A stretch of 64,000 nt of DNA, taken from NCBI GenBank assembly GCA_028713575.1, contig JAQTOB010000001.1, positions 27,619 through 91,618 of the forward strand. The letters are read 5' to 3'. A model generated the notes under the pieces. The model did no database searches. It worked only from the letters and a program-made list of their open reading frames with translations, and had not been told where the DNA came from. Both the position numbers and the translations under genes were made by a program. Origin of the DNA: Patescibacteria group bacterium. Lineage in GTDB: Bacteria; Patescibacteriota; Patescibacteriia; UBA2591; UBA6264. Shown in pieces: positions 1 through 64,000 of the stretch. Numbering within the stretch: the stretch's first letter is position 1; each line of letters starts with the position of its first letter.

Positions 1-2378
1 TGGCCTTAAAAGAATTTATTGATATGGGAATCATCGTCGTTGCCGTTCTAATTAACGCCAGCGTCGGATTTATCCAGGAATACAAAGCGGAAAAAACATT
101 CAATCATCTAAAAAAAATGGTTAATCATTCCGCCCGAGTATTAAGAACCCAAAACAATAAGCAAGAAGAACATATTATCAATAGTCAAGAAATTGTTCCC
201 GGAGATATTATTATTATTGAAGCAGGCGACATTGTCCCAGCCGACGCTCGCCTAATTGAATCCTGTAATTTAGAAGCGGTTGAATCGATTTTAACCGGTG
301 AATCAACCCCTTCAAGCAAAACAACTGATACTTTAAATCAAGGAGCCCCTCTGGCTGACAGGGAAAATATGGTTTATTCCGGAACCACCATTACTCGAGG
401 AAAAGCACGAGCTGTCGTAATTGCTACAGGAATAAAGACAGAATTGGGCAAAATTGCCAGCATGATTAAAAATACCGAAAATGATCAAACGCCTCTTCAA
501 AAAAAAATTGACCGTTTATCCAAAATAATCGGCTCAATTATTGCTGTTCTTTGTTTAGGTCTTTTTATTATCGGCTTAATCTTAGGTCGTCCGTTTCTTG
601 AAATTCTCCTCATTTCCGTAGCCGTGGCCGTCGCCGGCGTTCCCGAAGGACTGGTCATTGCCGTCACCATCTGTTTGGCCGTCGGCATGCAAAGAATCTT
701 AAAAAAGAAAGCTTTAACTAGAAAATTAGTCGCAGCAGAAACTCTTGGCTCTACTACAATAATTTGTTCTGATAAAACAGGAACTTTAACTGAAGGGAAA
801 ATGACAATCGCTCAAATTATTCCTTATAAAACAGAATCTCAAGAATTGCTGAAAGCCGGACTGCTCTGCAATAACGTGGTTATAGAAAACGAAAACGATG
901 ATTTAAAAAATTGGAAAATTACCGGAGATACAACAGAGATTGCCTTATTTCAAGGAGCAATTCAAGCCGGACTGAATAGAAAAGAATTATGGAAAAAATA
1001 TCCGCGAATTAATGAAATTCCTTTTGATTCTGAAAACATGTATATGGTTACACATCATCAAGCCCCGGACAAAAAGAAAAATATTTTATTGATTAAGGGC
1101 GCGCCAGAAAAAATTTTAAATTTAATTTCACTCTCAAGTGAAAAAAAAGAACAAATAAAAAAACAATTTGAAAAATTAACTATTAAGGGTTTAAGGATTT
1201 TGGGTTTTGCTCAAAAAACATTAAACAATAAAATTACTTTAATTGATGACGACTTAAAAAATATGAATTTTCTCGGTTTAATTGCCCTTAAAGATCCCTT
1301 GCGAGCAGAAGCTAAAGAAACCATTAATGATTGTAAGATGGCGGGTATTAGACCAATTATTCTTACCGGCGATCATCAATTAACCGCTAAAACCATTGGT
1401 CAAGAAATTGGTTTGATTAAATCAAATGGTGCTATTCTTCGGGGAGAGGATTTGGACAAACTTTCAGATAAAGAACTTGGTGAAAAAATAAAAAAAATAA
1501 ATGTTTTCGCCCGAGTTGAACCAAAACACAAAATTAGAATTGTTGATATTTTACAAAATCAAGGAGAAGTGGTCGCCATGACCGGAGACGGCGTTAATGA
1601 TGCGCCGGCCATTAAATCAGCCGATGTCGGCATAGCTTTGGGCTCTGGCTCAGAAGTAACCAAAGAAACTGCTGACGTGATTTTACTTGATGATAATTTT
1701 AAAACTATTGTTGAAATAGTAAAAACTGGTCGGAATATTTTTGACAATATTAAAAAAGTTGTTCTTTTCTTGTTTAGCGGAACTTTTACTGAATTTCTTC
1801 TTATTGGTGGACCGTTGCTCTTTGGCTTCCCGTTGCCTGTGTTAGCTGGACAAATTCTTTGGATTAATATTATTGAAGACACTTTGCCAGCCATGGCCTT
1901 ATCTTATGAAAAAGAAAATAAAGAGGTCTTGAAAGAAAGGCCACGCGGTCATCATCATGAAATCTTGGACAAGGAAATGAAATTTTTAATTTTTATTGTC
2001 GGGATTGCCACTGACTTAATTTTGTTAGCTCTTTTTGTCTATCTTTATAAAATCAATTTTGAACTGACACATATCAGAACAATAATTTTCGTTGGCTTGG
2101 GAATTGACACCCTGTTTTATGTTTTTTCCTGTAAAAATTTAAAAAAATCAATTTGGAAATATAATCCTTTTGACAATCTCTTTCTCAATATCAGTGTACT
2201 TATTGGTTGGTTAATGCTTTTAATTGCTGTTTATATCCCATTTTTTCAAAAAATTCTTAAATTAACACCGCTTTACTGGAATGATTGGTTGCTCTTAATT
2301 AGTTTAGGTTTGATTGAAATTATATTGGTAGAAATTGGTAAAATTTTTTTCATCCATCATCGTTTTAAAAAAATATGA
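1..2378 (+). CDS. P-type cation-transporting ATPase; the N-terminus lies upstream of the window and the reading frame is open back to base 3
   Basis: DKTGTLT phosphorylation motif and a TGDGVNDAPAIK hinge motif, with many TM helices. The first residues of the ORF already form a TM segment, so the protein is 5'-truncated by the window edge. Confidence 0.85.
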   Translation, partial: ALKEFIDMGIIVVAVLINASVGFIQEYKAEKTFNHLKKMVNHSARVLRTQNNKQEEHIINSQEIVPGDIIIIEAGDIVPADARLIESCNLEAVESILTGESTPSSKTTDTLNQGAPLADRENMVYSGTTITRGKARAVVIATGIKTELGKIASMIKNTENDQTPLQKKIDRLSKIIGSIIAVLCLGLFIIGLILGRPFLEILLISVAVAVAGVPEGLVIAVTICLAVGMQRILKKKALTRKLVAAETLGSTTIICSDKTGTLTEGKMTIAQIIPYKTESQELLKAGLLCNNVVIENENDDLKNWKITGDTTEIALFQGAIQAGLNRKELWKKYPRINEIPFDSENMYMVTHHQAPDKKKNILLIKGAPEKILNLISLSSEKKEQIKKQFEKLTIKGLRILGFAQKTLNNKITLIDDDLKNMNFLGLIALKDPLRAEAKETINDCKMAGIRPIILTGDHQLTAKTIGQEIGLIKSNGAILRGEDLDKLSDKELGEKIKKINVFARVEPKHKIRIVDILQNQGEVVAMTGDGVNDAPAIKSADVGIALGSGSEVTKETADVILLDDNFKTIVEIVKTGRNIFDNIKKVVLFLFSGTFTEFLLIGGPLLFGFPLPVLAGQILWINIIEDTLPAMALSYEKENKEVLKERPRGHHHEILDKEMKFLIFIVGIATDLILLALFVYLYKINFELTHIRTIIFVGLGIDTLFYVFSCKNLKKSIWKYNPFDNLFLNISVLIGWLMLLIAVYIPFFQKILKLTPLYWNDWLLLISLGLIEIILVEIGKIFFIHHRFKKI

Positions 2379-2584
2379 TGTTCATTTATATTTTATGTTT
2401 TTGTTATTATCTTAATCTTGTTTATCTTATTTAAAAATGCACAACAAATAATTAAATCTTTTCATAAAAAGAAACCGTGCTTTGTTCTCTATGTTGCTTT
2501 CATTATTATTTAATTTTTGATAAAATAGTATACGAAAAACGCACTATAAAAATTTATAGGTAACAAAAAATCATATTTATTCTT

Positions 2585-3880
2585 ATGTATATTTCACTTA
2601 AAAACCTTCAAAAACATTTAAATAAAATTGTGACCTTAAGGGGATGGATATATAATTTTCGTTCTTCCGGTTCAATTATGTTTTTGCAGCTAAGAGACGG
2701 AACCGGTTTTATTCAGGCAATTTTAAATAAATCAGATATTGATGAAAAAAAATGGATTGAGGCACAAAAAATTAGCTTAGAAACATCTCTTGAATTAACT
2801 GGAAAATTAACCATGCATCCGAAAAATAAAAATGAGTTTGAAGTGCAAATAAAAAATTTTAAAATCTATCAAATCCCTAAAGATGATTATCCGATTAGTA
2901 AAAAAGAACATGGACCTGAATTTTTATTAGATAATCGCCACTTGTGGTTACGTTCCCGTCGTCAATGGGCCATTCAACGTATTCGCGACACCTTAATTCG
3001 CGCCACTTACGAATGGATGCATAATAATAATTTTACAAAAATTGATTCTCCCATCCTAACGCCGTCCGCCTGCGAAGGAACAACCACGCTTTTTGGTGTA
3101 AAATACTTTGATTTGGGTAAGGCCTACTTATCCCAATCTGGCCAATTATATTTAGAAGCGGCTATTGCCTCTTGGGGAAAAGTTTATGATTTCGGTCCGG
3201 TTTTCCGCGCGGAAAAATCAAAAACCAGAAGACACTTAACCGAATTCTGGATGATGGACGCAGAAATGGCCTTTATAGAACATGAAGAAAATTTAAAAAT
3301 TCAGGAAAATCTTATTTCCTTTATGATTAAAAAAGTTTTAGTTGAAAATCAGGAAGAACTAAAAATTTTGGAACGCGACCCCGAACCCTTGAAAAAAATC
3401 AAACCACCCTTTTATCGGATTACTCATCAAGAAGCAATAAAAAAACTGCAAAAATTAGGCAGTAAAACAAGGGAAACCGAAGATTTAGGCGGAGAAGACG
3501 AAACAATTATAACCAAACAATATGACAAGCCCTTGTTTGTTGAAAAATATCCCGCTCAGGTAAAATCTTTTTATATGAAACGCAACCCCAAAAATCCTTC
3601 CCTTGTTCTTTGCGCCGACTTGCTGGCGCCAGAGGGTTATGGTGAAATCATTGGCGGCTCGCAAAGAGAAGACAATTATGACGAATTAATAAAAAGAATT
3701 AAAGAAAATAATTTACCTTTGGAAAACTTTAAATGGTATTTAGACCTACGCCGTTATGGGAGTATTCCTCACTCCGGGTTCGGTTTTGGATTAGAACGAA
3801 TTGTCGCCTGGCTTTGCGGCTTGACGCATGTTCGGGAAACCATTCCCTTTCCCCGACTAATTAACAGGCTAAATCCTTAA
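2585..3880 (+). CDS. asnS: asparaginyl-tRNA synthetase (class II)
   Basis: 431 aa with an N-terminal OB fold and class II motifs. Motif 3 reads HSGFGFGLERIVAWLCGLTHVRETIPFPR, which is typical of AsnRS. Confidence 0.85.
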   Translation: MYISLKNLQKHLNKIVTLRGWIYNFRSSGSIMFLQLRDGTGFIQAILNKSDIDEKKWIEAQKISLETSLELTGKLTMHPKNKNEFEVQIKNFKIYQIPKDDYPISKKEHGPEFLLDNRHLWLRSRRQWAIQRIRDTLIRATYEWMHNNNFTKIDSPILTPSACEGTTTLFGVKYFDLGKAYLSQSGQLYLEAAIASWGKVYDFGPVFRAEKSKTRRHLTEFWMMDAEMAFIEHEENLKIQENLISFMIKKVLVENQEELKILERDPEPLKKIKPPFYRITHQEAIKKLQKLGSKTRETEDLGGEDETIITKQYDKPLFVEKYPAQVKSFYMKRNPKNPSLVLCADLLAPEGYGEIIGGSQREDNYDELIKRIKENNLPLENFKWYLDLRRYGSIPHSGFGFGLERIVAWLCGLTHVRETIPFPRLINRLNP

Positions 3881-3885
3881 AACTT

Positions 3886-4206
3886 ATGAAAGAAAAAATT
3901 GAGAAAAACTCTTTTGCTCTGACGGAAAAACAGCAAAAAATAGAAAAAAATCTAAAGGACTCTTTAAAATCAATTGAAAAAATCAAAGAGACGCTGGAAG
4001 AAAAAAACTTTTTTGAGGAGGATTCCGTCAAAATTACTTCCCTTTTAAGAAAAAAATATCCTGATGCGGAAAAATACTATCTTTATCACTTAGTTGCCGG
4101 TAGCACACCAAGTCCAGAAAAATCTCTTTATTTTGACTTCCCGGGCGAAGATTCTATCTACGAAATTCTGCGAAAACTATTAAAAAACTTACTCTCCAAA
4201 TTATAA
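3886..4206 (+). CDS. hypothetical small charged protein located between asnS and aspS
   Basis: 106-aa ORF packed tightly between two genes on the same strand, lysine/glutamate-rich, with no recognisable motif. Confidence 0.35.
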   Translation: MKEKIEKNSFALTEKQQKIEKNLKDSLKSIEKIKETLEEKNFFEEDSVKITSLLRKKYPDAEKYYLYHLVAGSTPSPEKSLYFDFPGEDSIYEILRKLLKNLLSKL

Positions 4207-4217
4207 ACACAAACGAT

Positions 4218-5618
4218 ATGGAAAAAATAAAAAACATTCAAATAACGGATAATGTTGGAAAAAATGTTACTCTCCACGGATGGGTAAATGATTGTAAAAA
4301 TTTAGGGCAAATTACCTTTATTTATTTACGTGACCGTTCTGGTTTGGCACAAATCGTTTTCGCCCCCTCCGAACTTGACGATGAATCGAAAGAAGCGGTA
4401 AAAACCCTTCGGCCGGAATTCGTGATTGAAGTTAAAGGTACGGTCAACTCAAGGCCAAAAAATCAAATCAATAAAAATTTTCCTACCGGCACGGTAGAAG
4501 TCCTAGCTAAAAAACTTATTATTCTTAACCGGGCAAAAACACCTCCCTTTGAAATCAACTCCGAAAAAAAACAAATCAGCGAAAAATTACGACTGAAATA
4601 CCGTTACCTTGATTTGCGAAGAGAAAAAATAAAAAATAATTTGATTCTGCGCCACAAAATAATCAAATTTATTCGCGATTATTTAGACAAGGAAGAATTT
4701 TTAGAAATAGAAACACCGATTCTTACCAAAGGCACGCCAGAAGGAGCGCGTGAATTTATTGTTCCTTCCCGTCTTTACCCGGGAAAATTTTATGTTCTCC
4801 CGCAAGCGCCCCAACAATTTAAACAACTTTTAATGGTGGCAGGCTTAGAAAAATATTTTCAAATTGCCCGCTGTTTTCGCGATGAAGATACGCGTGGTGA
4901 TCGGCAACCTGAATTCACCCAATTGGATATGGAAATGAGTTTTATAGAAAAAGAAGACATTATGGAATTGATTGAAAAATTAATTATTTCTTTAGTAAAA
5001 ACCGTGGTCCCAAATAAAAAAATTACTACCTATCCTTTTCCTCGCCTAAATTACGATGAAATAATAAAAAAAGACAAGACCGACAAGCCCGATTTAAGAA
5101 AAAATCAAAAAGATGAAAATGAATTAGCCTTTTGTTTTATAACTAATTTTCCTCTTTTTGAATATTCAAAAAACGAAAAAAAAATTGTTTCTGTTCATCA
5201 CCCCTTTACTTCCCCCCAGCTAGAATACCTTCCTCTGTTAAAAAAAGAACCATTGAAAGTTAAATCTCAGCAATACGACCTTGTTTGTAATGGTTTTGAA
5301 ATAGGGGGCGGATCAATCAGAATTCACCAAAAAAATATCCAGAAACAAATATTTGAAATCCTTAAAATTAAAAAAGAAGAAATTAAAAGGCGCTTCGGTC
5401 ATTTGCTTGAAGCCTTTGAATATGGTGCCCCGCCACACGGCGGCATTGCTCTCGGACTTGACCGCCTGATGATGATTTTGGCCAATGAACCGAACATTCG
5501 CGAAGTCATTCCTTTCGCCAAAACTGCCGATGCTAAAGATTTAATGATGGGTGCGCCAAGCAATTTGCCAAAAGAACAAATAGAACAAGTAAACATTGAA
5601 ATTAAAAAGAAAAAATAA
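4218..5618 (+). CDS. aspS: aspartyl-tRNA synthetase, compact form without the bacterial GAD insertion domain
   Basis: Motifs FRDEDTRGDRQPEFTQLDMEMSF and GAPPHGGIALGLDRLMMIL. At 466 aa it is about 120 aa shorter than a typical bacterial AspRS. Confidence 0.85.
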   Translation: MEKIKNIQITDNVGKNVTLHGWVNDCKNLGQITFIYLRDRSGLAQIVFAPSELDDESKEAVKTLRPEFVIEVKGTVNSRPKNQINKNFPTGTVEVLAKKLIILNRAKTPPFEINSEKKQISEKLRLKYRYLDLRREKIKNNLILRHKIIKFIRDYLDKEEFLEIETPILTKGTPEGAREFIVPSRLYPGKFYVLPQAPQQFKQLLMVAGLEKYFQIARCFRDEDTRGDRQPEFTQLDMEMSFIEKEDIMELIEKLIISLVKTVVPNKKITTYPFPRLNYDEIIKKDKTDKPDLRKNQKDENELAFCFITNFPLFEYSKNEKKIVSVHHPFTSPQLEYLPLLKKEPLKVKSQQYDLVCNGFEIGGGSIRIHQKNIQKQIFEILKIKKEEIKRRFGHLLEAFEYGAPPHGGIALGLDRLMMILANEPNIREVIPFAKTADAKDLMMGAPSNLPKEQIEQVNIEIKKKK

Positions 5619-6516
5619 ATATATGCGATTTTTAAAATTAGCTATCCAAAATTTTTTTCGAAATTTCTGGCTAAGCATCACCAGTATTATTATTATGCTT
5701 TTAATGTTATTTTGCTTAAGTCTCTTATATAACTTCAATGTTATTGGTCAACAAATAATGGTTTCTTTAAAAGACAAAATGGACCTGGGTGTTTATTTAA
5801 ACCAAAATATTGACCAAAATAAAACTGCTCTTTTAATCTCAGAATTAGAAAATATGGAAGAAATTAAAAAATTGGATTTTTTTTCTCCGGAGCAATCATT
5901 AGAAAATTTTAAGGATAAACATCAAAACGACTCTTTAATTTTAAGGTCTTTGGAAACATTAAACGAGAATCCTTTTGGCGGACTGATAACCATAAAATTT
6001 CATAACCCGACGGATTATCAAAAAATAATTTCAGTTATTGAAAAACCCGTTTATCAATCCCTTATTCAAGAACAAAATTTTTATGACTACCAAAACCTGA
6101 TTCACGATTTCAATGCTATTAGTCAAAAAATAACGCAAGCTGGAATTAGTATCAGCGTTTTATTTTCCCTAATTACCGTCTTAGTAATTTTTACAACTAT
6201 TAAACTGGGAGCGCTTTCTCGGCAAAAAGAAATCAAAATTATGAGATTGGTGGGGGCTTCGGCTCACGCTATTCGTCGGCCGTTTCTGATTGAGGGCGGT
6301 TTATACGCTGGTATTTCATGGATTTTAAACATGGGAATCATTTTTTCCTTAGCTTATTTTTTCCAGCCTCGTTTACAACAATTTCTTGAATTAAATTTTA
6401 ATTTATTTAATTATTTAAAAAACGCTTTTTATTTTTGGGTCGGATTACTCGCCTTTTCTTTAGTTATTTCCCTAATCGGCAGTGGCTTAGCCATTAAAAA
6501 ATATTTGAAACTTTAA
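5596..6516 (+). CDS. ftsX: FtsX-like cell-division/ABC permease protein; the true start is probably the ATG at 5623
   Basis: Four TM segments, a large periplasmic loop and the motif MRLVGASAHAIRRPFLIEGGLYAG. The tracked start overlaps the aspS stop. Confidence 0.7.
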   Translation: MKLKRKNKYMRFLKLAIQNFFRNFWLSITSIIIMLLMLFCLSLLYNFNVIGQQIMVSLKDKMDLGVYLNQNIDQNKTALLISELENMEEIKKLDFFSPEQSLENFKDKHQNDSLILRSLETLNENPFGGLITIKFHNPTDYQKIISVIEKPVYQSLIQEQNFYDYQNLIHDFNAISQKITQAGISISVLFSLITVLVIFTTIKLGALSRQKEIKIMRLVGASAHAIRRPFLIEGGLYAGISWILNMGIIFSLAYFFQPRLQQFLELNFNLFNYLKNAFYFWVGLLAFSLVISLIGSGLAIKKYLKL

Positions 6517-6518
6517 AA

Positions 6519-7526
6519 ATGGATTTAAAAAATTTTAATTATATTCTTCCCGAAGAACTAATTGCTCAAACCTCCGCTAAGCCTCGAGATCATTCGAGGC
6601 TGATGATTTTAAACAAAAAAAAACAATCAATCAGTCACGACTTTTTCTTTAATTTAAAAAATTATCTGCCCAAAAATAGTATTTTGGTGGCTAATAATTC
6701 TCGGGTTCTCCCGGCCCGTCTATACGGAACTAAACCAACGGGTGGGAAAATCGAAGTTTTGCTCTTGAAAAAATTCAAGGGAAACGCTTGGCAAGCAATG
6801 ATTGGCGGAAAAGCGTCTCTGGGAATGCAAATATCTTTTAATAAAAATTTAAAAGCAACTATTTTGAAAAAAGAGCATCAATTAGGAATAATGAAATTCA
6901 ATCAAACAACGAAAAATTTCTTAAAAATCCTGGACAAATTAGGACAAGCCCCTACTCCTCCCTATATTAAAAGAATTTCTAATTTGAGAGAATATCAAAC
7001 AATTTACGCTAAAAAAATCGGTTCAGTCGCTGCCCCGACTGCTGGTTTTCATTTTACGAAAAAATTGATTAAAAATTTAGAGAAAAACGGATTTCAATTT
7101 TCGTTTATTACCTTGCATGTCGGATTGGGAACATTTCAACCAGTCAGTGAAAAAAAAATTGAGAATCACCGCATACATCCCGAAAAAGTTCAAGTGTCCT
7201 TAAAAACAGCAAAAATTCTCAATAAAGCAAAAAAACAAAATCAAAAAATAATTGCCATCGGTACCACTAGTGGCCGAGCATTGGAATCGTTTGTTAAAAA
7301 TAAAAAATTGCTCTATGGCAAAAAAGAAACAAAAATCTTTATTTATCCGGGATATAAATTCAAATTTATTGACGGTTTAATCACCAATTTTCACCTGCCT
7401 AAATCAACCCTCTTAATGATGGTTTCCGCTTTAGCCGGACAATCTTTGGTCCAAAAAGCATACCGACAAGCTATTAAAAAAAAATATCGTTTCTATTCAT
7501 TTGGTGATGCTATGTTAATTATCTAA
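6519..7526 (+). CDS. queA: S-adenosylmethionine:tRNA ribosyltransferase-isomerase
   Basis: N-terminus MDLKNFNYILPEELIAQTSAKPRDHSRLMIL; length and motifs match QueA. Confidence 0.85.
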   Translation: MDLKNFNYILPEELIAQTSAKPRDHSRLMILNKKKQSISHDFFFNLKNYLPKNSILVANNSRVLPARLYGTKPTGGKIEVLLLKKFKGNAWQAMIGGKASLGMQISFNKNLKATILKKEHQLGIMKFNQTTKNFLKILDKLGQAPTPPYIKRISNLREYQTIYAKKIGSVAAPTAGFHFTKKLIKNLEKNGFQFSFITLHVGLGTFQPVSEKKIENHRIHPEKVQVSLKTAKILNKAKKQNQKIIAIGTTSGRALESFVKNKKLLYGKKETKIFIYPGYKFKFIDGLITNFHLPKSTLLMMVSALAGQSLVQKAYRQAIKKKYRFYSFGDAMLII

Positions 7527-7626
7527 AGATTTTAAACAAAACGCAGTCCCGCGCCATCCGCAGGATTGGTGCGTAGATATTTATTTGGTGATATCATGCT
7601 AATATCATTCAAACGTTAAGTTTAAA

Positions 7627-7654
7627 TTGACTAATTTGATAATTTTGTTATATT
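7627..7654 (+). promoter_or_regulatory. candidate sigma70-type promoter for tRNA-Cys: TTGACT, a 16-nt spacer, then TATATT
   Basis: A near-consensus -35/-10 pair ends about 20 nt upstream of the mature tRNA 5' end. Confidence 0.35.
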
Positions 7655-7674
7655 ATCAATATAATTGAGAGAGG

Positions 7675-7747
7675 GGCCAGGTAGCCAAGTGGCAAAGGCA
7701 AGGGTCTGCAAAACCCTTATACAGGGGTTCGATTCCCCTCCTGGCCT
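7675..7747 (+). tRNA. tRNA-Cys (anticodon GCA)
   Basis: Cloverleaf with acceptor stem GGCCAGG/CCTGGCC, anticodon loop CTGCAAA and T-loop TTCGATT; no CCA is encoded. Confidence 0.85.
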
Positions 7748-7789
7748 TTTCCAATTTTCTCTAAAATTGTGAGCCAACAAAGACAAAAC

Positions 7790-8065
7790 AATTTTAGTAA
7801 GAAAGTTGAGAACCCCGCCCTTATTTTACCTTTTTGAAGATAAATATCGCTAATTTTGATTTATTGTTTTAACGCTCGCAGTGCAGTAAGGTCCTTGACG
7901 AAATTAAAATGCATTGCCTCACATTATCTTGTAAAGTAAGGCGGGGCGTTGTGTTTAACACAACTAAAAATAGAAAGGCAACCCACGCTCTAATTTTACG
8001 GATTAAAACAAGGGCGGCAAACTCGCCTTTGGCGAGGTCCTATTCGGACACTTTGCCGCAAAAGT
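7790..8065. ncRNA. candidate structured non-coding RNA of unassigned class in a GC-enriched intergenic region
   Basis: About 370 bp lack any ORF and are markedly GC-richer than their surroundings. Long-range complements (CCCCGCCC...GGCGGGGCG) and a nested hairpin (GCGGCAAA-CTCGCC-TTT-GGCGAG...TTTGCCGC) are present. No tmRNA, RNase P or SRP signature motifs were found. Confidence 0.25.
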
Positions 8066-8174
8066 AAAAAAAGAAAAAATTATTTAAAAATAAATATATA
8101 AATGGTAAAATTAGAGCGGGGTGCTCATAAATCTAACAAATTTTTATTCACTTCGTTCTAAAAATTTGAGATTT

Positions 8175-9125
8175 ATGGCAAAACTTATTCTTATAGACGC
8201 TCAAGCTGTTCTCCATCGCGCTTGGCACGCTTTACCCAAACTGACTGATTCTCATGGCCAAGTGATTAATGCTGTTTATGGATTTTCTTCTCTTTTATTA
8301 AAACTTATTAATGAACAAAACCCTGATTATTTGGTTGTGGCTTTTGACACTAAGGCGCCCACTTTTCGTCATCAAGAATATAAAGAATATAAAGCCGGCA
8401 GAGAAAAACAGCCAGCGGAATTCTACGACCAAATTCCTTTGAGTAAAAAAATTGTTGAAGCCTTTGGTCTTCCTATTTTTATTAAAGAAGGATTTGAGGC
8501 CGATGATTTAATCGGCGCCGTTATCCAGTCGCAAAAAAAGAAAAATCCGAAAATAGAGTCCTTGATTGTCAGTGGTGACCTTGATCTGTGTCAACTGGTT
8601 GGTCCCCGGACTTCTGTTTATTATCTCCGGCAAGGGTTGTCTCAAATAAAAATTTATGATCTTAAGGCGGTTAGAGAACGGTTTGAATTAGAACCAGAAC
8701 AGTTAATTGATTTTAAGGCTTTAAGGGGCGACCCTTCCGACAATATCAAAGGAATGACGGGCATTGGTCCGAAAATCGCTTTAAAATTAATTAAAAATTT
8801 TAAAACTCTGGACAATCTTTATGAGTATTTGGAAAATTGCTTTAATAAAGGAAGAAAATGTGAAATCAAACAATCTTTAGCGGAAAAGCTCTGGCAAAAT
8901 AAAGAACAAGTTCTTCGCGATAAAAGATTGGTAACAATTCAAAAAAATATTCCCGGACTGGAAGCTGAAAAAATAAAAAAAATTAATTTTGACTATAAAA
9001 AAATAAATAAAATTTTTGAAGAGTTTGGGTTTAAAAGTTTAATAAAAAGATTAATGAAAAATCATTCAAATCAATCTGTAATAAAAACAAACTTAATTAC
9101 CTGCAAACAGAACAAATTATTTTAA
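8175..9125 (+). CDS. standalone 5'-3' exonuclease (FEN/Pol I N-terminal-like, PIN plus H3TH)
   Basis: MAKLILIDAQAVLHRAWHALP..., EGFEADDLIGAV and a GIGPKIALKLI H3TH motif. The tracked ORF starts at 8121, but the ATG at 8175 matches the family N-terminus. Confidence 0.8.
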   Translation: MAKLILIDAQAVLHRAWHALPKLTDSHGQVINAVYGFSSLLLKLINEQNPDYLVVAFDTKAPTFRHQEYKEYKAGREKQPAEFYDQIPLSKKIVEAFGLPIFIKEGFEADDLIGAVIQSQKKKNPKIESLIVSGDLDLCQLVGPRTSVYYLRQGLSQIKIYDLKAVRERFELEPEQLIDFKALRGDPSDNIKGMTGIGPKIALKLIKNFKTLDNLYEYLENCFNKGRKCEIKQSLAEKLWQNKEQVLRDKRLVTIQKNIPGLEAEKIKKINFDYKKINKIFEEFGFKSLIKRLMKNHSNQSVIKTNLITCKQNKLF

Positions 9126-9281
9126 CCCCTCGCCCCTTAATCACAATGTGCCCGTAAATCGGAATATGTATAAAACCAAAAAATAATTTAAAGATTTTTT
9201 GAATAATTTAATCAATTTAAATCGCTGCAAAATCATTGCTCTATATTTGAAAGTGATTTCGCCGTAATTAAAAAGTAAGAA

Positions 9282-10343
9282 ATGATTATTTTTCTTTACG
9301 GAAAAGACGCTTATCGTTCCAAGCAAAGACTAAATGTCTTAAGGGAAGAATTTATGAGGAAAAAAGACAAAAAGGGTCTAAATGTTTGTATTTTTGAAGC
9401 CCATGAATTATCTCTTGATGAGTTGAGAAAATCCTTTTTAAGCGCTGGTCTTTTCTCAGAAAAAAGACTGATGATTATAAAAAATATCTTATTGGCAAAA
9501 ACGGCAAAAAAAGATGGGGAAAGTCGCCCCGTCCCGTCCCCTCTGCAAACAGGTGGCAACCCGCCGGAAAGGCAAAAAATTCTGTTTGAAGAAATTATTA
9601 AAATTTTAAAAAAAAACAAAAAAGATGAAGATTTCCCCGCACAGACAAAAAATGTCATTATTTTTTGGGACGAAGAGGTTAATGAAAAAAAATTAAATTC
9701 TTTTCAAAAAAAAATATTTATTCTTTTAAAAAAAGAGAGGTTTTGTGAAGAATTCAAATTATTAAATGCCGTTGAATTAAAAAAATGGATTAAAAAAAGA
9801 GTTAATAATCAAGGTTTTAAAATTGACGAACAATCTTTAACGCTATTAATTAACGCTTTTGGCAATAATCTTTGGCTGTTAAATAATGAGTTGGAAAAGC
9901 TAATGGCCTGGAAAATAACAAAAAAAGAAATTGTTTTTTCTGACCTGCAAAAATTTGTTTTCCCCGGACTGGAACAAAATATTTGGAAACTGGTTGATTC
10001 TTTGGGTCAAAAAAATAAGGCCCTGGCTTTAAAAATTCTTTCAGACCAATTTAAACAAAATGTTGATGTAGCTCAAGTTATTACCCTTCTTGCTCATCAA
10101 TATAGAACAATTATCAGAATAAAATCTTATTTAGAAAAAAATCCAATAAATAATCCTTATCAGTTGGCTAAAATCTTGTCTCTTCATCCCTTTGTGTGCC
10201 AAAAAGCTGTGGCTCAAGAAAAAAATTACAACCTTAATCAATTAAAAAAGACCTATCAGCAATTACTGAAAATAGATCTTTGGCGGAAAACTAAGAATAT
10301 TGACTCGGAAACTCTTTTAGATTTGTTAATTGCCAAATCCTGA
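9282..10343 (+). CDS. holA: DNA polymerase III delta subunit
   Basis: MIIFLYGKDAYRSKQRL N-terminus, and the length and helical C-terminal domain are typical of HolA. It carries a GC-rich in-frame insertion (DGESRPVPSPLQTGGNPPERQ). Confidence 0.65.
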   Translation: MIIFLYGKDAYRSKQRLNVLREEFMRKKDKKGLNVCIFEAHELSLDELRKSFLSAGLFSEKRLMIIKNILLAKTAKKDGESRPVPSPLQTGGNPPERQKILFEEIIKILKKNKKDEDFPAQTKNVIIFWDEEVNEKKLNSFQKKIFILLKKERFCEEFKLLNAVELKKWIKKRVNNQGFKIDEQSLTLLINAFGNNLWLLNNELEKLMAWKITKKEIVFSDLQKFVFPGLEQNIWKLVDSLGQKNKALALKILSDQFKQNVDVAQVITLLAHQYRTIIRIKSYLEKNPINNPYQLAKILSLHPFVCQKAVAQEKNYNLNQLKKTYQQLLKIDLWRKTKNIDSETLLDLLIAKS

Positions 10344-10610
10344 TTATTTTCCTAAATTATTAATTTTTTTCATTAAACGCGACTTAGTACGAGCCACGGT
10401 ATTTTTTTTTAAAATGCCTTTTTGTAACATCTTGTCAAGAGATTTCTGAATTTTTAAATAAAAATCCATCATTTGCTTTTTATCTTTATCTGCAAAGGCT
10501 TTTAAAAATTTTCGTTTCAGCCAGGCGACATTCGCTTTAACGTCTTTATTGCGTTCTGTGCGTTTTTTTGTTTGACGAAGCGCTTTCTTCGCTGATTGTT
10601 TAATCGGCAT
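10344..10610 (-). CDS. rpsT: 30S ribosomal protein S20
   Basis: MPIKQSAKKALRQTKKRTERNKDVKANV...; the start is taken at the internal Met that matches the S20 N-terminus. Confidence 0.85.
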   Translation of the reverse strand: MPIKQSAKKALRQTKKRTERNKDVKANVAWLKRKFLKAFADKDKKQMMDFYLKIQKSLDKMLQKGILKKNTVARTKSRLMKKINNLGK

Positions 10611-10700
10611 AATAGTGAACTTAAAAATCAAAAATCAAAATGAAAAATAATAATATAAATAAATTTAAAATTTCTCCTAATTTTAATGCTGTTCCGTTTT

Positions 10701-10994
10701 TTAATTATCGTAATAATCTTCTTTTTCTTCTCTTTCTCCTTCTTCTAAAAATTCCTCCTCTTTGGAAATCAATTTATCCCATTTATCGCGGCCGTCTATT
10801 AGGATATTTAATCTAGCCTTAAAATCTTCGTTAAAATCTTTTAATAATTTTGGTTCTTCCTTAAATATTCTTAAAAGATTTTCCAATGATTCCTCTGGTA
10901 AAATGGGTAAAAAAATTAACAGATCGTTCTGATCATCTGGAGAAATTTTAGAAGAATTGATAAATTCCCCCAATTTGTCTAATACTTTTGACAT
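10701..10994 (-). CDS. hypothetical acidic protein
   Basis: 97-aa glutamate/aspartate-rich ORF with no recognisable motif. Confidence 0.4.
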   Translation of the reverse strand: MSKVLDKLGEFINSSKISPDDQNDLLIFLPILPEESLENLLRIFKEEPKLLKDFNEDFKARLNILIDGRDKWDKLISKEEEFLEEGEREEKEDYYDN

Positions 10995-11030
10995 TTATTT
11001 AGCTAATTCCTTCTCAATTTATAAGCCTTG

Positions 11031-11381
11031 TTATCTCAGTTTTTTAGGATGGCAAAAAATTCTAGGTTTGGTCTCTTGGTTGATAATCTGGGGGTTTTCT
11101 TTAACTTTCATCATGGCTTCCCGACTAGTTATAAGAATCCCCATTCTATTCCTAGTCGTATGAGGATGTCTATCCATCATTTGCAAATTCTCTTGGTCCT
11201 TTTCGTTAAAAAAAACTGCCTTTTCCGGATTATTGGTCTTTTCAAGAATTTTTCTTCTTATCTCCCTGGTAGTCTGTTCTATCGCCTGTTCAATAGCCAA
11301 TTTTTCCTCCGTCTCCTCCGACCTCATTGTTGGATTTTCAAAAACATTCATATATTTATCGGCTTGATAAGTTTCCTCCAA
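11031..11381 (-). CDS. hypothetical charged protein; the overlapping plus-strand ORF 11028..11390 is judged less protein-like
   Basis: 116-aa helical, charged composition, against a hydrophobic low-complexity antisense ORF. Confidence 0.35.
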   Translation of the reverse strand: MEETYQADKYMNVFENPTMRSEETEEKLAIEQAIEQTTREIRRKILEKTNNPEKAVFFNEKDQENLQMMDRHPHTTRNRMGILITSREAMMKVKENPQIINQETKPRIFCHPKKLR

Positions 11382-11478
11382 TATCGCTAATTAATTAAAT
11401 GATATATTTATTATTTTTCTTTGTCAACTGTGGATTTCCTATCCGATTATGCTATAATACTAACATAAATTATAAACT

Positions 11479-12063
11479 TTGTCAAGAGAAATGATTTACT
11501 CGCTCCAAGGCACCATTACGGAAAAGGAAAGGGACTTCATCGTCATTGAAACGAATGGCGTTTCTTTTCAAGTTTTCGTCACCAGCTCCCTATCGGAAAA
11601 AATCAGGCTTGGACAAAACTTGAAAATTCTCACCTATCTGGAAGTAAAAGAAGACGTCCTGGCGCTTTACGGTTTTGAAAGTAAAAAAGAATTGCAATAT
11701 TTTAAATATCTAGTGGCTATTTCCGGCATCGGTCCAAAATCTGCTCTTAACGTTCTTTCTTTAATCCGAATTGAAGACCTGGAGAAAGCCGTCTTAAACG
11801 AAAAATTAGATATCTTGACCAAAGTTTCAGGTATCGGTAAAAAGACTGCCCAAAGAATAATCCTGGAACTCAAAGAAAAAATAAAAAAAACCGCTAATTT
11901 ATCCTCGTCCCAGGGAGAGGATGATTCTTTGCTCATTGATGCTCTCATGGCTATGGGCTACAGCCTTGCTCAGGCCAGAGAAACAATTAAAAAAGTTCCC
12001 CTGGAAGCCAAAGGAACTGATCAAAGACTCAAACAGGCATTAAAAATACTTTCTGGAAGATAG
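11479..12063 (+). CDS. ruvA: Holliday junction DNA helicase subunit RuvA
   Basis: OB fold followed by two HhH motifs (GIGPKSALNVLS and GIGKKTAQRIILELK) and a C-terminal domain. Confidence 0.85.
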   Translation: MSREMIYSLQGTITEKERDFIVIETNGVSFQVFVTSSLSEKIRLGQNLKILTYLEVKEDVLALYGFESKKELQYFKYLVAISGIGPKSALNVLSLIRIEDLEKAVLNEKLDILTKVSGIGKKTAQRIILELKEKIKKTANLSSSQGEDDSLLIDALMAMGYSLAQARETIKKVPLEAKGTDQRLKQALKILSGR

Positions 12064-12065
12064 GG

Positions 12066-12425
12066 CTATTTTTTGATTTTTTTCTCCGCCGCTGGTTCAG
12101 TGGATTTTTTTTCTTCCATAATTGACAAAATTTTTACTTTCGTCTGCCACTGCCGGTGTCCAACATTGCGATGATAACGAACTTTTGGCTTATATTTAAT
12201 CACGCTGACCTTCCTTCCTTTTTCTTCAGCCAAAACTTCACCTTCCACTTTTATTTTTAAAGCCGGTTTGCCGATTTCCACGCCGGTCTTTTTTTGGGGG
12301 TCAAAACACAAAAGAACATCTTTAAAAGATATTTTATTACCAGCCTTTTTATCTAATTTTTCAACCCGAAGCACGTCTCCTTCTTTAACCAGGTATTGCT
12401 TGCCCCCGGTCCTAATAACAGCCAT
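12066..12425 (-). CDS. rplU: 50S ribosomal protein L21 with a lysine-rich C-terminal tail
   Basis: MAVIRTGGKQYLVKEGDVLRVEKL... Confidence 0.85.
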   Translation of the reverse strand: MAVIRTGGKQYLVKEGDVLRVEKLDKKAGNKISFKDVLLCFDPQKKTGVEIGKPALKIKVEGEVLAEEKGRKVSVIKYKPKVRYHRNVGHRQWQTKVKILSIMEEKKSTEPAAEKKIKK

Positions 12426-12539
12426 TAAGCTCATAAATTTACACATAAATTACCTATTACTTACTTTTATATTTTAGCACATTCCTAAAATATTTCAAGG
12501 TTCGGCATCTTTTTAAAACGCCCTATGTCCAAAAAATAC

Positions 12540-13028
12540 TTATCTTTTTTTATCCACCGCTCTTTCATTTCTGATTAATATATCGGCAAGTCTCTTCTCC
12601 CGTATCTCAAACGCCCTATCCGGACGATACACAAAAACCCTTAAATCTATTTTTGAAAAAGGCAACCCGAATTTTTTTGCTTTTACTTCTATCGCGGAAT
12701 CTCTAGTATAAACATCTTCAGCGGTTAAAATAAGCACTTCGCCGGATTCAGGAAATTCCGACTTAAATTCTAGGGTGTCAATACTCCCGCACCATTTTAT
12801 TCTGGTCCCGTTTTCCATCAAGCCTCTCCCCAGCCGACTTGAAACTGTCGTCTTCCCGGCGTCAAAACTACCCCCAATAACGGCGACGATTACACTCCCA
12901 TGATTCTTTAATAAATCTAAAATTCTGGAAATGCTTTCTTTTACGCCCTCTTCAAAGGAATATTCCCTTGACTCAAATTGTTCATTTATCCGTTCAGGTT
13001 GTTTCATTTGACTCATTATAATAATCAA
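12540..13028 (-). CDS. uncharacterised small P-loop NTPase
   Basis: Walker A VAVIGGSFDAGKTT; no further family signature recognised. Confidence 0.5.
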   Translation of the reverse strand: MIIIMSQMKQPERINEQFESREYSFEEGVKESISRILDLLKNHGSVIVAVIGGSFDAGKTTVSSRLGRGLMENGTRIKWCGSIDTLEFKSEFPESGEVLILTAEDVYTRDSAIEVKAKKFGLPFSKIDLRVFVYRPDRAFEIREKRLADILIRNERAVDKKR

Positions 13029-13119
13029 TCCTAAAGACCATAAAATACTTTACTTCCCCTTCTTCTTCTAATCAATCGGCTTCAAGCTTAATTTTTCAAT
13101 CTCCGAAATAAATAAATTT

Positions 13120-15864
13120 CTATAAACTCTCTGCCTTTTCCACTCTCATTTTCCCTCCCTTTTCTAAAACCACCACGTCCCGACGATTAATCTTGCCGGT
13201 CAAAAGGGATTTTGCTAAAATGTCGCTTACTCTATTCTGAATTACTCTATTTAACGGTCGAGCGCCGAAGGCCGGATCAAAACCTTCTTCAGCCAGTTCT
13301 TTAACAGCTTCTTCTGTTACTTTTAGAATAATGCCTTTTTCTTCCAGTTGTTTAGTTAATTTCTTCAAGAGCAACTTGGCAATTTGTTTTATTTCTTCCA
13401 TCCCTAATGGTTTAAAAACAATCACACCATCAAAACGATTTAAAAACTCCGGACGAAAATATGGTTTTAATTTTTCCCTGATTAGAATTTCGGTAATTAT
13501 TTCTACTGATGTTTGTTTATTGATTTCTTCTTGAATAAAATCCGTACCGGCGTTTGATGTCCCGATAATAATCATATTGGTAAAATCAATAGTCCGGCCC
13601 AAGGCATCAGTCAATCGACCATCGTCCATTACTTGTAAAAAAACATTTAAAATATCAGGGTGGGCCTTTTCTATTTCATCAAGCAGAAGAATAGAAGAAG
13701 GATTTAAGCGAACTTCTTCGGTTAGTAATCCTCCCTTTTCTCCTCCTGGAACGCCAATTAAACGATTAATACTTGATTTCTCTTGATATTCACTCATATC
13801 TAAACGAATCATTCTGTTTTCATCTCCAAAATATACATCTGCTACGGTCTTTGCCAATTCTGTTTTTCCTACGCCAGTTGGTCCAAGAAAAAGCAAATTA
13901 ACAATCGGTTTTTTCTGGCTTCTCAACTCTGTTCTCGCTCTCCTTAGAGCCGAGGAAACCATACCAACCGCTTCATTCTGGTCAATCAAGCGCTGGTGAA
14001 TCTGGTCTTCCAAATTCAATAATTTTTCCGTTTCTTTCTCCGTAATCTTATTAACCGGAATCTTTGTTCTTTCCGCTACCAAACTGGCGATATCTTCACC
14101 CTGAACAATACTTTTTTTGCCTCTTTTGTTTTTAACCGCAATTGCCGCATCTTTTATAAGATTAATGGCCTTTTGGGGCAAAAATTGCTCGTGCAAATAA
14201 CGCGTTGATAAATCAACTGCTTGATTTAAGGCATTATAAGAAAAATAAATATTTTCTTTAGCCTCAATAAACGCAGCTTGCGTTTCTAAAATTTGAATGC
14301 TTATATTTTTTCCCGGCTCTTCCACGTTTATTTTTTTAAAAACTTCATCTAAAGATTGGCCTTCAATTAAACGCCGATATTCCCCTGGCGTAGAAGTGGC
14401 AAGAATAAAAAATAAATTCTGTTTTAAAATGCTAACCAAAATTTCTGAAATATCCAGTTCTCCTTCGGTTGTTTTAACTCCAATCATATTATGAATGTCT
14501 TTAACAAAAAGGATAATATTGCCTGAGCGAGCAACTTCGCTCAAAATAATCTGCAATCTTTGTTCAATTTCTCCCGGTCGCGAAGCACCGGCCACTAAAC
14601 TTGGCAAATCAAGGCTAACCAGCCTTTTGTCCTGTAAAATCCGAGGGACATCCTCCGACACCATTCTTCTGGCTAAACCATTGATAATCGTGGTTTTCCC
14701 CACTCCAGGTTGACCAACTAAAATTACGCCCGTCCGGCCGCTTTCTACTGCTTGAAAAATTTGTTCTGTTTCTTCGTCTCGGTCCGTACAAATTCCCAAA
14801 TAGCCACTTCGAGCCAATTGTGTTAAATCTTGACTGTGCGTATCCAGGTTTGGCGTGGCAATGGCCGTATAAGAACGATTAATCGGCCCTTTTGGTTTAA
14901 ATTTTGCCTGCCGAAAAAAATGATTTTGATAAGTTCTCAATTCTTTATAGACGGCAATCCAAAGGCAAACATTTTTTATTTCATTAAAACCAACTTCAAA
15001 ATCATAAAAAATCTCCTTAACCGGACCCTCAAATTCAACCAAAGCCTGTAATATTTCTAAGGATGATAGGCTATTACTTTTATTTTCTCCCGCTAAACCA
15101 TAAGCCATTAAAAGAACTTTTTGTGCTTCCAGACTATAAAAAATATTTTTCTTTTTTTTCTTGGGGATTCTACTCAAAACTTTAGCTATTTTATTATTTA
15201 AGGCGTCCCATTTTAAACCTAAACGATTGATTACTGAGGCGGTTTCTAAAATTTGTAAACAACCAACCAACAAATGGATTGGTTCAATTTGCTGATGTTT
15301 TAACTTATGGGCTAATTTCCTGGCCCTTTGAACAACTTTAACGGATTCTTGAGAAAAAACATTAGCAATATCTATTTTAAATTTTCGCGCCAAACGATGA
15401 GCCTGCTCCCAAGTGTCGGGAATCTTAACGTCTGTTCTAAAAGATTTGGGCCAATTCTTCCTTTTTTTGCCTTGTTCTTTCTCTAAAATATAAATAAAAA
15501 AACAATCCGTTAAAATTGATGTCCAAAATATTAAAAGAAGTTTTTCTGATTTAAAATTTAAAATGTAAATTTGGTCTAACCCATTGATAATAAATTCCGG
15601 AGCGACTACTCCCGGAAATTCTAAGATGATTTTAGCCAAAATAAGAATGCCCCAAAGCCCCAAAAAAATCAATAAAATTTTAATAATAATTTTTAAAATT
15701 TTATTTAGAAAATTGCCTATTACTTCCGGTCGATCAAAAATTTTATCTAAAAACAAAAGATGGCCGCCGAACCAAGCATAAACTTCACGGTTATGGCAAT
15801 TTGGGCATTTATTTTTCTGTGCCTGCCCCCTGCCTTTACAAATAGGACAAATGATAAACTCCAT
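13120..15864 (-). CDS. ClpB/ClpC-family AAA+ chaperone ATPase with an N-terminal zinc ribbon and membrane anchor
   Basis: Two AAA modules (VGQPGVGKTT and FLGPTGVGKTELAK, with sensor GARPLNRVIQ) and Clp-N repeats. A C-x2-C-x10-C-x2-C ribbon and two hydrophobic helices precede the Clp-N domain. Confidence 0.85.
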   Translation of the reverse strand: MEFIICPICKGRGQAQKNKCPNCHNREVYAWFGGHLLFLDKIFDRPEVIGNFLNKILKIIIKILLIFLGLWGILILAKIILEFPGVVAPEFIINGLDQIYILNFKSEKLLLIFWTSILTDCFFIYILEKEQGKKRKNWPKSFRTDVKIPDTWEQAHRLARKFKIDIANVFSQESVKVVQRARKLAHKLKHQQIEPIHLLVGCLQILETASVINRLGLKWDALNNKIAKVLSRIPKKKKKNIFYSLEAQKVLLMAYGLAGENKSNSLSSLEILQALVEFEGPVKEIFYDFEVGFNEIKNVCLWIAVYKELRTYQNHFFRQAKFKPKGPINRSYTAIATPNLDTHSQDLTQLARSGYLGICTDRDEETEQIFQAVESGRTGVILVGQPGVGKTTIINGLARRMVSEDVPRILQDKRLVSLDLPSLVAGASRPGEIEQRLQIILSEVARSGNIILFVKDIHNMIGVKTTEGELDISEILVSILKQNLFFILATSTPGEYRRLIEGQSLDEVFKKINVEEPGKNISIQILETQAAFIEAKENIYFSYNALNQAVDLSTRYLHEQFLPQKAINLIKDAAIAVKNKRGKKSIVQGEDIASLVAERTKIPVNKITEKETEKLLNLEDQIHQRLIDQNEAVGMVSSALRRARTELRSQKKPIVNLLFLGPTGVGKTELAKTVADVYFGDENRMIRLDMSEYQEKSSINRLIGVPGGEKGGLLTEEVRLNPSSILLLDEIEKAHPDILNVFLQVMDDGRLTDALGRTIDFTNMIIIGTSNAGTDFIQEEINKQTSVEIITEILIREKLKPYFRPEFLNRFDGVIVFKPLGMEEIKQIAKLLLKKLTKQLEEKGIILKVTEEAVKELAEEGFDPAFGARPLNRVIQNRVSDILAKSLLTGKINRRDVVVLEKGGKMRVEKAESL

Positions 15865-15904
15865 AAATACTTTATTAAATTCAAAACAAAATGATTTTTA
15901 TTGT

Positions 15905-16264
15905 TTATTTTAGTAAAACAATAATTTGCCACATTGCAATAATCGGCAATATTATCCAAATGACTAATAAAGCGAACCGGCTGACCGTTCCCAAAACAAA
16001 CAAAAAAAGACGCCAGACCAAAAGAATCAAGCGCATAAAAAAACTGATAATTCTCCCTGATTTTGAACGTTCTCCAAACATGGGCTTAAAAAGATGAGTA
16101 ATCATCAGTTTTAAGGCTAAGTTACGAAATAAATTGATTGTTCCTTGTCTAAATTCAGTTATTCTTTTTTTAAGACCAAAAGAATACCACCAAATCGGAA
16201 AATAAAGAACATTAATTAATGCTTTATAAAACGTTGATTTAAAAATAGCAATAAAAAAGGACAT
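15905..16264 (-). CDS. hypothetical integral membrane protein
   Basis: 119-aa ORF with three to four hydrophobic helices, packed between the PRC-barrel gene and the Clp ATPase on the same strand. Confidence 0.35.
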   Translation of the reverse strand: MSFFIAIFKSTFYKALINVLYFPIWWYSFGLKKRITEFRQGTINLFRNLALKLMITHLFKPMFGERSKSGRIISFFMRLILLVWRLFLFVLGTVSRFALLVIWIILPIIAMWQIIVLLK

Positions 16265-16273
16265 ATAAAATGT

Positions 16274-16534
16274 TTAACTCGCAGGGTCAGAAGCCAATTC
16301 TTTTATTTCTTTTAAAATATCTTTTACTAATATTTTTTTACGAGAAACGAAAATTATCTGATTGACGTCAATAATTAAACATCCTTGAAATAAATTTTTA
16401 AAGGGATTGCTACTCTTAACTAAAATTTTTTGAATCTGATATGATTCGTTATTAATTTCTAAGTCAACAACCCGTCCCAAACAATGACCGGATTGAGTAT
16501 AAACTGGCAAATTAATTATTTGAACCGACTCCAT
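16274..16534 (-). CDS. PRC-barrel (YlmC/YmxH-like) domain protein
   Basis: VYTQSGHCLGRVVDLEINNESYQIQKILVKS; the start is taken at MESVQ to avoid overlapping yidC. Confidence 0.5.
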   Translation of the reverse strand: MESVQIINLPVYTQSGHCLGRVVDLEINNESYQIQKILVKSSNPFKNLFQGCLIIDVNQIIFVSRKKILVKDILKEIKELASDPAS

Positions 16535-16535
16535 A

Positions 16536-17258
16536 TTAAATTGCAACTTTTTTTTTAAAAGCAATTTTTTGTTCAAAAATCGTGATTAAAACGCTAACCA
16601 ACCAATAAAGCATTAAACCGCTAGGCAGGGTTAAACCAATAAAAAAAGTCATTATCGGCATCATAAATTTCATTTGTTTATTCATAATAGACATCATGTT
16701 TTCATCTTTGGCTTCTTTTTGTTTAATCATTTCTTTAACTGGCTGATTGTCGGCTAAAACTTTTATCTGTAAATATTGAAGAACACTTGTGACTAAAGCT
16801 AAAATAAAATTCGGCTTAGATAGGTTTAAAATACCAAAAGCCATAACATTTAAAGTTCCGGGATTATGAATAAAAGAATAAATGGGTAAAGAAGCGTTTG
16901 TTAGCCCAACGCGGAAAACTTGAAAAACTGCAATTAAAATAGGAAATTGAATTAATAAAGGCAAACAAGAAGAAAGGGGGTTTATTTTATTTTCTTTATA
17001 AATCATCATCATTGCCTGTGCTTGCTTGTCTTTTTGGTTGGCGTACTTTTTTTTAATTTCTTCTATCTTTGGTTGTAAATCCTTTAATGATTTTTGGGCT
17101 TTAATTGATTGGCGAGATAAAGGAAAAAGTATTAATTTGACTATCAAAGTCAAAAAAATAATAGCCACTCCTAAATCATGACCCGGAATTAAATTATAGA
17201 AAACCACCAAAAGGTTTAATAATGGTTGATAAAGAATTGTTTTAAAAAATTCAATCAT
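16536..17258 (-). CDS. yidC: membrane protein insertase YidC (short form)
   Basis: MIEFFKTILYQPLLNLL...IFLTLIVKLILFPL...NPLSSCLPLLIQFPILIAVF. Confidence 0.85.
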   Translation of the reverse strand: MIEFFKTILYQPLLNLLVVFYNLIPGHDLGVAIIFLTLIVKLILFPLSRQSIKAQKSLKDLQPKIEEIKKKYANQKDKQAQAMMMIYKENKINPLSSCLPLLIQFPILIAVFQVFRVGLTNASLPIYSFIHNPGTLNVMAFGILNLSKPNFILALVTSVLQYLQIKVLADNQPVKEMIKQKEAKDENMMSIMNKQMKFMMPIMTFFIGLTLPSGLMLYWLVSVLITIFEQKIAFKKKVAI

Positions 17259-17344
17259 ATTTTCTCGCCAATGCTCAGTCAAATGCAAAATATAAATTTC
17301 AAAATGCAAAATGACAATGTAAAAATTTTTTAAATTTTAAACTT

Positions 17345-17593
17345 TTATGGTTCGTCCCATCCTCCCTTGGCCCAAGGATGACAACGAAAAACTCTTCCAA
17401 CTGCTTTAATCCCTCCCTTTATGAGTCCGTATTTCTCAATGGCCTGATAGGCATATTCCGAACAAGTCGGCTGAAACTTACAGACACCGGGCCAAGGATG
17501 TAACAAAGAAAACGGTCCATGGTCGGGAGAAAGTGTTTTTTGATAAAGACGAATTAATTTTAAAACCAACAGCTTTAACCAAGTAAATGCCAT
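17345..17593 (-). CDS. yidD: membrane protein insertion efficiency factor YidD
   Basis: FQPTCSEYAYQAIEKYG...FRCHPW. Confidence 0.85.
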   Translation of the reverse strand: MAFTWLKLLVLKLIRLYQKTLSPDHGPFSLLHPWPGVCKFQPTCSEYAYQAIEKYGLIKGGIKAVGRVFRCHPWAKGGWDEP

Positions 17594-17595
17594 TT

Positions 17596-17937
17596 TTATT
17601 GAATTAATCCTCCTTTTTTAAAAATTTTTAAAATTGCGCTTTCTATTTGTTGAAAATCTAATTCTTTAATCTTTGGTCGCGTGAGAATTAAAAAATCATA
17701 CCCTAAAACAAACTGTAGTAAATATTTTTTTAAAATGGCCCTAATTCTTCTTTTGATTTTATTGCGCATTACCGCCCTTTTATCAACTTTTAAAGAAACC
17801 GTAATGCCAAAACGAGAATAATTTAGATCATTTTTAATCCATTTTAAACTGACTTCTTGACCAAAAATCATTTTCCCTTTTTGCGCTACTCTCGCAAAAT
17901 CATTATTTTTAACCAAGCGATATTTCTTGGGTAACAT
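17596..17937 (-). CDS. rnpA: ribonuclease P protein component
   Basis: LPKKYRLVKNNDF...RNKIKRRIRAIL; classic position between rpmH and yidD. Confidence 0.8.
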   Translation of the reverse strand: MLPKKYRLVKNNDFARVAQKGKMIFGQEVSLKWIKNDLNYSRFGITVSLKVDKRAVMRNKIKRRIRAILKKYLLQFVLGYDFLILTRPKIKELDFQQIESAILKIFKKGGLIQ

Positions 17938-17941
17938 AAAA

Positions 17942-18079
17942 TCAAGGCGTCAATTTTTTTCTTGACCTTGCTCTTCTTTTCTTTAAAACATTTCTTCCGG
18001 CCTTGGTTTGCATTCTTTTACGAAAACCATGTGTTTTAGCTCTTTTTCTTTTTTTTGGTTGATATGTTCTTTTGGGCAT
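17942..18079 (-). CDS. rpmH: 50S ribosomal protein L34; not in the ORF track because it falls below the length cutoff
   Basis: Manual translation of the minus strand gives [45 protein letters not shown], which matches L34. It sits upstream of rnpA as in most bacteria. Confidence 0.85.
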
Positions 18080-18307
18080 AGGCGCTCCACTAAATTTAAA
18101 ATTAAAAAATCAAAAATCAAAATGACGTATTAAAAAACAAAAATTTCTTTAATTTCTATTTTACGTTTCAATTTTTAAGTTTATTATATCACAAATATTT
18201 AAATTAGCCCAGTGTGTATTAATTTTGCTATCATATAGATATTGGACACCTAATCTTATGGTTTCTATGCCGTGCTTCATGTTTCAATGTTGCTGTGTTC
18301 TAATGGT

Positions 18308-19825
18308 TTATCTGGCGTATTCCGTAACTCTGTTTTCCCTAACAACGGTCACTTTAATTTCTCCTGGATATCTTAACTCCTCTTCAATTCTATCGGCTAT
18401 TTCTCGGGCTAATTTATAAGCGCCCAAATCATCAATCTCTTGAGGAAGAACAAAAACTCTTAATTCACGCCCCGCTTGAATAGCATAAGCTCTTTCTACT
18501 CCTGAAAAACCTTTAGCTAAAACCTCTAATTCCTCCAGGCGTTTTAAATATTCTTCATAGGTGTCCCTTCTCGCCCCTGGTCTGGCCCCGGAAATAGCAT
18601 CAGCAACTTTTACAATAATAGCCTCCAGTGTCGGCGGATGATCTTCATGGTGAGTAGCGATAGGAATGATGACTTCTTTGGAAAGTCCGTATTTTTCACC
18701 TAAATCTTTGCCAATTTCCGGATGAGTGCCCTGTACTTCAAAGTCAATCGCTTTTCCAATGTCATGAACCAATCCCGCTTTTTTGGCTACCGCGACATCT
18801 GCCCCCAATTCATGAGCCAACATTGCGGATAAATGAGCCACCTCTATAGAATGAATCAAAACATTTTGCCCATAACTAGTGCGATATTTTAACCGACCCA
18901 AAAGCTGAATAAGCTTTGGGTCTAATCCGGCAATTCCGGTTTGATAAAGCGCGTCTTCTCCCGCCTTTCTGATATCTTTGGCTAGTTCAATTTTTGTCTC
19001 TTCCACAATTCTTTCTATTCTTGAGGGTTGAATTCGTCCGTCACTAACCAATTTTTCCAAAACCAATTTTCCAAGCTGACGCCGGATTGGATTAAAAGCT
19101 GAAACAAAAACCGTTTCCGGGGTATCATCAACAATAATCTCCGCCCCAGTTAATTGTTCAACCACTTTAATGTTTCTCCCTTCTCTTCCAATAATTCTCC
19201 CTTTTACTTCATCAGAAGGAATGGAAATAGTGGCCGTGGTTGTTTCGGCTGTATGTGCTGAAGCGTATCTTTCTATCACACCGGTAATCAATTCTTTTGT
19301 TTTTTTCTCAATTTCATCCGCTCCATATTTTTCCAATTTTTTTATTCTTCCCAAAACATCGTCTTTCATTTTCTTTTCTATATTCTCTAAAAGAAATTGT
19401 TTTGCTTCTTCTTCGCTCATTCCTGAAATTCTTTCTAATTCTTGTTTTGCTTCTTCATAAAGTTGCTTTATTTTTTCTTTAGCGTTTTCTAGGCGATTGG
19501 CCTTTTCAGATAAATCCTTTTGTCTTGATTCTAATTCAAAAATCTTTTTTTCAAAAAGCGCCTGTCTTTTATCTAAGCGGTCTTCCAAAATATTTAACTC
19601 CCTTCTTCTTTCCATTTCCTCCTTCTTCACTTTTTCTATAAATTTTAATGATTCTTCTTTGGCTTTAAAAAATATTTCTTGTTGTTTAATTTTAGCTTTA
19701 GCCAAAATATCCTTAGCCTTAGCTTCTGCTGATTCAGTCATTTTTTGACCCATCAAACGACGGAAAAACCAACCAATCAGGGCTCCAACAATAAAACCCG
19801 TGGCAATAAAAATATAGTTTAACAT
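18308..19825 (-). CDS. rny: ribonuclease Y
   Basis: N-terminal TM helix, coiled coil, KH domain (GRIIGREGRNIK) and HD domain (HSIEVAHLSAMLA...GLVHDIGKA). Confidence 0.9.
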   Translation of the reverse strand: MLNYIFIATGFIVGALIGWFFRRLMGQKMTESAEAKAKDILAKAKIKQQEIFFKAKEESLKFIEKVKKEEMERRRELNILEDRLDKRQALFEKKIFELESRQKDLSEKANRLENAKEKIKQLYEEAKQELERISGMSEEEAKQFLLENIEKKMKDDVLGRIKKLEKYGADEIEKKTKELITGVIERYASAHTAETTTATISIPSDEVKGRIIGREGRNIKVVEQLTGAEIIVDDTPETVFVSAFNPIRRQLGKLVLEKLVSDGRIQPSRIERIVEETKIELAKDIRKAGEDALYQTGIAGLDPKLIQLLGRLKYRTSYGQNVLIHSIEVAHLSAMLAHELGADVAVAKKAGLVHDIGKAIDFEVQGTHPEIGKDLGEKYGLSKEVIIPIATHHEDHPPTLEAIIVKVADAISGARPGARRDTYEEYLKRLEELEVLAKGFSGVERAYAIQAGRELRVFVLPQEIDDLGAYKLAREIADRIEEELRYPGEIKVTVVRENRVTEYAR

Positions 19826-19904
19826 AGAAACAAATTAATTAATAAAATTAATAAATAAAAGCCAAAATAATTTGGCTTTTAAAAATATATTAAAATAAAA
19901 TAAT

Positions 19905-20483
19905 TTATCTGCTGATAATTTTGTCAACCAAACCATATTTTTTTGCTTGTTCGGCTGACATATAAAAATCGCGGTCTGTATCTTTCTCTATTTTTTTTAA
20001 TGATTGTCCTGTATGCTTGGCGAGGATTCTGTTGATTTGATCTCTAATGGTCAAAATGTGTTCCGCCCTAATTTTAATATCCGCCGCCGGGCCTTCTGTT
20101 CCACCCATAACTTGATGCAACATTACCTCTGCGTTGGGTAAAACCAATCGTTTGCCCTTTGCTCCGGCGGACAAAAGAACTGCTCCCATAGAAGCGGCCA
20201 AACCGACACAAATGGTCATTACATCTGGTTTAACATATTGTATAGTGTCATAAATAGCTAAACCGGCCGTTACCGATCCTCCGGGAGTATTAATATAGAG
20301 CTTAATATCTTTATTTTTATCCTCACTAGCCAAGAATAAAAGTTGAGCAATAACAATATTGGCAACATCATCGGTAATCGTATCTCCGAGAAAAATTATT
20401 CTTTCTTTTAAAAGCCGAGAATATATATCATAAGCTCGTTCTCCTTGTGTAGATTTTTCAATAACTGTTGGAACGAGATACAT
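19905..20483 (-). CDS. clpP: ATP-dependent Clp protease proteolytic subunit
   Basis: [20 protein letters not shown]...[11 protein letters not shown]...MLHQ, giving the Ser-His-Asp triad context. Confidence 0.9.
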
Positions 20484-20654
20484 ATATAAATTAATAATTA
20501 TATTTTATTTTACTTTAATAAAGTATATCAGGATATAAATGGTTGTCAAATTTACAAAGTGGATAAACTCCTCACTAAACCCATACTCCAGATTAATAAA
20601 TTTGATGTCAATATAAATTCTAGCTCATAAATCAAGGTTTAACCCAAGATGGTC

Positions 20655-20993
20655 TTATTTTCTAATCTTATCAAAAATCTTTTCTATTTTACTGGCCCTT
20701 TCTTCTGTTTGATCAAGAACAAATCTTATTCTTGGCAGAGGATAAATGATTAATCTACGATTCAACAGTCCCTGTAAATGGCCGATTTTTTTATTTATTT
20801 CTTTTAAAATTTGTTTAGCAAAAAAAATGGGGAAAACACTCACCCAAATTTTAGATTCTAACAAATCTTGGCTGGTTTCTACTTGAGTAATAGTAATCAA
20901 AGAACCTTCCGGGGGTTCTATTTCTTTAAGAAAAATTCTACTCATTTCCCTTTTTATTAATTCGTCAATTTTTTTTGCTCTCTCTAAAGACAT
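20655..20993 (-). CDS. rbfA: ribosome-binding factor A-like protein
   Basis: Pattern R..R...I..E.....GSLITITQVETSQDL...KIWVSV. Confidence 0.65.
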   Translation of the reverse strand: MSLERAKKIDELIKREMSRIFLKEIEPPEGSLITITQVETSQDLLESKIWVSVFPIFFAKQILKEINKKIGHLQGLLNRRLIIYPLPRIRFVLDQTEERASKIEKIFDKIRK

Positions 20994-21557
20994 TTAAAAT
21001 CTAAAAATTGTAAAAGGTTCTTCGGTCAAATCAATGATAATGGAGGGTTGACCACTAAGTCTTTCGCCTTTTAATATAAAATCTGTTTGATTTTTAAATT
21101 TTTTAGCTATTTTATTAATATTCAGGTCTGGTTGAAAACCGGAAACATTGGCGCTGGTGGTGGTAATGGGCATATCTTTGCTTAATTGACGACAAATTTT
21201 TGAAGCTGGAATACGCAATCCTACTTTTTCCGAACCAGCCGTGATATTATAAGGAATTTTTTTCTTTTTCTTTAAAAGAACAGTAAAGGGACCGGGTAAA
21301 ATCGTCTTTATTAATTTTTCCTGTTTTTGGTTAACCCAAGCTAAATTTTTAATTTGTTTTAAGCTGGAAACCATTATAGAAAGGGGCTTTTTAAAGTCTC
21401 TCTCCTTTATTCTGAAAATTCTCTCTACTGCTTCTCTATTAAAAATATCCGCCCCTAATCCATAAAGGGTGTCTGTCGGATAAATAATAACTCCCCCGTT
21501 TTTAAGAATTTTTCTTGCTTTTTTTATATTTTTTTCAATTGATTGGCAAACCAACAT
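20994..21557 (-). CDS. tsaC: L-threonylcarbamoyladenylate synthase (YrdC/Sua5 family)
   Basis: GGVIIYPTDTLYGLGADIFN... Confidence 0.8.
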   Translation of the reverse strand: MLVCQSIEKNIKKARKILKNGGVIIYPTDTLYGLGADIFNREAVERIFRIKERDFKKPLSIMVSSLKQIKNLAWVNQKQEKLIKTILPGPFTVLLKKKKKIPYNITAGSEKVGLRIPASKICRQLSKDMPITTTSANVSGFQPDLNINKIAKKFKNQTDFILKGERLSGQPSIIIDLTEEPFTIFRF

Positions 21558-21567
21558 AAATTAATAA

Positions 21568-22119
21568 CTATAATCCCAATATCTCTGAAATTTTTTGCAT
21601 GGCTCGCAGACTAATTTCTACAAATTCATTTAAAGATAAATTTAATTCTTGACAGGTGGCAATCGTCTCCCGATTAACGCTTTTAGCAAATCCTTTTTCT
21701 TTGTAACGATTTAAAATGTTTTCTTTTGACAAATCTTTTATTTTTTTAGAAGGCAAAACTAAGGTAGCGGCAACAATCAAACCAGTGATGGGGTCAGCGC
21801 AAAAAAGAGCGCGAGAAATACTATCTTCTCTGGCTAAGCCGTGAATTTCATTGTGGCATTTAATCGCCCTGATAATTTCCGGTTCAAAATTATAACTCTG
21901 CAAAATTTCCGCTCCCAATAAACTGTGTTTTTGCGGATTATCTTTTGTTTGTTCGTAATCAATGTCGTGCAATAAACCAGCCAATCCCCATTTTTCTTCA
22001 TTTTCCTTAAAATATTTTGCCAATTCCTTCATTACCGCCTCTACGGCTAAACAATGTTTAATTAAATTATCGTTCTTTATTTTTTTATGAATTAATTTTA
22101 AGGCCTCTTCTCTCTTCAT
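21568..22119 (-). CDS. HD-domain phosphohydrolase (small)
   Basis: H...HD motif (HCLAVEAV...GLLHDIDYE). Confidence 0.6.
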   Translation of the reverse strand: MKREEALKLIHKKIKNDNLIKHCLAVEAVMKELAKYFKENEEKWGLAGLLHDIDYEQTKDNPQKHSLLGAEILQSYNFEPEIIRAIKCHNEIHGLAREDSISRALFCADPITGLIVAATLVLPSKKIKDLSKENILNRYKEKGFAKSVNRETIATCQELNLSLNEFVEISLRAMQKISEILGL

Positions 22120-22164
22120 AAATTTATTTCTAAATCCACTGGTTATTCGTAAATTTGTTTTGTT

Positions 22165-22857
22165 TTATAACAACTTAAAATTATTGATTATTAAATTAAA
22201 TTTATAACCTAAAAAATCAGCAGCCTGACGACAATAGGTCATTCTCTCGGTAAATATCTCAAAATATTCCATAATCGGGACATATTTACGATCTATTTTA
22301 ATGGTCAAAATAATTTGTTTTTTTTGCCGATTAACTTTTAAGTCCGATTTGGTGGCGGCATAGTTTACCCTATCATGAATATCGGTTTTAAGTTCATTTT
22401 TTGACAAATCTCTAACTCTTGAACGATTAACATCTGACTTATCAGCAATAACCACAATGGCGGAAATTGGATTTGTTAATTTCATGGTATATTTATCATG
22501 ATTGACGATTGCCTGCATGATGTGACTTAATTCCTTGGAAGAAAAATTTTCTTCCCCGCCGGAGGTGAATCCGCCTTTAGTGGAAAAAATCTGATGGAAC
22601 AAAAGCGCGCCCCAATAATGATGACGTGAACGGCCTAAAAAATTTCCCATATCATGACAAAATCCGGCGATAGCAGATATCTCCTGTCCTCTTTTACTTA
22701 ATCCTATTTCTTTAGCCATCATTTGAGCTCGACGGGAAACTAAATTAGCATGTCTTAAGCCATGTTCCGTATAACCTAAAGCATCCATTGAAATTTCAGT
22801 TTGTCTAATAAATTCCAAAACCTGAGGATGATTTTTTACTTCTTTAAATTTTAACAT
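22165..22857 (-). CDS. HD-domain phosphohydrolase
   Basis: GLRHANLV...FCHDMGNFLGR. Confidence 0.6.
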   Translation of the reverse strand: MLKFKEVKNHPQVLEFIRQTEISMDALGYTEHGLRHANLVSRRAQMMAKEIGLSKRGQEISAIAGFCHDMGNFLGRSRHHYWGALLFHQIFSTKGGFTSGGEENFSSKELSHIMQAIVNHDKYTMKLTNPISAIVVIADKSDVNRSRVRDLSKNELKTDIHDRVNYAATKSDLKVNRQKKQIILTIKIDRKYVPIMEYFEIFTERMTYCRQAADFLGYKFNLIINNFKLL

Positions 22858-22859
22858 AT

Positions 22860-23090
22860 TTATTCAATGTTTAATTTTTCTTTAATTTTTGACAAATCAA
22901 AGCCTAAAATCATTTCTCCATCAATTTCTGTAACCGGCACAGCCATTTGTCCGGTTTTTTTGATAAAATCATCTATCATCTCTTGGTTTTTGCTTAAATC
23001 AATCTCTTCAAATTCAATTTTTTTTTCTTTTAAAAAATCCTTTAATTGATGACAATAAAGGCACGCCGGAGACGTATATACTTTTATCTT
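22860..23090 (-). CDS. glutaredoxin/NrdH-like thioredoxin-fold protein
   Basis: MKIKVYTSPACLYCHQLKDFL...; CxxC active site, about 76 aa. Confidence 0.6.
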   Translation of the reverse strand, partial: KIKVYTSPACLYCHQLKDFLKEKKIEFEEIDLSKNQEMIDDFIKKTGQMAVPVTEIDGEMILGFDLSKIKEKLNIE

Positions 23091-23166
23091 CATATAATTT
23101 TTGATTAACAAATAATATGTTATTTTATCATCTTATCATCTTCCTGAGTTTTTGTCAAAATAAAAA

Positions 23167-23238
23167 TAGCCCCGAGGAGAATCGAACTCCTGTTACCAGG
23201 ATGAAAACCTGGTGTCCTAACCACTAGACGACGGGGCC
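23167..23238 (-). tRNA. tRNA-Glu (anticodon UUC), intact
   Basis: The minus strand reads GGCCCCG TC GTCT...CCAGG TTTTCAT CCTGG TAAC AGGAG TTCGATT CTCCT CGGGGCT A, a full cloverleaf. Confidence 0.85.
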
Positions 23239-23244
23239 TTAATA

Positions 23245-23499
23245 TTATTTCAAATTGAATCCTAACTTATTAAGCAAATTTTTTCTTTCTTGATAATATT
23301 TTTTTAACCTTATTTCCCTTTTCCTTGCTTCTGATTTACTATCATACTCCTCCCTATACATCATAATAAACGGTCTTCTGTTTTTATTGGATTTTGTTTT
23401 GCCGGCGTTATGCTCTTTTAATCTTTTTCCAATGTCATCAGTCATACCAATATAATAACCTGAATCCTTTAAACTTTTTAGGATATATAAATAATACAT
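23245..23499 (-). CDS. small free-standing GIY-YIG nuclease
   Basis: MYYLYILKSLKDSGYYIGMTDDIGKRLKEHNAG...; the GIY..YIG...R..H/N motif lies in an 84-aa protein. The tracked ORF 23245..23589 extends spuriously into tRNA-derived and GC-rich insert sequence. Confidence 0.75.
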   Translation of the reverse strand: MYYLYILKSLKDSGYYIGMTDDIGKRLKEHNAGKTKSNKNRRPFIMMYREEYDSKSEARKREIRLKKYYQERKNLLNKLGFNLK

Positions 23500-23500
23500 A

Positions 23501-23603
23501 CTCCTGTTACCAGGATGCCCGCCAGGGGCAGCCTGTCCGCCTACTGGCGGAGGTCCGCCTTTGGCGGAAAAACCTGGTGTCCTAACCACTAGACGACGGG
23601 GCC
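23501..23603 (-). pseudogene. duplicated 5' two-thirds of tRNA-Glu interrupted by a ~50-bp GC-rich insertion
   Basis: Identical to the intact copy from the acceptor 5' end through the variable region (GGCCCCGTCGTCTAGTGGTTAGGACACCAGGTTTT ... CATCCTGGTAACAGGAG). The T-arm and 3' acceptor are missing. The insert 23518..23567 begins CCCGCC and ends GGCGG. Confidence 0.6.
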
Positions 23604-23691
23604 AAAAATAAGAATCATTCTAACAGTTAAATATTCTAACATTTTAACAGAATTTGTCAAAGTAAAAAAATCTGTTAAAATAAGCATTGCT

Positions 23692-24798
23692 ATGAATAAC
23701 AAACAAAAATTTATTATCTTGGGTATTGAGACTTCATGCGACGAAACATCAGCCGCCCTTTTGGAATATAAGAATAATCGTTTCAAAATAATTTCCAATT
23801 TGGTTTCCTCACAGATTCCCATCCACCGAAGATACGGTGGAATCATTCCGGAAATCGCCGCCCGCGCCCATCTTAAAAATATGCCCTTAATAATCAAAAA
23901 AATTAGCCGAGAAATCAACCTAAAAAATATTGATTTAATTGCCGTTACTCGCGGTCCAGGACTAATTACCTCTTTATTAGTTGGCGTGGAAACAGCTAAA
24001 ACTTTGTCTTATCTTTTTGAGAAACCTCTAATTGGCATCAATCATTTAGAGGGGCACCTTGCCGCTAATTGGCTTCCGCCAATTAGCGGAAATCCCAAAT
24101 CCGAAGTCCTAAGCCCGAAACATATATTTCCTGCGGTGAGTTTGATTGTTTCCGGCGGACATACTGAACTCGGCTTAATAAAAAAAATGGGGAAGTATGA
24201 AAGAATTGGCCAAACCAGAGATGACGCGGCCGGCGAATGTTTTGACAAAGTCGCTAAATTGCTCAATCTCGGCTATCCAGGAGGCCCAGCCATTGCCGAG
24301 TATGCCCGTCAATGGAAATCTCAAATTTCAAATACCAAATTCCATATCTCCCTGCCACGACCGATGATAAAATCCAATGATTTTGATTTCAGTTTTTCCG
24401 GTCTCAAAACCGCTGTTCTTTATCTAGTTAAAAAAAATAAGAATAAAATAAAAAATAAAGACTTTATTAAAAATGTCTGTGCTGAAACGCAACAAGCAAT
24501 CATTGACGTTTTAATTTATAAAACCATTAAGGCGGTAAAAAAACATCAGGCCAAAAGCATCTTTCTGTCCGGCGGAGTAGCGGCGAACCGCGAATTAAGG
24601 GAACAACTGCGGGACAGCGTGGAAAAACTGTCCCCGCAACGGAATTTTTTGGTTCCCCCGAACAATCTTTGTACTGATAACGCCGCCATGATTGCCGCCG
24701 CCGGAGTTATAAGATACGGCATGCTTTCGCTGAAACAAAAAAAGGGACTGAAGAACGGGTGGAAAGACGTAAAAATCGATCCAAACCTAAGCCTGTAG
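23692..24798 (+). CDS. tsaD: tRNA N6-adenosine threonylcarbamoyltransferase
   Basis: ILGIETSCDETSAALL...HLEGHL...SGGVAANREL; Kae1/TsaD family. Confidence 0.9.
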   Translation: MNNKQKFIILGIETSCDETSAALLEYKNNRFKIISNLVSSQIPIHRRYGGIIPEIAARAHLKNMPLIIKKISREINLKNIDLIAVTRGPGLITSLLVGVETAKTLSYLFEKPLIGINHLEGHLAANWLPPISGNPKSEVLSPKHIFPAVSLIVSGGHTELGLIKKMGKYERIGQTRDDAAGECFDKVAKLLNLGYPGGPAIAEYARQWKSQISNTKFHISLPRPMIKSNDFDFSFSGLKTAVLYLVKKNKNKIKNKDFIKNVCAETQQAIIDVLIYKTIKAVKKHQAKSIFLSGGVAANRELREQLRDSVEKLSPQRNFLVPPNNLCTDNAAMIAAAGVIRYGMLSLKQKKGLKNGWKDVKIDPNLSL

Positions 24799-24813
24799 TC
24801 TTAATACGTAAAT

Positions 24814-24847
24814 AAAAACTGAGAAACAAATTCTCAGTTTTTATTTT
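24814..24847. terminator. bidirectional intrinsic terminator between convergent tsaD and the ornithine-cyclodeaminase-family gene
   Basis: Hairpin CTGAGAA-ACAAA-TTCTCAG with an A-run on its 5' side and a T-run (TTTTTATTTT) on its 3' side. Confidence 0.55.
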
Positions 24848-24873
24848 AACTCTATCTCAAATCTATATCTTAT

Positions 24874-25884
24874 CTAATTGATTAAATCCACTCTTTTACC
24901 AATTTTTTTCTTTAGGGCCATCCTGTAAACTAGCTCCGCAGTGAACAGGTCCTGAATCGCCAGGCCGGTGGAGTCAAAAACCGTGACTTCCCTATTATTT
25001 TTTCTTCCCACTGATTTTCCGCTAACCACCTGTCCTAAAGAGGCAAAAATATCCTTTTCCCTGATTATTCCCCTTTTTAAAGGCACGTTTATCTCTCCGG
25101 AATGACTGGCCTGTGCCCAGTCGTCGATGAAAATCTTGCCTTTTTTCAGAATCATGGGATCCAGTTCTTCTTTTCCCTGGGCATCGGCGCCGATGGCGTT
25201 GATGTGAGTTCCGGGTTTAATCCATTCTTTCCTGATAATCGGTTTTTCCGAAGGCGTAACTGTCACTAAAATATCCTGCTCGGCCGCCTCTTTCAAAGAA
25301 ACGCCCTGAACCTTCAGTTTTAAGGGCTTCAGTTGATTGGCCAACCAATTTATCTTTTTCTGGTTGATGTCGGAAACAAAAATTCTCTTTATCTTCCTGA
25401 CTTGGCAAATGGCGGCGATCTGGAACAGGGCTTGGACTCCAGCTCCTGCTACGCCCAAGGTTTCAGCGTTTTTGCGAGACAGATATTTCGTCGCCACACC
25501 GCCAGCGGCGCCGGTTCGCATGCCGGTGATGTAAGTGCCATCCAGTAAAGCGACAGGCCGGCCGGTTTTGGCATCATTTAAAATAATAGCGGCCATGACT
25601 GTGGCTAATCCCTTTTTCGGATTTTCCGGATGGACGTTAACTATTTTTGTCCCCGCCATGTCCAGTTCTGGAGCGAAAGAAGGCATAACCCGCAAATCAC
25701 CGTGATATTTTTTAAAATATAAATAATTTTTTGCCGGCATCTGGACTTTCTGGCGACCGTAACTGTCAAAGGCTCTTTCTACTTTCCCGATCACCTTTCT
25801 AATTTCCTCTAAAGGAATGATTTTTTTAACTTGATTCTGATTTAAAATCAAAATTTTTTTTCTCATAAAAACGAAGTTAGTCAA
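24874..25884 (-). CDS. ornithine cyclodeaminase / mu-crystallin family NAD(P)-dependent enzyme
   Basis: Rossmann GVAGAGVQA; length and conserved blocks fit the OCD or archaeal-type alanine dehydrogenase family. The GC content looks higher than that of its neighbours. Confidence 0.65.
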   Translation of the reverse strand: MTNFVFMRKKILILNQNQVKKIIPLEEIRKVIGKVERAFDSYGRQKVQMPAKNYLYFKKYHGDLRVMPSFAPELDMAGTKIVNVHPENPKKGLATVMAAIILNDAKTGRPVALLDGTYITGMRTGAAGGVATKYLSRKNAETLGVAGAGVQALFQIAAICQVRKIKRIFVSDINQKKINWLANQLKPLKLKVQGVSLKEAAEQDILVTVTPSEKPIIRKEWIKPGTHINAIGADAQGKEELDPMILKKGKIFIDDWAQASHSGEINVPLKRGIIREKDIFASLGQVVSGKSVGRKNNREVTVFDSTGLAIQDLFTAELVYRMALKKKIGKRVDLIN

Positions 25885-25891
25885 TTAATAA

Positions 25892-26275
25892 TCACTTTTT
25901 AAGAGAATCTCTTATCTCTTTGAGAATTTCTATTTCCTCTGGCGGCTTAACGGGTTCTTTTTCTTCTTTCTTTTTCAGTTTGCCAAAGTAATGAACGGCA
26001 ATGAAAATAGAAAAAGCAATGATTATAAAATCTATAATCGTATTAATGAAAATTCCGTAATTAATCGTAATTGCCGGAGCCGTTTCTGACGCCTTTTTTA
26101 AAACAAGCATCAAGTTTGAAAAATCAATGCCTCCCAAAAGCAAGCCGATTGGCGGCATAATAACGTCCGTGACCAGGGAGCTAACTATTTTTCCAAAGGC
26201 GCCACCAATAATTACGCCGACTGCCATATCAATCACATTTCCTTTTAAAGCAAATTTTTTAAATTCTTGTAACAT
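25892..26275 (-). CDS. mscL: large-conductance mechanosensitive channel
   Basis: [40 protein letters not shown]. Confidence 0.85.
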
Positions 26276-26301
26276 ATTTTTTTATTATTATATTATATAT
26301 C

Positions 26302-27006
26302 TTATTTTCCATTAAGATTGTTCCTCTTTTTGTCCGGTAAACTATTTTTGAAAAATCGCCCAAAACCTAATGCTGATAAAAATTTTAGAAAAACATTTTT
26401 CAGAAATAATCCCCTTTTAATAATAAAAAAATCTTTGAAGTGACACCATTCTCTAACATCTTCCCCTAATTTTTGGATTAACGTCAAACTGTTAACTGGC
26501 GTTTTGACTATTTTATAGTTTTTCTTATTGTTTTTTATCCAAGAAACCACATACTGTGTAGACCTCATCCATGAATCGTGAAAAAGTATGTATCCTTTAT
26601 GATTTAGCAATAAATCAATGTAATAAAAATCAATAAAAATGTCATCAAATTTATGGCCTCCATCAATAAAAGCAAAATCTATTTTTACGTTCTTTTTCAG
26701 TAACCCCGGTAAAACATTGTGTGAAAAATCATTTTTAAGATTAAGATACTTTTTCAGGCCCAATTTTTCCATATTCTCCAAACCAAGATTAAAATATAGT
26801 CCTTGTGAAGGATCTATGACATAGTGAATGCTTTTAGTTGCAGAAATGATATAAGCCGTTGAACAACCGTAAGCAAATCCCACCTCAAGTGTTTTTTTTA
26901 GATTATTATCCTTAAGAAAATTGTAAATATATTCGCCCTCTGTCTCAGTGATAGAAGTTGCCTTGTCTCCGTTAGGGATTTCTAGTTGTTGATAAATTCC
27001 GGTCAT
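26302..27006 (-). CDS. class I SAM-dependent methyltransferase (O-methyltransferase-like)
   Basis: LEVGFAYGCSTAYI...FAFIDGGH motif arrangement. Confidence 0.55.
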   Translation of the reverse strand: MTGIYQQLEIPNGDKATSITETEGEYIYNFLKDNNLKKTLEVGFAYGCSTAYIISATKSIHYVIDPSQGLYFNLGLENMEKLGLKKYLNLKNDFSHNVLPGLLKKNVKIDFAFIDGGHKFDDIFIDFYYIDLLLNHKGYILFHDSWMRSTQYVVSWIKNNKKNYKIVKTPVNSLTLIQKLGEDVREWCHFKDFFIIKRGLFLKNVFLKFLSALGFGRFFKNSLPDKKRNNLNGK

Positions 27007-27185
27007 AATCCAAAAAAAAATTAAAATTTATTAAGTTTTATATTAAAGGCTCTTCCTTAATTTTGTATATTTGCAATGTCTATAATATTATCATTTATAA
27101 CGGGGATTTAGGGACCGCCCCCCCCCTTTCTCTCTCCGCAAACTTGCTCTAGAAGAGAATTTTAGGGCGTTTTTTAAAATTTAGA

Positions 27186-27203
27186 ACTATTTCGACTACT
27201 CGG
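27186..27203. repeat. degenerate partial copy (TATTTCGACTACT) of the palindrome-bearing repeat, 3' of the transposase gene
   Basis: Shares ATTCGACTACT with the repeats at 27828 and 29151. Confidence 0.35.
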
Positions 27204-27204
27204 A

Positions 27205-27807
27205 TTAAATAAATCTTTCGTTCTTAATAAATTTCGGCTTTGGGGGATTTTTGGATTCCTCTTTAACAAATTCTATATAATCCTGACGAAGTCCTTCTAT
27301 CTCTCTTTCTCCGCTATATTCCAAAAAACGATTTCTATCAATTAAATCATCATTGTATTCCTTTTGAAAATAAACCGAAAAACTGCTCCAAAGATAATCT
27401 TCTAATTTTTTACAAAGCCCCGCCCGTAAAGCATTCAGATCAATATAGGCGCTAACCGCCCAAAAATAAGATTCTGTATTTATTAGAGAGGCATAAAATC
27501 TATCCTGAAATAAATGGCCCTTTCTTTTATATCTTCTATTAAAATATCCTGCATAATAACTATTAATGTAATGCATTATCTTGGAAACGACAACTTCGCC
27601 GACTTCTACGTATAAATGAAAATGGTTTGGAAGTAAATTATAGGAATAAAGATAAAAACCAAACATTTTTTTTGCCCTTTTCAAAATCGTCAAAAATTTC
27701 TTATAATCCTGTGGTGCTCGGAAAATACATCGTTGATTAACACCACGACAAACTATGTGATATAAAGCACCATTAGTAATAATTTTTTCCCTTGTTTTTC
27801 GGGGCAT
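27205..27807 (-). CDS. IS200/IS605-family Y1 HUH transposase of the REP-associated (RAYT-like) type
   Basis: ALYHIVCRGVNQRCIF, HUH motif LLPNHFHLYV, YAGYFNRRYKRKGHLFQDRFYASLI and YIDLNALRAGL match the Y1_Tnp / RAYT consensus. Confidence 0.8.
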   Translation of the reverse strand: MPRKTREKIITNGALYHIVCRGVNQRCIFRAPQDYKKFLTILKRAKKMFGFYLYSYNLLPNHFHLYVEVGEVVVSKIMHYINSYYAGYFNRRYKRKGHLFQDRFYASLINTESYFWAVSAYIDLNALRAGLCKKLEDYLWSSFSVYFQKEYNDDLIDRNRFLEYSGEREIEGLRQDYIEFVKEESKNPPKPKFIKNERFI

Positions 27808-27827
27808 TTTATTAAATTAGTCGATAT

Positions 27828-27915
27828 TCGACTACTTTTTAAAAATTGTCTTACAACCCGCTTCTAGTAATGATTTTAGAATGGTATTTTTAGGGGACAG
27901 TCCCCTTTTTATAAA
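27828..27915. repeat. ~90-bp direct repeat, copy A, with two perfect palindromes (AGTCGATATTCGACT and AGGGGACAGTCCCCT)
   Basis: Near-identical to 29151..29248, with 2 to 3 mismatches. It lies 20 bp upstream of the transposase start codon. Confidence 0.8.
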
Positions 27916-27972
27916 ACGACGAGGCGCGAGGAATGTGGTCGTATATGCCGTGTTGGGTGATGTAAAAAACGG

Positions 27973-28935
27973 TTATTTCAAATAGTGATTCAAATTAATC
28001 TCAACAAAAAAATATTTTTCTCCTCTTTTTGCAAGAAAAAATAAAATTCCATTTTTATCGAGTTCAATTGGATAAGCAAAAATCGCACAACAGCTGTTAG
28101 TTCTTATTTCATCAAAATCCCGAGAAATTTTTTGACCATTAAAGAAAAAAAATTTTTTTTCATCTTTTTCACCTACGAATCCTATATTGTCTTTATATGC
28201 AAATAAATGTGAACTTGCTTCAACTAAATATTTCTCATTGATCGTTTCATCATTATACCAAATATTTCGCTCCACAATTGGCGTATTCTTATCCTTCCAC
28301 TCCTTGAGATCGTAAAAAGTGAATGCGGGTGAATTTAGTATCATGCTTGCATCTTCAATAACACTTTCCGCTCCGAAATACATTTTATGGGAAAAAATTT
28401 CTTGCTCATTTTTAAAAATAGAATAATTGTCGTCGCCTTTGATGTTTCCAATAGTATAAACGTCCTTACTAAAACCATAAGATTCTGCTGTTTGTTTAAT
28501 ATTAATATTATTTATTAAATCTTTTCTAAATTCAGGGTTAATTATTAAACACCAATTATCTGGACCACATTCAGCCACTTTAAATTCCGGTGGTAGATTA
28601 TTTTTATATGCTTGCAAGCCAACTATTGAACAATTATCTTTTGTGCCATTTCTACATTCAATTTTGTATTGCAAGTGATACATTGGCGTTCGTCCCTGGA
28701 TTTCATGATTTTGGTTATACCAAAAATTTTTTCCTTGTTTTTGAAGTCGGGTTATTTCTTTTCTGATTAGTGTGAAAATATCATCAACGGTTTCACTTGT
28801 AAGAGTTGTTTCTATTTCATGGTAAATTTGAGATTGGCTATCAACGGGAATTTTATTTTCCCTGTTTTCAATTTGAGAGGTCGTGCACCCCGCTAAAAAA
28901 AATCCCATTATCAGTAGAAAAAAATATTTCTCCAT
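27973..28935 (-). CDS. hypothetical lipoprotein flanked by the direct repeats
   Basis: Signal peptide plus lipobox (LLIMGFFLAGC); cysteine-containing, with no recognisable domain. Confidence 0.6.
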   Translation of the reverse strand: MEKYFFLLIMGFFLAGCTTSQIENRENKIPVDSQSQIYHEIETTLTSETVDDIFTLIRKEITRLQKQGKNFWYNQNHEIQGRTPMYHLQYKIECRNGTKDNCSIVGLQAYKNNLPPEFKVAECGPDNWCLIINPEFRKDLINNINIKQTAESYGFSKDVYTIGNIKGDDNYSIFKNEQEIFSHKMYFGAESVIEDASMILNSPAFTFYDLKEWKDKNTPIVERNIWYNDETINEKYLVEASSHLFAYKDNIGFVGEKDEKKFFFFNGQKISRDFDEIRTNSCCAIFAYPIELDKNGILFFLAKRGEKYFFVEINLNHYLK

Positions 28936-29150
28936 AAATGTTTAATTGGTTTTATTTATATTATAAGCGAACTTTTTTATTTTGCTTAACGTCAGGAACC
29001 TCCGAAGTTTTTTTGGAACGAAGTAAAAGAAAAATTCGGGAAAATTGCAAGCTGAACAATTTTTCTTTTATCCCTTGTTATGCAAATTTAAACTATTTAA
29101 ACTAAATCGTATTGTATTACATATTTGAGAAACAACCCCTTTTGGTCCCG

Positions 29151-29248
29151 TAGTCGATATTCGACTATTTTTTAAAAATTGTCTTACAACCCGCTTCTAG
29201 TAATGATTTTAGGATGGTATTTTTAGGGGACAGTCCCCTTTTTATAAG
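29151..29248. repeat. ~90-bp direct repeat, copy B, followed by a short 3x tandem repeat GTCCC(C)TTTTTAT at 29235..29285
   Basis: Copy B carries the same two palindromes as copy A. Confidence 0.8.
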
Positions 29249-29373
29249 TCCCCTTTTTATTGAAGGTCCCTTTTTATTGAAGTAATATTGACTTCTCGTT
29301 GCCTATTAAACGAATTTTAAGTATAATGTCTTTGCTTCTTAAGTTTACCACTCTTAAAATAACAGGCAATATT

Positions 29374-29832
29374 ATGTCAATTACCCCAACCTATTCGGAA
29401 AAACAAACATTTGATTTAGGTAAAAAATTCGCGGAAAAACTCCAAGGCGGAGAAGTTATCGGTTTAACCGGCGATTTAGGCGCGGGAAAAACCGTATTCA
29501 TTAAAGGTTTAGCAAAAGGACTGAAAATTGAACAAATTATCAACAGTCCGACATTTGTTTTGATGAAATTATACAAAATCAATTCAAAATTCAAAAATCA
29601 AAATGCAAAATTACAATGCAAAATTCAAAATTTAGTTCATGTAGACGCCTATCGTTTAAATTCTAGTCAAGAATTAATTAACGTTGGCATTGAAGATTAT
29701 CTGGAAAAGAAAAATGCGATTGTTGTGATTGAATGGGGGGAAAAAGTGAAAGATATTTTGCCAAAAGACAAGATTTCTGTTAAAATAAAGTTTGGGGGGA
29801 AAAAAAATGAAAGAGTAATAAGAATAAAATAA
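29374..29832 (+). CDS. tsaE: tRNA threonylcarbamoyladenosine biosynthesis protein TsaE (P-loop ATPase) with a low-complexity in-frame insertion
   Basis: GEVIGLTGDLGAGKTVFIKGLAKGL...INSPTFVLMKLY[KINSKFKNQNAKLQCKIQN]LVHVDAYRL. The start is placed at the ATG at 29374, downstream of a TATAAT at 29322; the tracked start 29299 lies inside the repeat. Confidence 0.8.
   Translation: MSITPTYSEKQTFDLGKKFAEKLQGGEVIGLTGDLGAGKTVFIKGLAKGLKIEQIINSPTFVLMKLYKINSKFKNQNAKLQCKIQNLVHVDAYRLNSSQELINVGIEDYLEKKNAIVVIEWGEKVKDILPKDKISVKIKFGGKKNERVIRIK
29575..29640. repeat. AT-rich 'caaaat(g/c)caaaat' repeat element lying inside the tsaE coding sequence
   Basis: aaatcaattcaaaattcaaaaatcaaaatgcaaaattacaatgcaaaattcaaaattt; the same motif family as 17281..17340, 52075..52170 and 54915..55012. 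Confidence 0.6.
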
Positions 29833-29928
29833 TCCGAAAAATCCAAATATACCCGAATGTCCCTAATAAAATAATTAATTATAAATTATTCGTAGCATTC
29901 GGATAAATTCGTAAATTAGAATTATTTT

Positions 29929-32532
29929 GTGAAAACAATGGATAAACAATACGAGCCAAAAAATTGCGAAACGAAAATTTACGAACTCTGGGAAAAGAGC
30001 GGATTTTTTAATCCAGACCGACTACCGGGCAAAAGAAGAAAAAAATATTCTATTTCCATCCCTCCGCCCAACATCACCGGTTCCCTGCATATGGGACACG
30101 CCCTGAATAACACAATTCAGGACATTTTAACCCGCTACTACCGCCTGCGGGGCAAAAAAACTCTTTGGTTGCCGGGAATTGATCATGCCGGCATTGCCAC
30201 CCAAAACGTGGTAGAAAAGAAAATCTCTAAAGAAGGATTGACTCGCCATCAACTCGGCCGAGATAAATTTATAGAAAGAGTCTGGCAGTGGAAGGAAAAA
30301 TATGGCAACCTAATCTTAGAACAATTAAAAAAACTTGGTTGTTCCTGTGATTGGTCTCGGAGTAGATTCACCTTGGACAAAGAATACGAACAGGCCGTAC
30401 AAACCGCTTTTATCAATTATTACAAAAAAGGCTACATCTACCGGGGTCCTCGGATCGTCAACTGGTGTCCCCGTTGCGCCACGGCTATCTCCGACATTGA
30501 AGTGAAATACCAAGAAGAAAAAGGTGCCTTGTGGTATATTAAATACCCGTTGCTTGAAAATTCCAAATTCCAATTTCCAAATTCCAAACAATATCTAAAT
30601 TCAAAACCTAAAATCCAAAAATTTATTACGGTAGCGACTACTCGACCAGAAACAATGCTGGGAGATGCGGCCGTGGCCGTGAATCCCAAGGAAGAAAGAT
30701 ATAAAAAGTTAGTCGGCCAAAAAGTTATCTTGCCAATAATGAACCGCGAGATTCCTATTGTCGCCCATCGTTTAGTTGATCTTAATTTTGGCACTGGCGC
30801 CTTAAAAATCACGCCAGCTCATGATAAAACCGACTGGCAGATTGGCAAAGAAAATAATCTAGAAATAATCAATGTTATTGGTCCTGACGGAAAAATGTCA
30901 AAAGAGGCGGGAAAATATGAAGGCCTCTCAACTCTTGAGGCCAGAAAAAAAATCATCGCCGAACTGGAAATCTTGGGTCTTTTGGAAAAAACCGAAGAAT
31001 ACGAGCATCAAATCTCCCTGTGTGATCGCTGTCATACTCCAGTCGAACCGCAAATTTCTACCCAATGGTTCGTTCAAATGGAAAAATTAGCCCAACCGGC
31101 GATTAAAGCGGTTAAAAACAATAAAATAAAAATTATTCCCGAACGATATAAAAAGGTATATCTTGATTGGTTAAATAACATTGAAGATTGGTGCATTTCT
31201 CGCCAGCTCTGGTGGGGACACCGTTTGCCAATTTGGCTCTGCCAAACAGCAAACAAAATTAAAAATCCCTGCCTGTCCGGCAGGCAGGAAAAATTAAAAA
31301 TCAAAAACATTAATAACGATTATGTTGTTTCGGCGACTCGACCAAAAAAATGCCCATTCTGCGGACAATGCGAGATGAAACAATCGGAGGACGTATTAGA
31401 CACCTGGTTTTCTTCTGCTCTTTGGCCATTCGCTACTTTGGGCTGGCCAATCGCTTGCGCTCAAAATAAAAAATCAAAAATAAAAATTAAAAAATATTGT
31501 AAACCAATTCGCGGTACCGATTTAGACAAATTTTTTCCGACTTCTCTTTTATCCACCGACCGCGGAATCCTTTATCTTTGGGTGGCGAGAATGGTTTTCT
31601 CAAGTTTGGAATTTTTAAAAAAAATACCCTTTAAAACCGTTTACATTCACGCCACTATTCTCAATCCGGAGGGCCGACGAATGAGTAAGTCGCTGGGAAC
31701 GGGCATTGACCCCTTGGGCTTAATTGATAAATACGGCGCCGACGCGGTCCGCCTCGGTCTAATAATCCAAACCAACCGCGACCAGCAGGCCATCCGCTTT
31801 GATGAAAGAACGATTTTGGCGGCCAGAAATTTTGTGAATAAGCTCTGGAACATAAGTCGTTTTATTGAAATTTCAACAAAACAAATCCAAGATTCTAAAT
31901 CAGAAATCCAAAACAAGTCCAAGATTCTAAACTCAAAAATCAAAACATTAACTCTATCGGACAGATGGATACTTAGCCGCTTAAATTCCGTTATTGATTC
32001 AATAACAAAAAAAATCGCCGATTATCAATTCGGCGAAGCGGGGCAAGAACTTTATGAATTTGTTTGGCATGAATTTGCCGATTGGTATTTAGAAATCAGT
32101 AAATTTCAAATGGCGGAAAAAAAATTAAAAAATAACACCATTTATTGTTTAAAATTTATAATTTATAATTTATTAAAACTCCTTCATCCTTTTATTCCTT
32201 TTGTCACTGAAGAAATCAACATTCATCTTAATAATTTGACCATAGAAAAAAATGGGGTTTTGCCAGAGAAAGCAATGGAACAATTTAGTCAGTTATTGAT
32301 AGTGGCAAACTGGTCCGCCGTGAAAAGAAAATACATAAATAAAAAGATTGAATCTCAATTTGAGAAAATAAAAAAAATTGTGGCTGAAATCAGGAACTGG
32401 AAATCAGAACAGAAAATTCCTTTTAATCAGGAAGTGGAATACCAAATTCAAAAAGAAGAAAAAAATCTTTTAATCATTAAAGAGGTAAAAACCCTGGTAG
32501 AACAAATGACCAAAACAAAATTGATTTCTTAA
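29929..32532 (+). CDS. valS: valyl-tRNA synthetase with several low-complexity in-frame insertions
   Basis: HIGH motif (PPPNITGSLHMGHALNN), KMSKS motif (RMSKSLG) and the zinc knuckles of the editing/CP1 region. Insertions lie at about 30551..30625, 31261..31320, 31465..31500 and 31875..31950. Confidence 0.9.
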   Translation: MKTMDKQYEPKNCETKIYELWEKSGFFNPDRLPGKRRKKYSISIPPPNITGSLHMGHALNNTIQDILTRYYRLRGKKTLWLPGIDHAGIATQNVVEKKISKEGLTRHQLGRDKFIERVWQWKEKYGNLILEQLKKLGCSCDWSRSRFTLDKEYEQAVQTAFINYYKKGYIYRGPRIVNWCPRCATAISDIEVKYQEEKGALWYIKYPLLENSKFQFPNSKQYLNSKPKIQKFITVATTRPETMLGDAAVAVNPKEERYKKLVGQKVILPIMNREIPIVAHRLVDLNFGTGALKITPAHDKTDWQIGKENNLEIINVIGPDGKMSKEAGKYEGLSTLEARKKIIAELEILGLLEKTEEYEHQISLCDRCHTPVEPQISTQWFVQMEKLAQPAIKAVKNNKIKIIPERYKKVYLDWLNNIEDWCISRQLWWGHRLPIWLCQTANKIKNPCLSGRQEKLKIKNINNDYVVSATRPKKCPFCGQCEMKQSEDVLDTWFSSALWPFATLGWPIACAQNKKSKIKIKKYCKPIRGTDLDKFFPTSLLSTDRGILYLWVARMVFSSLEFLKKIPFKTVYIHATILNPEGRRMSKSLGTGIDPLGLIDKYGADAVRLGLIIQTNRDQQAIRFDERTILAARNFVNKLWNISRFIEISTKQIQDSKSEIQNKSKILNSKIKTLTLSDRWILSRLNSVIDSITKKIADYQFGEAGQELYEFVWHEFADWYLEISKFQMAEKKLKNNTIYCLKFIIYNLLKLLHPFIPFVTEEINIHLNNLTIEKNGVLPEKAMEQFSQLLIVANWSAVKRKYINKKIESQFEKIKKIVAEIRNWKSEQKIPFNQEVEYQIQKEEKNLLIIKEVKTLVEQMTKTKLIS
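31268..31288. repeat. GC-rich palindrome CCTGCCTGTCCGGCAGGCAGG embedded in AT-rich repeat flanks, inside valS
   Basis: A second copy (CCTGCCTGCCGGCAGGCAGG) lies intergenically at 52112..52131, with the same caaaat-type flanks. Confidence 0.6.
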
Positions 32533-32541
32533 AGAATAAAA

Positions 32542-32576
32542 AACAAGGATTAAATTTATTTCCTTGTTTTTTATTT
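32542..32576. terminator. intrinsic terminator between convergent valS and pilB
   Basis: Stem AACAAGGA...TCCTTGTT followed by TTTTTATTT. Confidence 0.5.
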
Positions 32577-32589
32577 ATTTTCTAAAAAA

Positions 32590-34302
32590 TTATTCCGCTA
32601 CCCTAAAAATCTCTTCTATAGTGGTTGTTCCTTCTAAGGCCTTTAAAATTCCGTCTTGAACCATATTAATCATTCCTTGACTTTGGGCCAATTCTCTCAT
32701 TTTATATTCTGAAAGGTCTCCTCCTAAAATAATTTTTTCAATGCTTGCATCAATAATAAAAACCTCATAAATGCCGATTCTGCCTTTATATCCTAACCCT
32801 TGACATATTTCACAGCCTTTGCCGTGATAAAATTTTAAATCATTGTTAATCTTTATTCCGGAATTCTCGGGGATTTCCGCTAAAATTTTTTTTACTTTTT
32901 CCATGTCTCCCGGCGAAATAACAATCTCTTGCTTACAATTTGGACAAATTTTTCTAACTAATCGTTGTCCAATAACCGCATTAATGGCCGGGGCTAAAAG
33001 ATAAGGCTTAACGCCCATTGATAAAAAACGAGGAATGGCGCCGGCCGCATCATTGGTGTGTAAAGTAGAAACAACCATATGCCCAGTCAAGGCGGCTTGA
33101 ATGGCAATCTCAGCTGTTTCCAAATCTCTGATTTCGCCCACCATCACCACATCTGGGTCTTGACGGAGGATAGAACGAAGCCCTTTGGCAAAAGTATAAT
33201 CTTTTGATTTGTCAACCTGACTTTGATTAATCCCTTTCAAATGATATTCTACCGGGTCTTCTAAGGTAATAATTTTTGTCTCCGGGCTGTTTAATCTATT
33301 TAAAATCGCATATAAAGTAGTCGTTTTCCCTGACCCAGTCGGACCAGTGGTAATCACCATTCCGTTTGGTCTTTCTATCTGCTGTTTTAACTTATTATTG
33401 ATTTCTTCTCTAAATCCCAATTGTTCAAAACTTAAACTAGCAACAGAAGAGCGTAAAAGTCTCATTACTACGCTTTCACCATAAGCCGTGGGAAGACAAG
33501 AAACACGAACATCAACTTTTTCTTCTGTTAAAAAAATGGTGAAACGTCCATCCTGTGGTCGGTCAACTATATTCATTTTCAATCCGGAAATTAATTTAAT
33601 ACGGGAAATGATTTGTGGCCAAAATTTTTTATTAATTTCCGCAACGTCAATTAGAACTCCGTCTATTCTAAATCTAACTTTTATTTCTTCTTCTTCGGCT
33701 TCAATGTGGATGTCTGAAGCCCTTGATTGAATAGAACTGGCTATAATTAAATTAACCAAATCAGTAATTTTCGCATTTTTAATCTCCTGATTTAAATCCT
33801 TAAATGTTTTTATTTTACTTTTAAAAAATTCTACATCTTTAGCGGTAATTTCCACTCCCTTAATGGCTTTACTAATTTTTGGCAAAGTGGCATAACGTTG
33901 ATAAACAAAATTGAAACTATGTTCAGAAATAAGATAAAGTTCTGTTTTCAGGCCATATCCTCCCTCTATTTGTTCCCTGTATTCTGCCAGGGACGGATTA
34001 TCCGGCTGAACGGAAGCCAATTTGGCCGTTTGTTCGGTCCGATAAAAACAAATTAGTTTATATTTTAAAGATTCTTCTTGAGGAATTAAACTTAAGGATT
34101 CCTGCGAAACCGGGAAATCAACCAAATTGATATATGATATGCCTATTTGTCTGGCTTGAGCGGAAATTTTTTCTTCTTTGTCCTTTAATTCAATATCAAT
34201 TAATTTTTTTTGTAATTTTTCTTGGTCTTCCGACGAACTAATGTTTGGCTTTATATTTGTTGCCTTTTGACTTTGTTTTAATAAGTCATTTATATTTAAC
34301 AT
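32590..34302 (-). CDS. pilB: type IV pilus / type II secretion assembly ATPase (PilB/GspE family)
   Basis: Walker A GPTGSGKTTTLYAIL, Asp and His boxes, and a C-terminal tetracysteine (CPNCKQE...CEICQGLGY). Confidence 0.85.
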   Translation of the reverse strand: MLNINDLLKQSQKATNIKPNISSSEDQEKLQKKLIDIELKDKEEKISAQARQIGISYINLVDFPVSQESLSLIPQEESLKYKLICFYRTEQTAKLASVQPDNPSLAEYREQIEGGYGLKTELYLISEHSFNFVYQRYATLPKISKAIKGVEITAKDVEFFKSKIKTFKDLNQEIKNAKITDLVNLIIASSIQSRASDIHIEAEEEEIKVRFRIDGVLIDVAEINKKFWPQIISRIKLISGLKMNIVDRPQDGRFTIFLTEEKVDVRVSCLPTAYGESVVMRLLRSSVASLSFEQLGFREEINNKLKQQIERPNGMVITTGPTGSGKTTTLYAILNRLNSPETKIITLEDPVEYHLKGINQSQVDKSKDYTFAKGLRSILRQDPDVVMVGEIRDLETAEIAIQAALTGHMVVSTLHTNDAAGAIPRFLSMGVKPYLLAPAINAVIGQRLVRKICPNCKQEIVISPGDMEKVKKILAEIPENSGIKINNDLKFYHGKGCEICQGLGYKGRIGIYEVFIIDASIEKIILGGDLSEYKMRELAQSQGMINMVQDGILKALEGTTTIEEIFRVAE

Positions 34303-34304
34303 AT

Positions 34305-35171
34305 TTATTCAATTATTGATTTTGCTTCGTTAATCAATTTTATTATTTTTAATTCGCTAATTTTTGTTTTTCTCTTTAAGGTTTCGTTTTTAATCATTAA
34401 CAAATCTTTACAAAAAATTATTTTTTGGAAAAAAAGTTTTTCTTTTGTCTGCCGATCCAATGACCTTAGAATGGTAATGGGATATATTTTTTTTTCTTCT
34501 ATTAAACTTTCTAAACTATTTTCTCTTGGATATTGCCACCCCAATAGCCTCATCTTTTTACATTGAGCGTATTGAATGGCCGACTCCGAAAACTTTGTAT
34601 TAGAAATTAACCAAGGGCAATCAAGTCTCTGCCCTTTATTTTCTCGCCAGGCATCATGTAAATCTAAAAATCTTGCCCAAACATATAAAGCCTCTTTTAA
34701 TCCCGAGCGAATACCCGATTTATTGTGATATTTACATTCTACCATAAAAATCTTTCCTTTGCTATGTTCCTGTTGAATTAAAGAATTAATTTCTCTTGAA
34801 GGAGACCTGGCAATAATGTCTACTTCATGTTTGGTACAAATTCCCGAAAGTATGGGAGGAAACCAAGTTTGATAACCATAAGACCTTAAAAGCCTAAGAA
34901 TAAATTCTTCAAAAATAAAACCAGCGGGGCCTAAATCTAAAATTGCCTTTTTTAAATTATATCGCGCCGCTGTAATTGGATTTTTTTGTCTTAATAATTT
35001 TAAAATCAATTTTAAAATCTCCCTGGTTTCCATATTTTCATAAACATGTCGCGTAACTTCATTGGTAATATCATTGGCAAGATTTTGGTCTGCCCCGGCG
35101 CGTAAACAGGTTTTTCTAATTTTTATAGGATTAAATCTAACCCTTTTGCCTGAAGCCTTAATAATATACAT
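34305..35171 (-). CDS. ATP-cone domain fused to an Mrr-like (PD-(D/E)xK) restriction-endonuclease-fold domain
   Basis: N-terminal segment IIKASGKRVRFNPIKIRKTCLRAGADQNLANDITNEV is ATP-cone-like. Downstream, FEEFILRLLRSYGY...HEVDIIAR...IFMVECKYH gives an E/D...ECK triad typical of Mrr_cat. Confidence 0.6.
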   Translation of the reverse strand: MYIIKASGKRVRFNPIKIRKTCLRAGADQNLANDITNEVTRHVYENMETREILKLILKLLRQKNPITAARYNLKKAILDLGPAGFIFEEFILRLLRSYGYQTWFPPILSGICTKHEVDIIARSPSREINSLIQQEHSKGKIFMVECKYHNKSGIRSGLKEALYVWARFLDLHDAWRENKGQRLDCPWLISNTKFSESAIQYAQCKKMRLLGWQYPRENSLESLIEEKKIYPITILRSLDRQTKEKLFFQKIIFCKDLLMIKNETLKRKTKISELKIIKLINEAKSIIE

Positions 35172-35300
35172 AATGGTCGCTTTACTTCAAACCCTAATTT
35201 CTAATTTCTAAACTCTAAATAATATTCTGAATTCTAAATTTAAAAACTAAAATTCAAAATCACTTTTTCCAAATTTCACTTTTTAGAATTTTAGGATTTG
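35172..35300. repeat. AT-rich degenerate 'ctaa(a/t)tt / aaaattcaaaat' repeat tract in the intergenic region downstream of the ATP-cone nuclease gene
   Basis: ctaatttctaatttctaaactctaaataatattctgaattctaaatttaaaaactaaaattcaaaatc; the units are degenerate and there are no unique spacers. Confidence 0.5.
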
Positions 35301-35361
35301 AATGTTTAAATTTGTTTAGGGCCTAGAACTTATGATTTGGGACTTCCGCGCAAAATGCGGT

Positions 35362-36729
35362 TTACTGATTATACAATCTTTGTTTAATCAAATCTACTTC
35401 TTGTTTAATCCGACTGTTTATTTCTATTTCTCTTTTTATTTTTTCATAGGCGTGCATAGCCGTGGTATGGTCGCGATTACCCAATTCCTTCCCAATTAAG
35501 GGAAAAGAAGCTCTTGTTTCTTCTCTCATTAAATACATAGCAACTTGTCGCGGGGCAACCAATTCTCTTTTTCTTGAAGAGCTAATCATTTCATTTAATT
35601 GAATCCCATAAAAATTTGCCACTGTTTCAATTAATTCCTTGTTTTGGATAAAACCTCTTTTTCCATGACTCTCTAAACTGACTAAAATATTTTTTACTAA
35701 AGATAAATCTATTTCTATTTGATGAAACTCTTGGTAAGCGATTAATTTATTAAGAGACCCCTCCAATTCCCTAACATTTCTTTGAACATGAGAAGCTAAA
35801 TATTGAAGTATTTCCTCACTTAAATCACATTTTCTCTCTTGACATTTTACTCTCAGGATAGCTAACCTTGTTTCCATGTCTGGTGGTGTAATGTCAACAA
35901 TCAACCCCCATCCTAGCCGTGAGGTCAAGCGCTCTTCAAGGGCCGGAATGTCCTTGGGCGTACGGTCAGAAGTAATCACTATTTGTCTTCCGTCTTGATA
36001 AAGACTGTTAAAGGTATGAAAAAATTCTTCTTGTGTTCTATCTTTTCCTGCCATAAATTGAATGTCATCAATCAAGAAAACATCTAATTCCCTGTAAAAT
36101 TTTTTAAATTTATCAATTGTTCCGTTGCCGATAGCTTGAACAAATTCATTGGTAAATTTTTCCGCATTAGTATAAAGAATTTTTGCCTTGGGAATTTTTT
36201 CTAAAACAGCGTGTCCTATTGCCTGAAGAAGATGAGTTTTGCCCAGTCCCACGCCCCCATAAATAAAAAGCGGGTTATATTTTTTCCCCGGATTTTTAAC
36301 CACTGCTTGGCAAGCGGCATAAGCCAATTCTGACCCCTTACCAACAACAAAATTTTTAAAAGTATAACAAATATTTAATCCATAACCATTAGTTTTTGCC
36401 ATCCCTTTTTCTGATATTTTTTCCAAATCAATTACTATTGGTTTTTGTTCTTTAGCGGGAAAAACTTGTTCAACATTATAAAAAACTTTTTTTACCCTAT
36501 TGTCTGTCGCTCCTTGTAGGGCTTCAAGAATGGCGTGATGATATTTCTTTTCCAGCCAATTTTTGGAAAAATTATTAGGAACATTAACAATAACCGTTTC
36601 TCCGCTATCTTTCAATTCCGATATACTGGTATTTTGAAACCAAGTTTTAAAATTGGCCTTGGAAATTGATAATTCTAATTCCGATAAAACAATGTCCCAA
36701 AGTTGTTTTTTATTATTTATTTCCATCAT
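35362..36729 (-). CDS. dnaA: chromosomal replication initiator protein DnaA
   Basis: AAA+ Walker A GGVGLGKTHLLQAIG, the box VII / sensor region and the C-terminal DNA-binding domain. Confidence 0.9.
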   Translation of the reverse strand: MMEINNKKQLWDIVLSELELSISKANFKTWFQNTSISELKDSGETVIVNVPNNFSKNWLEKKYHHAILEALQGATDNRVKKVFYNVEQVFPAKEQKPIVIDLEKISEKGMAKTNGYGLNICYTFKNFVVGKGSELAYAACQAVVKNPGKKYNPLFIYGGVGLGKTHLLQAIGHAVLEKIPKAKILYTNAEKFTNEFVQAIGNGTIDKFKKFYRELDVFLIDDIQFMAGKDRTQEEFFHTFNSLYQDGRQIVITSDRTPKDIPALEERLTSRLGWGLIVDITPPDMETRLAILRVKCQERKCDLSEEILQYLASHVQRNVRELEGSLNKLIAYQEFHQIEIDLSLVKNILVSLESHGKRGFIQNKELIETVANFYGIQLNEMISSSRKRELVAPRQVAMYLMREETRASFPLIGKELGNRDHTTAMHAYEKIKREIEINSRIKQEVDLIKQRLYNQ

Positions 36730-36815
36730 AATAAAATCTAATTAATTTATAGAATAATAATAACATTAATCGCTAAAAAAACAAATTATAAAAGGTTAAT
36801 AAATTGGGGAAATTA

Positions 36816-36849
36816 TGTGGATAAATTTAATTCATCATTTTTATCCATA
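36816..36849. promoter_or_regulatory. pair of DnaA boxes upstream of dnaA: a perfect TGTGGATAA (the reverse complement of TTATCCACA) and TTATCCATA (one mismatch), in opposite orientation
   Basis: Direct sequence match to the DnaA box consensus in AT-rich sequence 90 to 120 bp upstream of the dnaA start codon. Confidence 0.5.
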
Positions 36850-36919
36850 GACTTATCGCTTGCAACATTACCAAAATGTGCTAAAATATTACCAGACTAA
36901 AATGTTAAAATGAATTTTT

Positions 36920-37144
36920 ATGGCTCTACCAACACAAAAAAGATCAAAATCTCGCAAAAAAGTCAAACAATATAAAAATCGGTTAAAAAGCAAAATTCTA
37001 TCTATTTGTCCTCAGTGTAAAAAACCTCTTCTTTCTCACCATGCTTGTCCGAATTGTGGCAAGTATTCAAATAGAGAAATTTTTCAACCTCGGGCGGATA
37101 AGAAAAAAAGAAAAGAAGAAATAAAAAAAGCTAAAGAAAAATAA
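36920..37144 (+). CDS. rpmF: 50S ribosomal protein L32 with a lysine-rich C-terminal extension
   Basis: MALPTQKRSKSRKKVKQ...ICPQCKKPLLSHHACPNCGKY zinc ribbon. Confidence 0.8.
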   Translation: MALPTQKRSKSRKKVKQYKNRLKSKILSICPQCKKPLLSHHACPNCGKYSNREIFQPRADKKKRKEEIKKAKEK

Positions 37145-37153
37145 TTTAAATTT

Positions 37154-37624
37154 ATGCCCCAAAGACATTTGGCGCGAACATTTGCTTTACAGGCGTTAGC
37201 GGAATGGGATTTTAATAAATCCATGTTAAAAATTAATCTTGAAATTGAAGAAATTATTGAACGTAATTTACGTAAAGCAGCGCCGTCCAATTTTGAAGGA
37301 AAAAATTTCTCAAAAGAATTAGTTGAGGGAGTAGTAAAAAACTTAACACAAATCAATGATTATATTAAAAAATATGCCCCTCAATGGCCATTGGAACAAA
37401 TTACTTTAGTTGACCGAAACATCATTAGATTGGGGATTTTTGAATTAATTTTTTTAAAACAAACTCCGCCAAAAGTGATAATTAACGAAGCGATAGAAAT
37501 TGCCAAAACATTTGGAGAAAGAACCTCGGGCAAATTCGTCAATGGAGTTTTGGGCGCTATTTACGAAGACATAAAAATTTCATCTAAAAAAATTAATTCG
37601 CCAACCGGCGAAACCAGTAATTAG
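37154..37624 (+). CDS. nusB: transcription antitermination factor NusB
   Basis: RHLARTFALQALAEWDF...; all-helical, 156 aa. Confidence 0.8.
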   Translation: MPQRHLARTFALQALAEWDFNKSMLKINLEIEEIIERNLRKAAPSNFEGKNFSKELVEGVVKNLTQINDYIKKYAPQWPLEQITLVDRNIIRLGIFELIFLKQTPPKVIINEAIEIAKTFGERTSGKFVNGVLGAIYEDIKISSKKINSPTGETSN

Positions 37625-37781
37625 TAAAAATAATTTTCCAGAAATAGAACTTTTATCCCGTCCTTAATCTCTGATTTAATTGATTGTGTCAAACTTTAAA
37701 TCAAAATTAGGTTATAAAAAATGAATTTTTATAATTGCGGCGAGATTATTTTGTTAAAAATAACTCATAATTTGGATAATT

Positions 37782-38465
37782 ATGGAAATGGAAAAATTAT
37801 CTTTTCTTGAAGAAAAGCTTAAAATTAAATTTAAAGACAAAAATCTTTTAAAACAAGCATTGATTCATCGTTCTTATATTAATGAACATTCTAATTTTAG
37901 GTTGGAACATAATGAAAGGCTTGAATTTTTAGGAGACGCTGTTTTAGAATTAATTATTACTAAATTTCTTTATAATAACTTTGATTCTCCCGAAGGAGAG
38001 CTTACTTCTTTTCGCGCCAGCCTAGTTAACACAAAAAGTCTGGCTAAAATTTCCAGGAAGTTAAAAATCAATCAATATCTATACCTTAGTAAGGGGGAGG
38101 AAAAACACGGTCGATCTCGAGATGCTATTCTGGCCAATGCTTTTGAGGCTTTAATTGGAGCAATTTATTTAGACCAAGGATTGACAGTAGCGGAAAAATT
38201 TATTCATCAAAATTTAATCCCTTGTTTAAAAAAAATTTTAGAAAATAAATCATATAAAGACCCAAAAAGTATATTCCAGGAAGTTTCTCAAAGTGAATTT
38301 AAAATTACTCCTACTTATAAAATAATCAATGAATCCGGACCAGATCATGCAAAAAAATTTAAAGTTGGCGTTTTCTTAAAAGAAAAAATGATTACCTTTG
38401 GAATAGGTCGAAACAAACAGGAAGCCGAATTAAGGGCGGCAAAAAAGGCCTTACAAAAAAAATAA
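37782..38465 (+). CDS. rnc: ribonuclease III
   Basis: ERLEFLGDAVLELIITKFLY signature plus a C-terminal dsRBD. Confidence 0.9.
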   Translation: MEMEKLSFLEEKLKIKFKDKNLLKQALIHRSYINEHSNFRLEHNERLEFLGDAVLELIITKFLYNNFDSPEGELTSFRASLVNTKSLAKISRKLKINQYLYLSKGEEKHGRSRDAILANAFEALIGAIYLDQGLTVAEKFIHQNLIPCLKKILENKSYKDPKSIFQEVSQSEFKITPTYKIINESGPDHAKKFKVGVFLKEKMITFGIGRNKQEAELRAAKKALQKK

Positions 38466-38496
38466 ACGGAAAATTCTCCTTCATTGTTTAATAAAT

Positions 38497-40713
38497 ATGT
38501 ATCTTAAGTGTTTAGAAATAATCGGTTTTAAATCTTTTGCTCATCGGACTGTTTTAGAATTTCTTAGTCCAAGAAAAAATGACTTTACCATTACTTCAAT
38601 CGTCGGACCAAATGGTTCGGGAAAATCAAATTTAGTTGAGGCAATTCGCTGGGCCCTGGGTGAACAAAGTTTAAAAACTTTAAGGGGAAAAAAATCTCAA
38701 GATATTATTTTTTCCGGGTCTCTTCAAAAGACCCATTTAAATTTAGCCGAAGTCACACTATTTTTTAATAATGAAGACAGGGCCGCACCCATTGATTATA
38801 AGGAATTTACTATTACTCGTCGTATTTTCCGCAATGGCGAAAGTGAATATTTGATAAATAAAAGCAGGGTTCGATTGCAGGACGTTGTTATTCTTTTGGC
38901 TAAAAGTAATTTTGGTCAAAAAAGTTATAGCATTGTTGGTCAGGGTTTAGTTGATCAAATTTTGCAATCTTCGCCGGTAGAAAGAAAAAAATTTTTTGAT
39001 GAAGCAACGGGAATAAAACAATACCAAATTAAAAAAGACGAAGCAGTTAGAAAAATAGAAAAAAGTCAAATAAATCTGCAACAAGCCAATATCGCCTTAT
39101 CTGAGATTACCCCCCACCTTCGCTCTTTAACCAGACAAATTAATAAACTTGAAAAACGTCAAGAAATTGAAAATCAACTTATTCAATTACAAGAAAATTA
39201 TTACGGATCTTCTTGGCAGGACATTAATCAACAATTTATTGTTTTAAAAGAAAAAATTGAAATGAAAGAAAAAGAACATCATTTGGTTGATAAGGAGTTA
39301 AATAATATCCAAAAAGAATCGGAAAGTTTAGTTTATGAAAAAATCGGCAATCAATATGAAAAAATTCAAGAAAAATACAAACAAGCCGTTGAGCTAAAAA
39401 ATAGACAACTTGAAAAACAATCTATTGTCAATGCCCAGTTAATGTTTGAAAAAGAAAAAGAAAAAAGATGGTCGCCTAAAATTGATTTTGAAGTGGACAA
39501 AAAAATAGTTTTCTCCGATTTAAAGCAATTATCGTCTAATCAAAAAGAATTTTTAAACCATTTAGAAAATCTTTTTCATGGTCAAAATTTTGAAAAAATT
39601 AAGAAATGGGCGGAAAAAATATTTGAAAAAATAGAACAATGTTTAAAACGCTTTAATCCCGTTGAAAATGAAACTAAAAACGAAAATTTAGAAGAAAAAA
39701 AAATAAAAGAACTGGAAGAAAAAAAAGAAAAATATCAATTAGAAATTAAACGATTAGACGAGGAAACCGAAAAATTTAACAAAGAATTAAGTCAATTCAA
39801 TGAAAAAGAAAGGGAGAAGCGGCAACAACTTTTAAATTGGCAAAAAAATATTCAAAATAAACAATCTCAATTAAATGAATTGATGTATAAAATTAATGAA
39901 TTTAAAATAGATTTGGCGCGATTAGAAACGAAAAAAGATATGTTAGAAAATGAAATTAATCAAGAAATGGGACCCCGGAGCCGGGAAATTATTAACGCGG
40001 AAAAAAAACAATGGGAAATTACAAAAGTAGACCATCTTTCTGTCCAAATTTATAAATTAAAACATGAATTAGAATTAATTGGAAGCATTGACCCCGAAGT
40101 AACAAAAGAATATCCCCATATTCGTGAACGATATGAATTTTTAAGCACACAAACCGAGGACTTAAAACAGGGCATAAAATCATTAAATAAAATAATTCAA
40201 GAATTGGACCAAAAAATAAAAAATCAATTCAAAAATAATTTTCATCAAATTAATCAGGAATTTGACCGTTATTTTAAAATTATTTTCGGCGGGGGAAAAG
40301 CAAAAATCGTTCTTCAGGAACAAAAAACCGATGTAGAAGTGGAAGAAAACGAATCTTATAAAAATTCTCTTGCTGACGGAATTGACATCTTGGCCGTTCC
40401 TCCTGGTAAAAAAATAAAAAACGTTGAAGCGCTTTCCGGCGGAGAAAGAGCCCTTACTTCATTGGCTCTTATTTGCGCTGTCATCGCCATTAACAAGCCT
40501 CCATTTGTCGTTTTAGACGAAGTTGATGCCGCCCTGGATCAAGAAAATTCTTTTCGGTTTGCGGGCATTTTAAAAGAATTAAGAAAGAATTCTCAATTCA
40601 TTGTCATTACCCACAATCAACAAACCATTGAAGGGGCAGATATTCTTTACGGGGTGACTATGGGACATGACGGGGTCTCTCGTTTCGTTTCTTTAAATTT
40701 AGGAAAAGAATAA
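38497..40713 (+). CDS. smc: SMC-like chromosome-condensation ATPase, a short form with no recognisable hinge
   Basis: N-terminal head (VGPNGSGKSNLVEAIRWALGEQS), a long coiled coil, and a C-terminal signature plus Walker B (LSGGERALTSLALICAVIAINKPPFVVLDEVDAALD). Its position after rnc matches the conserved rnc-smc arrangement. Confidence 0.75.
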   Translation: MYLKCLEIIGFKSFAHRTVLEFLSPRKNDFTITSIVGPNGSGKSNLVEAIRWALGEQSLKTLRGKKSQDIIFSGSLQKTHLNLAEVTLFFNNEDRAAPIDYKEFTITRRIFRNGESEYLINKSRVRLQDVVILLAKSNFGQKSYSIVGQGLVDQILQSSPVERKKFFDEATGIKQYQIKKDEAVRKIEKSQINLQQANIALSEITPHLRSLTRQINKLEKRQEIENQLIQLQENYYGSSWQDINQQFIVLKEKIEMKEKEHHLVDKELNNIQKESESLVYEKIGNQYEKIQEKYKQAVELKNRQLEKQSIVNAQLMFEKEKEKRWSPKIDFEVDKKIVFSDLKQLSSNQKEFLNHLENLFHGQNFEKIKKWAEKIFEKIEQCLKRFNPVENETKNENLEEKKIKELEEKKEKYQLEIKRLDEETEKFNKELSQFNEKEREKRQQLLNWQKNIQNKQSQLNELMYKINEFKIDLARLETKKDMLENEINQEMGPRSREIINAEKKQWEITKVDHLSVQIYKLKHELELIGSIDPEVTKEYPHIRERYEFLSTQTEDLKQGIKSLNKIIQELDQKIKNQFKNNFHQINQEFDRYFKIIFGGGKAKIVLQEQKTDVEVEENESYKNSLADGIDILAVPPGKKIKNVEALSGGERALTSLALICAVIAINKPPFVVLDEVDAALDQENSFRFAGILKELRKNSQFIVITHNQQTIEGADILYGVTMGHDGVSRFVSLNLGKE

Positions 40714-40844
40714 AAAATAAAATAAAAAAAGGAAGTTAAGCTTCTCTTTTTTATTTTTAAAATTAATTCCTCTTCTTTTAAATATTATCAAAAATTATAA
40801 CAAAGTTATTTTCAATTCATCTTAAATTAAAAATAAAAAAAAAG

Positions 40845-41882
40845 TCAATCCCGAGCCGAAGGAATAAAAACCTGTTTAAGATTTTCAAAATCTTCTAAAA
40901 TTAGCCCCGTTCCTCTAATAATAGCGGTAGAGGGGTCGTCCGTAACAATAACCGGAATGTTTATTTTTTTTTGAATAATCTTATCTAATCCTCTTAGTTG
41001 AGCGCCACCACCAGAAAGAATAATGCCTCTTTCATAAATATCAGAGACCAATTCAGGCGGGGTCGCTTCTATAGTTTCGTGGATACCTTCTATAATGGTC
41101 TTAAGCGAAGGCATTATTGCTTCTCTAACTTGTTCTTCGTTAACTAAAATCTCTTTAGGCAGTCCCTTAACCAAATCGCGTCCCTTAACTTTAATTTCTT
41201 GATTTTTATTATTAAAGGCCGAACCAATTTTAATTTTTATTTCTTCGGCGGTTTGATCTCCTAAAAGGACTCCAAACTTCTCGCGAACATAACCGATAAT
41301 ATTTTTATTCAATAATTCACCGCCCATCTTCAAAGATTTTTTAGAGACTATCCCATTAAGAGAAATGACTGCGGCCTCAGATAATCCTCCGCCTAGTTCA
41401 ACAATAAGATTGCCTATAGATTCTTGAATGGGCAATCTAACTCCAATGGCGGCCGCGACAGGTCTTTCAACTAAAAAAACTTCTCTAGCGCCGGCCTGAA
41501 GGATTACGTCTTCTAAAGATTTTTTTTCTACCTCTGTAACATCAAGAGGAATAGCGGCAACAACCCTGGGCCGAGGAACTAAAGTAAATGTATCTCGGTG
41601 AACTTTTTCAAAAATTAACTTCAACATCTTTTCTGTAACTTCAAAATCAGAAATTACGCCGTGATTTAATGGTTTAATAATTAAAATGTGATTAGGCGAT
41701 TTGCCCATCATTTTTAAAGCATTATTGCCAATGGCAACGATTTGGTCATTTCTTAAATTAACGGCCACCACAGAAGCTTCATTAATTACTAATCCACGTC
41801 CTCGTACGTAAACGCGAACATTGGTTGTTCCTAAATCAATGCCAATATCTTTTGAGAATAAACCGAAAAATTTTTTTAACAT
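40845..41882 (-). CDS. mreB: rod-shape determining actin homologue MreB, paralog 1
   Basis: GIDLGTTNVRVYVRGRGLVINEASVVA... actin-fold motifs. Confidence 0.85.
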   Translation of the reverse strand: MLKKFFGLFSKDIGIDLGTTNVRVYVRGRGLVINEASVVAVNLRNDQIVAIGNNALKMMGKSPNHILIIKPLNHGVISDFEVTEKMLKLIFEKVHRDTFTLVPRPRVVAAIPLDVTEVEKKSLEDVILQAGAREVFLVERPVAAAIGVRLPIQESIGNLIVELGGGLSEAAVISLNGIVSKKSLKMGGELLNKNIIGYVREKFGVLLGDQTAEEIKIKIGSAFNNKNQEIKVKGRDLVKGLPKEILVNEEQVREAIMPSLKTIIEGIHETIEATPPELVSDIYERGIILSGGGAQLRGLDKIIQKKINIPVIVTDDPSTAIIRGTGLILEDFENLKQVFIPSARD

Positions 41883-41884
41883 AA

Positions 41885-41990
41885 TAGTCTCCTCTTTTCA
41901 AATTCCAAATTATAAACACCAAGCGCCAAATAAATTTTAAGATTTTTTAGATTTCAAATTTTGGTCTTTAAGTGTTATTTGAAATTTGAG
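41885..41990. repeat. AT-rich 'aaattccaaat / ttcaaatttt' repeat tract in an intergenic region
   Basis: caaattccaaattataaacacc...agatttcaaattttggtc...tttgaaatttgagattt. Confidence 0.4.
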
Positions 41991-42024
41991 ATTTATTGTT
42001 TAATATTTCCGCTCAGAATGCGGC

Positions 42025-43485
42025 CTAATAACTTTGAGCAAATAACCATCGATGTTTAGCTTGTTGACCGCAATAAATACATTTACCTTTTTGTTGTTTA
42101 TTTATTTCTTTTAATTCTAAAACGCGAGTGCTTAATTTTGTTTCTTGTTTTATTTTTTCTTCACATTCTTTTCTTCCGCACCAAAAGGCCCTAAGAAACA
42201 TTTTTTGTCCTCTAACCATTTCTTTAAATTCTTTATATTCATTGACCTCTTTAGTCATATCTCTTTTTATTTTGTCTGATTTAGACAACATATCTTTTTG
42301 AATTTTAACCAATAAATCATCTATTTCTTTTAAATTGTTGATTGAAATCAATCCTTGTTCAAAATTATCTCTTCTCACAAACCTTATTTTCTTTTGAGAA
42401 ACCTCTTCATTTCCTATCTCCAGCCTTAAAGGAACCCCTTTTATTTCCCATTCATTTATCCGATAACCGAGTGAATATTTAAATTCCCTGTCAATCTTCA
42501 CTCTTAATCCTTTGGCAACCAATTTTTCGTAAATTTTTTGACTATATTTTTCTGTTTTATCAAATTTCCCTTCTTGTTTTGAGGGAATAACCAAAATAAC
42601 TAATTGCGGGTCAGCAACTTTGGGTGGGAGAATCAAGCCTGAATCATCTCCATGAATCAAAACCAAACCACCAATTGAACGAGTAGAAAGCCCCCATGAA
42701 GTCTGCCACGGATGACATTTTTCCCCCCGATTGTCTAAAAAAGTTATATTAAAAACTTTTGAAAAATTATCGCCTAAATTATGCGAAGTGGCGGCCTGTA
42801 AAGCCTTTCCATTGGGGATCACCAATTCAATTGAATAAGTGGTTTTAGCACCAGCAAATTTTTCCTGGTCGCTTTTAATGCCTATATAAGGAGATATGGC
42901 AAAATGTTCTTTATAAAAATCTTCGTACCATTTCAAAGCCTTTAAGGCCATTGAGACTGCTTCTGCTTCTGTTTGATGAACAGTGTGTCCTTCTTGCCAT
43001 AAAAATTCCGTAGTTCTTAAAAAGGGATATGTTCTTTTTTCCCAACGAATTATGTTGCACCATTGATTTATTTTTAACGGCAAATCGCGATAACTATGTA
43101 TCCAGTCGGCAAATGTTTTATACATAATTGTTTCTGAAGTTGGCCTTAAAACATATGGTTCTGATAATTTTTCCCCTCCGGCATGGGTAACAACCGCCAA
43201 TTCCGGAGAAAATCCCTCTAAGTGTTCTTTTTCTTTTTTCAAAAGATAATAAGGAATCATCAACGGGAAATAATAATTTTTGATATCATCTTCCTTAAAT
43301 TTTTGGTCAAGCGTGGCCTGAACTTTTTCCCAAAGAGCATAACCATTGGCTTTAATAATCATACTTCCCTTTACTTCTGAATAATCAGCTAAATCGGCCA
43401 AAACAACAACATTATTATACCAATCAGCCATATTCTCTGACTTCTTGGTTAGTCCCTTTTTCCGAAAACCTTTTTCTTGTTTCAT
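42025..43485 (-). CDS. proS: prolyl-tRNA synthetase, archaeal/eukaryotic type
   Basis: Class II core plus a C-terminal zinc-binding extension ending ...CIYCGQQAKHRWLFAQSY. Confidence 0.85.
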   Translation of the reverse strand: MKQEKGFRKKGLTKKSENMADWYNNVVVLADLADYSEVKGSMIIKANGYALWEKVQATLDQKFKEDDIKNYYFPLMIPYYLLKKEKEHLEGFSPELAVVTHAGGEKLSEPYVLRPTSETIMYKTFADWIHSYRDLPLKINQWCNIIRWEKRTYPFLRTTEFLWQEGHTVHQTEAEAVSMALKALKWYEDFYKEHFAISPYIGIKSDQEKFAGAKTTYSIELVIPNGKALQAATSHNLGDNFSKVFNITFLDNRGEKCHPWQTSWGLSTRSIGGLVLIHGDDSGLILPPKVADPQLVILVIPSKQEGKFDKTEKYSQKIYEKLVAKGLRVKIDREFKYSLGYRINEWEIKGVPLRLEIGNEEVSQKKIRFVRRDNFEQGLISINNLKEIDDLLVKIQKDMLSKSDKIKRDMTKEVNEYKEFKEMVRGQKMFLRAFWCGRKECEEKIKQETKLSTRVLELKEINKQQKGKCIYCGQQAKHRWLFAQSY

Positions 43486-43490
43486 GGTGT

Positions 43491-44666
43491 TTAAAATAAT
43501 TGAATTATTTCTTTATAGGTTATGATAATTAAAATTAATAATAAAATATAAAATCCTAAATTAATTAAAATCATCTCTGTTCGGCGATTAATCGGCTTTC
43601 TTTTAATTCCCTCAATAAAAGAAAATAGTATTCTTGAACCATCCAAACCGGGGAACGGAATGATTTGAAAAGAACCAATGGCGATTGAGATTAATCCTAA
43701 AAATTGTAAAAAATAAACAATACCAATTTTTGCCACTTCACTGGTCATGGCGGCAATTCCGATTGGTCCTAACATTTTTCCGACAACTCTTTGATTAATT
43801 ACAAGGCTTTTCAAAATCATCCATAGGCCGGAAAAAATTTGAGCAATAAGAGAAATTGTCGCCTGAAAACCAAGCCCGATTGACCTAAATAAAGGATAAG
43901 CAACAATCGCCGTTTGACTTAAAGAAACGCCAATAACTCCAGATGATTTGTTTAATTCTTCTAAATCATTAAAAATGTCTTCGGCCGCAACTATATTTAC
44001 TTCTTTTACAAGCGTCTCCTTTTGTCGAATAATTTCTATATTTAAAGACTTATTAATATTTGATTTAATATAATCTTGAATCTCTTTTATGTTTTGAGAC
44101 CGTTGGCCGTCCAAAGAAACAATAATATCCCCTATTTTCAACCCGGCGATATCGGCCGGAGAATCGGGCATTATCATATCAATTTGAATCCCAACTGGAC
44201 GTAAAATTTTCCCTCCATTTACTTCTCCAATGTCTCGCGGAATGCCAATTAAAAAACAAAAAGTATAAATTAAAAAAGCGAGGAAAAAATTCATCAATAC
44301 TCCACCTAAAGCGATTAAGGCCTTTTTCCACCATGGCTGACTAAAAAAACTATCAGAATCGTTATCTTCGTCCCCCAGCTCTCCTTTAATTTTATTAAAG
44401 CCACCAAAGGGGATTAAATTTATTGAATAAATTGTATTCTTCTCTGCTTGGGTTGGTATATTTTTCCCTAAAAAAAATTTTATCTTTAATTTTTTCCAAA
44501 ATCCCAAAAACCCTGATTTATAAAAAACAAATCCCCCCAAACGGGGCGGATAGCCAAGTCCAAATTCTTCTACCTTAACTCTAAAAATTTTGGCGAATAA
44601 AAAATGACCAAATTCATGAAAAAAAACCAAAACGCTTAGACCAATAATGGCCAAAAAAATAGACAT
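43491..44666 (-). CDS. rseP: RIP site-2 metalloprotease RseP
   Basis: HEFGHFLFAK zinc motif, a PDZ domain (GLKIGDIIVSLDG) and multiple TM helices. Confidence 0.85.
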   Translation of the reverse strand: MSIFLAIIGLSVLVFFHEFGHFLFAKIFRVKVEEFGLGYPPRLGGFVFYKSGFLGFWKKLKIKFFLGKNIPTQAEKNTIYSINLIPFGGFNKIKGELGDEDNDSDSFFSQPWWKKALIALGGVLMNFFLAFLIYTFCFLIGIPRDIGEVNGGKILRPVGIQIDMIMPDSPADIAGLKIGDIIVSLDGQRSQNIKEIQDYIKSNINKSLNIEIIRQKETLVKEVNIVAAEDIFNDLEELNKSSGVIGVSLSQTAIVAYPLFRSIGLGFQATISLIAQIFSGLWMILKSLVINQRVVGKMLGPIGIAAMTSEVAKIGIVYFLQFLGLISIAIGSFQIIPFPGLDGSRILFSFIEGIKRKPINRRTEMILINLGFYILLLILIIITYKEIIQLF

Positions 44667-44905
44667 ATCAAATTTATTAAAATTTTATATCCGTTGGCTA
44701 ATTTCGCCAGTCAGCAAGAAATTAAATTTTACTGTGAATTTAAGTGCCTCGTTAAATAAACAAAAAATATAATTTATCTTTAATAAAAATAAAATAATTA
44801 ATTTCTTTAAATTTTTCAAGCATCTTTCTTAATCTTTGTCTAAAAAGGCAAAAGTTTTGTTGCTGAAATTGTAATAGCCCTGTCTTTCAATTTTAAAAAA
44901 ACATT

Positions 44906-45457
44906 TTAAATTGAAATTATTTCTTTCTCTTTTCTTTCGCCAATTAATTTCACCTCCTCTTGATAATCGCCTGCCATTTTGTCTAGTTTTTCAAAAAGGC
45001 GATATTTATCATCTTCACTTATTTCTTTAGATCTCTCGGATTTAACAATTTCTTCTTTTATTGAATCGCGAATCGCTCTTAAAGATTTTCTGGCGCTCTC
45101 AAGTTTTAAGTGTAAAATTTTAACCAAATCTTTTCTTCTTTCTTCGTTTAACGGCGGCAATGTTAAGCGAATTACTCCCTCGTTTACCATTGGTGGGGCA
45201 CCAACGTCTGACTTGGATAAAGATTTTTCAATTTCTTTAATTATATTTTTGTCCCAAGGCTGGATGACAATTGTTCTCGGCTCAGGAACACTTAAAGTCG
45301 CCAATTGTTCCAAGGGGGTTTTTGTTCCATAAACTTCTATTAAAATGTGGTTTATTAATTCAGGATTAGCGCGATTGGTTCTTACGCTTTGAATATCTTT
45401 TTTTAAAAAATCAATTGTTTTAGTAAATTCTTCTTGATGTGATTCTGTTATATTCAT
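44906..45457 (-). CDS. frr: ribosome recycling factor
   Basis: Full-length RRF pattern (IRTNRANPELINHILIEVYG...ATLSVPEPRTIVIQPWD). Confidence 0.9.
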   Translation of the reverse strand: MNITESHQEEFTKTIDFLKKDIQSVRTNRANPELINHILIEVYGTKTPLEQLATLSVPEPRTIVIQPWDKNIIKEIEKSLSKSDVGAPPMVNEGVIRLTLPPLNEERRKDLVKILHLKLESARKSLRAIRDSIKEEIVKSERSKEISEDDKYRLFEKLDKMAGDYQEEVKLIGERKEKEIISI

Positions 45458-45461
45458 AGAT

Positions 45462-46502
45462 TTATTTTGAAATATTAATTAGACCTAAATAAAGTATGTT
45501 GGTGTTAATTGGATCAATTAATATTTTATTTGGGACTCTTTTGCTAGGCAAAGACTTGGTTGTCCAATTTTCTCCGCCATCAACCGATTTATAAATTGTT
45601 TTTTGAGTCGCATAATAAATAATATCTGGATTGTGAGGATTAATTGCGACAACATAAATCTTTAACCCTCGATTGGAAGAAATTAATTTATATTCTCTCC
45701 AATTTTTTCCACCGTTTTCGGTATGAAATAATCCGTTATTTTTAACCATTAATAAGGCGTCTGAAAAATTCTGATTTAAAATAATCTGTTCTGGATTTCC
45801 CGATTGATAATTCTCTTTTAAAGAAACCCATGTTATTCCTTGGTCTTCTGAACGATAAGCCTCTTTATCTTTGGCCAATAAATAAATTATTTGAACATTA
45901 TAAGGATTGATTAATATCTGTTGCACTTCTCTTCCAAAATTATATAAATTTGTCCAACTAATGCCGTTATTTTCGCTTTTGATAAGTCGACCATCTGAAA
46001 GTCCGGCATAAATGAAATTATTAAACAAAGGATTAATCGCCAAAGATTTTATCTCCACTCCCGGCAATGATTCTAAATAAACATTTTCCCAAGTTCGATT
46101 AGCGTCCCTTGTTCTAAATATTTTTCCCTCAATGGCGACATAAACAACGTGTTTGGCCTTGGGGTCAACGGCGACAACATTGATTTTTCCATTTGGCAAT
46201 CTTCTAACCCTCTCCCATGATTCTGCCGCGTCAAAACTTACAAAAAGACCATCCCTTCTAGTCCCTAAATAGATTGTTCCTGTATCTTGAGGGTCAAAAC
46301 AAAGTTCGGTCACCTCAACATTATCTAAAATGTTATTTTCTTGTGGCAAACTTAAAAAAACCGATTTCTGTCGCCAGCGCTCCATTTCGTCAACTGATTT
46401 ATAAACACCGCCATCAAATGCCCCCCTCTCTATTTTAATACAACCGCCAGTAACAAATAAAATAAATAATAAAATTGCAATTGATCTTTTTTTCATAAAC
46501 AA
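45462..46502 (-). CDS. secreted/lipoprotein BNR (Asp-box) repeat beta-propeller protein
   Basis: Signal peptide with Cys (LFVTGGC). Repeated S/T-x-D-x-G-x-T/S-W motifs (AAESWER, GISWTN, GITWVS, GGKNWRE, GGENWTT). Confidence 0.55.
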   Translation of the reverse strand: MFMKKRSIAILLFILFVTGGCIKIERGAFDGGVYKSVDEMERWRQKSVFLSLPQENNILDNVEVTELCFDPQDTGTIYLGTRRDGLFVSFDAAESWERVRRLPNGKINVVAVDPKAKHVVYVAIEGKIFRTRDANRTWENVYLESLPGVEIKSLAINPLFNNFIYAGLSDGRLIKSENNGISWTNLYNFGREVQQILINPYNVQIIYLLAKDKEAYRSEDQGITWVSLKENYQSGNPEQIILNQNFSDALLMVKNNGLFHTENGGKNWREYKLISSNRGLKIYVVAINPHNPDIIYYATQKTIYKSVDGGENWTTKSLPSKRVPNKILIDPINTNILYLGLINISK

Positions 46503-46564
46503 AATTTTAAATTTTTATTAACCGAAATAAATAAAATTTTATATTTATTCCAATCTAATTTTTA

Positions 46565-47524
46565 TTATAAATAATTAATCAACAAATTTTCAATCGCCAT
46601 CCTGGGATTTACATTCATTGTTAAAAATAATCTTGTCTGATAAATTTCTTCAATTAAATCTTTTATTTTTTCAAATGAATAATTTTGGGATAAAATCTTC
46701 AATTGTTTAAAAAATTCTTGATTAATCGGCTCAAGGCCTAATTTTATTAACAAAATATCCCTAATAATAATCAAAAAATTTTCTAAGGCCTCTTTTTGAG
46801 GGGTCTCTGAATTTATAATCAAATCCGTTAATTTAAATTTATTGTCTGATTCATTAATGTTCAAAAGCGACAATATCTGGCTTGTTGTTTTTTTTATTTG
46901 CGTGATTTTTTCCGTATTTTTGGCAAGTTCAAGGGCTCGTCCCGGACGACCTAAAGACAATTTTAAAATTTCTGACAACTCTAATTGACTTAAAGAATGT
47001 TTATTTTTCAAATAAGCCATTATTTCCTTTGTTCCCGGAAAATTAAATTTTAAAGCCTGGCAACGTGAACGAAGCGTAGGGATAATATTATTAAAACTTC
47101 TACTAATTAAAATAATAATTGATTTTTTCGGCGGTTCTTCTAAGGCCTTTAAAAGGGAATTAGAAGCCTGTAAAGTAAGATTATCTGCTTCTTCTATTAT
47201 AGCAATTTTATAAGGGGCTGCAAATGGGGTAGAAAAAATAAAAGACTGGATTTGACGAATCTGTTCAACTCCTATTTTCTCTTTCTTCAAAGAACCATGA
47301 AGCCAAAAAATATCGGGATGAATTTTCTGATTAATTTGTTGACAAAGATGGCATTCGCGAAATTCTTCTTTACATAAGCAGAACAAACGAGTGATAAAAT
47401 GTTCCGCTACTGTTGCTTTTCCAATATTTTCAGGTCCGTAAAATAGATAAGCATGAGCTAATTGATTTTTGGCGATATTTTGCTCTAAAAAATAAATATT
47501 TTTTTGATGACCAATAATATTCAT
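46565..47524 (-). CDS. holB: DNA polymerase III delta-prime subunit
   Basis: YLFYGPENIGKATVAEHF...CHLCQQINQKIHPDIFWL; the start is taken at MNIIGHQ to avoid overlapping the upstream gene. Confidence 0.7.
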   Translation of the reverse strand: MNIIGHQKNIYFLEQNIAKNQLAHAYLFYGPENIGKATVAEHFITRLFCLCKEEFRECHLCQQINQKIHPDIFWLHGSLKKEKIGVEQIRQIQSFIFSTPFAAPYKIAIIEEADNLTLQASNSLLKALEEPPKKSIIILISRSFNNIIPTLRSRCQALKFNFPGTKEIMAYLKNKHSLSQLELSEILKLSLGRPGRALELAKNTEKITQIKKTTSQILSLLNINESDNKFKLTDLIINSETPQKEALENFLIIIRDILLIKLGLEPINQEFFKQLKILSQNYSFEKIKDLIEEIYQTRLFLTMNVNPRMAIENLLINYL

Positions 47525-47555
47525 TTTAATTCCATAAATAAAAAATCCAATAAAA

Positions 47556-48674
47556 TTATTTGATTGCCTGAAAAATTTTGTAAGTTTCAAAAGCGCATTT
47601 TTCCCAAGAAAAATCTTTAACGTTTATAAATCCTTTTTGGCGCAATTGATTAACAATATTTTCATCTCTAATCACTTTTTCCATTATTCTTGCTAAATCA
47701 TTGATGTCCTGAGGATAAAAATATAAAACTGCCGATTTACCTATTTCCGGTAAACAGCTTGATTTGCTGGAGATAACAGGACAACCGCAAGCCATTGCCT
47801 CAAGAAGCGGCAAACCAAAGCCTTCGTAAAGAGAGGGAAAAATGAAAGCTACTGCTCCATTATAAAAATAAACTAAATCTTCTTCTTTAACATAACCCGG
47901 GAGAAAAAACATTTTTTTAACCAATTCTAATTCTTTTTTTATTTTCACATAACCAAAACCGCTTCTCCCGATTAAAACCATTTTAGGAACGTTTAATTTT
48001 TTTTGTTTTATTAATTTTTTATAAGCGTTAATTAACGCAATAATATTTTTTTTACTCTCAATCCTCCCCACATAAAGAAAATACGGTTTTTCAATCTTGT
48101 AATTTTGAAGAACTGAATTTATTTTTTCCAAATCTTTTTCTTGATAAAAAACTTTTTCGTTATAGCCCTCGTGAACAACCTCTATTCTATTCTCTTTCAC
48201 TTTATAAAATTTAAGGACTTCTTCTTTAGTAAATCTTGAAGGAACGATTATTTTATTTGCCTGACGAGCCGCCCGCCAATAAACCAAATTAAGATAAATT
48301 CTTTGCCAAAGAGAATAGGCCTTTTTAAAACGTTTAAAACCTAAATCATGAATGGTTATTACTGATTTAATCGGACAAATAATCGGCAGACAATGAGCCG
48401 GAACAAATAAAATATCTGGTGGATTAAATAACATTTCTGTGGCCAGTCTTATCTGTGTCCATAAATATTTTACCGGCCAATGCAATATTTTACTCCGCCA
48501 ATTTTCAGGCAATGTTGCTAAATCATGTTTTAATTTGTCAGAAGAATATAAAATAAATTTATCCCCTTGATTTAAAGGGATTTTTTTCAATTCTTGAATC
48601 AAATAATATGAATACCATCCAATACCTGTTTTTTGTTTTTGATTAGCCCGGGAGGCATCTATTCCAATTACCAT
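47556..48674 (-). CDS. GT4-family glycosyltransferase
   Basis: EGFGLPLLEAMACGCPVISS (E-x7-E region). Confidence 0.8.
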   Translation of the reverse strand: MVIGIDASRANQKQKTGIGWYSYYLIQELKKIPLNQGDKFILYSSDKLKHDLATLPENWRSKILHWPVKYLWTQIRLATEMLFNPPDILFVPAHCLPIICPIKSVITIHDLGFKRFKKAYSLWQRIYLNLVYWRAARQANKIIVPSRFTKEEVLKFYKVKENRIEVVHEGYNEKVFYQEKDLEKINSVLQNYKIEKPYFLYVGRIESKKNIIALINAYKKLIKQKKLNVPKMVLIGRSGFGYVKIKKELELVKKMFFLPGYVKEEDLVYFYNGAVAFIFPSLYEGFGLPLLEAMACGCPVISSKSSCLPEIGKSAVLYFYPQDINDLARIMEKVIRDENIVNQLRQKGFINVKDFSWEKCAFETYKIFQAIK

Positions 48675-49681
48675 TATTTCATGGCTAAAATACTTCTTTT
48701 GTATGATTCTAAATTGTCTAAGGCCATGCCCGTTCCTCGCGCCACTGAAAGCAATGGTTCATCGGCCAAATAAGCAGGAACGCCTATTTCTTTGGTTAAT
48801 AATTTTTCAAAATTTCTCAATAAAGAACTTCCTCCGGACAAAACCATACCCTTTTCCATCACGTCAGCGGACAATTCCGGCGGCGTTTCATAAAGCACTG
48901 ATTTAACCGCTATTACAATTGCTTTTAACTCGTCTTGAATTGCCTCTGTAACGTCATCGGAATCAATGGTAATGACCCGAGGCAAACCTAAAATCATATC
49001 CCTTCCCTTAATATCTAGTTTGAGTTTTTTTTCTAATGGCAACGCTGATCCTATTTTTATTTTAACTTCTTCGGCTGTTCTTTCTCCAATCGCCAAATTA
49101 TATTTTTTTCTAATAAAAGTGGCAATAGCATAATCAAATTTATTTCCGGCGACTCTGACCGAAGTGCAAGAAACAATTCCTCCCAAAGAAATAACCGCCG
49201 CTTCGGTTGTTCCGCCGCCAATATCAATAATCATGTGGCCTGAAGCTGAACCAATTGGTATATTTGAGCCAATGGCGGCCGCAATCGGTTCCTTAATAAT
49301 ATAAGCGGCCTTGGCTCCAGCCCTCATAGTAGCGTCAACCACGGCTCTTCTTTCAGAAGAAGTACAGCCGCCGGGAACAGCTACCATCACTTCTGGACGA
49401 AAAATATTAAAACGGCCAACCACTTTACCGATGAAATACTTTAACATTGCTTCTGTGGTTTTATAATCGGCAATAACTCCGTCTTTTAATGGCTTTTTCG
49501 CCACAATTGTATCCGGCGTCCGACCTATCATCTCTTTGGCCTCATCACCAACGGCTAAAACGCTCTTATCTATAGTGGAAATGGCGACGACAGAAGGTTC
49601 ATTGGTAACGATTCCCTTATTTGGCAAATAAACAAGAATATTTGTTGTTCCTAAATCAATACCTATTTTTTTATTAAACAT
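48674..49681 (-). CDS. mreB: rod-shape determining actin homologue MreB, paralog 2
   Basis: KIGIDLGTTNILVYLPNKGIVTNEPSVVAI... Confidence 0.85.
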   Translation of the reverse strand: MFNKKIGIDLGTTNILVYLPNKGIVTNEPSVVAISTIDKSVLAVGDEAKEMIGRTPDTIVAKKPLKDGVIADYKTTEAMLKYFIGKVVGRFNIFRPEVMVAVPGGCTSSERRAVVDATMRAGAKAAYIIKEPIAAAIGSNIPIGSASGHMIIDIGGGTTEAAVISLGGIVSCTSVRVAGNKFDYAIATFIRKKYNLAIGERTAEEVKIKIGSALPLEKKLKLDIKGRDMILGLPRVITIDSDDVTEAIQDELKAIVIAVKSVLYETPPELSADVMEKGMVLSGGSSLLRNFEKLLTKEIGVPAYLADEPLLSVARGTGMALDNLESYKRSILAMK

Positions 49682-49717
49682 AAACTTATATTACTGTTTA
49701 TATAAAACTAACATTAT

Positions 49718-50767
49718 CTATTCTATTTGATTTTCCAATGTTTTTTGGCGATATTTTGAATAGCGTTTAATCAAAATAGAAATCATTGTAGCTGCCGGAA
49801 CGGCTAAAATCATTCCGATTGGCCCCGCCAACTTTCCGCCGATTAATAAAGCAAGAATAATGGCTAGGGGGTCAAGCCCTACGGCTCGATGCATTACATA
49901 GGGAGAAATTAAAGCATTTTCAATTTGTTGAATAGCAATATAAAAAATCAAAACGAATAGAGCCAATGTTGGCGACTGAGTAAGGGCAATTAAAACCGCC
50001 GGAATAGCCCCTAACCAAGGACCAAGATAAGGAATAACCTCTGTTAAGCCGGCTATAACCGCTAAAGTTAAAGGAAATTTTACTCCCAAAATTAACAGAC
50101 CAAGATAAGCTAAAGTGCCGACAAATAAACAAAGCAAGAGCAATCCTCTAGCCCAGGCACCTATTTCTTTTTGAGTTGATTCAATAAATTTATCTAAAAA
50201 ATCTTGGTATTTGCGAGGCGTTATTGAACGAATAAAAGAGCGAACTGACTCTTTTCTCACGGATAAATAAAAAGCCAAAACGAAAGACATCAAAATTGAT
50301 ATTATTTGTCCGGCCATTGTGCTTAAAAAAGAAAAAACGGACAAAGTGCTTAATGATGACTTATCAAGCCATTTATCAATAATTTCAAAGAATTGACTTT
50401 GTGAGTCAAGCTGAATATTAGCTTCCATTTTACTAAAAATCGTTTTTAAAAAATTTGGAATTTGGTCAATAAAAAGCCTTGTTTGTTCTCCTACGGCTGG
50501 AACAATTGCCAGGCCGATCAAAATTAAAATTAGTAAAACGCCCAAATAAATAAAAACCGCACCCATTAAGCGAGGAATTTTTTTACGTTCAAGATAATTA
50601 ACAATGGGATTAATAATCGCCGCCAATAAACCGGCAATTAAAACAATCAAAATAACGTCTCTTAATAAATATAATATCCAAATTGCGGCAATAATTAAAG
50701 TTATTTTAATGATTGACCATAAATCTATTTTAATTGTCGTCACATTGTGATGATTTTTTTCTTCCAT
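49718..50767 (-). CDS. AI-2E family (PerM/YhhT-like) transporter
   Basis: Eight predicted TM helices; size and topology typical of the family. Confidence 0.65.
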   Translation of the reverse strand: MEEKNHHNVTTIKIDLWSIIKITLIIAAIWILYLLRDVILIVLIAGLLAAIINPIVNYLERKKIPRLMGAVFIYLGVLLILILIGLAIVPAVGEQTRLFIDQIPNFLKTIFSKMEANIQLDSQSQFFEIIDKWLDKSSLSTLSVFSFLSTMAGQIISILMSFVLAFYLSVRKESVRSFIRSITPRKYQDFLDKFIESTQKEIGAWARGLLLLCLFVGTLAYLGLLILGVKFPLTLAVIAGLTEVIPYLGPWLGAIPAVLIALTQSPTLALFVLIFYIAIQQIENALISPYVMHRAVGLDPLAIILALLIGGKLAGPIGMILAVPAATMISILIKRYSKYRQKTLENQIE

Positions 50768-50795
50768 ATTTTTATATCTATAATTTATATTTTAA

Positions 50796-52097
50796 TTATA
50801 TCTCCTTTTTTAAAAGACGCAAGAAAATATTTTTATCTTTAATCGGCCCAATTAATGAAATATTAATATTTTTGAAAATATCTTGAGCGACGTTTTGAAT
50901 ATCTTTTCTTTGAACTTTTCTCATTTTCGCCAATTTTTCTTTCGGGGTAAAAATTTTTCCGGTTAATAGTATTTGTTTGGCATACCATCCGGCTAAATTG
51001 GCCGAATCTTCTAAATAAAGTCCAGTTGACCCTTCAATATAATCCTTTGCTCTTATTAATTCCTCTTTTGTCACTCCTTTATCTTTTATTTTTTTAAGTT
51101 CTTTTAATATAACTTCCACTGCTTCCTGTGTTTTGTTTTTATCAACGCCGGCAAAAATGCCATAATTACCAATGTCTTGATAAATATCAAAATCCGCGTT
51201 AATGGCATAGGCCAACCCCCTTTTGACCCTTACTTCTGTAAATAAACGCGAACTCATATTCCCACCCAAAATAACTAACAATAATTTAAGGGCTTCTATT
51301 TTGGGATGATTGTAATGATAGGCCAAGCCGCCCAAAGCAATCTGTGTTTGTTTTAAGTCTTTAAATAAAATTTTAACTTTATCTTTAATTTTTATTTTTT
51401 TGCGATTAAAAATTTTAAAACTTCCTTGTTTTTTTGCTCCGTGATATGGGGCAAAATATTTTTTCATTAAATTTATAACTTGCAACTTGTCTACGCCCCC
51501 GGAAATGGCGACAACCATTTGATGCGGTTGATAAAAAATTTTTTTATATGCTAATAATTTTTGGCGATTCATTTTTTTAACATCGCTTAATTGTCCGCTG
51601 ATTAATTGACCAAGGGGATGATTTTGATAAATAGTATTTTCAAAAAAATCATTAATATATAATAAAGGATTTTCTTGATACATTTTAATTTCTTCTAAAA
51701 TTACTCCCTTTTCTTGGCAAAACTCCTTTGCCTTAAAAAGCGAATTAAAAAGCATATCTGATAAGACGTTTAAGGCCGTTTCCATTTTATTATTAACCGT
51801 TTTTATCCAATAACCCGTATGGTCTTTTCCGGTGAAGGCGTTATAATTAGCGCCAATTCCATCCAATTCTTGAGCAATAGCCAGGCTAGTCGGACGTTTT
51901 TTTGTTCCTTTAAACATCATATGCTCTATAAAATGCGAAGCTCCATGCAGTTTTAAAGATTCGTGCCGAGACCCTGCCGGCAATAAAACTAAGGCCGTAA
52001 TTGTTTTGGAATTATTTTTAGGAATAATTACTAATTTTAAACCATTGGAAAGTTTTGTTTGATAATACATAGTCGCTTCGCTAAATTCAAAATGCAA
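50796..52097 (-). CDS. M16 (pitrilysin/insulinase-like) zinc peptidase
   Basis: Inverted zinc motif HFIEHMMFKGT (HxxEH). Confidence 0.8.
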   Translation of the reverse strand: MHFEFSEATMYYQTKLSNGLKLVIIPKNNSKTITALVLLPAGSRHESLKLHGASHFIEHMMFKGTKKRPTSLAIAQELDGIGANYNAFTGKDHTGYWIKTVNNKMETALNVLSDMLFNSLFKAKEFCQEKGVILEEIKMYQENPLLYINDFFENTIYQNHPLGQLISGQLSDVKKMNRQKLLAYKKIFYQPHQMVVAISGGVDKLQVINLMKKYFAPYHGAKKQGSFKIFNRKKIKIKDKVKILFKDLKQTQIALGGLAYHYNHPKIEALKLLLVILGGNMSSRLFTEVRVKRGLAYAINADFDIYQDIGNYGIFAGVDKNKTQEAVEVILKELKKIKDKGVTKEELIRAKDYIEGSTGLYLEDSANLAGWYAKQILLTGKIFTPKEKLAKMRKVQRKDIQNVAQDIFKNINISLIGPIKDKNIFLRLLKKEI

Positions 52098-52170
52098 AAA
52101 TTAAAATGTAACCTGCCTGCCGGCAGGCAGGAATGACAATTTAAAATTCAAAATAAACTCAACTTTTAAT
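52075..52170. repeat. composite repeat: AT-rich caaaatgcaaaa units, the GC palindrome CCTGCCTGCCGGCAGGCAGG, then further AT-rich units
   Basis: ctaaattcaaaatgcaaaaattaaaatgtaaCCTGCCTGCCGGCAGGCAGGaatgacaatttaaaattcaaaata; a paralogous copy lies inside valS at 31261..31320. Confidence 0.6.
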
Positions 52171-52173
52171 TTT

Positions 52174-53739
52174 TTATTCTAATTTTTCTTTTAAATACCC
52201 GGTTAACTCTGCTATAGCCACTCTTTTCTGTTTCATTGTGTCGCGGTCCCTGATAGTCACTTTTTTGTCTTCCAAGCTTTCAAAGTCTATTGTTAAACAA
52301 TATAAAGTGCCGATTTCATCTTGGCGACGATATCGCCGACCGATTGATCCAACCTCGTCATATTGAGCCGTCCAATATCTTTTAATCTCTCTAGATATGT
52401 CGCGCGCTAATTTTGTTAATTTCTCTTTTTTTGCTAAAGGTAAAATCGCAATTTTAATCGGGGCCAAATCTTTATGCAGATGCAAAACAACTTCTGTTTC
52501 TTTATTTGATTCTGTGGTGGTTGTTCGGCCACCGCCAATTTCTTCATAAGCATCTATAAAAAAGGCCAATAATGGCCGGTCCACGCCGGCCGAAGGTTCA
52601 ATAACATAAGGAATAAATTTCTTCCCATTTTCATCGCGACTAAATAAATTTTCTCCTGAAAATTTGCCATGTTGTTTCAAATCAAAATCACCCCGATTAG
52701 CAATGCCCTCCAGTTCCGACCAATTAAAGGGAAATTTATATTCCACATCTGAACAGGCCTGGGCATAATGAGCTAATTCATTCTTTTTATGCTCTCTAAG
52801 TCTAAGGTTCTCTTTTTTTATTCCTAATTTTACATACCAATCTAATCTTTCTTTTAACCAATATTGATGCCATTTTTTTGCCTCTTGAGGATGAACAAAA
52901 AATTCTAATTCCATTTGTTCAAACTCTCTGGTTCGAAAAATAAAATTGCCCGGCGTGATTTCATTACGAAACGATTTGCCGATTTGGGCGATTCCAAAAG
53001 GAATTTTTGTCCTAGAAGATTGTAAAACATTATTGAAATTAACGAAAATTCCTTGAGCCGTTTCCGGTCTAAGATAAGTTTTTTGAGCCGTTGCCTGCAC
53101 TGGTCCAATACTGGTGGACAACATAAGATTTGCTGAAGTCGGTTCAGAAAGCGCTTCTCCGCACAAAGGACAAGGAATAGCCGCCAGACCATCGGCTGAG
53201 GCAGCTATTCTGCCAATAAAATTTCTAAAATCCAAATCCGTCTGTTTAAATGTTTTATGAATATCACTAATCCAAGAAAGCGTTACTTCAGGTCTCAAGA
53301 CAAGCGCCAAATTAGGTGCTAAATCTTTTCCCTTAGTTTTCGCCCAGTTAAAAAGATCTTTGCTTGTTTTATGCCCTGCCATATCCTTTAATAATGACTG
53401 CCACCAATCGCCGTTCCAAATAAGATCATAAATTTGATCGCCGCGAAACTGCTTTTTACAAAAAGGACAAGAATAAAATGGATCTTTAAAACCGGCGACA
53501 TGACCGCTAGCTTCCCAAACTTTTGGATTGAGTAAAATCGCGCTATCAAGTCCGACTACATCTTCCCTTTCCTGGACTACTTTTTTCCACCAGGCTTTTT
53601 TAATATTATTTTTCAGTTCAACTCCTAGGGGGCCGTAATCATAACAAGAACCCAGCCCGCCGTAGATTTCCGAGGACCGAAAAATGAAACCGCGGCGCTT
53701 ACACAAAGAAACTATTTTTTCCATTAAATTTTGATTCAT
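52174..53739 (-). CDS. glyQS: glycyl-tRNA synthetase, dimeric archaeal/eukaryote-like type
   Basis: MNQNLMEKIVSLCKRRGFIFRSSEIYGGLGSCYDYGPLGVELK... Confidence 0.85.
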   Translation of the reverse strand: MNQNLMEKIVSLCKRRGFIFRSSEIYGGLGSCYDYGPLGVELKNNIKKAWWKKVVQEREDVVGLDSAILLNPKVWEASGHVAGFKDPFYSCPFCKKQFRGDQIYDLIWNGDWWQSLLKDMAGHKTSKDLFNWAKTKGKDLAPNLALVLRPEVTLSWISDIHKTFKQTDLDFRNFIGRIAASADGLAAIPCPLCGEALSEPTSANLMLSTSIGPVQATAQKTYLRPETAQGIFVNFNNVLQSSRTKIPFGIAQIGKSFRNEITPGNFIFRTREFEQMELEFFVHPQEAKKWHQYWLKERLDWYVKLGIKKENLRLREHKKNELAHYAQACSDVEYKFPFNWSELEGIANRGDFDLKQHGKFSGENLFSRDENGKKFIPYVIEPSAGVDRPLLAFFIDAYEEIGGGRTTTTESNKETEVVLHLHKDLAPIKIAILPLAKKEKLTKLARDISREIKRYWTAQYDEVGSIGRRYRRQDEIGTLYCLTIDFESLEDKKVTIRDRDTMKQKRVAIAELTGYLKEKLE

Positions 53740-53776
53740 ATATAAATATTATCAAATTTTATAAAAAAATAAATGG

Positions 53777-55012
<1,236 letters not shown>

Positions 55013-55735
55013 TTATTCAAGACGCCAATAAAAAAATTCCTTCAAAATTTTATCTGCCATTAAAAAATTTTTGTATTCAAAGTCCTGATTAATCAAACTG
55101 TCAAAATCGCGATAAAGCAATTTTTGTAAAATATTTAGAACTTCTTGACTAATTTTAGTCCCTTTTGTTTCTGTGTCTAATTCTAATTTATGTTTTAAGC
55201 AAATTATTCCTCCCTTCTTCGGACTAAAAATAATTTCTTTTCCCTTAGGAATTTTGTTGCAAAACAAACATTTTTTTATTTCAGGACAATAACCCAAAAA
55301 CGCCAAAAATTTAATTAAAAAGGCATTGCTGATAAACATGGTTTTCTGTTCTGATAAATAATTGATTTTTTCCAAAAATTTTAATATTAACGAAAAAATT
55401 TTCTGGTCAGATTGAGTTTTAATCAATTGATCTATTCTTCTAAACAAATTATTGACTTGTATCGTTTTTCTGTTGCTTTTAAATATCCCTTTAAATGATT
55501 TTTTCACCGCGCCGCCAATCAAATGAAAATTATTTCGCCCGGAAACGACCACTAAGTCCAATAAAGCGAATGGTTCAGCAACGATCGGGGCCAATTTGGA
55601 ATTGATTTTTCGTCCACCGCGCATTAAAATTTCAACTTTCCCCTCCTCTTGACTATAAAAAAAAATTATTTGATCATTTTCTCGGTAATTTTCTTTTTTA
55701 AAAACGATTCCGGACAAATGTCGTGTATTTGACAT
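55013..55735 (-). CDS. recO: DNA repair protein RecO
   Basis: N-terminal OB-fold pattern and a C-terminal zinc finger (CLFCNK...CLKH). Confidence 0.65.
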   Translation of the reverse strand: MSNTRHLSGIVFKKENYRENDQIIFFYSQEEGKVEILMRGGRKINSKLAPIVAEPFALLDLVVVSGRNNFHLIGGAVKKSFKGIFKSNRKTIQVNNLFRRIDQLIKTQSDQKIFSLILKFLEKINYLSEQKTMFISNAFLIKFLAFLGYCPEIKKCLFCNKIPKGKEIIFSPKKGGIICLKHKLELDTETKGTKISQEVLNILQKLLYRDFDSLINQDFEYKNFLMADKILKEFFYWRLE

Positions 55736-55749
55736 ATTGATTTAAAAAA

Positions 55750-57636
55750 TTATTCTTCTTTTTCTTCTACCGTTCCTCTGTTCTTGCCCCAAAAATCTTC
55801 GCTTAAATTTGTATCCAAAAAATCATCTTGAAGTAATACTGATTCATGAGTAAATCCGTCTTGACCAGTAAAAAAAATATTTTCTGTTAAAGGAATTATT
55901 TTGTTCAATTGATCAAATTTTGGAACCACTTCAACTTCAAACCCTGCCTCCAGCAAGGAATAGGGACCTCCTTGATATATGTCTATAAATGGAATATCCC
56001 AGCCAACCCCTCTGTTCTTTTCTTCATAAAGAATTAATCCGTGGCTAGTTTTTGTTTTTCCCGTCCAACTGACATTGACTGGCAGTTTTGTTTTAACTGT
56101 AACATTTTTTAAAGGATTAGTTGTATTTTTTATCCCCCAAAATATCCAGAAATATGTTTTTTCGCCCACTTGAGGAGGGAGCGGTCCGCCGCCGATAATA
56201 ACATGTTCTTCGTCATAATAACGAGCAGAAGATTCTAAAATTACATTTGTTTCTAATAATAGATTTATTTTATTTCCGAAAACACTCCATGATGTTTCGT
56301 CGCCTCCTAATTTCCCCCGAGCAATAACCTGTAATTCTATACTTGCTTGAGAATAATTATTTTTTGCGGCTTCTAAAGAATTTTTTATTGGCAAATCAAA
56401 AACAATGACCCCCTCTTCTCCTGGTTTGATTTGTTTAAAAACGGGAATTGTTCCTGAGTTCCAGCCACTATTTTCATTGGGTGAATATGTTATTGAATCG
56501 GAAATTGTATTCTTTAAAACTTTTTCGGAAATAAATTCAGGAGAATCTTGCGCCGCCCCCTGATAATAATGCCAATCTGTCTGGTAAAGTTGACCAGTAT
56601 TAAGATATTGACCTCCGGTTAATTTTAAATCTAAAATTAAATCTTGAATGCTTTGTTGGCTTTGATTTTTAAAAATCAATTCTATTGGGACAACGTCTCC
56701 CCAGGTTACTATTTGATTGTCCTTAACTGAATTATTAGCTTCTAAAAAAACATTAAATTCAAACTTTTCCAAAAAAACTTTTTTTTCTTTTTCGGTCTGT
56801 AAAAAAAATTTATCTTCGTAAAAAACGCCCGCCTGTAAATTAAAATCCAACTCATTGATAGACGGGTTAGTTAAAAAACCTTCAAATTCAAGTCCTTTTT
56901 GATTTTTGATGTTCAAGTCCTCAATTTTCCATTTAAACCACCTTTGTGAATCATTTATTTCCCATTTGACCAAATCGTCATTCGCCGGGATTGATTTAAT
57001 GTCCTTTAAAACAAAGTTTTTTGGCCAATTTAAAGTTAATTCTGTCTTTGGCAATATTTCTTGGCTGATATTTTCCAATGAAATCGTTGACTTTATTGAT
57101 TGGCCAAAAGAAGACTGTTCAGGCATCTGCCAAGTCAAAAGAATTGACGGCTTAAGCATAACTGATGAAGATAAACTTTTTTGAAAACTTGAAGAAAAAC
57201 CGGATAAATAAAAATTTAAATTACCAGTAAACATTTGGTCTTGTTCGCTCTGTCCAAATAATCGTCCTGTTATTTTTATCTCTTTTAATTCTCCTTTTTC
57301 TATTTTATCCAAAGACCAAAGACATCCTTGATTTAAAGATTGGTCACAGGCTGGTGAACTTGAATTCAAAACAAACCCTTGGGGAAATTTCAATATCACC
57401 TCTGCCCTTTCTAAATCGCGTTTTTCTTGATTTTTAATAAAAATAAAAAAAGTGTTTTCTTCTCCCGCCTCTTGTTCTGCGTGCCGATAAAACCAAAATT
57501 TAACGTCTTGGTCTTCGCTCTCTCTTTCTTTCTGATTGAAATAAAAAAGACTGATTAAACTAATTATTAAAATTAAAAATAAAGAAATAAAAATTAAATT
57601 CAAAAAACTCAGACCTCTTTTTGGCCAATGTTTCAT
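55750..57636 (-). CDS. large hypothetical membrane-anchored surface protein
   Basis: 628 aa with an N-terminal TM anchor, followed by beta-rich S/T/N-rich sequence with no catalytic motif. Confidence 0.5.
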   Translation of the reverse strand: MKHWPKRGLSFLNLIFISLFLILIISLISLFYFNQKERESEDQDVKFWFYRHAEQEAGEENTFFIFIKNQEKRDLERAEVILKFPQGFVLNSSSPACDQSLNQGCLWSLDKIEKGELKEIKITGRLFGQSEQDQMFTGNLNFYLSGFSSSFQKSLSSSVMLKPSILLTWQMPEQSSFGQSIKSTISLENISQEILPKTELTLNWPKNFVLKDIKSIPANDDLVKWEINDSQRWFKWKIEDLNIKNQKGLEFEGFLTNPSINELDFNLQAGVFYEDKFFLQTEKEKKVFLEKFEFNVFLEANNSVKDNQIVTWGDVVPIELIFKNQSQQSIQDLILDLKLTGGQYLNTGQLYQTDWHYYQGAAQDSPEFISEKVLKNTISDSITYSPNENSGWNSGTIPVFKQIKPGEEGVIVFDLPIKNSLEAAKNNYSQASIELQVIARGKLGGDETSWSVFGNKINLLLETNVILESSARYYDEEHVIIGGGPLPPQVGEKTYFWIFWGIKNTTNPLKNVTVKTKLPVNVSWTGKTKTSHGLILYEEKNRGVGWDIPFIDIYQGGPYSLLEAGFEVEVVPKFDQLNKIIPLTENIFFTGQDGFTHESVLLQDDFLDTNLSEDFWGKNRGTVEEKEE

Positions 57637-57661
57637 CGTTTTTATTTATAAAATTAAGACC

Positions 57662-58099
57662 CTATTTCTTTGGTTGCTGTTCAATACTCAGCACTACTTG
57701 AGAATCTGATTTTAATTTTTGAATGAATAAAATCTGTTGACGACTGATTTGTAATTCGCTTTCTGGTTGATGAATTTCGTCACTAACATTAACTAAAGAA
57801 ATTTGAGGCTGGACTTCTTCCCGCTCTTCGGCGGAAACTTGTTGAACCTGAAGATAGTAAACATCTTTTAGAACCAACGTCTGGGAGCTCTGTTTAATTA
57901 CATGGCCAAAATAGCTGCGGCCATTAGTTAAAAAGACAGCATACCAATCTCCGCCCCTGGGAGAAACAAAAATAGTAAAAATTAAAAAAGCAACAATCAT
58001 CACGATAATAATAATTCCTACAATCAACATAATAATGCTTTTTTTACTATTGGCTTTTTTTCTTTCTTGAATTTCTATTGTTTTTATTGCTTCTGTCAT
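57662..58099 (-). CDS. hypothetical single-pass membrane protein
   Basis: 145-aa ORF with one strongly hydrophobic helix. Confidence 0.45.
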   Translation of the reverse strand: MTEAIKTIEIQERKKANSKKSIIMLIVGIIIIVMIVAFLIFTIFVSPRGGDWYAVFLTNGRSYFGHVIKQSSQTLVLKDVYYLQVQQVSAEEREEVQPQISLVNVSDEIHQPESELQISRQQILFIQKLKSDSQVVLSIEQQPKK

Positions 58100-58143
58100 T
58101 TTAATAAAAATTAATTTTAATTAATTATTTTTTTAACCTTTAT

Positions 58144-59325
58144 TTAAGAATTCATTGTAAATAAATTTTTATAAACATTTAATGTTTCCCTGGCGCATTT
58201 ATCCCAAGAAAAATCTTTGGCTCTCTTGCTCCCCTTTTCTTTCAATTTTTTATTCAAATTTTTGTTAGTCAAAATATCATTTATGGCTTGGGCTATTTGC
58301 GCTACATTATAAGGGTCAACCAAAAAAGCGGCTTTCTGGGAAATTTCCGGCAAAGAAGAAACATTACTGGTAATTACGGGAATTCTTTTCGCCATGGCTT
58401 CAATAATCGGCAGACCAAATCCTTCATAAAGAGAAGGGAAAATGAACGCCGTGGCGCCGCTAAAAAGACGGCCCAAATCATTTGAGGGAATATAGCCGGG
58501 GACAATAATGTCTTTTTTGTATTTTGATTTTTTAATTCTTTTTCTTATATTTTCCGACTCTTGTCCTTTCCCTCCCGCCAAAACCAACTGATAGGCAGAT
58601 AAATCTTTTTTTAATGCGACCCCCCGCACTAATCCGTTTCGCCAGCGCTCATAAGCGCCGATTAATCTAATAATATTTTTTCTTTTTTCAAATGTCCCCA
58701 AAAAAAGTAAATAATTATCGCCAATTTTATACTTCTTTTTTATTTTATTTATTTCTATTGATTTCCTTTTTTTAAAAAAACGTTGGTCCAGTCCATGATA
58801 GATCACTTTTATTTTTTGTTTGTCCAAATGAAAAATTTCTTCTAAATCCTTGGCTGTTGCCTTAGAAACGGCAATTATTCTGTCCGTTTTTTTAAGAACA
58901 TCAGGAATCGTTTTGCCGAAAATTTTTGACTCCTGTCCATTGAATAACTCTGGGAGCTTATATCCGAACAAATCGTGAACCGTCACCACGCTTGACCCCT
59001 TGTAAAAAAGGGGCAAGGAAGGTGTTGGCGAATGGAAAACATCTAATTTTTCTCTCGCTAAAGCGGCATTAATTAAAAAATAAGTGTAATCATTCGGTAA
59101 TAGTTTTTTATATTGCTTAAAGGGAAAAAATTTAATTAAAACATTTTTTTGCCTGAATTTGTCAAGCCTTTTTCTTTGAACCGAACGATCAAAAAATAAA
59201 AAATAAGTGTTTTTTTTGTCTATTTTTAATAAGTGCCTAACTAATTGATATGTATAATGACCAAGCCCCGCTCCTTCACCCTTTTCTGGATTTAAAATTG
59301 TTCGGCAATCAATTCCAATTCTCAT
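58144..59325 (-). CDS. GT4-family glycosyltransferase
   Basis: EGFGLPIIEAMAKRIPVITSNVSSLPEI. Confidence 0.8.
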   Translation of the reverse strand: MRIGIDCRTILNPEKGEGAGLGHYTYQLVRHLLKIDKKNTYFLFFDRSVQRKRLDKFRQKNVLIKFFPFKQYKKLLPNDYTYFLINAALAREKLDVFHSPTPSLPLFYKGSSVVTVHDLFGYKLPELFNGQESKIFGKTIPDVLKKTDRIIAVSKATAKDLEEIFHLDKQKIKVIYHGLDQRFFKKRKSIEINKIKKKYKIGDNYLLFLGTFEKRKNIIRLIGAYERWRNGLVRGVALKKDLSAYQLVLAGGKGQESENIRKRIKKSKYKKDIIVPGYIPSNDLGRLFSGATAFIFPSLYEGFGLPIIEAMAKRIPVITSNVSSLPEISQKAAFLVDPYNVAQIAQAINDILTNKNLNKKLKEKGSKRAKDFSWDKCARETLNVYKNLFTMNS

Positions 59326-59426
59326 TTTATTTTTATTAATTTAATAACTAGACATTATCATTTTACCATATTTGAAAACAATCGCAATAGTGCTACAATA
59401 TATAGGATTATTAATTTAATAAAAAA

Positions 59427-59876
59427 ATGAAAGTTGTAGCTAATAACAAAAAAGCTTATTTTGACTACGAAGTTATTCAAACCATGGAGGCCGGAATTGT
59501 TTTGTCCGGACCAGAGGTTAAATCAATAAAAAACGGCCGAGTGAATCTTGTCGGCAGTTATGTTTATGTTGATAACAATAATGTCCCCTTGCTTATTAAT
59601 GCCCACGTTGACTTTTATCCTCCGGCGGCGCAAATACAAAAAAATTACAACCCCACCCAAACCAGAAAACTCCTTTTACATAAAAAAGAAATTTCTTCAT
59701 TAGCCGGCAAACTTAAAATTAAGGGGTTATCTTTAATTCCTTTAAAAATTTACGTTGAACATCAAATTATTAAAGTGCAAATCGGTCTGGTTAAAGGGAA
59801 AAAAAAGTGGGACAAAAGAGAATCAATAAAAAAACGGGAAATAAAAAGAAAAATTGAACAATCTTTAAAATACTAA
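59427..59876 (+). CDS. smpB: SsrA-binding protein
   Basis: NKKAYFDYEVIQTMEAGIVLSGPEVKSIKNGRVNLVGSYV. Confidence 0.9.
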   Translation: MKVVANNKKAYFDYEVIQTMEAGIVLSGPEVKSIKNGRVNLVGSYVYVDNNNVPLLINAHVDFYPPAAQIQKNYNPTQTRKLLLHKKEISSLAGKLKIKGLSLIPLKIYVEHQIIKVQIGLVKGKKKWDKRESIKKREIKRKIEQSLKY

Positions 59877-59885
59877 CAATAATTT

Positions 59886-61625
59886 TTATATAGGCCTTGG
59901 GGGTAAAATTTTAATTACTCCTTTTTTCTTTTTTTTGAAAACCGTATGACAGACATCATGAATATTCTTTTCGTTGTTTAAAAATTCTTGATAAACTTTC
60001 TTAATTATCGGATTCTCGTGCGCCAATCTTATTTCTTTTTTTCGGTCAATTTGATACAATCCTTCAGCGCGATTTTTTCTAACCATTGCATCAATGGGTA
60101 AAGGCTGGCCTCCGCCACCAACACATCCTCCGGGACAAGCCATTACTTCAAGATAATCATAAAAATGGAGATTTTTCTTAAGTTTCATTAAAATTTTACT
60201 TACCTCTCCTGTTCCATTAATAACTGCCACTTTTAAAATTTTTTTACCGATTTTAATTTTTGCTTCTTTTACTCCTTTCATTCCCCGCACTTGTTTAAAT
60301 TCTACTTTCATTCTTTTTTTACCTGTTATTATTTTCTGAACCGTTCTTAAGGCAGATTCCATAACTCCACCAGTCGCTCCATAAATCACCCCGGCGCCAG
60401 AAGGAATACCAAAAGGCATATCTAATTCAACTGGCTTAATTCTTTTAAAATCAATTTTTCTTTTTTTGAATAAATGTATTAATTCCCTGGTAGTTAAAAC
60501 ATAATCAACGGGCTTTAAGCCGTTTATTTTGAGCTCGTCTCTGGTAATCTCGTATTTTTTAGCAATACAGGGCATAATGGAAACAATGATAATATTTTTT
60601 GGGTCTATTTTTTGTTTTTCTGCCCAATAAGTTTTAATCAGTCCTCCTAAAATAATATGAGGAGAACGAACCGTGGTTAAGCAAGGAATAAATTCGGGAA
60701 AATAAAACTCAATAAATTTAACCCAAGCCGGGCAACAAGAAGTAAATATGGGTAATTTTCTTTTCTTCCGCAAAGCTTCAACTAATTCATTCGCTTCTTC
60801 TATGGTGGTAAAATCCGCGCCTACACTCACGTCAAAAACATTCTTTGCTCCTAATTTTTTTATACCCGCCACTAATTTATTGGTAACAATATTGCCGACC
60901 GGCAAGCCAAACCCTTCGCCAATGCTTGTTCTAATGGAGGGAGCAAATTGTACAACTATTGTTTTACTTTTATCCAAAAATGGTTTTTCCACATCTTCAA
61001 ATTCACCCACGCCTTCAAAACTCCCGGCCGGACAATGAACAAGGCATTGTCCGCAATAAATGCAGTCTTTATTTTTATCCCGACTGGGAATAATCCTTGT
61101 TTCTAAAAATTTTTTTTCTAATTTAAGAAACCCTACGCCCTGATTTTGACAAATTTCCACACAGTTACGGCAATCAATACATTTTGCGCTTTCAAAAATA
61201 AAAGCCGGCCCGATTTGATATATTGGATAATCTTTTTTTCTATCCGGAAAACGATTTATTTTTATTTTATATTTCTTGGCCAACTCTAAAAGTTGACATT
61301 GATAAGACCAAACGCAATCGTGACATTCTTCCGCGTGCTGAGCGAAAAGAAGTTCTAAATTAATTTTTCGCGCTCTTTCAATTTCCGGAGAATCAGTAAT
61401 AATTTTCATTTTGGGTTGCGCTTTGAGCGAACAGGCCGTCAATAACTCTTTTTTGTTTTTTTCTTTTACCAAACAAAGCCGGCAACTTTCCAGTGGTTCC
61501 AGGTCCGAATGATAACATAAAGCGGGAATCTCTATCTTATTTTCCTTTGCAATTTCTAAAATTGTCTGGTTAGCCTGTGCCCAATAATTCTTCCCGTTAA
61601 TATTTATTTTGAATTTTTTAACCAT
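59886..61625 (-). CDS. hydA: [FeFe]-hydrogenase catalytic subunit with N-terminal 2Fe-2S and 4Fe-4S ferredoxin domains
   Basis: H-cluster motifs L1 (TSCCPAW), L2 (MPCIAKKYE) and L3 (EVMACPGGCVGGGGQP), plus CxxCxxCxxxCP ferredoxin motifs. Confidence 0.9.
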   Translation of the reverse strand: MVKKFKININGKNYWAQANQTILEIAKENKIEIPALCYHSDLEPLESCRLCLVKEKNKKELLTACSLKAQPKMKIITDSPEIERARKINLELLFAQHAEECHDCVWSYQCQLLELAKKYKIKINRFPDRKKDYPIYQIGPAFIFESAKCIDCRNCVEICQNQGVGFLKLEKKFLETRIIPSRDKNKDCIYCGQCLVHCPAGSFEGVGEFEDVEKPFLDKSKTIVVQFAPSIRTSIGEGFGLPVGNIVTNKLVAGIKKLGAKNVFDVSVGADFTTIEEANELVEALRKKRKLPIFTSCCPAWVKFIEFYFPEFIPCLTTVRSPHIILGGLIKTYWAEKQKIDPKNIIIVSIMPCIAKKYEITRDELKINGLKPVDYVLTTRELIHLFKKRKIDFKRIKPVELDMPFGIPSGAGVIYGATGGVMESALRTVQKIITGKKRMKVEFKQVRGMKGVKEAKIKIGKKILKVAVINGTGEVSKILMKLKKNLHFYDYLEVMACPGGCVGGGGQPLPIDAMVRKNRAEGLYQIDRKKEIRLAHENPIIKKVYQEFLNNEKNIHDVCHTVFKKKKKGVIKILPPRPI

Positions 61626-62661
61626 TGATAATTTTTTTTATTAAACTTTTAAAAGGCAAACTTATGTTTTTGCCCAATGGGCAAAAACTTGTTTTTTCAA
61701 GAATAAAGACCAAATCATTAAAAATCTTATTATCAAATTTACTTGGAGTTAAAATTTCTTTGAGACGATAGACTCCTTCGCGACAACTCATACATTTGTC
61801 ACAATTCTCTTGACGGAAAAAATCAATCCATTTGTTCATTAAAATAAAAGGGTCTGTTTTATTAAAAGAATAAACAATAATCCCTCCCAGTCCTCTTGTT
61901 TTTTGTTTTAATTCATTTTCTAATAATATCTCCCCCGTTGTCCCTCCGACTTGAACAAAAAATTTAAAGCGGGGCCAATTTCCAGTCATTTTTAAAATCG
62001 TTTCTATGGTCAAATCCTCTGACAATTCATAAACACCAGAATTTTTAATTTCTCCGCCTAATGAATAAAATCTTGTTTTTTTATATCTCCCGTCAACAAT
62101 TTGAGGGACGAAATAAAACGTTTCTATGTTGTTAATTAAGGTTGGTAAATTAAAAAGTCCGTCAGTCGTTGGGTATGGGGGCTTTTTCCGCGGCTCTAAA
62201 CTTTTGCCTTCAATTGCCCTGATTAAAACCGTCTCTTCTCCACTGATATATCCGCCGGGTTTTTTGAATAATTTTGTGGAAAGTTTTCTGCGTTTAATTA
62301 TTTTTTCTAATAATTGTTTATATTTTTGAAAATAATCTTTCCGCAAATAAATATAAGATTCCTTACTTTTAATAACTTTAAGGGCAATTTCTATGCCCTT
62401 AATAACTTCTTCTGGATAATTTCTTAGAATAAATCCATCTTTAAAAATATTCGGGTCTCCTTCAGCTGCATTACAAATTACATATTTTTTTGTTCCGGGG
62501 GCGTTTTTAACCATCTCCCATTTTAAACCAGTAAGAAAACCAGAGCCGCTACGACCCCTTAATCCTGATTTTTTTATTTTTTCAATTATATCCAACATAA
62601 ATTGTTTTTTGTTTCCGTAATACATATTAAAAATAATACAAAAAAAATAGGATAAGGTCAA
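61618..62661 (-). CDS. compact NuoF-like NAD(P)H-binding flavoprotein/FeS subunit, the probable hydrogenase diaphorase partner
   Basis: GLRGRSGSGFLTGLKW (FMN/NADH-site motif), CNAAEGDPNIFKDGFIL and a C-terminal 4Fe-4S (CDKCMSCREG...SFCPLG). It overlaps hydA by 8 nt. Confidence 0.8.
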   Translation of the reverse strand: MTLSYFFCIIFNMYYGNKKQFMLDIIEKIKKSGLRGRSGSGFLTGLKWEMVKNAPGTKKYVICNAAEGDPNIFKDGFILRNYPEEVIKGIEIALKVIKSKESYIYLRKDYFQKYKQLLEKIIKRRKLSTKLFKKPGGYISGEETVLIRAIEGKSLEPRKKPPYPTTDGLFNLPTLINNIETFYFVPQIVDGRYKKTRFYSLGGEIKNSGVYELSEDLTIETILKMTGNWPRFKFFVQVGGTTGEILLENELKQKTRGLGGIIVYSFNKTDPFILMNKWIDFFRQENCDKCMSCREGVYRLKEILTPSKFDNKIFNDLVFILEKTSFCPLGKNISLPFKSLIKKIING

Positions 62662-62728
62662 TCTTTCAAAATTTATTTTTTTATGTTATAAATAATTATG
62701 TTTTATTTTAATTTTTAAGTTTATCAAA

Positions 62729-63514
62729 ATGAATTTTATTTATGAAAACATAAATTATAAAATAGACTCTTCGGGTATTGTCCCCAGCGGCGGAGATATT
62801 GATGAGATTAACAAAACTATTCTTATTGACCGAGGTATTCCTGAAAAATTTCATCAGGGTATTGCTGTTCACGAAATTGAAGAAAGAAAACTCCTAATGA
62901 AAGGGCATAGTTATGTTTATTCCCACAACGAAGCGCAAAAAAAAGAATTAGAATTTTATAAAAAAACCTGTGGCGAGGAAAATGCATTAAATCTGCTGGA
63001 AGAAGAAGAACTTGTTGTTTTAAGTGTTTGTTCGCGCCGAACTACGCCAAAAAAAAGTAAAATAATTTTAACCGAATCGGAAAATGCCAATCAATCGCCA
63101 ATAAAACCGATTATTGAAATAAAAAACATTAAGGAAGCGTTATTTGAAAATAAGCGTTATATTATTGATAATTCGGAAAAACTAATTGGCGCCTTGGTTG
63201 ACGTTTATGAAAAAGGCGGGATTGTTTATATTGACCGAGATGTTCCGGAGAGATTTCATGAAAGTTTGACCCTTAATGAATTAGTGACGAGAAAAAATTT
63301 AAAAAATGGAATGGGCTGGACAATGGCTCACTTAGAAGGAAATAAAACCGAAAAAGAATTTTTAGGCATTAAATATGGTCCAATGGATGGACAAAATATA
63401 TTTAACGATGAAATAAAATTTCAAAACTGGAAATATAGTAATGAAAAAAAAGAACTAAAAGAACAAGGCGGGCATAAAGTTATTTATGAAAAAGGGGAAA
63501 TTCTATCAAAATAA
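62729..63514 (+). CDS. hypothetical protein with an internal two-fold duplication
   Basis: Two related ~60-aa segments (GIPEKFHQGIAVHEIEERKLL and DVPERFHESLTLNELVTRKNL); no known motif. Confidence 0.45.
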   Translation: MNFIYENINYKIDSSGIVPSGGDIDEINKTILIDRGIPEKFHQGIAVHEIEERKLLMKGHSYVYSHNEAQKKELEFYKKTCGEENALNLLEEEELVVLSVCSRRTTPKKSKIILTESENANQSPIKPIIEIKNIKEALFENKRYIIDNSEKLIGALVDVYEKGGIVYIDRDVPERFHESLTLNELVTRKNLKNGMGWTMAHLEGNKTEKEFLGIKYGPMDGQNIFNDEIKFQNWKYSNEKKELKEQGGHKVIYEKGEILSK

Positions 63515-63541
63515 AAAATATATTATTAAATATATTTAAAA

Positions 63542-63613
63542 TCGGGGTGCCGGGAATTGAACCCGAATCACAGGACCCCCAGCCCTGCATAATAGCCTTT
63601 ATACTACACCCCG
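63542..63613 (-). tRNA. tRNA-Pro (anticodon GGG)
   Basis: The minus strand reads CGGGGTG TA ... CAGGG CTGGGGG TCCTG ... TCGGG TTCAATT CCCGG CACCCCG A, with a 7-bp acceptor stem and G37; the D-stem is weak. Confidence 0.7.
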
Positions 63614-63632
63614 CTAAAATTATAAAGACAAA

Positions 63633-63815
63633 CTAAGAAGAATTTTCTCTTTTTTTAAATGTTTTTAAACATTTAGTGCAAATTTTTATCCTCTTGCCAG
63701 AAATCTGTTTTGTTTGTAAGTTTATATATTGTCTCCTTTTGGTGGCCACATTAGAATGAGATCTGGAAATTTTTGTTTGTGGACCACGGCCGCAAATTAA
63801 ACAACGTTTTGCCAT
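63633..63815 (-). CDS. rpmB: 50S ribosomal protein L28
   Basis: MAKRCLICGRGPQTKISRSHSNVATKRRQYINLQ... with two CxxC pairs. Confidence 0.75.
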   Translation of the reverse strand: MAKRCLICGRGPQTKISRSHSNVATKRRQYINLQTKQISGKRIKICTKCLKTFKKRENSS

Positions 63816-63911
63816 AAAATTTAATTTAATCCCAATAGTATCCATTTAATCGAATCTACGGAATAAACATATTATTAATTAATATTAACAGAAAAAAAAT
63901 ATTTAGCAAGT

Positions 63912-64000
63912 ATGAAATTTTTTATTTATATTGTTATTGTTCTTTCCGCGGTTATTCATGAATATGCGCACGGTTGGACCGCTTATCAACTAGGAGATTC
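63912..64000 (+). CDS. 5' end of a membrane zinc metalloprotease-like gene (HExxH), truncated by the window end
   Basis: MKFFIYIVIVLSAVIHEYAHGW... Confidence 0.3.
   Translation, partial: MKFFIYIVIVLSAVIHEYAHGWTAYQLGD

Follow-up and report, generated by a model that had tools for sequence, protein, structure and literature searches.

A minimal GIY-YIG nuclease gene lodged in a Patescibacteria tRNA-Glu gene, one of a large family of putatively selfish tRNA-associated cassettes

Described systems closest to the locus

The Seg proteins of T4-like phages, which are about 200 aa or more in length and carry a C-terminal DNA-binding domain, cut a defined sequence. One of them, the GIY-YIG enzyme SegB of T4, is encoded within a tRNA gene cluster and its flanking tRNA sequence is co-inherited (PMC2330249), and a further report credits SegB with driving segmental amplification (PMC13096335). 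Here we describe a locus from an uncultured Patescibacteria genome, contained in a 64-kb stretch of DNA (the window, by which we mean the whole of that stretch). It resembles these free-standing enzymes of “intronless homing” in that a nuclease gene stands free among or inside tRNA genes and is present in some related genomes and absent from others. Tandem units of a partial tRNA copy (stub) and an ORF, seen in its relatives, also recall the reported SegB-driven amplification (PMC13096335). Unlike the phage Seg genes, the cassette is hosted by a cellular genome, its 84-aa protein resembles Slx1/UPF0213, and its target gene, partly duplicated, bears palindromic hairpin modules.

In size and single-domain build the protein is like the UPF0213/COG2827 (YhbQ-type) proteins, and its best sequence matches are EF2693 and BH0048. 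Slx1 possesses a C-terminal RING/zinc domain and has Slx4 as its partner, whereas the cassette has neither. Partial tRNA duplications are typical of integrase-mediated islands, and with such tRNA-targeting integrative elements (phage and island att sites) the cassette shares insertion in a tRNA gene, a partial duplicate and a functional tRNA that is kept. It differs from them in having no integrase and a length of a few hundred bp, in duplicating the 5' part of the tRNA (in the clade of the window), and in that this duplicated part is riddled with hairpin inserts.

Paquin et al. are said to have described, in 1994, a mobile GIY-YIG ORF linked to Allomyces atp6 that brought along part of its target gene when it moved, the part that it displaced staying in place. 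The GC clusters, double-hairpin and repetitive hairpin elements of fungal and sponge mitochondria are short, GC-rich sequences in AT-rich genomes that insert in intergenic regions and in structured RNA genes (PMC4478555, PMC2800124). The hairpins of the cassette are likewise short, GC-rich and double, and lie in structured RNA genes of an AT-rich genome; however, they are confined to tRNA pieces, hold a fixed position, have TCC...GGA ends, and are unrelated in sequence and bacterial rather than organellar in setting when compared with the mitochondrial and Allomyces elements. Within the same phylum, insertions in CPR rRNA genes that are not introns encode GIY-YIG proteins, often at stem-loop tips; that study deals with rRNA only, never mentions tRNA, and treats its GIY-YIG ORFs as sparse and not part of homing (PMC11270868). 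The cassette family also occupies structured-RNA genes, one relative (L057) even lying inside a 23S rRNA gene, but the tRNA cassettes, unlike these insertions, need and have a duplicated intact gene. In the open-access literature we found neither small GIY-YIG genes described from within bacterial tRNA genes nor a report of UPF0213 genes in such a position.

The tRNA-Glu locus and its nuclease

All features of the locus lie on the minus strand, in the order sigma-70-like promoter, tRNA-Glu positions 1-35, a 51-nt hairpin block, tRNA positions 36-53, an 84-aa ORF, 6 nt and a complete tRNA-Glu(UUC). The complete tRNA gene (23167..23238; found by Aragorn, and by Rfam at 65.4 bits) is joined to the native downstream flank and is identical in sequence to the tRNA-Glu of an empty site in a relative (L093, see below). 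The stub (23569..23603) is joined to the native upstream flank, as seen by alignment with empty sites, and comprises the acceptor 5' strand, the D-arm, the anticodon stem 5' strand and the loop through anticodon base 35. Between anticodon bases 35 and 36 stands the GC-rich hairpin module (23518..23568; 75% GC), which reads TCCGCCAAAGGCGGACCTCCGCCAGTAGGCGGACAGGCTGCCCCTGGCGGG on the minus strand. It is followed by positions 36-53 (23500..23517), that is the end of the anticodon loop, the anticodon stem 3' strand, the variable region and the T-stem 5' strand, which abut the ATG of the ORF directly. Both parts of this second copy are 100% identical to the intact gene, yet the copy lacks the 3' strands of the T-arm and acceptor, with no positions 54-72 following the stub. 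The boundaries of stub and insert were read by eye and confirmed through the 35|36 position in relatives and the alignment with empty sites. The first-pass annotation had proposed an intact minus-strand tRNA-Glu, an adjacent nuclease ORF, a partial second copy, and a GC-rich insert of about 50 bp splitting the anticodon, and all of these are borne out.

Some 30 nt upstream of the stub is a promoter-like sequence, TTGACA-16 nt-(TG)TAGAAT (23633..23660), with 11/12 matches and an extended -10. Since the homologous TTGACAAATTC stands directly upstream of an uninterrupted tRNA-Glu in two empty sites (L098 and L093), we take it to be the native tRNA-Glu promoter. It is the sole strong promoter of the locus; a weak, 9/12 match overlaps the 3' end of the ORF. 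The cassette is flanked by tsaD and a glutaredoxin gene, its extra DNA amounts to about 365 bp holding only the 84-aa ORF, and no tyrosine or serine recombinase gene was found within or beside it in the window.

The ORF (23245..23499; ATG at 23499, stop at 23245-23247) is separated from the complete tRNA by a spacer that we read as 23239..23244. Mechanical ORF calling yields 114 aa from a GTG at 23589, as does the public annotation, and both forms cross tRNA debris. Because most close homologues are about 84 aa long and start with MYY, the N-terminal extension is regarded as spurious, in agreement with an earlier suspicion that the ORF track had fused debris onto the nuclease. The GIY-YIG identity first proposed from the motif also stood up, the 84-aa protein matching PF01541 over residues 1-71 with E=3e-16 and a score of 59.9 bits, the cut-off being 22.6. 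An AF2 model (pLDDT 94.7) with elements E2-9, E15-20, H23-31, H36-41, E44-52 and H55-67 fits the beta-beta-alpha-alpha-beta-alpha GIY-YIG fold with its conserved Tyr, Tyr, Arg, His and Glu. The catalytic-type residues do not vary: all 29 homologues compared share Y5, G18, R26, H30, N31 and E62, with Y16 conserved to at least 90%.

Among PDB sequences the matches were EF2693 (1YWL, E=1.8e-9) and BH0048 (1ZG2, E=8e-9), and Foldseek returned BH0048 (1ZG2) first and then the Slx1 nuclease domain (TM 0.64-0.69, 25-31% identity), with the I-TevI catalytic domain as a marginal match (E=0.28). These nearest relatives in sequence and fold, together with a single domain of the expected size, place the protein in the UPF0213/Slx1-like class. 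It has no C-terminal RING/zinc-finger domain of the kind found in Slx1 orthologues, ending at residue 84 right after the catalytic domain, and it has neither the linker nor the DNA-binding domain of the I-TevI/Seg/Mob architecture. Searches of PADLOC, PHROGs and NCBIfam gave motif-level or sub-threshold matches only (e.g. the group I intron endonuclease model TIGR01453 at 16 bits against a cut-off of 56) and no known defence system or named family. The protein is thus best described as a bare catalytic domain of Slx1/UPF0213 type, a predicted GIY-YIG nuclease. It is not an I-TevI-type homing endonuclease, since it consists of the catalytic domain without a DNA-binding domain, and the label “homing-endonuclease type” of the first-pass annotation has to be dropped in its I-TevI/Seg sense.

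Empty sites, related cassettes and the hairpin module

In the closest relative (L098, TsaD 78% identical) the sequences on either side of the site can be aligned with those around the window cassette, and between them lie an uninterrupted tRNA-Glu and no ORF. Two further syntenic relatives (L093 and L095) possess the promoter, an uninterrupted tRNA-Glu and the downstream flank, and neither ORF nor stub. The site is filled in the window, in L097 and in L002, empty in the three relatives just named, and reduced to a remnant in L089, which has no ORF and a degenerate, hairpin-bearing 3' tRNA piece that we read as a sign of past occupancy. Presence and absence at one conserved site, as looked for in a homing endonuclease gene, were therefore found among close relatives, and all short words of the empty site also occur in the filled one. 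That the locus is an insertion relative to the empty sites is well supported by these sequence comparisons, and the earlier proposal of an insertion holds to this extent. A single metagenome scan with a flank specific to the window recovered one filled allele of the same species and no empty one. Part of the cassette's distribution is vertical, given that the lineage of the window and L002 share synteny and a variant with three hairpins.

To assemble the loci of relatives we used an alignment of 9 protein sequences, the broad alignment of 29 being too diverse; the family as a whole numbers 7311 cluster representatives at E<=1e-3. Out of 78 protein relatives 59 abut a tRNA gene on the same strand, in the order stub-ORF-tRNA in 39 and tRNA-ORF-stub in 20. 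At least 15 isotypes are represented (Glu, Gln, Ala, Ser, Pro, Asp, His, Asn, Arg, Met, Lys, Thr, Val, Leu and Trp), and the same layout stands beside many tRNA genes in dozens of other bacteria, belonging to the Patescibacteria and several other phyla, e.g. Bacteroidota and Ignavibacteria. Protein clades track tRNA type, and in one clade the ORFs are throughout enclosed by the inverted repeat CCCCCACACC/GGTGTGGGGG. A partial copy of the abutting tRNA is mostly present at the opposite end of the ORF, and the partial duplication that the first-pass annotation had noted around this one nuclease gene proves to be a signature of the family. The stub always matches the local tRNA; its junction with the ORF falls at about position 43, 44 or 53 depending on lineage, and the tRNA retained in leaders extends from positions 1-22 up to 1-53. 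It is well supported, from the loci compared, that the layout is family-wide and the window cassette one of a large cassette family.

Other relatives depart from the simple layout. Three (L005, L009 and L011) have tandem stub-ORF units, and two (L010 and L037) have arrays of hairpin-bearing 3' pieces downstream of tRNAs. In L019 and L032 the ORF and its tRNA lie inside a different, older tRNA-Glu, since the outer 5' and 3' acceptor strands pair with each other and not with the central intact tRNA. Tandem units, remnants and nesting in a different resident tRNA show that the cassettes turn over. A large serine recombinase gene is found just downstream of tRNA-Glu in L008/L013, and no relatives were found on viral contigs.

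The hairpin module of the window is built from hairpin 1 (TCCGCC-AAA-GGCGGA), a further hairpin in the middle and hairpin 2 (CTGCC-CCT-GGCGG). The 50-nt stretch highest in GC in the entire window overlaps it (76% versus 33.4% overall), and its sequence occurs once there (0 expected by chance), with no further copy even when 3 mismatches are allowed and no target-site duplication at its ends. No fewer than 20 independent tRNA-Glu cassettes have a quasi-palindromic double hairpin, TCCGCC-N3-GGCGGA (x2), seated exactly at 35|36, as do all tRNA-Glu-linked relatives with an intact leader. Among 14 distinct variants 96% of cells are paired and 11 of 17 pairs show compensatory change, a result equalled by none of 500 shuffles. 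All 29 inserts that we mapped lie in D, anticodon or T arms or loops (66% GC versus 42% for the loci), and the 150 nt upstream of the ORFs hold GC-rich hairpins at about 5-fold the density of sequence over 300 nt distant. These comparisons, made at the level of sequence, show the module to be integral to the cassette and its structure to be conserved. They run against the first-pass suggestion that the insert is a separate MITE that later struck a dead copy: the same double hairpin with compensatory stems occupies the same site in relatives, and the insert is not dispersed in the window. The insert is palindromic, but it is present as a single copy in the 64 kb searched, has no target duplication and keeps a position that is fixed across relatives.

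What varies between strains is only a 21-nt sub-unit of the window's block, CTCCGCCAGTAGGCGGACAGG (23532..23552), which the near-identical allele L097 lacks and L002, though more distant, has. In an alignment of about 505 nt the window and L097 differ by one substitution and this 21-nt indel (with one adjacent substitution), and are otherwise 99.8% identical, so that hairpin units are dynamic, but as part of the cassette system. The module is near-perfectly palindromic with complementary loops as well, and this conserved structure and symmetry could equally reflect a regulatory role beneficial to the host. In L019 the outer tRNA pieces each have an internally consistent anticodon stem, which argues against the module simply marking the ends of the element; candidate insertion points are 35|36 or about positions 48-53.

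Competing explanations and significance

We consider it somewhat more probable than otherwise that the locus is a small selfish nuclease cassette in a tRNA-Glu(UUC) gene, spreading by break-stimulated copying directed by tRNA homology and transcribed from the tRNA promoter. We infer the mechanism as follows. The nuclease would break structured DNA, for which the candidates are cloverleaf or hairpin DNA formed by a tRNA gene under heavy transcription and the palindromic module itself. Repair would then copy the cassette, with the tRNA sequences flanking the ORF serving as portable homology arms; in this proposal the arms also account for the fidelity of each protein clade to a single tRNA type. 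The module is carried in the anticodon loop of the relic 5' portion of tRNA-Glu, the complete tRNA-Glu would keep the host supplied, and ORF and tRNA may form one transcript from the tRNA promoter from which RNase P frees the tRNA. The hairpin inserts might break up direct repeats that would otherwise delete the ORF, and alternatively or additionally may act as a nuclease site or immunity element. Several points count against a selfish cassette: without a DNA-binding domain the protein would have no evident means of finding tRNA genes, a nuclease that cuts tRNA genes would also face the intact copy lying only 6 nt past the end of its ORF, the empty sites could reflect loss through recombination between repeats rather than absence of gain, and the lack of relatives on viral contigs leaves it without a known vector. 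More tentatively, and as a rather unlikely specific form, the TCC...GGA double hairpins and the stubs may be the substrate of an 84-aa enzyme that cuts hairpin, cruciform or cloverleaf DNA, be it that of its own module or of a tRNA gene extruded while heavily transcribed, with the attached tRNA directing the copying. The notion of an RNA guide, with the stub as guide and the hairpins as scaffold, was set aside, as a protein of this size is too small for it and the module is palindromic, loops included, a symmetry that points to DNA rather than RNA.

A classical homing endonuclease would recognise a specific sequence in empty tRNA-Glu genes, cut it and be copied in by double-strand-break repair, the module destroying the site in the stub. 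Same-site presence and absence among relatives, protein clades each specific for one tRNA type, the module in the loop of those tRNA-Glu cassette stubs examined that retain the anticodon arm, weak motif-level matches to phage homing-endonuclease families and the precedent of T4 SegB in its tRNA gene cluster (PMC2330249) all speak for it. We nevertheless judge it unlikely, because 84 aa amount to a catalytic domain without the linker and DNA-binding domain that give I-TevI and Seg enzymes their specificity, I-TevI is a marginal match (E=0.28) next to Slx1 (TM 0.65-0.69), and the carrier would not be immune, as an uninterrupted presumed target identical to the empty-site tRNA adjoins the gene. 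Somewhat further from what we observe is an ancient and immobile host operon, in which a tRNA-like, hairpin-bearing regulatory leader heads a transcript shared by tRNA-Glu and an Slx1-like repair nuclease with a housekeeping role. Conserved stems with compensatory changes, stubs that in many lineages have stayed identical to the local tRNA, the synteny common to the window and L002 and a single promoter upstream of the stub would fit such an operon. The closest relatives, however, have neither ORF nor leader at the same site, the ORF family occurs beside at least 15 isotypes and in either of two opposite layouts, as well as inside a 23S gene and flanked by inverted repeats, and tandem and nested copies exist. 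Leaders are moreover very variable in tRNA extent, hairpin-bearing 3' pieces downstream of tRNAs cannot be leaders, and an RNA element would not require near-perfect palindromy that extends to complementary loops, all of which makes a stable operon quite unlikely.

It is very unlikely that the ORF is a passive passenger, captured by duplication, by ectopic recombination or by an integrase acting in trans, its nuclease activity being irrelevant to its spread. This explanation starts from tRNA genes being recombination hot spots, and can point to a partial duplication resembling that of integrase-mediated islands and to the serine recombinase gene of L008/L013. Yet the window cassette, between tsaD and the glutaredoxin gene, has no recombinase gene in or beside it and adds only some 365 bp, its clade duplicates the 5' part of the tRNA rather than the usual 3' att segment, and the cargo is always one nuclease family across phyla and tRNA types. 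Hardly credible, finally, is the block as a small tRNA intron, of group I or bulge-helix-bulge type, the upstream copy then being a functional tRNA-Glu gene, or a portion of one, that is split or contains an intron. The block does lie in the anticodon loop and leaves the D-arm and anticodon stem able to fold around it, and its position matches the 35/36 site reported for group I introns in Patescibacteria tRNAs (PMC13011429). However, the upstream copy lacks the 3' strands of T-arm and acceptor, blocks of 30-51 nt are far too short for a group I ribozyme, none of at least 25 hairpin-bearing copies is full-length, and an ordinary tRNA-Glu is always adjacent. Aragorn and Rfam show neither a tRNA nor a group I intron on the stub; the intron was rejected, as Rfam at E<=1 finds the intact tRNA only and the second exon is incomplete.

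The recurrence of this layout points to a widespread, putatively selfish DNA element. It offers a possible function for UPF0213/COG2827 proteins, and explains recurrent annotation errors such as N-terminal extensions through tRNA debris (the 114-aa public entry) and stray tRNA fragments, while the strain-level gain or loss of the 21-nt hairpin unit gives a handle on the origin of GC-rich palindromes in AT-rich genomes. If the enzyme does cut structured DNA, the cassettes would form a new class of prokaryotic mobile element, structure-recognising and homology-targeted with neither transposase nor integrase, and hairpin units of about 20 nt would rank among the smallest self-propagating DNA modules known. 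Should the selfish cassette be the true reading, targeting by a GIY-YIG enzyme made of the catalytic domain alone would become testable, and the essential tRNA genes of the genome-reduced Patescibacteria, and of Bacteroidota, Ignavibacteria and others, would be a habitat for minimal nuclease cassettes that survive by carrying or regenerating a working tRNA.

Architecture and occupancy of the tRNA-Glu locus

Read along the minus strand, the locus opens with a sigma-70-like promoter recovered by promoter scan (TTGACA-16-TAGAAT, 23660..23633), the one strong promoter at the cassette, which lies upstream of a tRNA-Glu stub. As read from the sequence, the stub comprises tRNA positions 1-35 (23603..23569), a 51-nt block between anticodon bases 35 and 36 (23568..23518), and positions 36-53 (23517..23500). 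It is followed by an 84-aa ORF starting at ATG (23499..23245), which a search against PF01541 identified as GIY-YIG (E=3e-16), and, after a 6-nt spacer, by a complete tRNA-Glu(UUC) (23238..23167; Aragorn, and Rfam at 65.4 bits). Together these results confirm the layout proposed in the first-pass annotation, namely an intact tRNA-Glu, a GIY-YIG ORF and a split partial copy. By the name under which its protein is publicly listed, the window belongs to Patescibacteria. Its GC content is 33.4%, and its GC-richest 50-nt stretch (76%) falls in the region overlapping the 51-nt block, which occurs only once in the 64 kb. No intrinsic terminator was predicted after the window's intact tRNA-Glu; directly past it on the minus strand lies a second good promoter-like site (TTGACA-17-TAAGAT, 23130..23158) that presumably serves the glutaredoxin-like gene at 22860..23111.

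Both the mechanical ORF call and the public annotation (window 23245..23589, minus strand, starting at a GTG within the tRNA stub) give a 114-aa protein that reads through tRNA debris, whereas close homologues are mostly about 84 aa and start at MYY, bearing out the earlier suspicion of a fake N-terminus. Many representatives of the wider family carry N-terminal extensions of 20-70 aa that probably repeat this start-codon error, and their number suggests a systematic fault of gene calling.

To place the cassette among its relatives, genomes were ordered by the identity of TsaD, the protein encoded next to it. At the site of the closest relative (locus L098, TsaD 78% identical) we found a homologous promoter, one uninterrupted tRNA-Glu and a homologous downstream flank, with neither ORF nor stub; both outer sides of the window cassette align with the flanks of this site. 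Empty tRNA-Glu sites are likewise present in L093/L094 (TsaD 67%), where the tRNA-Glu is identical to that of the window, and in L095/L096 (TsaD 64%). The pair L089/L090 (TsaD 71%) also has no ORF, and carries a degenerate hairpin-bearing 3' tRNA-Glu piece after the intact gene. Filled examples at the same syntenic site are L001-L004 (TsaD 64%, GIY-YIG 74%) and L097, an allele of the same species as the window that comes from an independent metagenome. Within this one syntenic neighbourhood, then, occupancy is patchy, and gain cannot be polarised from loss case by case. That the window locus is an insertion of a family-typical cassette we hold with high confidence. In L097 (1..640, minus-strand reading; JGI contig Ga0265294_10273181) the interruption of the GIY-YIG ORF falls about 18 nt short of its stop; by eye, the intruding sequence resembles an oppositely oriented transposase gene of the IS30 family, and the contig ends within it, short of the tRNA side.

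Family layouts and turnover

A scan taking one genome per species yielded 80 loci encoding relatives of the protein, and layouts were counted in the 78 whose ORF reaches 60 aa or more. A same-strand tRNA gene adjoins the ORF in 59 of these 78, in the order stub-ORF-tRNA at 39 loci, where the tRNA either begins a few nt past the stop or shares the ORF's final 10-22 nt, and in the order tRNA-ORF-stub at 20; in most cases a partial copy of the adjoining tRNA lies on the ORF's other side. The tRNAs involved include Glu, Gln, Ala, Ser, Pro, Asp, His, Asn, Arg, Met, Lys, Thr, Val, Leu and Trp. Within the limited resolution that so short a protein allows a neighbour-joining tree, protein clades track tRNA type: the four Ala(GGC) loci all fall in a single clade, groups are also seen for Gln, Ser and Asn, and Glu accounts for three clades. 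The wider family numbers 7311 representatives at 50% identity with E<=1e-3, and 548 with E<=1e-10.

Some relatives lie elsewhere. In L057 (1..2260) the nuclease ORF (1501..1761) sits within a 23S rRNA gene followed by 5S rRNA, which ties the tRNA cassettes to the GIY-YIG-bearing rRNA insertions of CPR bacteria. A non-tRNA clade of about ten ORFs (L025, L031, L035, L038, L039, L040, L050, L051, L068, L069 and L022) is enclosed by an inverted repeat, CCCCCACACC...GGTGTGGGGG, with CCCCCACACCT preceding the ATG by about 30-50 nt and AGGTGTGGGGG following the stop at a distance of about 10 nt; L040 and L035 hold additional ORF-less copies of this hairpin. At L008/L013 a large serine recombinase gene (L008 3431..4771, minus strand) lies immediately downstream of the cassette tRNA-Glu, and may represent an independent element that shares this tRNA site.

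Although the stub in every case agrees with the tRNA of its own locus, its junction with the ORF shifts from lineage to lineage (about position 43, 44 or 53), a combination not expected from a single ancient insertion. In L019 and L032 the ORF is preceded by a 5' piece and the intact tRNA is followed by a 3' piece; the acceptor strands of these outer pieces pair perfectly with each other but mismatch the central tRNA (1/7 in L019, 3/7 in L032), and thus ORF and tRNA are nested in a different, older tRNA-Glu. L005 is set apart from L006 by a second stub-ORF unit in tandem, the stub of which is recombinant between the old stub and the intact gene; tandem units likewise occur in L009 and L011. 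In L010, L037 and L002 the intact tRNA is followed by a hairpin-bearing 3' piece and trailer, present in one to several repeats. In L010 (1905..2301) and L037 (1856..2158) these are tandem arrays with periods of 146 and 126 nt, each unit comprising tRNA from about position 18 or 30 up to 35, a double hairpin, positions 36-73 and a trailer with a terminator; the last L010 unit has an additional GC-rich hairpin in its T-loop.

The GC-rich hairpin module

All tRNA-Glu cassettes with a recognisable anticodon arm have two adjacent hairpins exactly at 35|36, of the form TCCGCC-N3-GGCGGA / (T/C)CCGCC-N3-GGCGG(A/G). The stems are kept by compensatory change (TCCACC/GGTGGA, TCCTCC/GGAGGA, TCCCGC/GCGGGA, TCACGC/GCGTGA): across 14 distinct sequences 96.2% of cells pair and 11 of 17 pairs show double changes; none of 500 shuffles attains this, and slid controls do not exceed 51%. 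The first-pass annotation was right about the insertion and the GIY-YIG domain; its reading of the GC-rich insert as a separate MITE-like element is at odds with this fixed position and covariation, by which the block is an integral module of the cassette.

The module comes close to being palindromic. Of 15 variants, 14 have only purines in the first loop and 12 have only pyrimidines in the second, and three loop pairs are exactly complementary. The L014 version is perfectly palindromic over its 30 nt, with GGA|TCC at the centre, and other stub inserts are perfect palindromes too, including TCCCGATGTACATCGGGA and TCCCGGACGTCCGGGA at other loci. An identical 20-nt example, CCTGCCTGCCGGCAGGCAGG, occupies the D-loop of a tRNA-Glu stub in L017 (~1440..1460) and of a tRNA-His stub in L066 (~1455..1475), two different genomes. 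Palindromy reaching into the loops suggests a role at the DNA rather than the RNA level, perhaps as a dimer site, cruciform or hairpin. In other clades the D- and T-loops hold double TCC...GGA hairpins with long loops. The 29 mappable inserts all fall in arms or loops (D 16, anticodon 10, T 3) and average 66% GC vs 42% for their loci, and the density of GC-rich hairpins within the 150 nt preceding the ORFs is about 5 times that at distances above 300 nt.

To the standard module the window block adds a third hairpin unit of 21 nt. L097, 99.8% identical to the window over about 505 nt, lacks exactly this unit, which recurs in the distant L002; hairpin units are therefore the fastest-changing part of the locus, and only within the cassette system.

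Predicted nuclease and mode of spread

A confident AlphaFold model of the 84-aa protein (pLDDT 94.7) has GIY-YIG topology, with Y5, G18, R26, H30, N31 and E62 invariant in 29 homologues. Among solved structures it is closest in sequence to the UPF0213 proteins EF2693 and BH0048, and its best fold matches are BH0048 and then the nuclease domain of Slx1 (TM 0.64-0.69), the I-TevI catalytic domain being marginal (E=0.28). Curated NCBIfam, defence and phage families gave no match beyond the motif. The protein is too short to house a DNA-binding domain, and is best described as a Slx1-like bare catalytic domain with a predicted nuclease role.

We propose, with moderate to low confidence in the whole, that the native tRNA promoter drives a single transcript of stub, ORF and tRNA, from which the normal processing enzymes would cut out the tRNA. 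Spread would follow a nuclease-made break, with repair copying the cassette and the tRNA stretches to either side of the ORF acting as homology arms. Such copying would explain clade fidelity to one tRNA type, regeneration of the tRNA, and the tandem and nested forms. Under a simple model of cutting the empty allele the cassette would have no immunity, since its gene is adjoined by an intact tRNA identical to that of the empty site. Structure recognition is an attractive guess because the protein has no DNA-binding domain and Slx1 is a branched-DNA nuclease, and it fits the location of inserts and junctions in loops and stem-loop tips. Candidate substrates are a tRNA or rRNA gene under heavy transcription, with its DNA in cloverleaf or hairpin form, or else the palindromic module that the cassette itself carries. 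One role of the hairpins may be to break up direct repeats (1-12, 13-35, 36-43) that would lead to deletion of the ORF if left whole; they may in addition serve as the site of the nuclease, or render the stub uncuttable.

A study of CPR rRNA insertions reports GIY-YIG ORFs in non-intron insertions, considers them sparse and outside homing, and makes no mention of tRNA (PMC11270868). Patescibacterial group I introns occupy 35/36 in tRNA-Asn and tRNA-Asp, in a study mentioning neither GIY-YIG nor tRNA-Glu (PMC13011429), and the site they have in common with the hairpin module may be a coincidence. The nearest analogues are T4 SegB, tRNA-site integrative islands and mitochondrial GC-cluster or double-hairpin elements, although each differs from the cassette in a defining feature. 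Among open-access papers we found no description of small GIY-YIG genes lodged in bacterial tRNA genes. The window locus belongs to a variant of selfish nuclease cassette that is widespread and apparently undescribed.

Follow-up and report, generated by a model that had tools for sequence, protein, structure and literature searches.

A RAYT-like Y1 gene with hairpin-bearing terminal inverted repeats in Patescibacteria: a probable TIRtron

The Y1/HUH gene and its repeat units

The window, as the whole 64-kb stretch of DNA analysed here is called, contains a Y1/HUH gene, a neighbouring lipoprotein gene and four copies (A to D) of a repeat unit, arranged as follows.

26314..26424, minus strand: unit D, a relic copy of the repeat that was missed by the original prediction (covariance model 42.5 bits, E=2e-5)
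~27095-27199, plus strand: unit C, putative 3' terminal inverted repeat of the Y1 gene, inverted and degenerate, ~95 nt
27205..27807, minus strand: gene for a Y1/HUH tyrosine "transposase" of the RAYT/TIRYT type, 200 aa (Pfam Y1_Tnp E=6e-16)
27814..27914, minus strand: unit A, putative 5' terminal inverted repeat of the Y1 gene, family D1 (covariance model 103.7 bits)
27973..28935, minus strand: lipoprotein gene, 320 aa, between units B and A; the lipobox, LAGC, was read directly from the sequence
29147..29247, minus strand: unit B, a further copy of the 5' repeat that stands on its own, family D1, 98% identical to A (99.5 bits)
29247..29277, minus strand: two truncated copies of the unit tip (AAAAAGGGGAC...) beside unit B, family D2

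The ORF at 27205..27807 encodes a RAYT-type Y1 enzyme with the TnpA-REP fold, in which the HUH histidines and the tyrosine are intact. The original prediction had recognized in this ORF both the HUH motif with its Y1 blocks and a RAYT-type enzyme, and both readings hold. The 200-aa product contains LPNHFHLYV and matches the Y1_Tnp profile; the HUH residues are H62 and H64, the catalytic tyrosine is Y121 within a YIDLN motif, and all three are invariant in an alignment of 31 homologues. Among the NCBIfam models, REP_Tyr_transpos is the best-scoring family, at 64.6 bits, yet this lies below the NF047646 equivalog cut-off of 80; the IS200 family model reaches 19.1 bits versus a cut-off of 55. The sole PDB relative found by sequence profile is 4ER8, E. 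coli TnpA-REP, and the same structure (4er8_A) is the top Foldseek match, E=1e-8, of an AlphaFold2 model with a pLDDT of 88. Pfam recognizes Y1_Tnp alone, at residues 14-123. A C-terminal helix-turn-helix (Bac_DnaA_C, HTH_23 or HTH_28) was found neither by Pfam nor in the model, which past residue 140 contains short helices only. A C-terminal extension is present in the distant homologues P0115, P0117 and P0120, and the window's Y1 family stops before it. In Patescibacteria this family numbers over 100 clusters, with proteins of 197-206 aa and identities of 50-79%; some of them have been named RayT by JGI. In tblastn searches of phages and plasmids, Y1 relatives reach at best 27-41% identity; a phage or plasmid origin of the gene was rejected, as no close relatives (at most 41% identity) are present there. 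No other transposase is found among window ORFs of 150 aa or more, as had been claimed.

Units A and B contain a direct repeat of 97 nt (27818-27914 and 29151-29247) with 2 mismatches. The direct repeats reported previously at ~90 bp are thus real, but the start coordinate given for the first was off by 10. The claim that each holds two perfect palindromes is correct: the hairpin TAGTCGA-TAT-TCGACTA occurs exactly twice (chance expectation, 0.07 sites at <=3 mismatches), as does AGGGGACAGTCCCCT (0.48 expected). In unit A, the palindrome GGGGAC-T-GTCCCC (27892-27906) forms the outer tip, an AT palindrome (TTTTTAAAAA) is also present, and the inner hairpin, GTAGTCGA-ATA-TCGACTA (27818-27834), ends 10 nt before the ATG of the Y1 gene. 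This inner hairpin, GTAGTCGA-ATA-TCGACTAC, fits the GTAG-palindrome form. Folding of unit A as single-stranded (ss) DNA yields two terminal hairpins (z=-3.9), and the two ends of the unit are separate self-palindromes that are not mutually complementary. Likewise, the RNAalifold consensus of the units contains only two independent terminal hairpins and no universal internal stem; a third, internal stem proposed by hand (68% of cells paired; 5 of 8 pairs with changes on both sides) is absent from the window's own units. The motif GGGGWSAS is present in the window as GGGGACAG, at 27893-27900 and 29226-29233. Unit B has the same orientation as A and lies 215 nt upstream of the lipoprotein start codon. 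The threefold GTCCC(C)TTTTTAT tandem noted earlier (29232-29277) is real and consists of unit B's own tip plus the two truncated tip copies.

Unit C begins 5 nt past the Y1 stop codon. It is 71% complementary to the direct repeat over 51 nt (inverted repeat I1) and also aligns locally to A; its covariance model score is 24.5 bits (E=0.058). It is also 77-78% identical to the 3' repeats of three loci in other organisms (L011, L013, L015). Both hairpins have been lost in unit C, its tip region contains a run of nine C (27121-27129), and no significant fold is found (z=-0.4). A degenerate third copy had been placed at this end of the gene, and it exists, although it is longer than the 12 nt then recognized, being an inverted copy of ~95 nt. 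Unit D, oriented as A, aligns to A with a score of 62 versus 27.7 +/- 4.8 (maximum 47) for shuffles. Both of its palindromes have decayed, and it now supplies approximately the last 35 codons of a methyltransferase ORF (26302-27006).

All four units lie within 3 kb, and the covariance model finds none elsewhere in the 64 kb. An Rfam scan of 26800-29500 (E<=10) returned nothing on the units, and a σ70-like promoter was not found inside the unit on the gene strand. No target-site motif was established at the unit borders, where inspection suggests only a loose TTAT or T-rich 5' flank. The GC skew of the plus strand is negative across 10-64 kb, and the sense strand of the units here is likely the lagging-strand template.

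Repeats in related strains and in other Patescibacteria

Separate assemblies from this species (L001, L003, L008) likewise contain the repeats. Unit number and position vary among strains (L001, L008 and L004 versus the window), and across the strains unit B has a mixture of A-type and B-type substitutions. Truncated tip copies, anchored at the 5' end, recur in L008 (3472-3542) and L001 (8309-8407), and in both of these strains a unit has been copied as one block with the opening 35-38 nt of the Y1 ORF. These blocks resemble products of imprecise duplication rather than of clean transposition. In a metagenome that contains this species, a scan that did not return the species' 517-kb contig placed the intact 22-nt inner hairpin motif at just 3 sites. 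The units have hardly proliferated here, and copy B could have arisen by local duplication or gene conversion without action of the enzyme. Strain L001 also has a 270-aa Phage_integrase gene (tyrosine recombinase) 3 kb away.

At eight orthologous Y1 loci, the gene is flanked by repeats of ~80-110 nt, which are inverted in 7 of the 8 and direct in one (L039). Comparison of the upstream with the reverse-complemented downstream sequence identifies the inverted repeats in the window, L028, L030, L032, L033, L036 and L041, and a covariance model recovers the repeats of these same loci. The outer tips are G-rich palindromes in which both arms change together (GGGGAC/GTCCCC, GGTGAC/GTCACC, GGGGTC/GACCCC), and at orthologous loci with inverted repeats the centre base of the tip is A upstream and T downstream. 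The tip motif GGGGTCAG is present in L033, L036, L039 and L041; a variant, GGTGACAG, is present in L028 and L030. The Y1 gene itself is single-copy, vertically inherited and often syntenic. Each protein occurs at one locus and in one context across up to 23 assemblies, a Wzy_C-TPR-Y1 synteny is common to P0011, P0020 and P0028 (61-72% identical), and a second synteny is common to P0058 and P0051. There has been at least one relocation: the Y1 gene lies on different sides of a dnaA-T2SSE-ValRS block in the window and in L036.

Units are also found without a Y1 gene beside them. Copies with 75-82% identity are present as solo units, in local clusters and as inverted doublets that lack a gene, with unrelated flanks, in other Patescibacteria and in contigs that otherwise lack similarity to the window. 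Since they are present in such unrelated contexts, the units must have been mobile. An exact search of the genome contigs with the 24-nt tip plus flank gave 0 matches; a gapped two-hairpin pattern search of these contigs gave 9 loci, 4 of them true (from two MAGs) and 5 due to chance in high-GC genomes. One MAG contains at least four units on three contigs. The MAG GCA_964531505.1 carries window-type units, but the only Y1 gene found in it has another tip type.

The doublets (L011, L013, L014, L017) are ~305 nt in length and consist of a 5' repeat, a spacer of ~110 nt and a 3' repeat. They keep an extended -10 box (TGnTATAAT) and can fold tip-to-tip like REPINs, and the near-identical doublets of L014 and L017 differ in their flanks. 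The existence in other genomes of gene-less inverted doublets of the same unit bears out the earlier suggestion that the units are REPIN-like. In L015, homology to GIY-YIG stops exactly at the unit tip. A clean insertion of the L015 doublet into a GIY-YIG gene was rejected, however; the C-terminal part is absent, indicating a truncation. No target-site duplication was recognized for the doublets, and the window itself contains no doublet.

Known systems and alternative explanations

The original prediction called the arrangement undescribed. However, it has been described as TIRtrons or TIRYTs, RAYT-like genes with long terminal inverted repeats that share GGGGWSAS (Di Nocera 2013, PMC3733652; Quentin 2018, PMC6006769). 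Extra copies of TIRtron repeats are single, paired or clustered and present in moderate numbers, and some of the described repeats are self-complementary or double-palindromic (PMC3733652, PMC6006769). TIRYTs correspond roughly to TnpA-Y1 subclass 2.1 (Quentin 2018, PMC6006769), and most of those described carry a C-terminal HTH. The Y1 locus resembles these systems in its RAYT-like gene, whose ORF is separated by a fixed distance from long terminal inverted repeats, in the GGGGWSAS motif of the repeats (here GGGGACAG), and in its extra copies (B and D in the window, more in L001 and L008, solos and doublets elsewhere). It differs from subclass 2.1 in that the window protein is short (200 aa) and without the C-terminal HTH (Bac_DnaA_C, HTH_23, HTH_28). 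In addition, the host here belongs to the Patescibacteria, which receive no mention in the RAYT/REPIN/TIRYT literature searched, the repeat of the window lineage is ~95 nt with a GTAG-tagged inner hairpin, and the gene-less doublets carry the conserved extended -10 box.

A REPtron reportedly consists of a RAYT (TnpA-REP, PDB 4ER8) together with REPs, REPINs or BIMEs (Nunvar 2010; Bertels & Rainey 2011; Ton-Hoang 2012; Messing 2012). TnpA-REP is the best relative of the Y1 protein in both sequence and fold, and several other features are shared with REPtrons: a single-copy, largely vertical gene located between inverted hairpin repeats, a GTAG carried by the inner hairpin of the unit, gene-less inverted doublets able to fold tip-to-tip as REPINs do, and units placed in spacers between co-oriented genes. 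However, the units are ~95 nt with two separate self-palindromes, whereas a REP is 20-40 nt; there are 4 units in 64 kb, all beside Y1, whereas REPs number tens to hundreds genome-wide; and the Y1 score is below the equivalog cut-off of NCBIfam (64.6 versus 80).

With the IS200/IS605 elements (TnpA of IS608 and ISDra2), the locus has in common the HUH/Y1 core and DNA hairpins as presumed recognition elements, and a link to the lagging-strand template is expected. Nevertheless, it is highly improbable that this is an ordinary autonomous insertion sequence of that type, recently inserted, with the repeats as its ends or as remnants of tandem insertions. Such an element would account for the Y1_Tnp domain and for hairpins at both ends, but the ends here are inverted repeats, not same-strand left-end and right-end hairpins, and the 3' end has decayed. 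The unit plus Y1 5' fragment copies of L001 and L008 do resemble remnants of truncated elements, and the switch of Y1 from one side of the dnaA-T2SSE-ValRS block to the other between the window and L036 would fit insertion; however, the locus is not multi-copy, occurring once per assembly, and its synteny is conserved across orthologues that are 61-72% identical. Furthermore, the 200-aa protein has an extra, TnpA-REP-like C-terminal region, the IS200 model falls far below its cut-off (19 bits versus 55), tnpB is absent, and phages and plasmids lack close relatives (at most 41% identity). The doublets, found in different contexts in L011, L013, L014 and L017, have the appearance of non-autonomous derivatives of the Y1 element; in contrast to elements mobilised by a DDE transposase, their presumed mobilising enzyme would be an HUH/Y1 nuclease with ssDNA hairpins as its substrate.

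It is unlikely that the units are purely regulatory, non-mobile elements (operators, terminators or a small RNA) for the adjacent genes, with Y1 merely a neighbour. Both hairpins precede T runs when read on the plus strand and score as terminator-like (8 sites in the region versus 1.8 expected), but this sense is antisense to all adjacent genes, and some units, such as those of L011 and L013, have not kept the T run that follows the tip. Although a start codon in the same orientation usually follows the units at a distance of 10-215 nt, the gene-less doublets keep TGnTATAAT, and there is a weak signal of the third, internal stem, the unit contains no recognizable σ70-like promoter on the gene strand and matches no Rfam family. 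Relic D lies inside an ORF, and the presence of the unit beside unrelated genes in unrelated genomes, together with inverted pairs around Y1, points to a mobile repeat tied to the enzyme. That the palindromes are the operator of an unseen regulator, an alternative raised in the original prediction, is less likely, as the palindromes form the tips of inverted repeats, and these repeats surround the Y1 gene itself at 7 of the 8 orthologous loci examined.

The original prediction also proposed a cassette with the lipoprotein gene as cargo. The product of this gene has no Pfam or NCBIfam match, and its homologues form about 50 Patescibacteria clusters. All contigs recovered from the same species have the gene, between the same flanks; a "different cassette" in L001 (309 versus 320 aa) was rejected, because the gene there is the same one and lies in a region that aligns at 98.9% nucleotide identity. 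At three homologue loci (L043-L045), in three different contexts, there are neither units (E<=1) nor a Y1 gene, and regular cargo was therefore rejected. The lipoprotein gene is judged to be a resident bystander that merely lies between two units. Accordingly, a gene-cassette or composite element, in which a unit and its adjacent gene (B-lipoprotein-A) form a module excised or moved by Y1 or by repeat recombination, is very unlikely, despite the 98%-identical direct repeats around one gene. In one strain or another, each spacer of the row lipoprotein / Y1+methyltransferase / MscL holds a unit; in L039, the Y1 gene and the gene that follows it are each immediately preceded by a unit; and L028 has a unit and then a SIMPL gene between Na_Ca_ex and AspRS, where L032 has neither. 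The lipoprotein homologues occupy three neighbourhoods, many of them on contigs of ~1.2-1.3 kb, and L009 and L010 are 1.3-kb contigs that extend from inside unit B to inside unit A. However, repeat-induced assembly breaks would give such short contigs, and no strain contig lacks the lipoprotein gene or has another gene between B and A.

As in integrons with their attC sites, structured repeats of ~100 nt alternate with single co-oriented genes, and strain L001 has a gene for a tyrosine recombinase at a distance of 3 kb. In contrast to attC, the unit ends are self-palindromic and not complementary R''/L''-L'/R' boxes; no IntI or other integron-type integrase is present in the window; and no cassette presence/absence variation was seen for the bracketed lipoprotein gene. 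There is only a very slim chance that the units are the joints of Y1/HUH-driven gene shuffling in streamlined Patescibacteria genomes, an integron-like row in which an HUH enzyme replaces the tyrosine recombinase. Single-strand nicking, begun at the unit tip, would then copy or exchange modules of a unit plus adjacent gene, and abortive events of this kind would have left the truncated tip copies and the blocks of unit plus Y1 5' fragment.

The TIRtron reading and its meaning

The evidence supports the assignment of the hairpin-bearing repeats to the Y1 gene; A plus B is not a new gene-cassette system. The locus is probably a TIRtron: an immobilised, single-copy RAYT-like Y1/HUH gene with ~95-nt terminal inverted repeats that end in palindromic tips of the GGGGWSAS type. 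Unit A would be the 5' terminal repeat of the gene and C its decayed 3' repeat, B a recent solo copy of the 5' repeat, produced by copying or gene conversion, and D an old relic copy. By analogy with the action of E. coli TnpA-REP on REP/BIME, the Y1 enzyme may bind the hairpins that the unit palindromes form on ssDNA and may nick and rejoin the DNA there; the units would be copied or moved in trans, while the enzyme's own gene stays put. Like REPs, the units occupy one intergenic spacer after another along a row of genes that share an orientation. For no TIRYT is a biochemical activity known, and the proposed mechanism is therefore drawn from analogy. Counting against the TIRtron reading, the 3' repeat in the window has neither hairpin, all four units are confined to 3 kb with minimal proliferation, the blocks of L001 and L008 suggest imprecise duplication, the protein is without the HTH of most described TIRYTs, and the units and the Y1 gene of GCA_964531505.1 differ in type.

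Among the branches of the RAYT group, TIRtrons have received the least study in the literature searched. The locus defines a compact and well-populated Patescibacteria lineage (>100 protein clusters, 197-206 aa), whose sharply delimited ~95-nt repeats, co-changing tips and non-autonomous doublets provide clean natural pairs of substrate and enzyme for tests of TIRYTs. In annotation, such Y1 genes should not be labelled IS200 transposases. The locus also shows that very small genomes of the symbiont type retain a domesticated HUH enzyme plus its repeats.

Terminal repeats of the Y1 gene and their copies in the window

In an AT-rich Patescibacteria genome, and in a window of otherwise housekeeping genes, the Y1 gene, which encodes a RAYT-type Y1/HUH tyrosine "transposase", lies beside four repeat units of about 95 nt (A to D):

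26314-26424, unit D, a relic copy (covariance model, 42.5 bits)
~27095-27199, unit C, an inverted degenerate copy that begins 5 nt past the Y1 stop codon (inverted-repeat search and covariance model)
27205-27807, minus strand, the Y1 gene (200 aa, containing LPNHFHLYV)
27818-27914, unit A
29151-29247, unit B
29247-29277, tandem truncated unit tips; similar tips lie at L008 3472-3542, at L001 8309-8407 and upstream of the Y1 gene of L030, an orthologous locus

The transposase, repeats, palindromes and tandem pieces of the original prediction are all present in the sequence, and independent same-species assemblies (L001, L003 and L008) also carry A/B-type repeats. A and B form a 97-nt direct repeat with two mismatches between copies and bracket ORF 27973-28935, which opens with a lipobox (…FFLAGC…, read directly). 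Both contain TAGTCGA-TAT-TCGACTA and AGGGGACAGTCCCCT, for which 0.07 and 0.48 sites, respectively, are expected by chance, and three GTCCC(C)TTTTTAT pieces follow B. On the gene strand, a unit consists of an outer "tip" palindrome (GGGGAC-T-GTCCCC), ~55 variable nt, an AT palindrome (TTTTTAAAAA) and an inner hairpin (GTAGTCGA-ATA-TCGACTA); in A, 10 nt separate this hairpin from the Y1 start codon. Since C is inverted just past the Y1 stop codon, the gene is framed by ~95-nt terminal inverted repeats; A is its 5' terminal repeat, and B is an extra direct-orientation copy of A. Each tandem truncated copy begins anew at the tip (AAAAAGGGGAC...) and extends for only 11-50 nt.

A covariance model made from 13 diverse units gives no match at E<=1 across the 64-kb window beyond A-D. 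Relic D (alignment score 62 vs 27.7 +/- 4.8 for shuffles) supplies the last ~35 codons of a methyltransferase ORF (26302-27006); here DNA of a mobile repeat has come to serve as a C-terminal tail. When folded as ssDNA, A (z -3.9) and B (z -2.6) each form two terminal hairpins, both of which are lost in C (z -0.4). Nine consecutive C (G on the gene strand) stand in the decayed tip of unit C, at 27121-27129.

The window also holds a second repeat family, AAAAATCAAAAATCAAAATG, with 10 matches at <=3 mismatches vs 0.54 expected. Some copies fall within the coding sequences of TsaE and ValRS and account for K/N/Q/I-rich inserts there, and one inverted pair lies between TGT and RecO:

10623, 18105, 29586, 31289, 31469, 52089, 54936/54987 and 56895, second repeat family

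The Y1 protein and its orthologous loci

The ORF matches Pfam Y1_Tnp (E=6e-16), the test set for it, and the RAYT reading proved right in kind: the protein scores 64.6 bits with NCBIfam REP_Tyr_transpos (below the cut-off of 80) vs 19.1 bits with the IS200 model (below the cut-off of 55). The sole solved structure matched by its profile is E. coli TnpA-REP (4ER8, E=4e-6). An AlphaFold2 model (pLDDT 88) likewise has 4er8_A as its best match (E=1e-8, target-normalised TM-score 0.70), with the IS200, IS608 and ISDra2 transposases ranking behind. As predicted, no further transposase is present among window ORFs >=150 aa. A database search yields more than 100 clusters of 197-206-aa homologues, 50-79% identical, from Patescibacteria metagenomes and MAGs, several of them named RayT by JGI. 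In a 31-member alignment the HUH histidines H62 and H64 and Y121 (in YIDLN) are invariant, and a C-terminal HTH, present in more distant homologues, is absent from the family.

A given Y1 protein, found in up to 23 assemblies, is encoded at a single site in each of them. Diverged orthologues retain synteny: P0011, P0020 and P0028 (61-72% identical) have Wzy_C-TPR-Y1 in common, and P0058 and P0051 have the order giant protein-Y1-WxLIP-HDAC. The side of the dnaA-T2SSE-ValRS block on which the gene is found differs between the window and L036, which implies at least one relocation. Of eight orthologous loci read, seven have the gene flanked by 80-110-nt inverted repeats, which the covariance model recovers; the exception, L039, has two direct units. 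In these seven, a change in one arm of the tip palindrome goes with a matching change in the other (GGGGAC/GTCCCC, GGTGAC/GTCACC, GGGGTC/GACCCC), and the base at the tip centre is A on the upstream side and T on the downstream side.

Unit copies elsewhere and variation among strains

Searches with the inner hairpin (metagenomes) and with a tip-gap-hairpin pattern (genomes) found units 75-82% identical in contigs otherwise unlike the window, and the tip is kept in every one. Solo, clustered and doublet copies exist in independent contexts. MAG GCA_964531505.1 has at least four units on three contigs and a Y1 gene on a fourth. Its title, "uncultured Gammaproteobacteria", is probably wrong, because it has ~30-33% GC and genes and a Y1 family of Patescibacteria type (L020, L022, L025, L039). 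Its units are window-type, yet the only Y1 gene found in it has GGGGTC-type tips. In L015 (3954-4112), the homology of a GIY-YIG nuclease ORF to intact relatives breaks off precisely at the 5' tip of a unit, and the C-terminal ~30 residues of the nuclease are missing.

Four elements are gene-less doublets, consisting of a 5' repeat, a ~110-nt spacer and a 3' repeat (L011/L025, L013/L015/L020, L014 and L017). Those of L014 and L017 are near-identical and differ in their flanks. In the ssDNA fold one tip pairs with the other (z -4.1), a REPIN/MITE-like form. An extended -10 box, TG(G/T)TATAATAAAA, is kept at one spacer position in 4/4 doublets. It reads towards the 3' repeat and may therefore drive a small transcript or act as a promoter directed outwards:

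L011 9357-9462, region with -10 box
L013 342-448, region with -10 box
L014 6987-7092, region with -10 box
L017 2655-2760, region with -10 box

Within the window's species, TsaE and B are 139 nt apart in the window (29250-29388, a stretch holding the TsaE promoter region) vs 2.6 kb in L001 (5971-8547), which is 98.9% identical. This replacement polymorphism places in L001 a 270-aa Phage_integrase gene abutting TsaE, an 85-aa ORF, a 234-aa HNH protein, extra units and a block joining a unit to the first ~38 nt of the Y1 ORF. L008 (3471-3957) and L004 (1971-2045) carry an alternative haplotype, diverging 16 nt past the MscL stop codon (window ~25876). The window continues there with an OCD gene; the two contigs have stacked partial tips, then two units, the first of them joined to a 35-nt fragment of the Y1 5' end, and lastly the beginning of a CYTH-like ORF absent from the window. 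Both the stacked tips and the "unit plus ORF start" blocks could be the outcome of abortive nick-and-copy events or of slippage at the palindrome.

The lipoprotein gene between A and B had been proposed as cassette cargo, a reading that the data do not support. It is present in every same-species strain contig examined (including L001, L008 and L004), and homologues in three other genomes occupy three different contexts with neither unit nor Y1 gene. Because B is 98% identical to A and A/B substitutions are mixed among strains, the sequences indicate that B arose by recent copying or gene conversion.

Proposed mode of spread and relation to known systems

By analogy with the established biochemistry of TnpA-REP and IS608, the Y1 enzyme would recognise hairpins extruded on ssDNA and would nick and rejoin there, copying units in trans. 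The Y1 locus sits between dnaA (35362-36729) and the rpmH-rnpA-yidD-yidC cluster (~17.2-18.2 kb), which are ~17 kb apart on the same strand; GC skew is negative throughout 10-64 kb, with no switch at dnaA. This skew suggests that the sense strand of the units serves as the template for lagging-strand synthesis, which such a model would predict, but co-orientation with genes explains the strand bias equally well.

The locus does not match IS200/IS605 elements (IS200 model, 19.1 bits) or integron attC sites. It resembles RAYT/REPIN systems in enzyme type and domestication and differs from them in repeat size and abundance. The unit is not undescribed, as had been suggested: RAYT-like genes with long terminal inverted repeats instead of REPs have been named TIRtrons and TIRYTs (Di Nocera et al. 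2013, PMC3733652). Many TIRtron repeats have GGGGWSAS in common and are spaced alike from the ORF, and repeat copies are moderately abundant and single, dimeric or clustered (PMC3733652). The window tips (GGGGACAG) and architecture fit this description. Most TIRYTs belong to TnpA-Y1 subclass 2.1, with a C-terminal HTH (Quentin et al. 2018, PMC6006769); lacking the HTH, the window protein is not a typical member of that subclass. The locus is likely to belong to the known TIRtron class, as a new and compact member from the Patescibacteria.

Follow-up and report, generated by a model that had tools for sequence, protein, structure and literature searches.

The closest analogues of the repeats described here are the Rickettsia palindromic elements (RPEs) and the enterobacterial miniature transposable elements (MITEs) that have fused to genes. 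RPEs are whole palindromes of 105-146 bp, confined to Rickettsia (Ogata et al., 2000; reviewed in PMC2229807). Like the repeats studied here, they form a small intergenic family that has been fused in frame in conserved housekeeping genes, where they are tolerated, apparently because they lie outside the functional core (PMC2229807). The inserts at our locus likewise sit in frame in conserved genes, outside the core fold. Unlike an RPE, the tsaE copy is a single arm; the arms consist of seven-base repeats, and the family spans organisms of only 40-55% protein identity. We rejected membership of the RPE family given the Patescibacteria host and a copy in tsaE that is a 53-nt unstructured arm of unrelated sequence.

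ERIC/IRU, YPAL/RU-2 and the 107-bp Correia/NEMIS elements are intergenic hairpins of ∼100 nt with open reading frames. They have fused to genes, their hydrophobic frames giving predicted signal peptides or transmembrane segments, and their RNA hairpins have been proposed as RNase III targets (PMC2229807). Each such element is limited to one genus, with short terminal inverted repeats and a TA target duplication (PMC2229807). The full intergenic elements found here agree with MITEs (∼100-200 bp) in their terminal inverted repeats and small size, and cohesin-domain proteins similarly have the T-arm product ILHFALSFCILIFAFCI at their N-termini. Target duplications were not evident, however, and our element often extends exactly from stop to start in operons. 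REP sequences are GC-rich palindromes of 20-40 nt with a GTAG or CGTC tag (PMC3733652). The intercistronic palindromes just after stop codons in operons, and a RAYT-like gene in the same DNA, recall REP/BIME systems, but the module described below is AT-rich, 52 nt per arm and tagless. A REP/BIME system with its RAYT was also rejected for the GC palindrome CCTGCCTG...CAGGCAGG, which is tagless and does not adjoin the RAYT-like gene.

Heptanucleotide repeats (LSSRs) are known from Xanthomonas (GGGAATC) and Nostoc (GGGGAYT; PMC4692102) and from Beggiatoaceae (TAACTGA; PMC4679880), and are reported to be under-represented in or excluded from coding regions (PMC4692102, PMC4679880). Our repeats resemble them in their head-to-tail 7-nt units, their over-representation, their mostly intergenic position within ∼50 nt of start or stop codons, their occasional inverted pairs, the limits that stop codons set on genic orientation, and copy numbers that vary between related genomes. 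Here, unlike in those systems, the repeats also stand in frame in essential genes and change by three-unit steps, and some members of the family form a 52-nt module of fixed order instead of a pure array.

In the AT-rich genome of Plasmodium falciparum, hydrophilic low-complexity loops rich in Asn and Lys lie between the conserved blocks of enzymes, including aminoacyl-tRNA synthetases; these inserts are eukaryotic, have no seven-base period and have no link to a dispersed intergenic element. Borgs are archaeal extrachromosomal elements whose tandem repeat units, where they occur in open reading frames, have lengths divisible by three. Our unit has 7 nt, so that the frame is preserved only by triplets of units, and the repeats sit in essential genes of the chromosome. 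In other respects the Borg repeats are similar, being both intergenic and genic, A-rich on the coding strand, fast-evolving and translated into disordered protein segments (PMC9879509). We found no description in the literature of such in-gene repeats in CPR bacteria.

In-frame inserts in housekeeping genes

The window is a 64,000-nt stretch of DNA from a tiny-genome bacterium of the Patescibacteria (CPR) group (GCA_028713575.1, JAQTOB010000001.1:27619-91618). Within it, the first-pass annotation had reported one in-frame repeat segment in tsaE and four in valS, and we recovered all five with the coordinates and peptides it gave (Table 1). The reading frames of both genes are unbroken, ValRS retains both class I signatures, HIGH as HMGH and KMSKS as RMSKS, and syntenic tsaE-valS pairs also occur in relatives. 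The proposal that the segments are lineage-specific and separate normally contiguous blocks agrees with the solved homologues, which are without them. The closest solved ValRS, 1gax of T. thermophilus, is gapped at all four insert sites (by 18 residues at insert 1 and 14 at insert 4), and the TsaE proteins of T. maritima and B. subtilis are shorter by 13-14 residues where the tsaE insert lies. Across 20 Patescibacteria ValRS and 25 TsaE relatives, variation in length and sequence falls at the insert sites. The inserts were also suspected to occupy surface loops, and AF2 models place them in loops or low-confidence regions: the tsaE insert is a loop between strands 64-68 and 86-91, and ValRS residues 208-226, 439-459 and 651-663 (inserts 1, 2 and 4) have pLDDT below 50. 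The ValRS model is mediocre (mean pLDDT 69), and its low-confidence residues 489-590 reach beyond the insert.

Repeat DNA has been inserted in frame, and in a lineage-specific way, into loops of essential genes that remain intact. With two small inserts in tsaD, three housekeeping genes carry A-rich heptamer-type repeats in frame as extra surface loops. Judging from the intact frames, the conserved HMGH and RMSKS motifs and the retention of inserts across relatives, the enzymes would not be inactivated.

Table 1. Genes, inserts and related repeat elements in the window
Feature	Position	Strand	Remarks
tsaE	29374..29832	+	one insert; NCBIfam TIGR00150, 111 bits
valS	29938..32532	+	four inserts; NCBIfam NF004349, 1033 bits
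tsaE insert	29581..29633	+	solo A-arm of ∼52-nt heptamer module; read as (K)INSKFKNQNAKLQCKIQN
valS insert 1	30551..30625	+	(AAATTCC)x4 and degenerate units; read as ENSKFQFPNSKQYLNSKPKIQKF
valS insert 2	31256..31312	+	two direct repeats AAAATTAAAAATC around GC palindrome; gap in 1gax
GC palindrome, 21 nt	31268..31288	.	CCTGCCTG-TCCGG-CAGGCAGG; in valS insert 2, read as PCLSGRQ
valS insert 3	31450..31518	+	IACAQNKKSKIKIKKYCKPIRG, net +57 nt; A-rich heptamers 31463-31496; gap in 1gax
valS recombination tract	31450..31785	+	carries insert 3; mosaic identity pattern
valS insert 4	31877..31947	+	32-nt unit x2.2; read as KQIQDSKSEIQNKSKILNSKIKT; TRF score 112, 90% matches
tsaD small heptamer-class insert	24084..24124	+	SGNPKSEVLSPKH; lag-7 segment; gap vs T. 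maritima TsaD 6n9a_D
tsaD second small heptamer-class insert	24310..24352	+	QWKSQISNTKFHISLP; lag-7, heptamer pattern, TsaD comparison
Intergenic (AAAAATC)n arm	10611..10663	+	directly upstream of - strand gene start
Intergenic module copy	17281..17326	+	nhmmer 36.0 bits, E=3e-10 (17282-17324); ∼20 nt upstream of - strand gene start
Intergenic heptamer arm and inverted partner (I9)	18093..18187	.	upstream of - strand gene start
Degenerate heptamer arrays CTAATTT/CTAAATT	35183..35299	+	intergenic, downstream of dnaA
Intergenic module copy broken by GC palindrome (52112-52131)	52084..52163	+	nhmmer 13.6 bits, E=0.003
Palindromic element: A-arm, centre, T-arm	54917..55012	.	fills gap between two - strand genes; inverted repeats I16, I22

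A dispersed module and its copy in tsaE

The module has the consensus AATTCAAAATGTAAAAAT-CAAAATGCAAAATGACAATG-TAAAATTTAAAATT. Membership was defined as a match to the profile of the block AATTCAAAATGTAAAAATCAAAATGCAAAATGACAATGTAAAATTTAAAATT, and its edges are sharp, with an information content of about zero outside the 52-nt block. The family 20-mer CAAAATGCAAAATTACAATG is present in at least 120 metagenome contigs and in only 2 viral ones; its carriers share 39-56% protein identity with the window over five named core proteins and are probably distantly related CPR genomes. Module copies usually lie at gene boundaries: 32 of 52 start between -9 and +12 nt from a stop codon, 14 of 30 are 0-18 nt from a start codon, and 15 elements follow the order stop, A-arm, T-arm, ATG. 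Such elements often begin at a stop codon and run through A-arm, centre and T-arm to the ATG of the following gene, as in mraY-element-ftsW-element-murG. Full intergenic elements measure 97-111 nt, with inverted arms of 45-52 nt. An inverted partner is found within 17-156 nt for 46 of 107 copies, and solo arms make up over half of the total. Read as a sigma-70 promoter, the T-arm consensus gives TTGTCA-17 nt-TACATT, with the putative -10 on variable module positions and an invariant "spacer"; scans of the window gave no excess of promoter-like sites. Only tRNAs reached the threshold of Rfam covariance models in the window, and the element at 54917 folds weakly (-11.4 kcal/mol, z -0.5).

By its sequence, the tsaE insert is a bona fide copy of this family. 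It contains the exact 20-mer and scores 48.3 bits (nhmmer, E=4.7e-14) against a profile built only from 112 metagenome copies, the best score in 60 simulated windows being 11.8 bits. A 27-mer from it recurs at 17299 with 3 mismatches, where 0 are expected. It is read in frame 1, where the common G variant of the module would create a TGA that the T variant carried here avoids; genic copies with the G variant are read in frames 2 or 3. The arm folds at -1.8 kcal/mol (z +0.15), without a hairpin. Two observations on this insert count against the reading that we favor below. Its peptide is nearly identical in relatives of 66-97% identity and is conserved about like the rest of the protein, which is also compatible with a function, and the long and short forms of tsaE differ by an internal 33 nt rather than by the whole module, so that insertion and deletion both fit. 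In the relative L005, a degenerate copy of the GC palindrome stands in place of the module core of tsaE; for the tsaE loops of L127 and L128, Rfam gave no significant match.

Heptamer arrays and the GC palindrome

The window is enriched in a seven-base period. The scan for self-similarity at lag 7 gave 12 segments, where 100 simulations of a third-order Markov model gave 0.97 ± 0.95. The other lags from 4 to 14 were near expectation, lag 13 being mildly raised (4 vs 0.55), and (AAAWTCM)x3 with at most 3 mismatches gave 26 matches against 4.1 ± 2.3 expected. This enrichment, the 48.3-bit score and the recurrences of the 27-mer and of the palindrome (0 expected) together place the resemblance between genic and intergenic repeats beyond AT-rich coincidence. 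The similarity is real for the tsaE insert and for the GC palindrome of valS site 2, but with the module profile each of the four valS inserts reaches only about 0 bits. The claim that one motif family accounts for the five inserts therefore does not hold; what they share is an A-rich class with a heptamer period.

The valS inserts are arrays that vary between relatives. TRF assigned a period of 7 to insert 1 (4.4 copies, 91% matches) and insert 3 (4.9 copies). At site 1, the window is 42 nt longer than L005 and 21 nt longer than L003, which has a perfect (AAATCAC)x4, so that the array differs by 0, 21 and 42 nt among the three. At site 2, both direct repeats abut in L003 and the palindrome is absent, and L005 has (AAATTCC)n, the unit found at site 1 in the window. 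Site 4 is a perfect (AAAAATC)x4 in L003 and (CCAAATT)n in L005. Overall, the length differences between relatives at the valS sites are multiples of 3 nt, in two cases 21 or 42 nt. Insert 3 is shared by the window and L003 (74% identical protein) and absent from L001 (96% identical protein). It lies in a mosaic tract in which window and L001 valS are 70-84% identical, against 95-100% elsewhere in the gene, and over the first 200 columns of which the window is 85-90% identical to L003. The heptamer arrays and module copies of the window and L001 (∼99% identical) do not differ by a single indel. Turnover is therefore slow on that scale, and no insertion came to light as an event, which also counts against our main reading.

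The same class is found in frame elsewhere. In other genomes, (AAATTCC)x3 is read within genes for aminoacyl-tRNA synthetases, TrmD, a Mur ligase, a P-type ATPase and GT4, and for FemAB, PPDK, radical SAM and GDE proteins. Counted by hand, ORFs of at least 200 aa with this repeat favor the hydrophilic orientation by roughly 23 to 5. Arrays of (AAATTCC)n are found in many phyla. None of the three frames of (AAAATCA)n holds a stop codon, and its complement has TGA in every frame.

The stem of the valS palindrome recurs identically inside an intergenic module copy of the window (Table 1), a match seen in 0 of 100 shuffles, and the same palindrome is present in L165, L181 and L234 at unrelated loci, including the inside of another gene. 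At valS site 2 it is cleanly present or absent between the direct repeats, which are kept. Its RNA folds at -16.5 kcal/mol (z -5.0) on the + strand and -17.8 (z -3.9) on the - strand. It resembles an intrinsic terminator, with a GC hairpin and T-rich tail, on the antisense strand only, where it is the top terminator-like site of the - strand (31290-31266). The intergenic stem (52131-52112, - strand) shows the terminator pattern of GC hairpin and U-tract downstream of the - strand gene 52174-53739, for which the surrounding element looks like a terminator. Terminator-like sites in the region number 9, against 3.8 ± 2.0 expected.

Origin and persistence of the inserts

We consider it likely that the inserts are in-frame insertions of the same DNA class as the intergenic elements of the lineage, A-rich on one strand with a seven-base period, and that they comprise two layers. 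The tsaE layer would be a solo arm of the module, whose normal place is at gene boundaries and which often has an inverted copy as its partner there. The valS inserts and the two in tsaD would be heptanucleotide simple-sequence arrays that grow, shrink and homogenize in place through tandem duplication or slippage and are moved between lineages by homologous recombination; one valS array would additionally have acquired the 21-nt GC palindrome that also occurs inside an intergenic module copy. This reading builds on what the data show, namely the family membership of the tsaE insert, the periodicity, the polymorphism, the loop location and the recombination tract. We infer how the repeats entered the genes, from intergenic copies by recombination or template switching as against transposition, and likewise the neutrality of the inserts and any role of the intergenic elements.

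Purely in-place slippage on A-rich Lys, Asn and Ile codons, unrelated to intergenic elements and as in Plasmodium, is unlikely to explain the whole set. In its favor, the valS sites carry tandem arrays of perfect units, (AAATTCC)n is spread over many phyla, and heptanucleotide repeats are reported to be the commonest long simple-sequence repeats of bacteria, ascribed to slippage (PMC4679880, PMC4692102). The valS inserts may indeed have arisen in situ from A-rich codons, since they have no statistical tie to the module. Slippage alone fails for tsaE, however, where the insert is a specific, non-tandem 52-nt sequence that scores 48 bits against foreign intergenic copies, and for the GC palindrome, whose identical stem stands at a second locus and in other genomes; the use of the AAATTCC unit at different valS sites in the window and L005 also speaks against it. 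The first-pass annotation had called the repeats mobile or slippage-prone, and slippage-type arrays in the window and in L003, with steps of 21 and 42 nt, bear out the second term. As for mobility, an active MITE- or REP-like element, with the arms as terminal inverted repeats, the palindrome as core and a transposase acting in trans, seems to us quite improbable. It would account for full elements of ∼100 nt with inverted arms, near-identical module copies in very divergent genomes, and a palindrome precisely present or absent between intact flanking repeats and recurring at unrelated loci. The window also has a gene resembling REP-associated tyrosine transposases (RAYT-like Y1, 27205-27807; NF047646, 64.6 bits), but this match is below the curated cut-off and the gene, the only transposase-like one in the window, is flanked by another palindrome, TAGTCGA-TAT-TCGACTA, and so was rejected as a parent IS or transposase sharing the terminal repeats. 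Target-site duplications were not evident at L173, in the intergenic regions of the window or at tsaE, the A-rich flanks making short ones difficult to recognize, and no clean filled and empty sites or linked transposase were found. Most copies are solo arms, the family 20-mer is carried by only 2 viral contigs, and arrays are locally homogeneous with units that differ by lineage at the same site, which points to in-situ slippage. Comparison of strains for insertion polymorphism gave a mixed answer, the palindrome being cleanly present or absent and arrays and module copies showing no indels at 99% identity.

Still less probable is that the inserts were selected for a function, as Lys-rich appendages binding tRNA or partner proteins, or as DNA or RNA signals carried within the genes, for example antisense terminators, processing sites or heptamer arrays that bind protein. 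The near-identity of the tsaE peptide in relatives down to 66% identity and the position of the valS palindrome and its T-rich tail as the best antisense terminator-like site would fit, and a module core conserved between genomes that share 40-55% protein identity suggests that a conserved factor recognizes it. Yet at each site many relatives with the same enzymes have no insert or a different one, insert 3 is present or absent between ValRS proteins that are 96% identical, and the low-complexity peptides are predicted to lack structure. That the inserts are artefacts of assembly or gene calling is scarcely credible: repeats are hard to assemble and the window is probably metagenome-derived, but the tsaE insert and valS inserts 1, 2 and 4 recur in independent JGI, Logan and ENA assemblies, and the reading frames are intact.

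If the inserts are drawn from the repeat class of the intergenic elements, as we favor, selection would keep only lengths divisible by 3, several of the steps being 21 nt, that is three units or seven residues. On the sense strand only the A-rich orientation would survive, and only permissive surface loops would tolerate it. The inserts would persist because the A-rich strand is free of stop codons and encodes hydrophilic, unstructured loops, the peptides rich in K, N, Q, S and I serving as disordered spacers while the enzymes keep working.

Repeat segments in tsaE and valS

Both tsaE and valS were confirmed by NCBIfam equivalog models, their reading frames are intact, and their synteny is kept in relatives. 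The repeat-derived segments that the first-pass annotation had described in the two genes were all found, with the translations listed for them. Aligned to solved structures, they correspond to a single gap of 13-14 residues in the TsaE of T. maritima and B. subtilis, and to four clean gaps of 18, ~16, ~19 and 14 residues in T. thermophilus ValRS (1gax). When 20 ValRS and 25 TsaE relatives are aligned, the segments coincide with the positions where length and sequence differ, the short forms being empty there, in agreement with the annotation's view of them as insertions. Its suggestion that they occupy loops is likewise supported by structure models. The TsaE insert is predicted to form a loop with strands 64-68 and 86-91 on either side (pLDDT 85.6), and all four ValRS inserts fall in stretches of pLDDT <50 predicted to be devoid of secondary structure. 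The AF2 model of ValRS is only moderate (pLDDT 69), with residues 489-590 weak generally, beyond the insert. Loop placement in ValRS is based chiefly on the alignment to 1gax. Two further small segments of this kind are present in tsaD. The length of ValRS varies in relatives between 680 and 957 aa; the closest of these are all annotated as 'Patescibacteria group bacterium'.

Features of the repeat family and its surroundings (window coordinates unless a locus from another genome or metagenome is named)
Feature	Position	Details
tsaE	29374-29832	insert at 29581-29633
valS	29938-32532	four inserts
Module copy in tsaE	29581-29647	48.3 bits, E=4.7e-14
Module copy, intergenic	17282-17324	36.0 bits
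Module copy, intergenic	52084-52163	13.6 bits; contains the GC palindrome
valS site 1	30551-30625	(AAATTCC)x4 + degenerate units; L003 perfect (AAATCAC)x4; L005 nothing
valS site 2	31256-31312	repeat + 21-nt GC palindrome + repeat; L003 abutting 14-nt direct repeats, no palindrome; L005 (AAATTCC)n
valS site 3	31450-31518	+57 nt
valS site 4	31877-31947	32-nt unit x2.2; L003 (AAAAATC)x4; L005 (CCAAATT)n
GC palindrome	31268-31288	stem also at 52112-52131
Mosaic tract in valS	31450-31785	~335 nt
Intergenic regions with stop-to-start layout	54914-55012, 18080-18200, 10611-10690, 17260-17350
Stop-to-ATG elements, mraY-ftsW and ftsW-murG	L173 5566-9049	97, 111 nt
Palindrome in TsaE loop	L127 2520-2640; L128 10190-10250
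Adjoining GC hairpins	23530-23568; L001 1160-1180	21-nt indel
RAYT-like Y1 transposase gene	27205-27807 (-)	NF047646, 64.6 bits (cut-off 80)
97-nt direct repeat	27818-27914, 29151-29247	98% identical; flanks gene 27973-28935
17-nt tandem repeat	29235-29282
Extra DNA next to tsaE	L001 5600-9440	~3 kb
Degenerate heptamers 3' of dnaA	35172-35361	CTAATTT, CTAAACT, CTAAATT
RNase III gene	37782-38465

That the resemblance between these segments is only a coincidence of AT-rich composition can be set aside on five tests. At a 7-nt offset (lag 7), 12 self-similar segments were found where third-order Markov simulations gave 0.97 +/- 0.95; the other lags between 4 and 14 were close to expectation, with lag 13 mildly raised (4 vs 0.55). 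The degenerate pattern (AAAWTCM)x3 matched the window 26 times, compared with 4.1 +/- 2.3 expected. A 27-mer from the tsaE insert occurs again at intergenic position 17299 and the valS palindrome CCTGCCTG-N-CAGGCAGG again at 52112, each with an expectation of 0. Finally, a profile of foreign copies only gave the tsaE insert 48.3 bits, against a maximum of 11.8 in 60 simulated windows. A scan of genes for G-poor, A-rich stretches returned 59 matches; it was too unspecific for a genome of 33% GC and was replaced by the lag-7 test.

The A-rich strand is the + strand in 21 of the 26 heptamer-pattern matches. This strand has a negative GC skew, with no clear switch inside the window, and is gene-poor; the insert carriers tsaD, tsaE and valS all belong to its minority of genes. 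Heptamer arrays on the opposite strand would place TGA in all frames. Intergenic DNA directly 3' of dnaA is also dense with degenerate heptamers.

A dispersed 52-nt module

A 20-mer of the tsaE insert, CAAAATGCAAAATKACAATG, was present in at least 120 contigs of a metagenome collection. Among the matches listed, ungapped alignment of its copies delimits a sharp block of ~52 nt, AATTCAAAATGTAAAAAT-CAAAATGCAAAATGACAATG-TAAAATTTAAAATT (~7.5 heptamers), outside which there is no conservation. This module, whose A-rich and T-rich strands we call A-arm and T-arm, was turned into an nhmmer profile from 112 metagenome copies, which found three members in the window; the valS inserts scored ~0 bits. 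The proposal of one motif family shared by genes and intergenic regions holds for the tsaE insert and for the GC palindrome of valS site 2, both of which have intergenic counterparts; the valS inserts otherwise are heptamer arrays that have only the A-rich, seven-base-period class in common with the module. Module carriers are distant from the window (protein identity: DnaA 47%, TsaD 42-47%, MreB 43%, RNase III 48-56%, TsaE 39%), and their loci vary in GC content from 26 to 64%. They probably range across the CPR, as judged from these protein identities only; the named-genome loci retrieved for (AAATTCC)3 held zero module copies. L251, a relative with a short-form tsaE, has the two module ends without 33 nt of the interior, a difference that may be a gain or a loss.

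Most copies among the matches listed are intergenic, at gene boundaries. In this set, 52 copies follow a gene on their own strand, and 32 of these start between -9 and +12 nt from its stop codon; another 30 are next to a gene on the opposite strand, 14 of them at 0-18 nt from its start codon. About 43% have an inverted partner at 17-156 nt. The most frequent paired layout (15 cases) runs from stop codon through A-arm, centre and T-arm to ATG, the centre often being a GC hairpin. Four intergenic regions of the window share it, and in one distant genome the palindromic element makes up the entire gap between mraY and ftsW and between ftsW and murG. Such stop-to-start placement inside operons points to a cis-element. 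Its exact 20-mer, in a ~52-nt block, is common to organisms whose core proteins are only 39-56% identical. To our knowledge, hardly any signals that control gene expression have been described for this uncultivated group.

Several identities considered for the module fit poorly. As a plain promoter, the T-arm would have its putative -10 on variable positions, and promoter-like sites are not in excess. A phage origin is disfavored by the 20-mer's occurrence in only 2 viral contigs, and an Rfam search returned no family match. The hairpins predicted for the element RNA are AU-rich and of moderate stability only (-11 to -21 kcal/mol). A RAYT-like Y1 transposase gene upstream of tsaE offered a link to mobility, but it scores under the model's cut-off and the palindrome flanking it is a different one. 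Two palindromes, TAGTCGA-TAT-TCGACTA and GGGGAC-A-GTCCCC, lie in the 97-nt direct repeat adjoining that gene, with a 17-nt tandem repeat after them. In the 99% identical L001, ~3 kb of extra DNA encodes an HNH endonuclease and a tyrosine integrase abutting tsaE, marking the tsaE upstream region as a variable hotspot.

Within genes, module copies are subject to both a stop-codon filter and a frame filter. The common G variant, AAAATGACAATG, has a TGA in frame 1, and its genic copies among the matches listed are all in frames 2 or 3; the frame-1 copy in tsaE is a T variant, read TTA. Where the A-rich strand is the coding one, the module occurs in long ORFs of metagenome loci, three of which appear AlaRS-like, class I aaRS-like and TatD-like by reading of conserved motifs. 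Where the T-rich strand is translated, residues ~8-25 read ILHFALSFCILIFAFCI, and a cohesin domain follows directly after a signal-peptidase-like site. In eight metagenome loci (L132, L134, L177, L198, L199, L227, L243, L245), ILHFALSFCILIFAFCI forms the hydrophobic core of signal-peptide-like N-termini of proteins with cohesin and Ig-like domains, and the N-terminus is much better conserved than the mature domains.

Turnover of heptamer arrays and palindromes

The heptamer unit at a given valS site differs between lineages, as seen in the relatives L003 and L005, and length changes in multiples of 3 nt, in two cases by 21-nt steps (gaps of 21 and 42 nt at site 1). The window has insert 3 in common with L003 (ValRS 74% identical), whereas L001 (ValRS 96% identical) has none. 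This difference coincides with a mosaic tract in which window-L001 identity drops to 70-84%, versus 95-100% elsewhere in the gene, and window-L003 identity rises up to 85-90%, so that insert 3 was exchanged by homologous recombination. By this comparison, the mosaic indicates recombination between CPR lineages inside an essential gene. Strain-level slippage found no support: comparison of the window with L001 and L002 (99% identical) showed no indel in any array, so the arrays change slowly.

Comparable arrays are widespread. A scan of species-representative genomes located (AAATTCC)x3 in at least 120 stretches (L007-L126), spanning, among the matches listed, Bacteroidota, Acidobacteriota, Cyanobacteria, Chloroflexota, Verrucomicrobiota and many CPR groups. 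In ten cases that were checked, the repeat is read in frame within a protein whose identity Pfam confirms: two class I aaRS, TrmD, a Mur ligase, a P-type ATPase, a GT4 glycosyltransferase, FemAB, PPDK, a radical SAM protein and a glycogen debranching enzyme (GDE). In Pfam-confirmed enzymes the in-frame repeat reads NSKFQIP, and in a hand count of long ORFs among the matches listed the hydrophilic orientation was the commoner (~23 vs 5).

The GC palindrome behaves as a small unit of its own. At valS site 2 it is embedded in A-rich repeat DNA, at 52.1 kb it sits within the intergenic module, a degenerate version replaces the module core in L005 tsaE, and the identical 20-mer occurs in unrelated contigs, inside another gene (ENLPAGRQVKR) and adjoining a module. 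On the valS-antisense strand, the palindrome and its T-rich tail are the highest-ranked terminator-like site; no U-tract follows it on the sense strand.

Other repeats and insertions were also noted. The ValRS of one relative, P0004, carries different, GC-rich repeat-like peptides, SERSERSNLIEDRGIASSFRQVGTPRND and STEHIKRYVLRCSAEPINMGSG, at sites 1 and 2, so these loops take unrelated repeat types. In two other Patescibacteria (L127, L128), the same TsaE loop holds a structured palindrome without an Rfam match, with an outer stem ACCCTGTTAAAT...ATTTAACAGGGT around two small GC hairpins that differ in sequence between the two and retain pairing; L127 has (AATCAAC)x3 in addition. The TCCGCC/GGCGGA hairpin type of the L127 loop recurs at or immediately upstream of the 5' end of a GIY-YIG gene, where the window has two adjoining hairpins (TCCGCC-TACT-GGCGGA and TCCGCC-TTT-GGCGGA) and the 99% identical L001 has one. 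In L047 (Wolfebacteria), L087 and P0055, a whole histidine-phosphatase domain (PF00300) is inserted between the catalytic-domain halves of a Val/Ile-type class I aaRS.

Origin and possible roles of the family

That small palindromic repeats of intergenic DNA (RPE, ERIC, YPAL, Correia) can be fused in frame to conserved genes is established, including signal-peptide-forming cases and RNase III-targeted hairpins (PMC2229807). Heptanucleotide repeats are reported to be the most abundant long simple-sequence repeats of bacteria, mainly near gene ends, with slippage as the proposed cause (PMC4679880; PMC4692102), and Borg tandem repeats generate disordered protein regions (PMC9879509). The 'hypervariable repeat' of Gracilibacteria, a 9-mer PTD surface-protein repeat, is unrelated. 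We found no account of the present family in CPR in the literature. What is new is that arms built of heptamers go together with a fixed-order 52-nt module, that the module is conserved over very deep divergence and placed from stop to start, and that repeat DNA lies inside essential CPR genes.

The first-pass annotation had proposed a mobile or slippage-prone repeat that colonises loops. The repeat class, its tandem arrays and its location in loops stand; slippage and the route of entry are conjectural. Slippage or tandem duplication may create and alter the arrays, the tsaE module and the palindrome could have entered from intergenic copies by recombination, template switching or transposition, and the insert peptides would be tolerated spacers.

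We tentatively propose, as a reading that we hold at somewhat less than even chances, that these elements form an undescribed, probably CPR-wide family of heptamer-built intercistronic palindromes serving as operon punctuation read by a host factor, and as raw material for protein innovation through both strands. A conserved host factor would read the ~52-nt arm, nearly identical across lineages with 39-56% protein identity, and punctuation could involve RNase III processing, a coupled terminator and promoter, or cold-shock-type binding of the heptamers. The A-rich strand would supply hydrophilic loops to essential enzymes (TsaE and, by motif reading, AlaRS-, aaRS- and TatD-like proteins), and the T-rich strand the signal-peptide core of secreted cohesin-domain proteins.

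In practice, such inserts inflate alignments and mislead gene callers, and could be used as strain markers. They are a concrete source of protein length variation in CPR, as in ValRS. Extreme genome reduction does not keep non-coding repeat DNA from leaking into essential genes, where it stays as protein sequence, and an element that can yield a hydrophilic loop from one strand and a signal-peptide core from the other would make the birth of protein segments directly testable.
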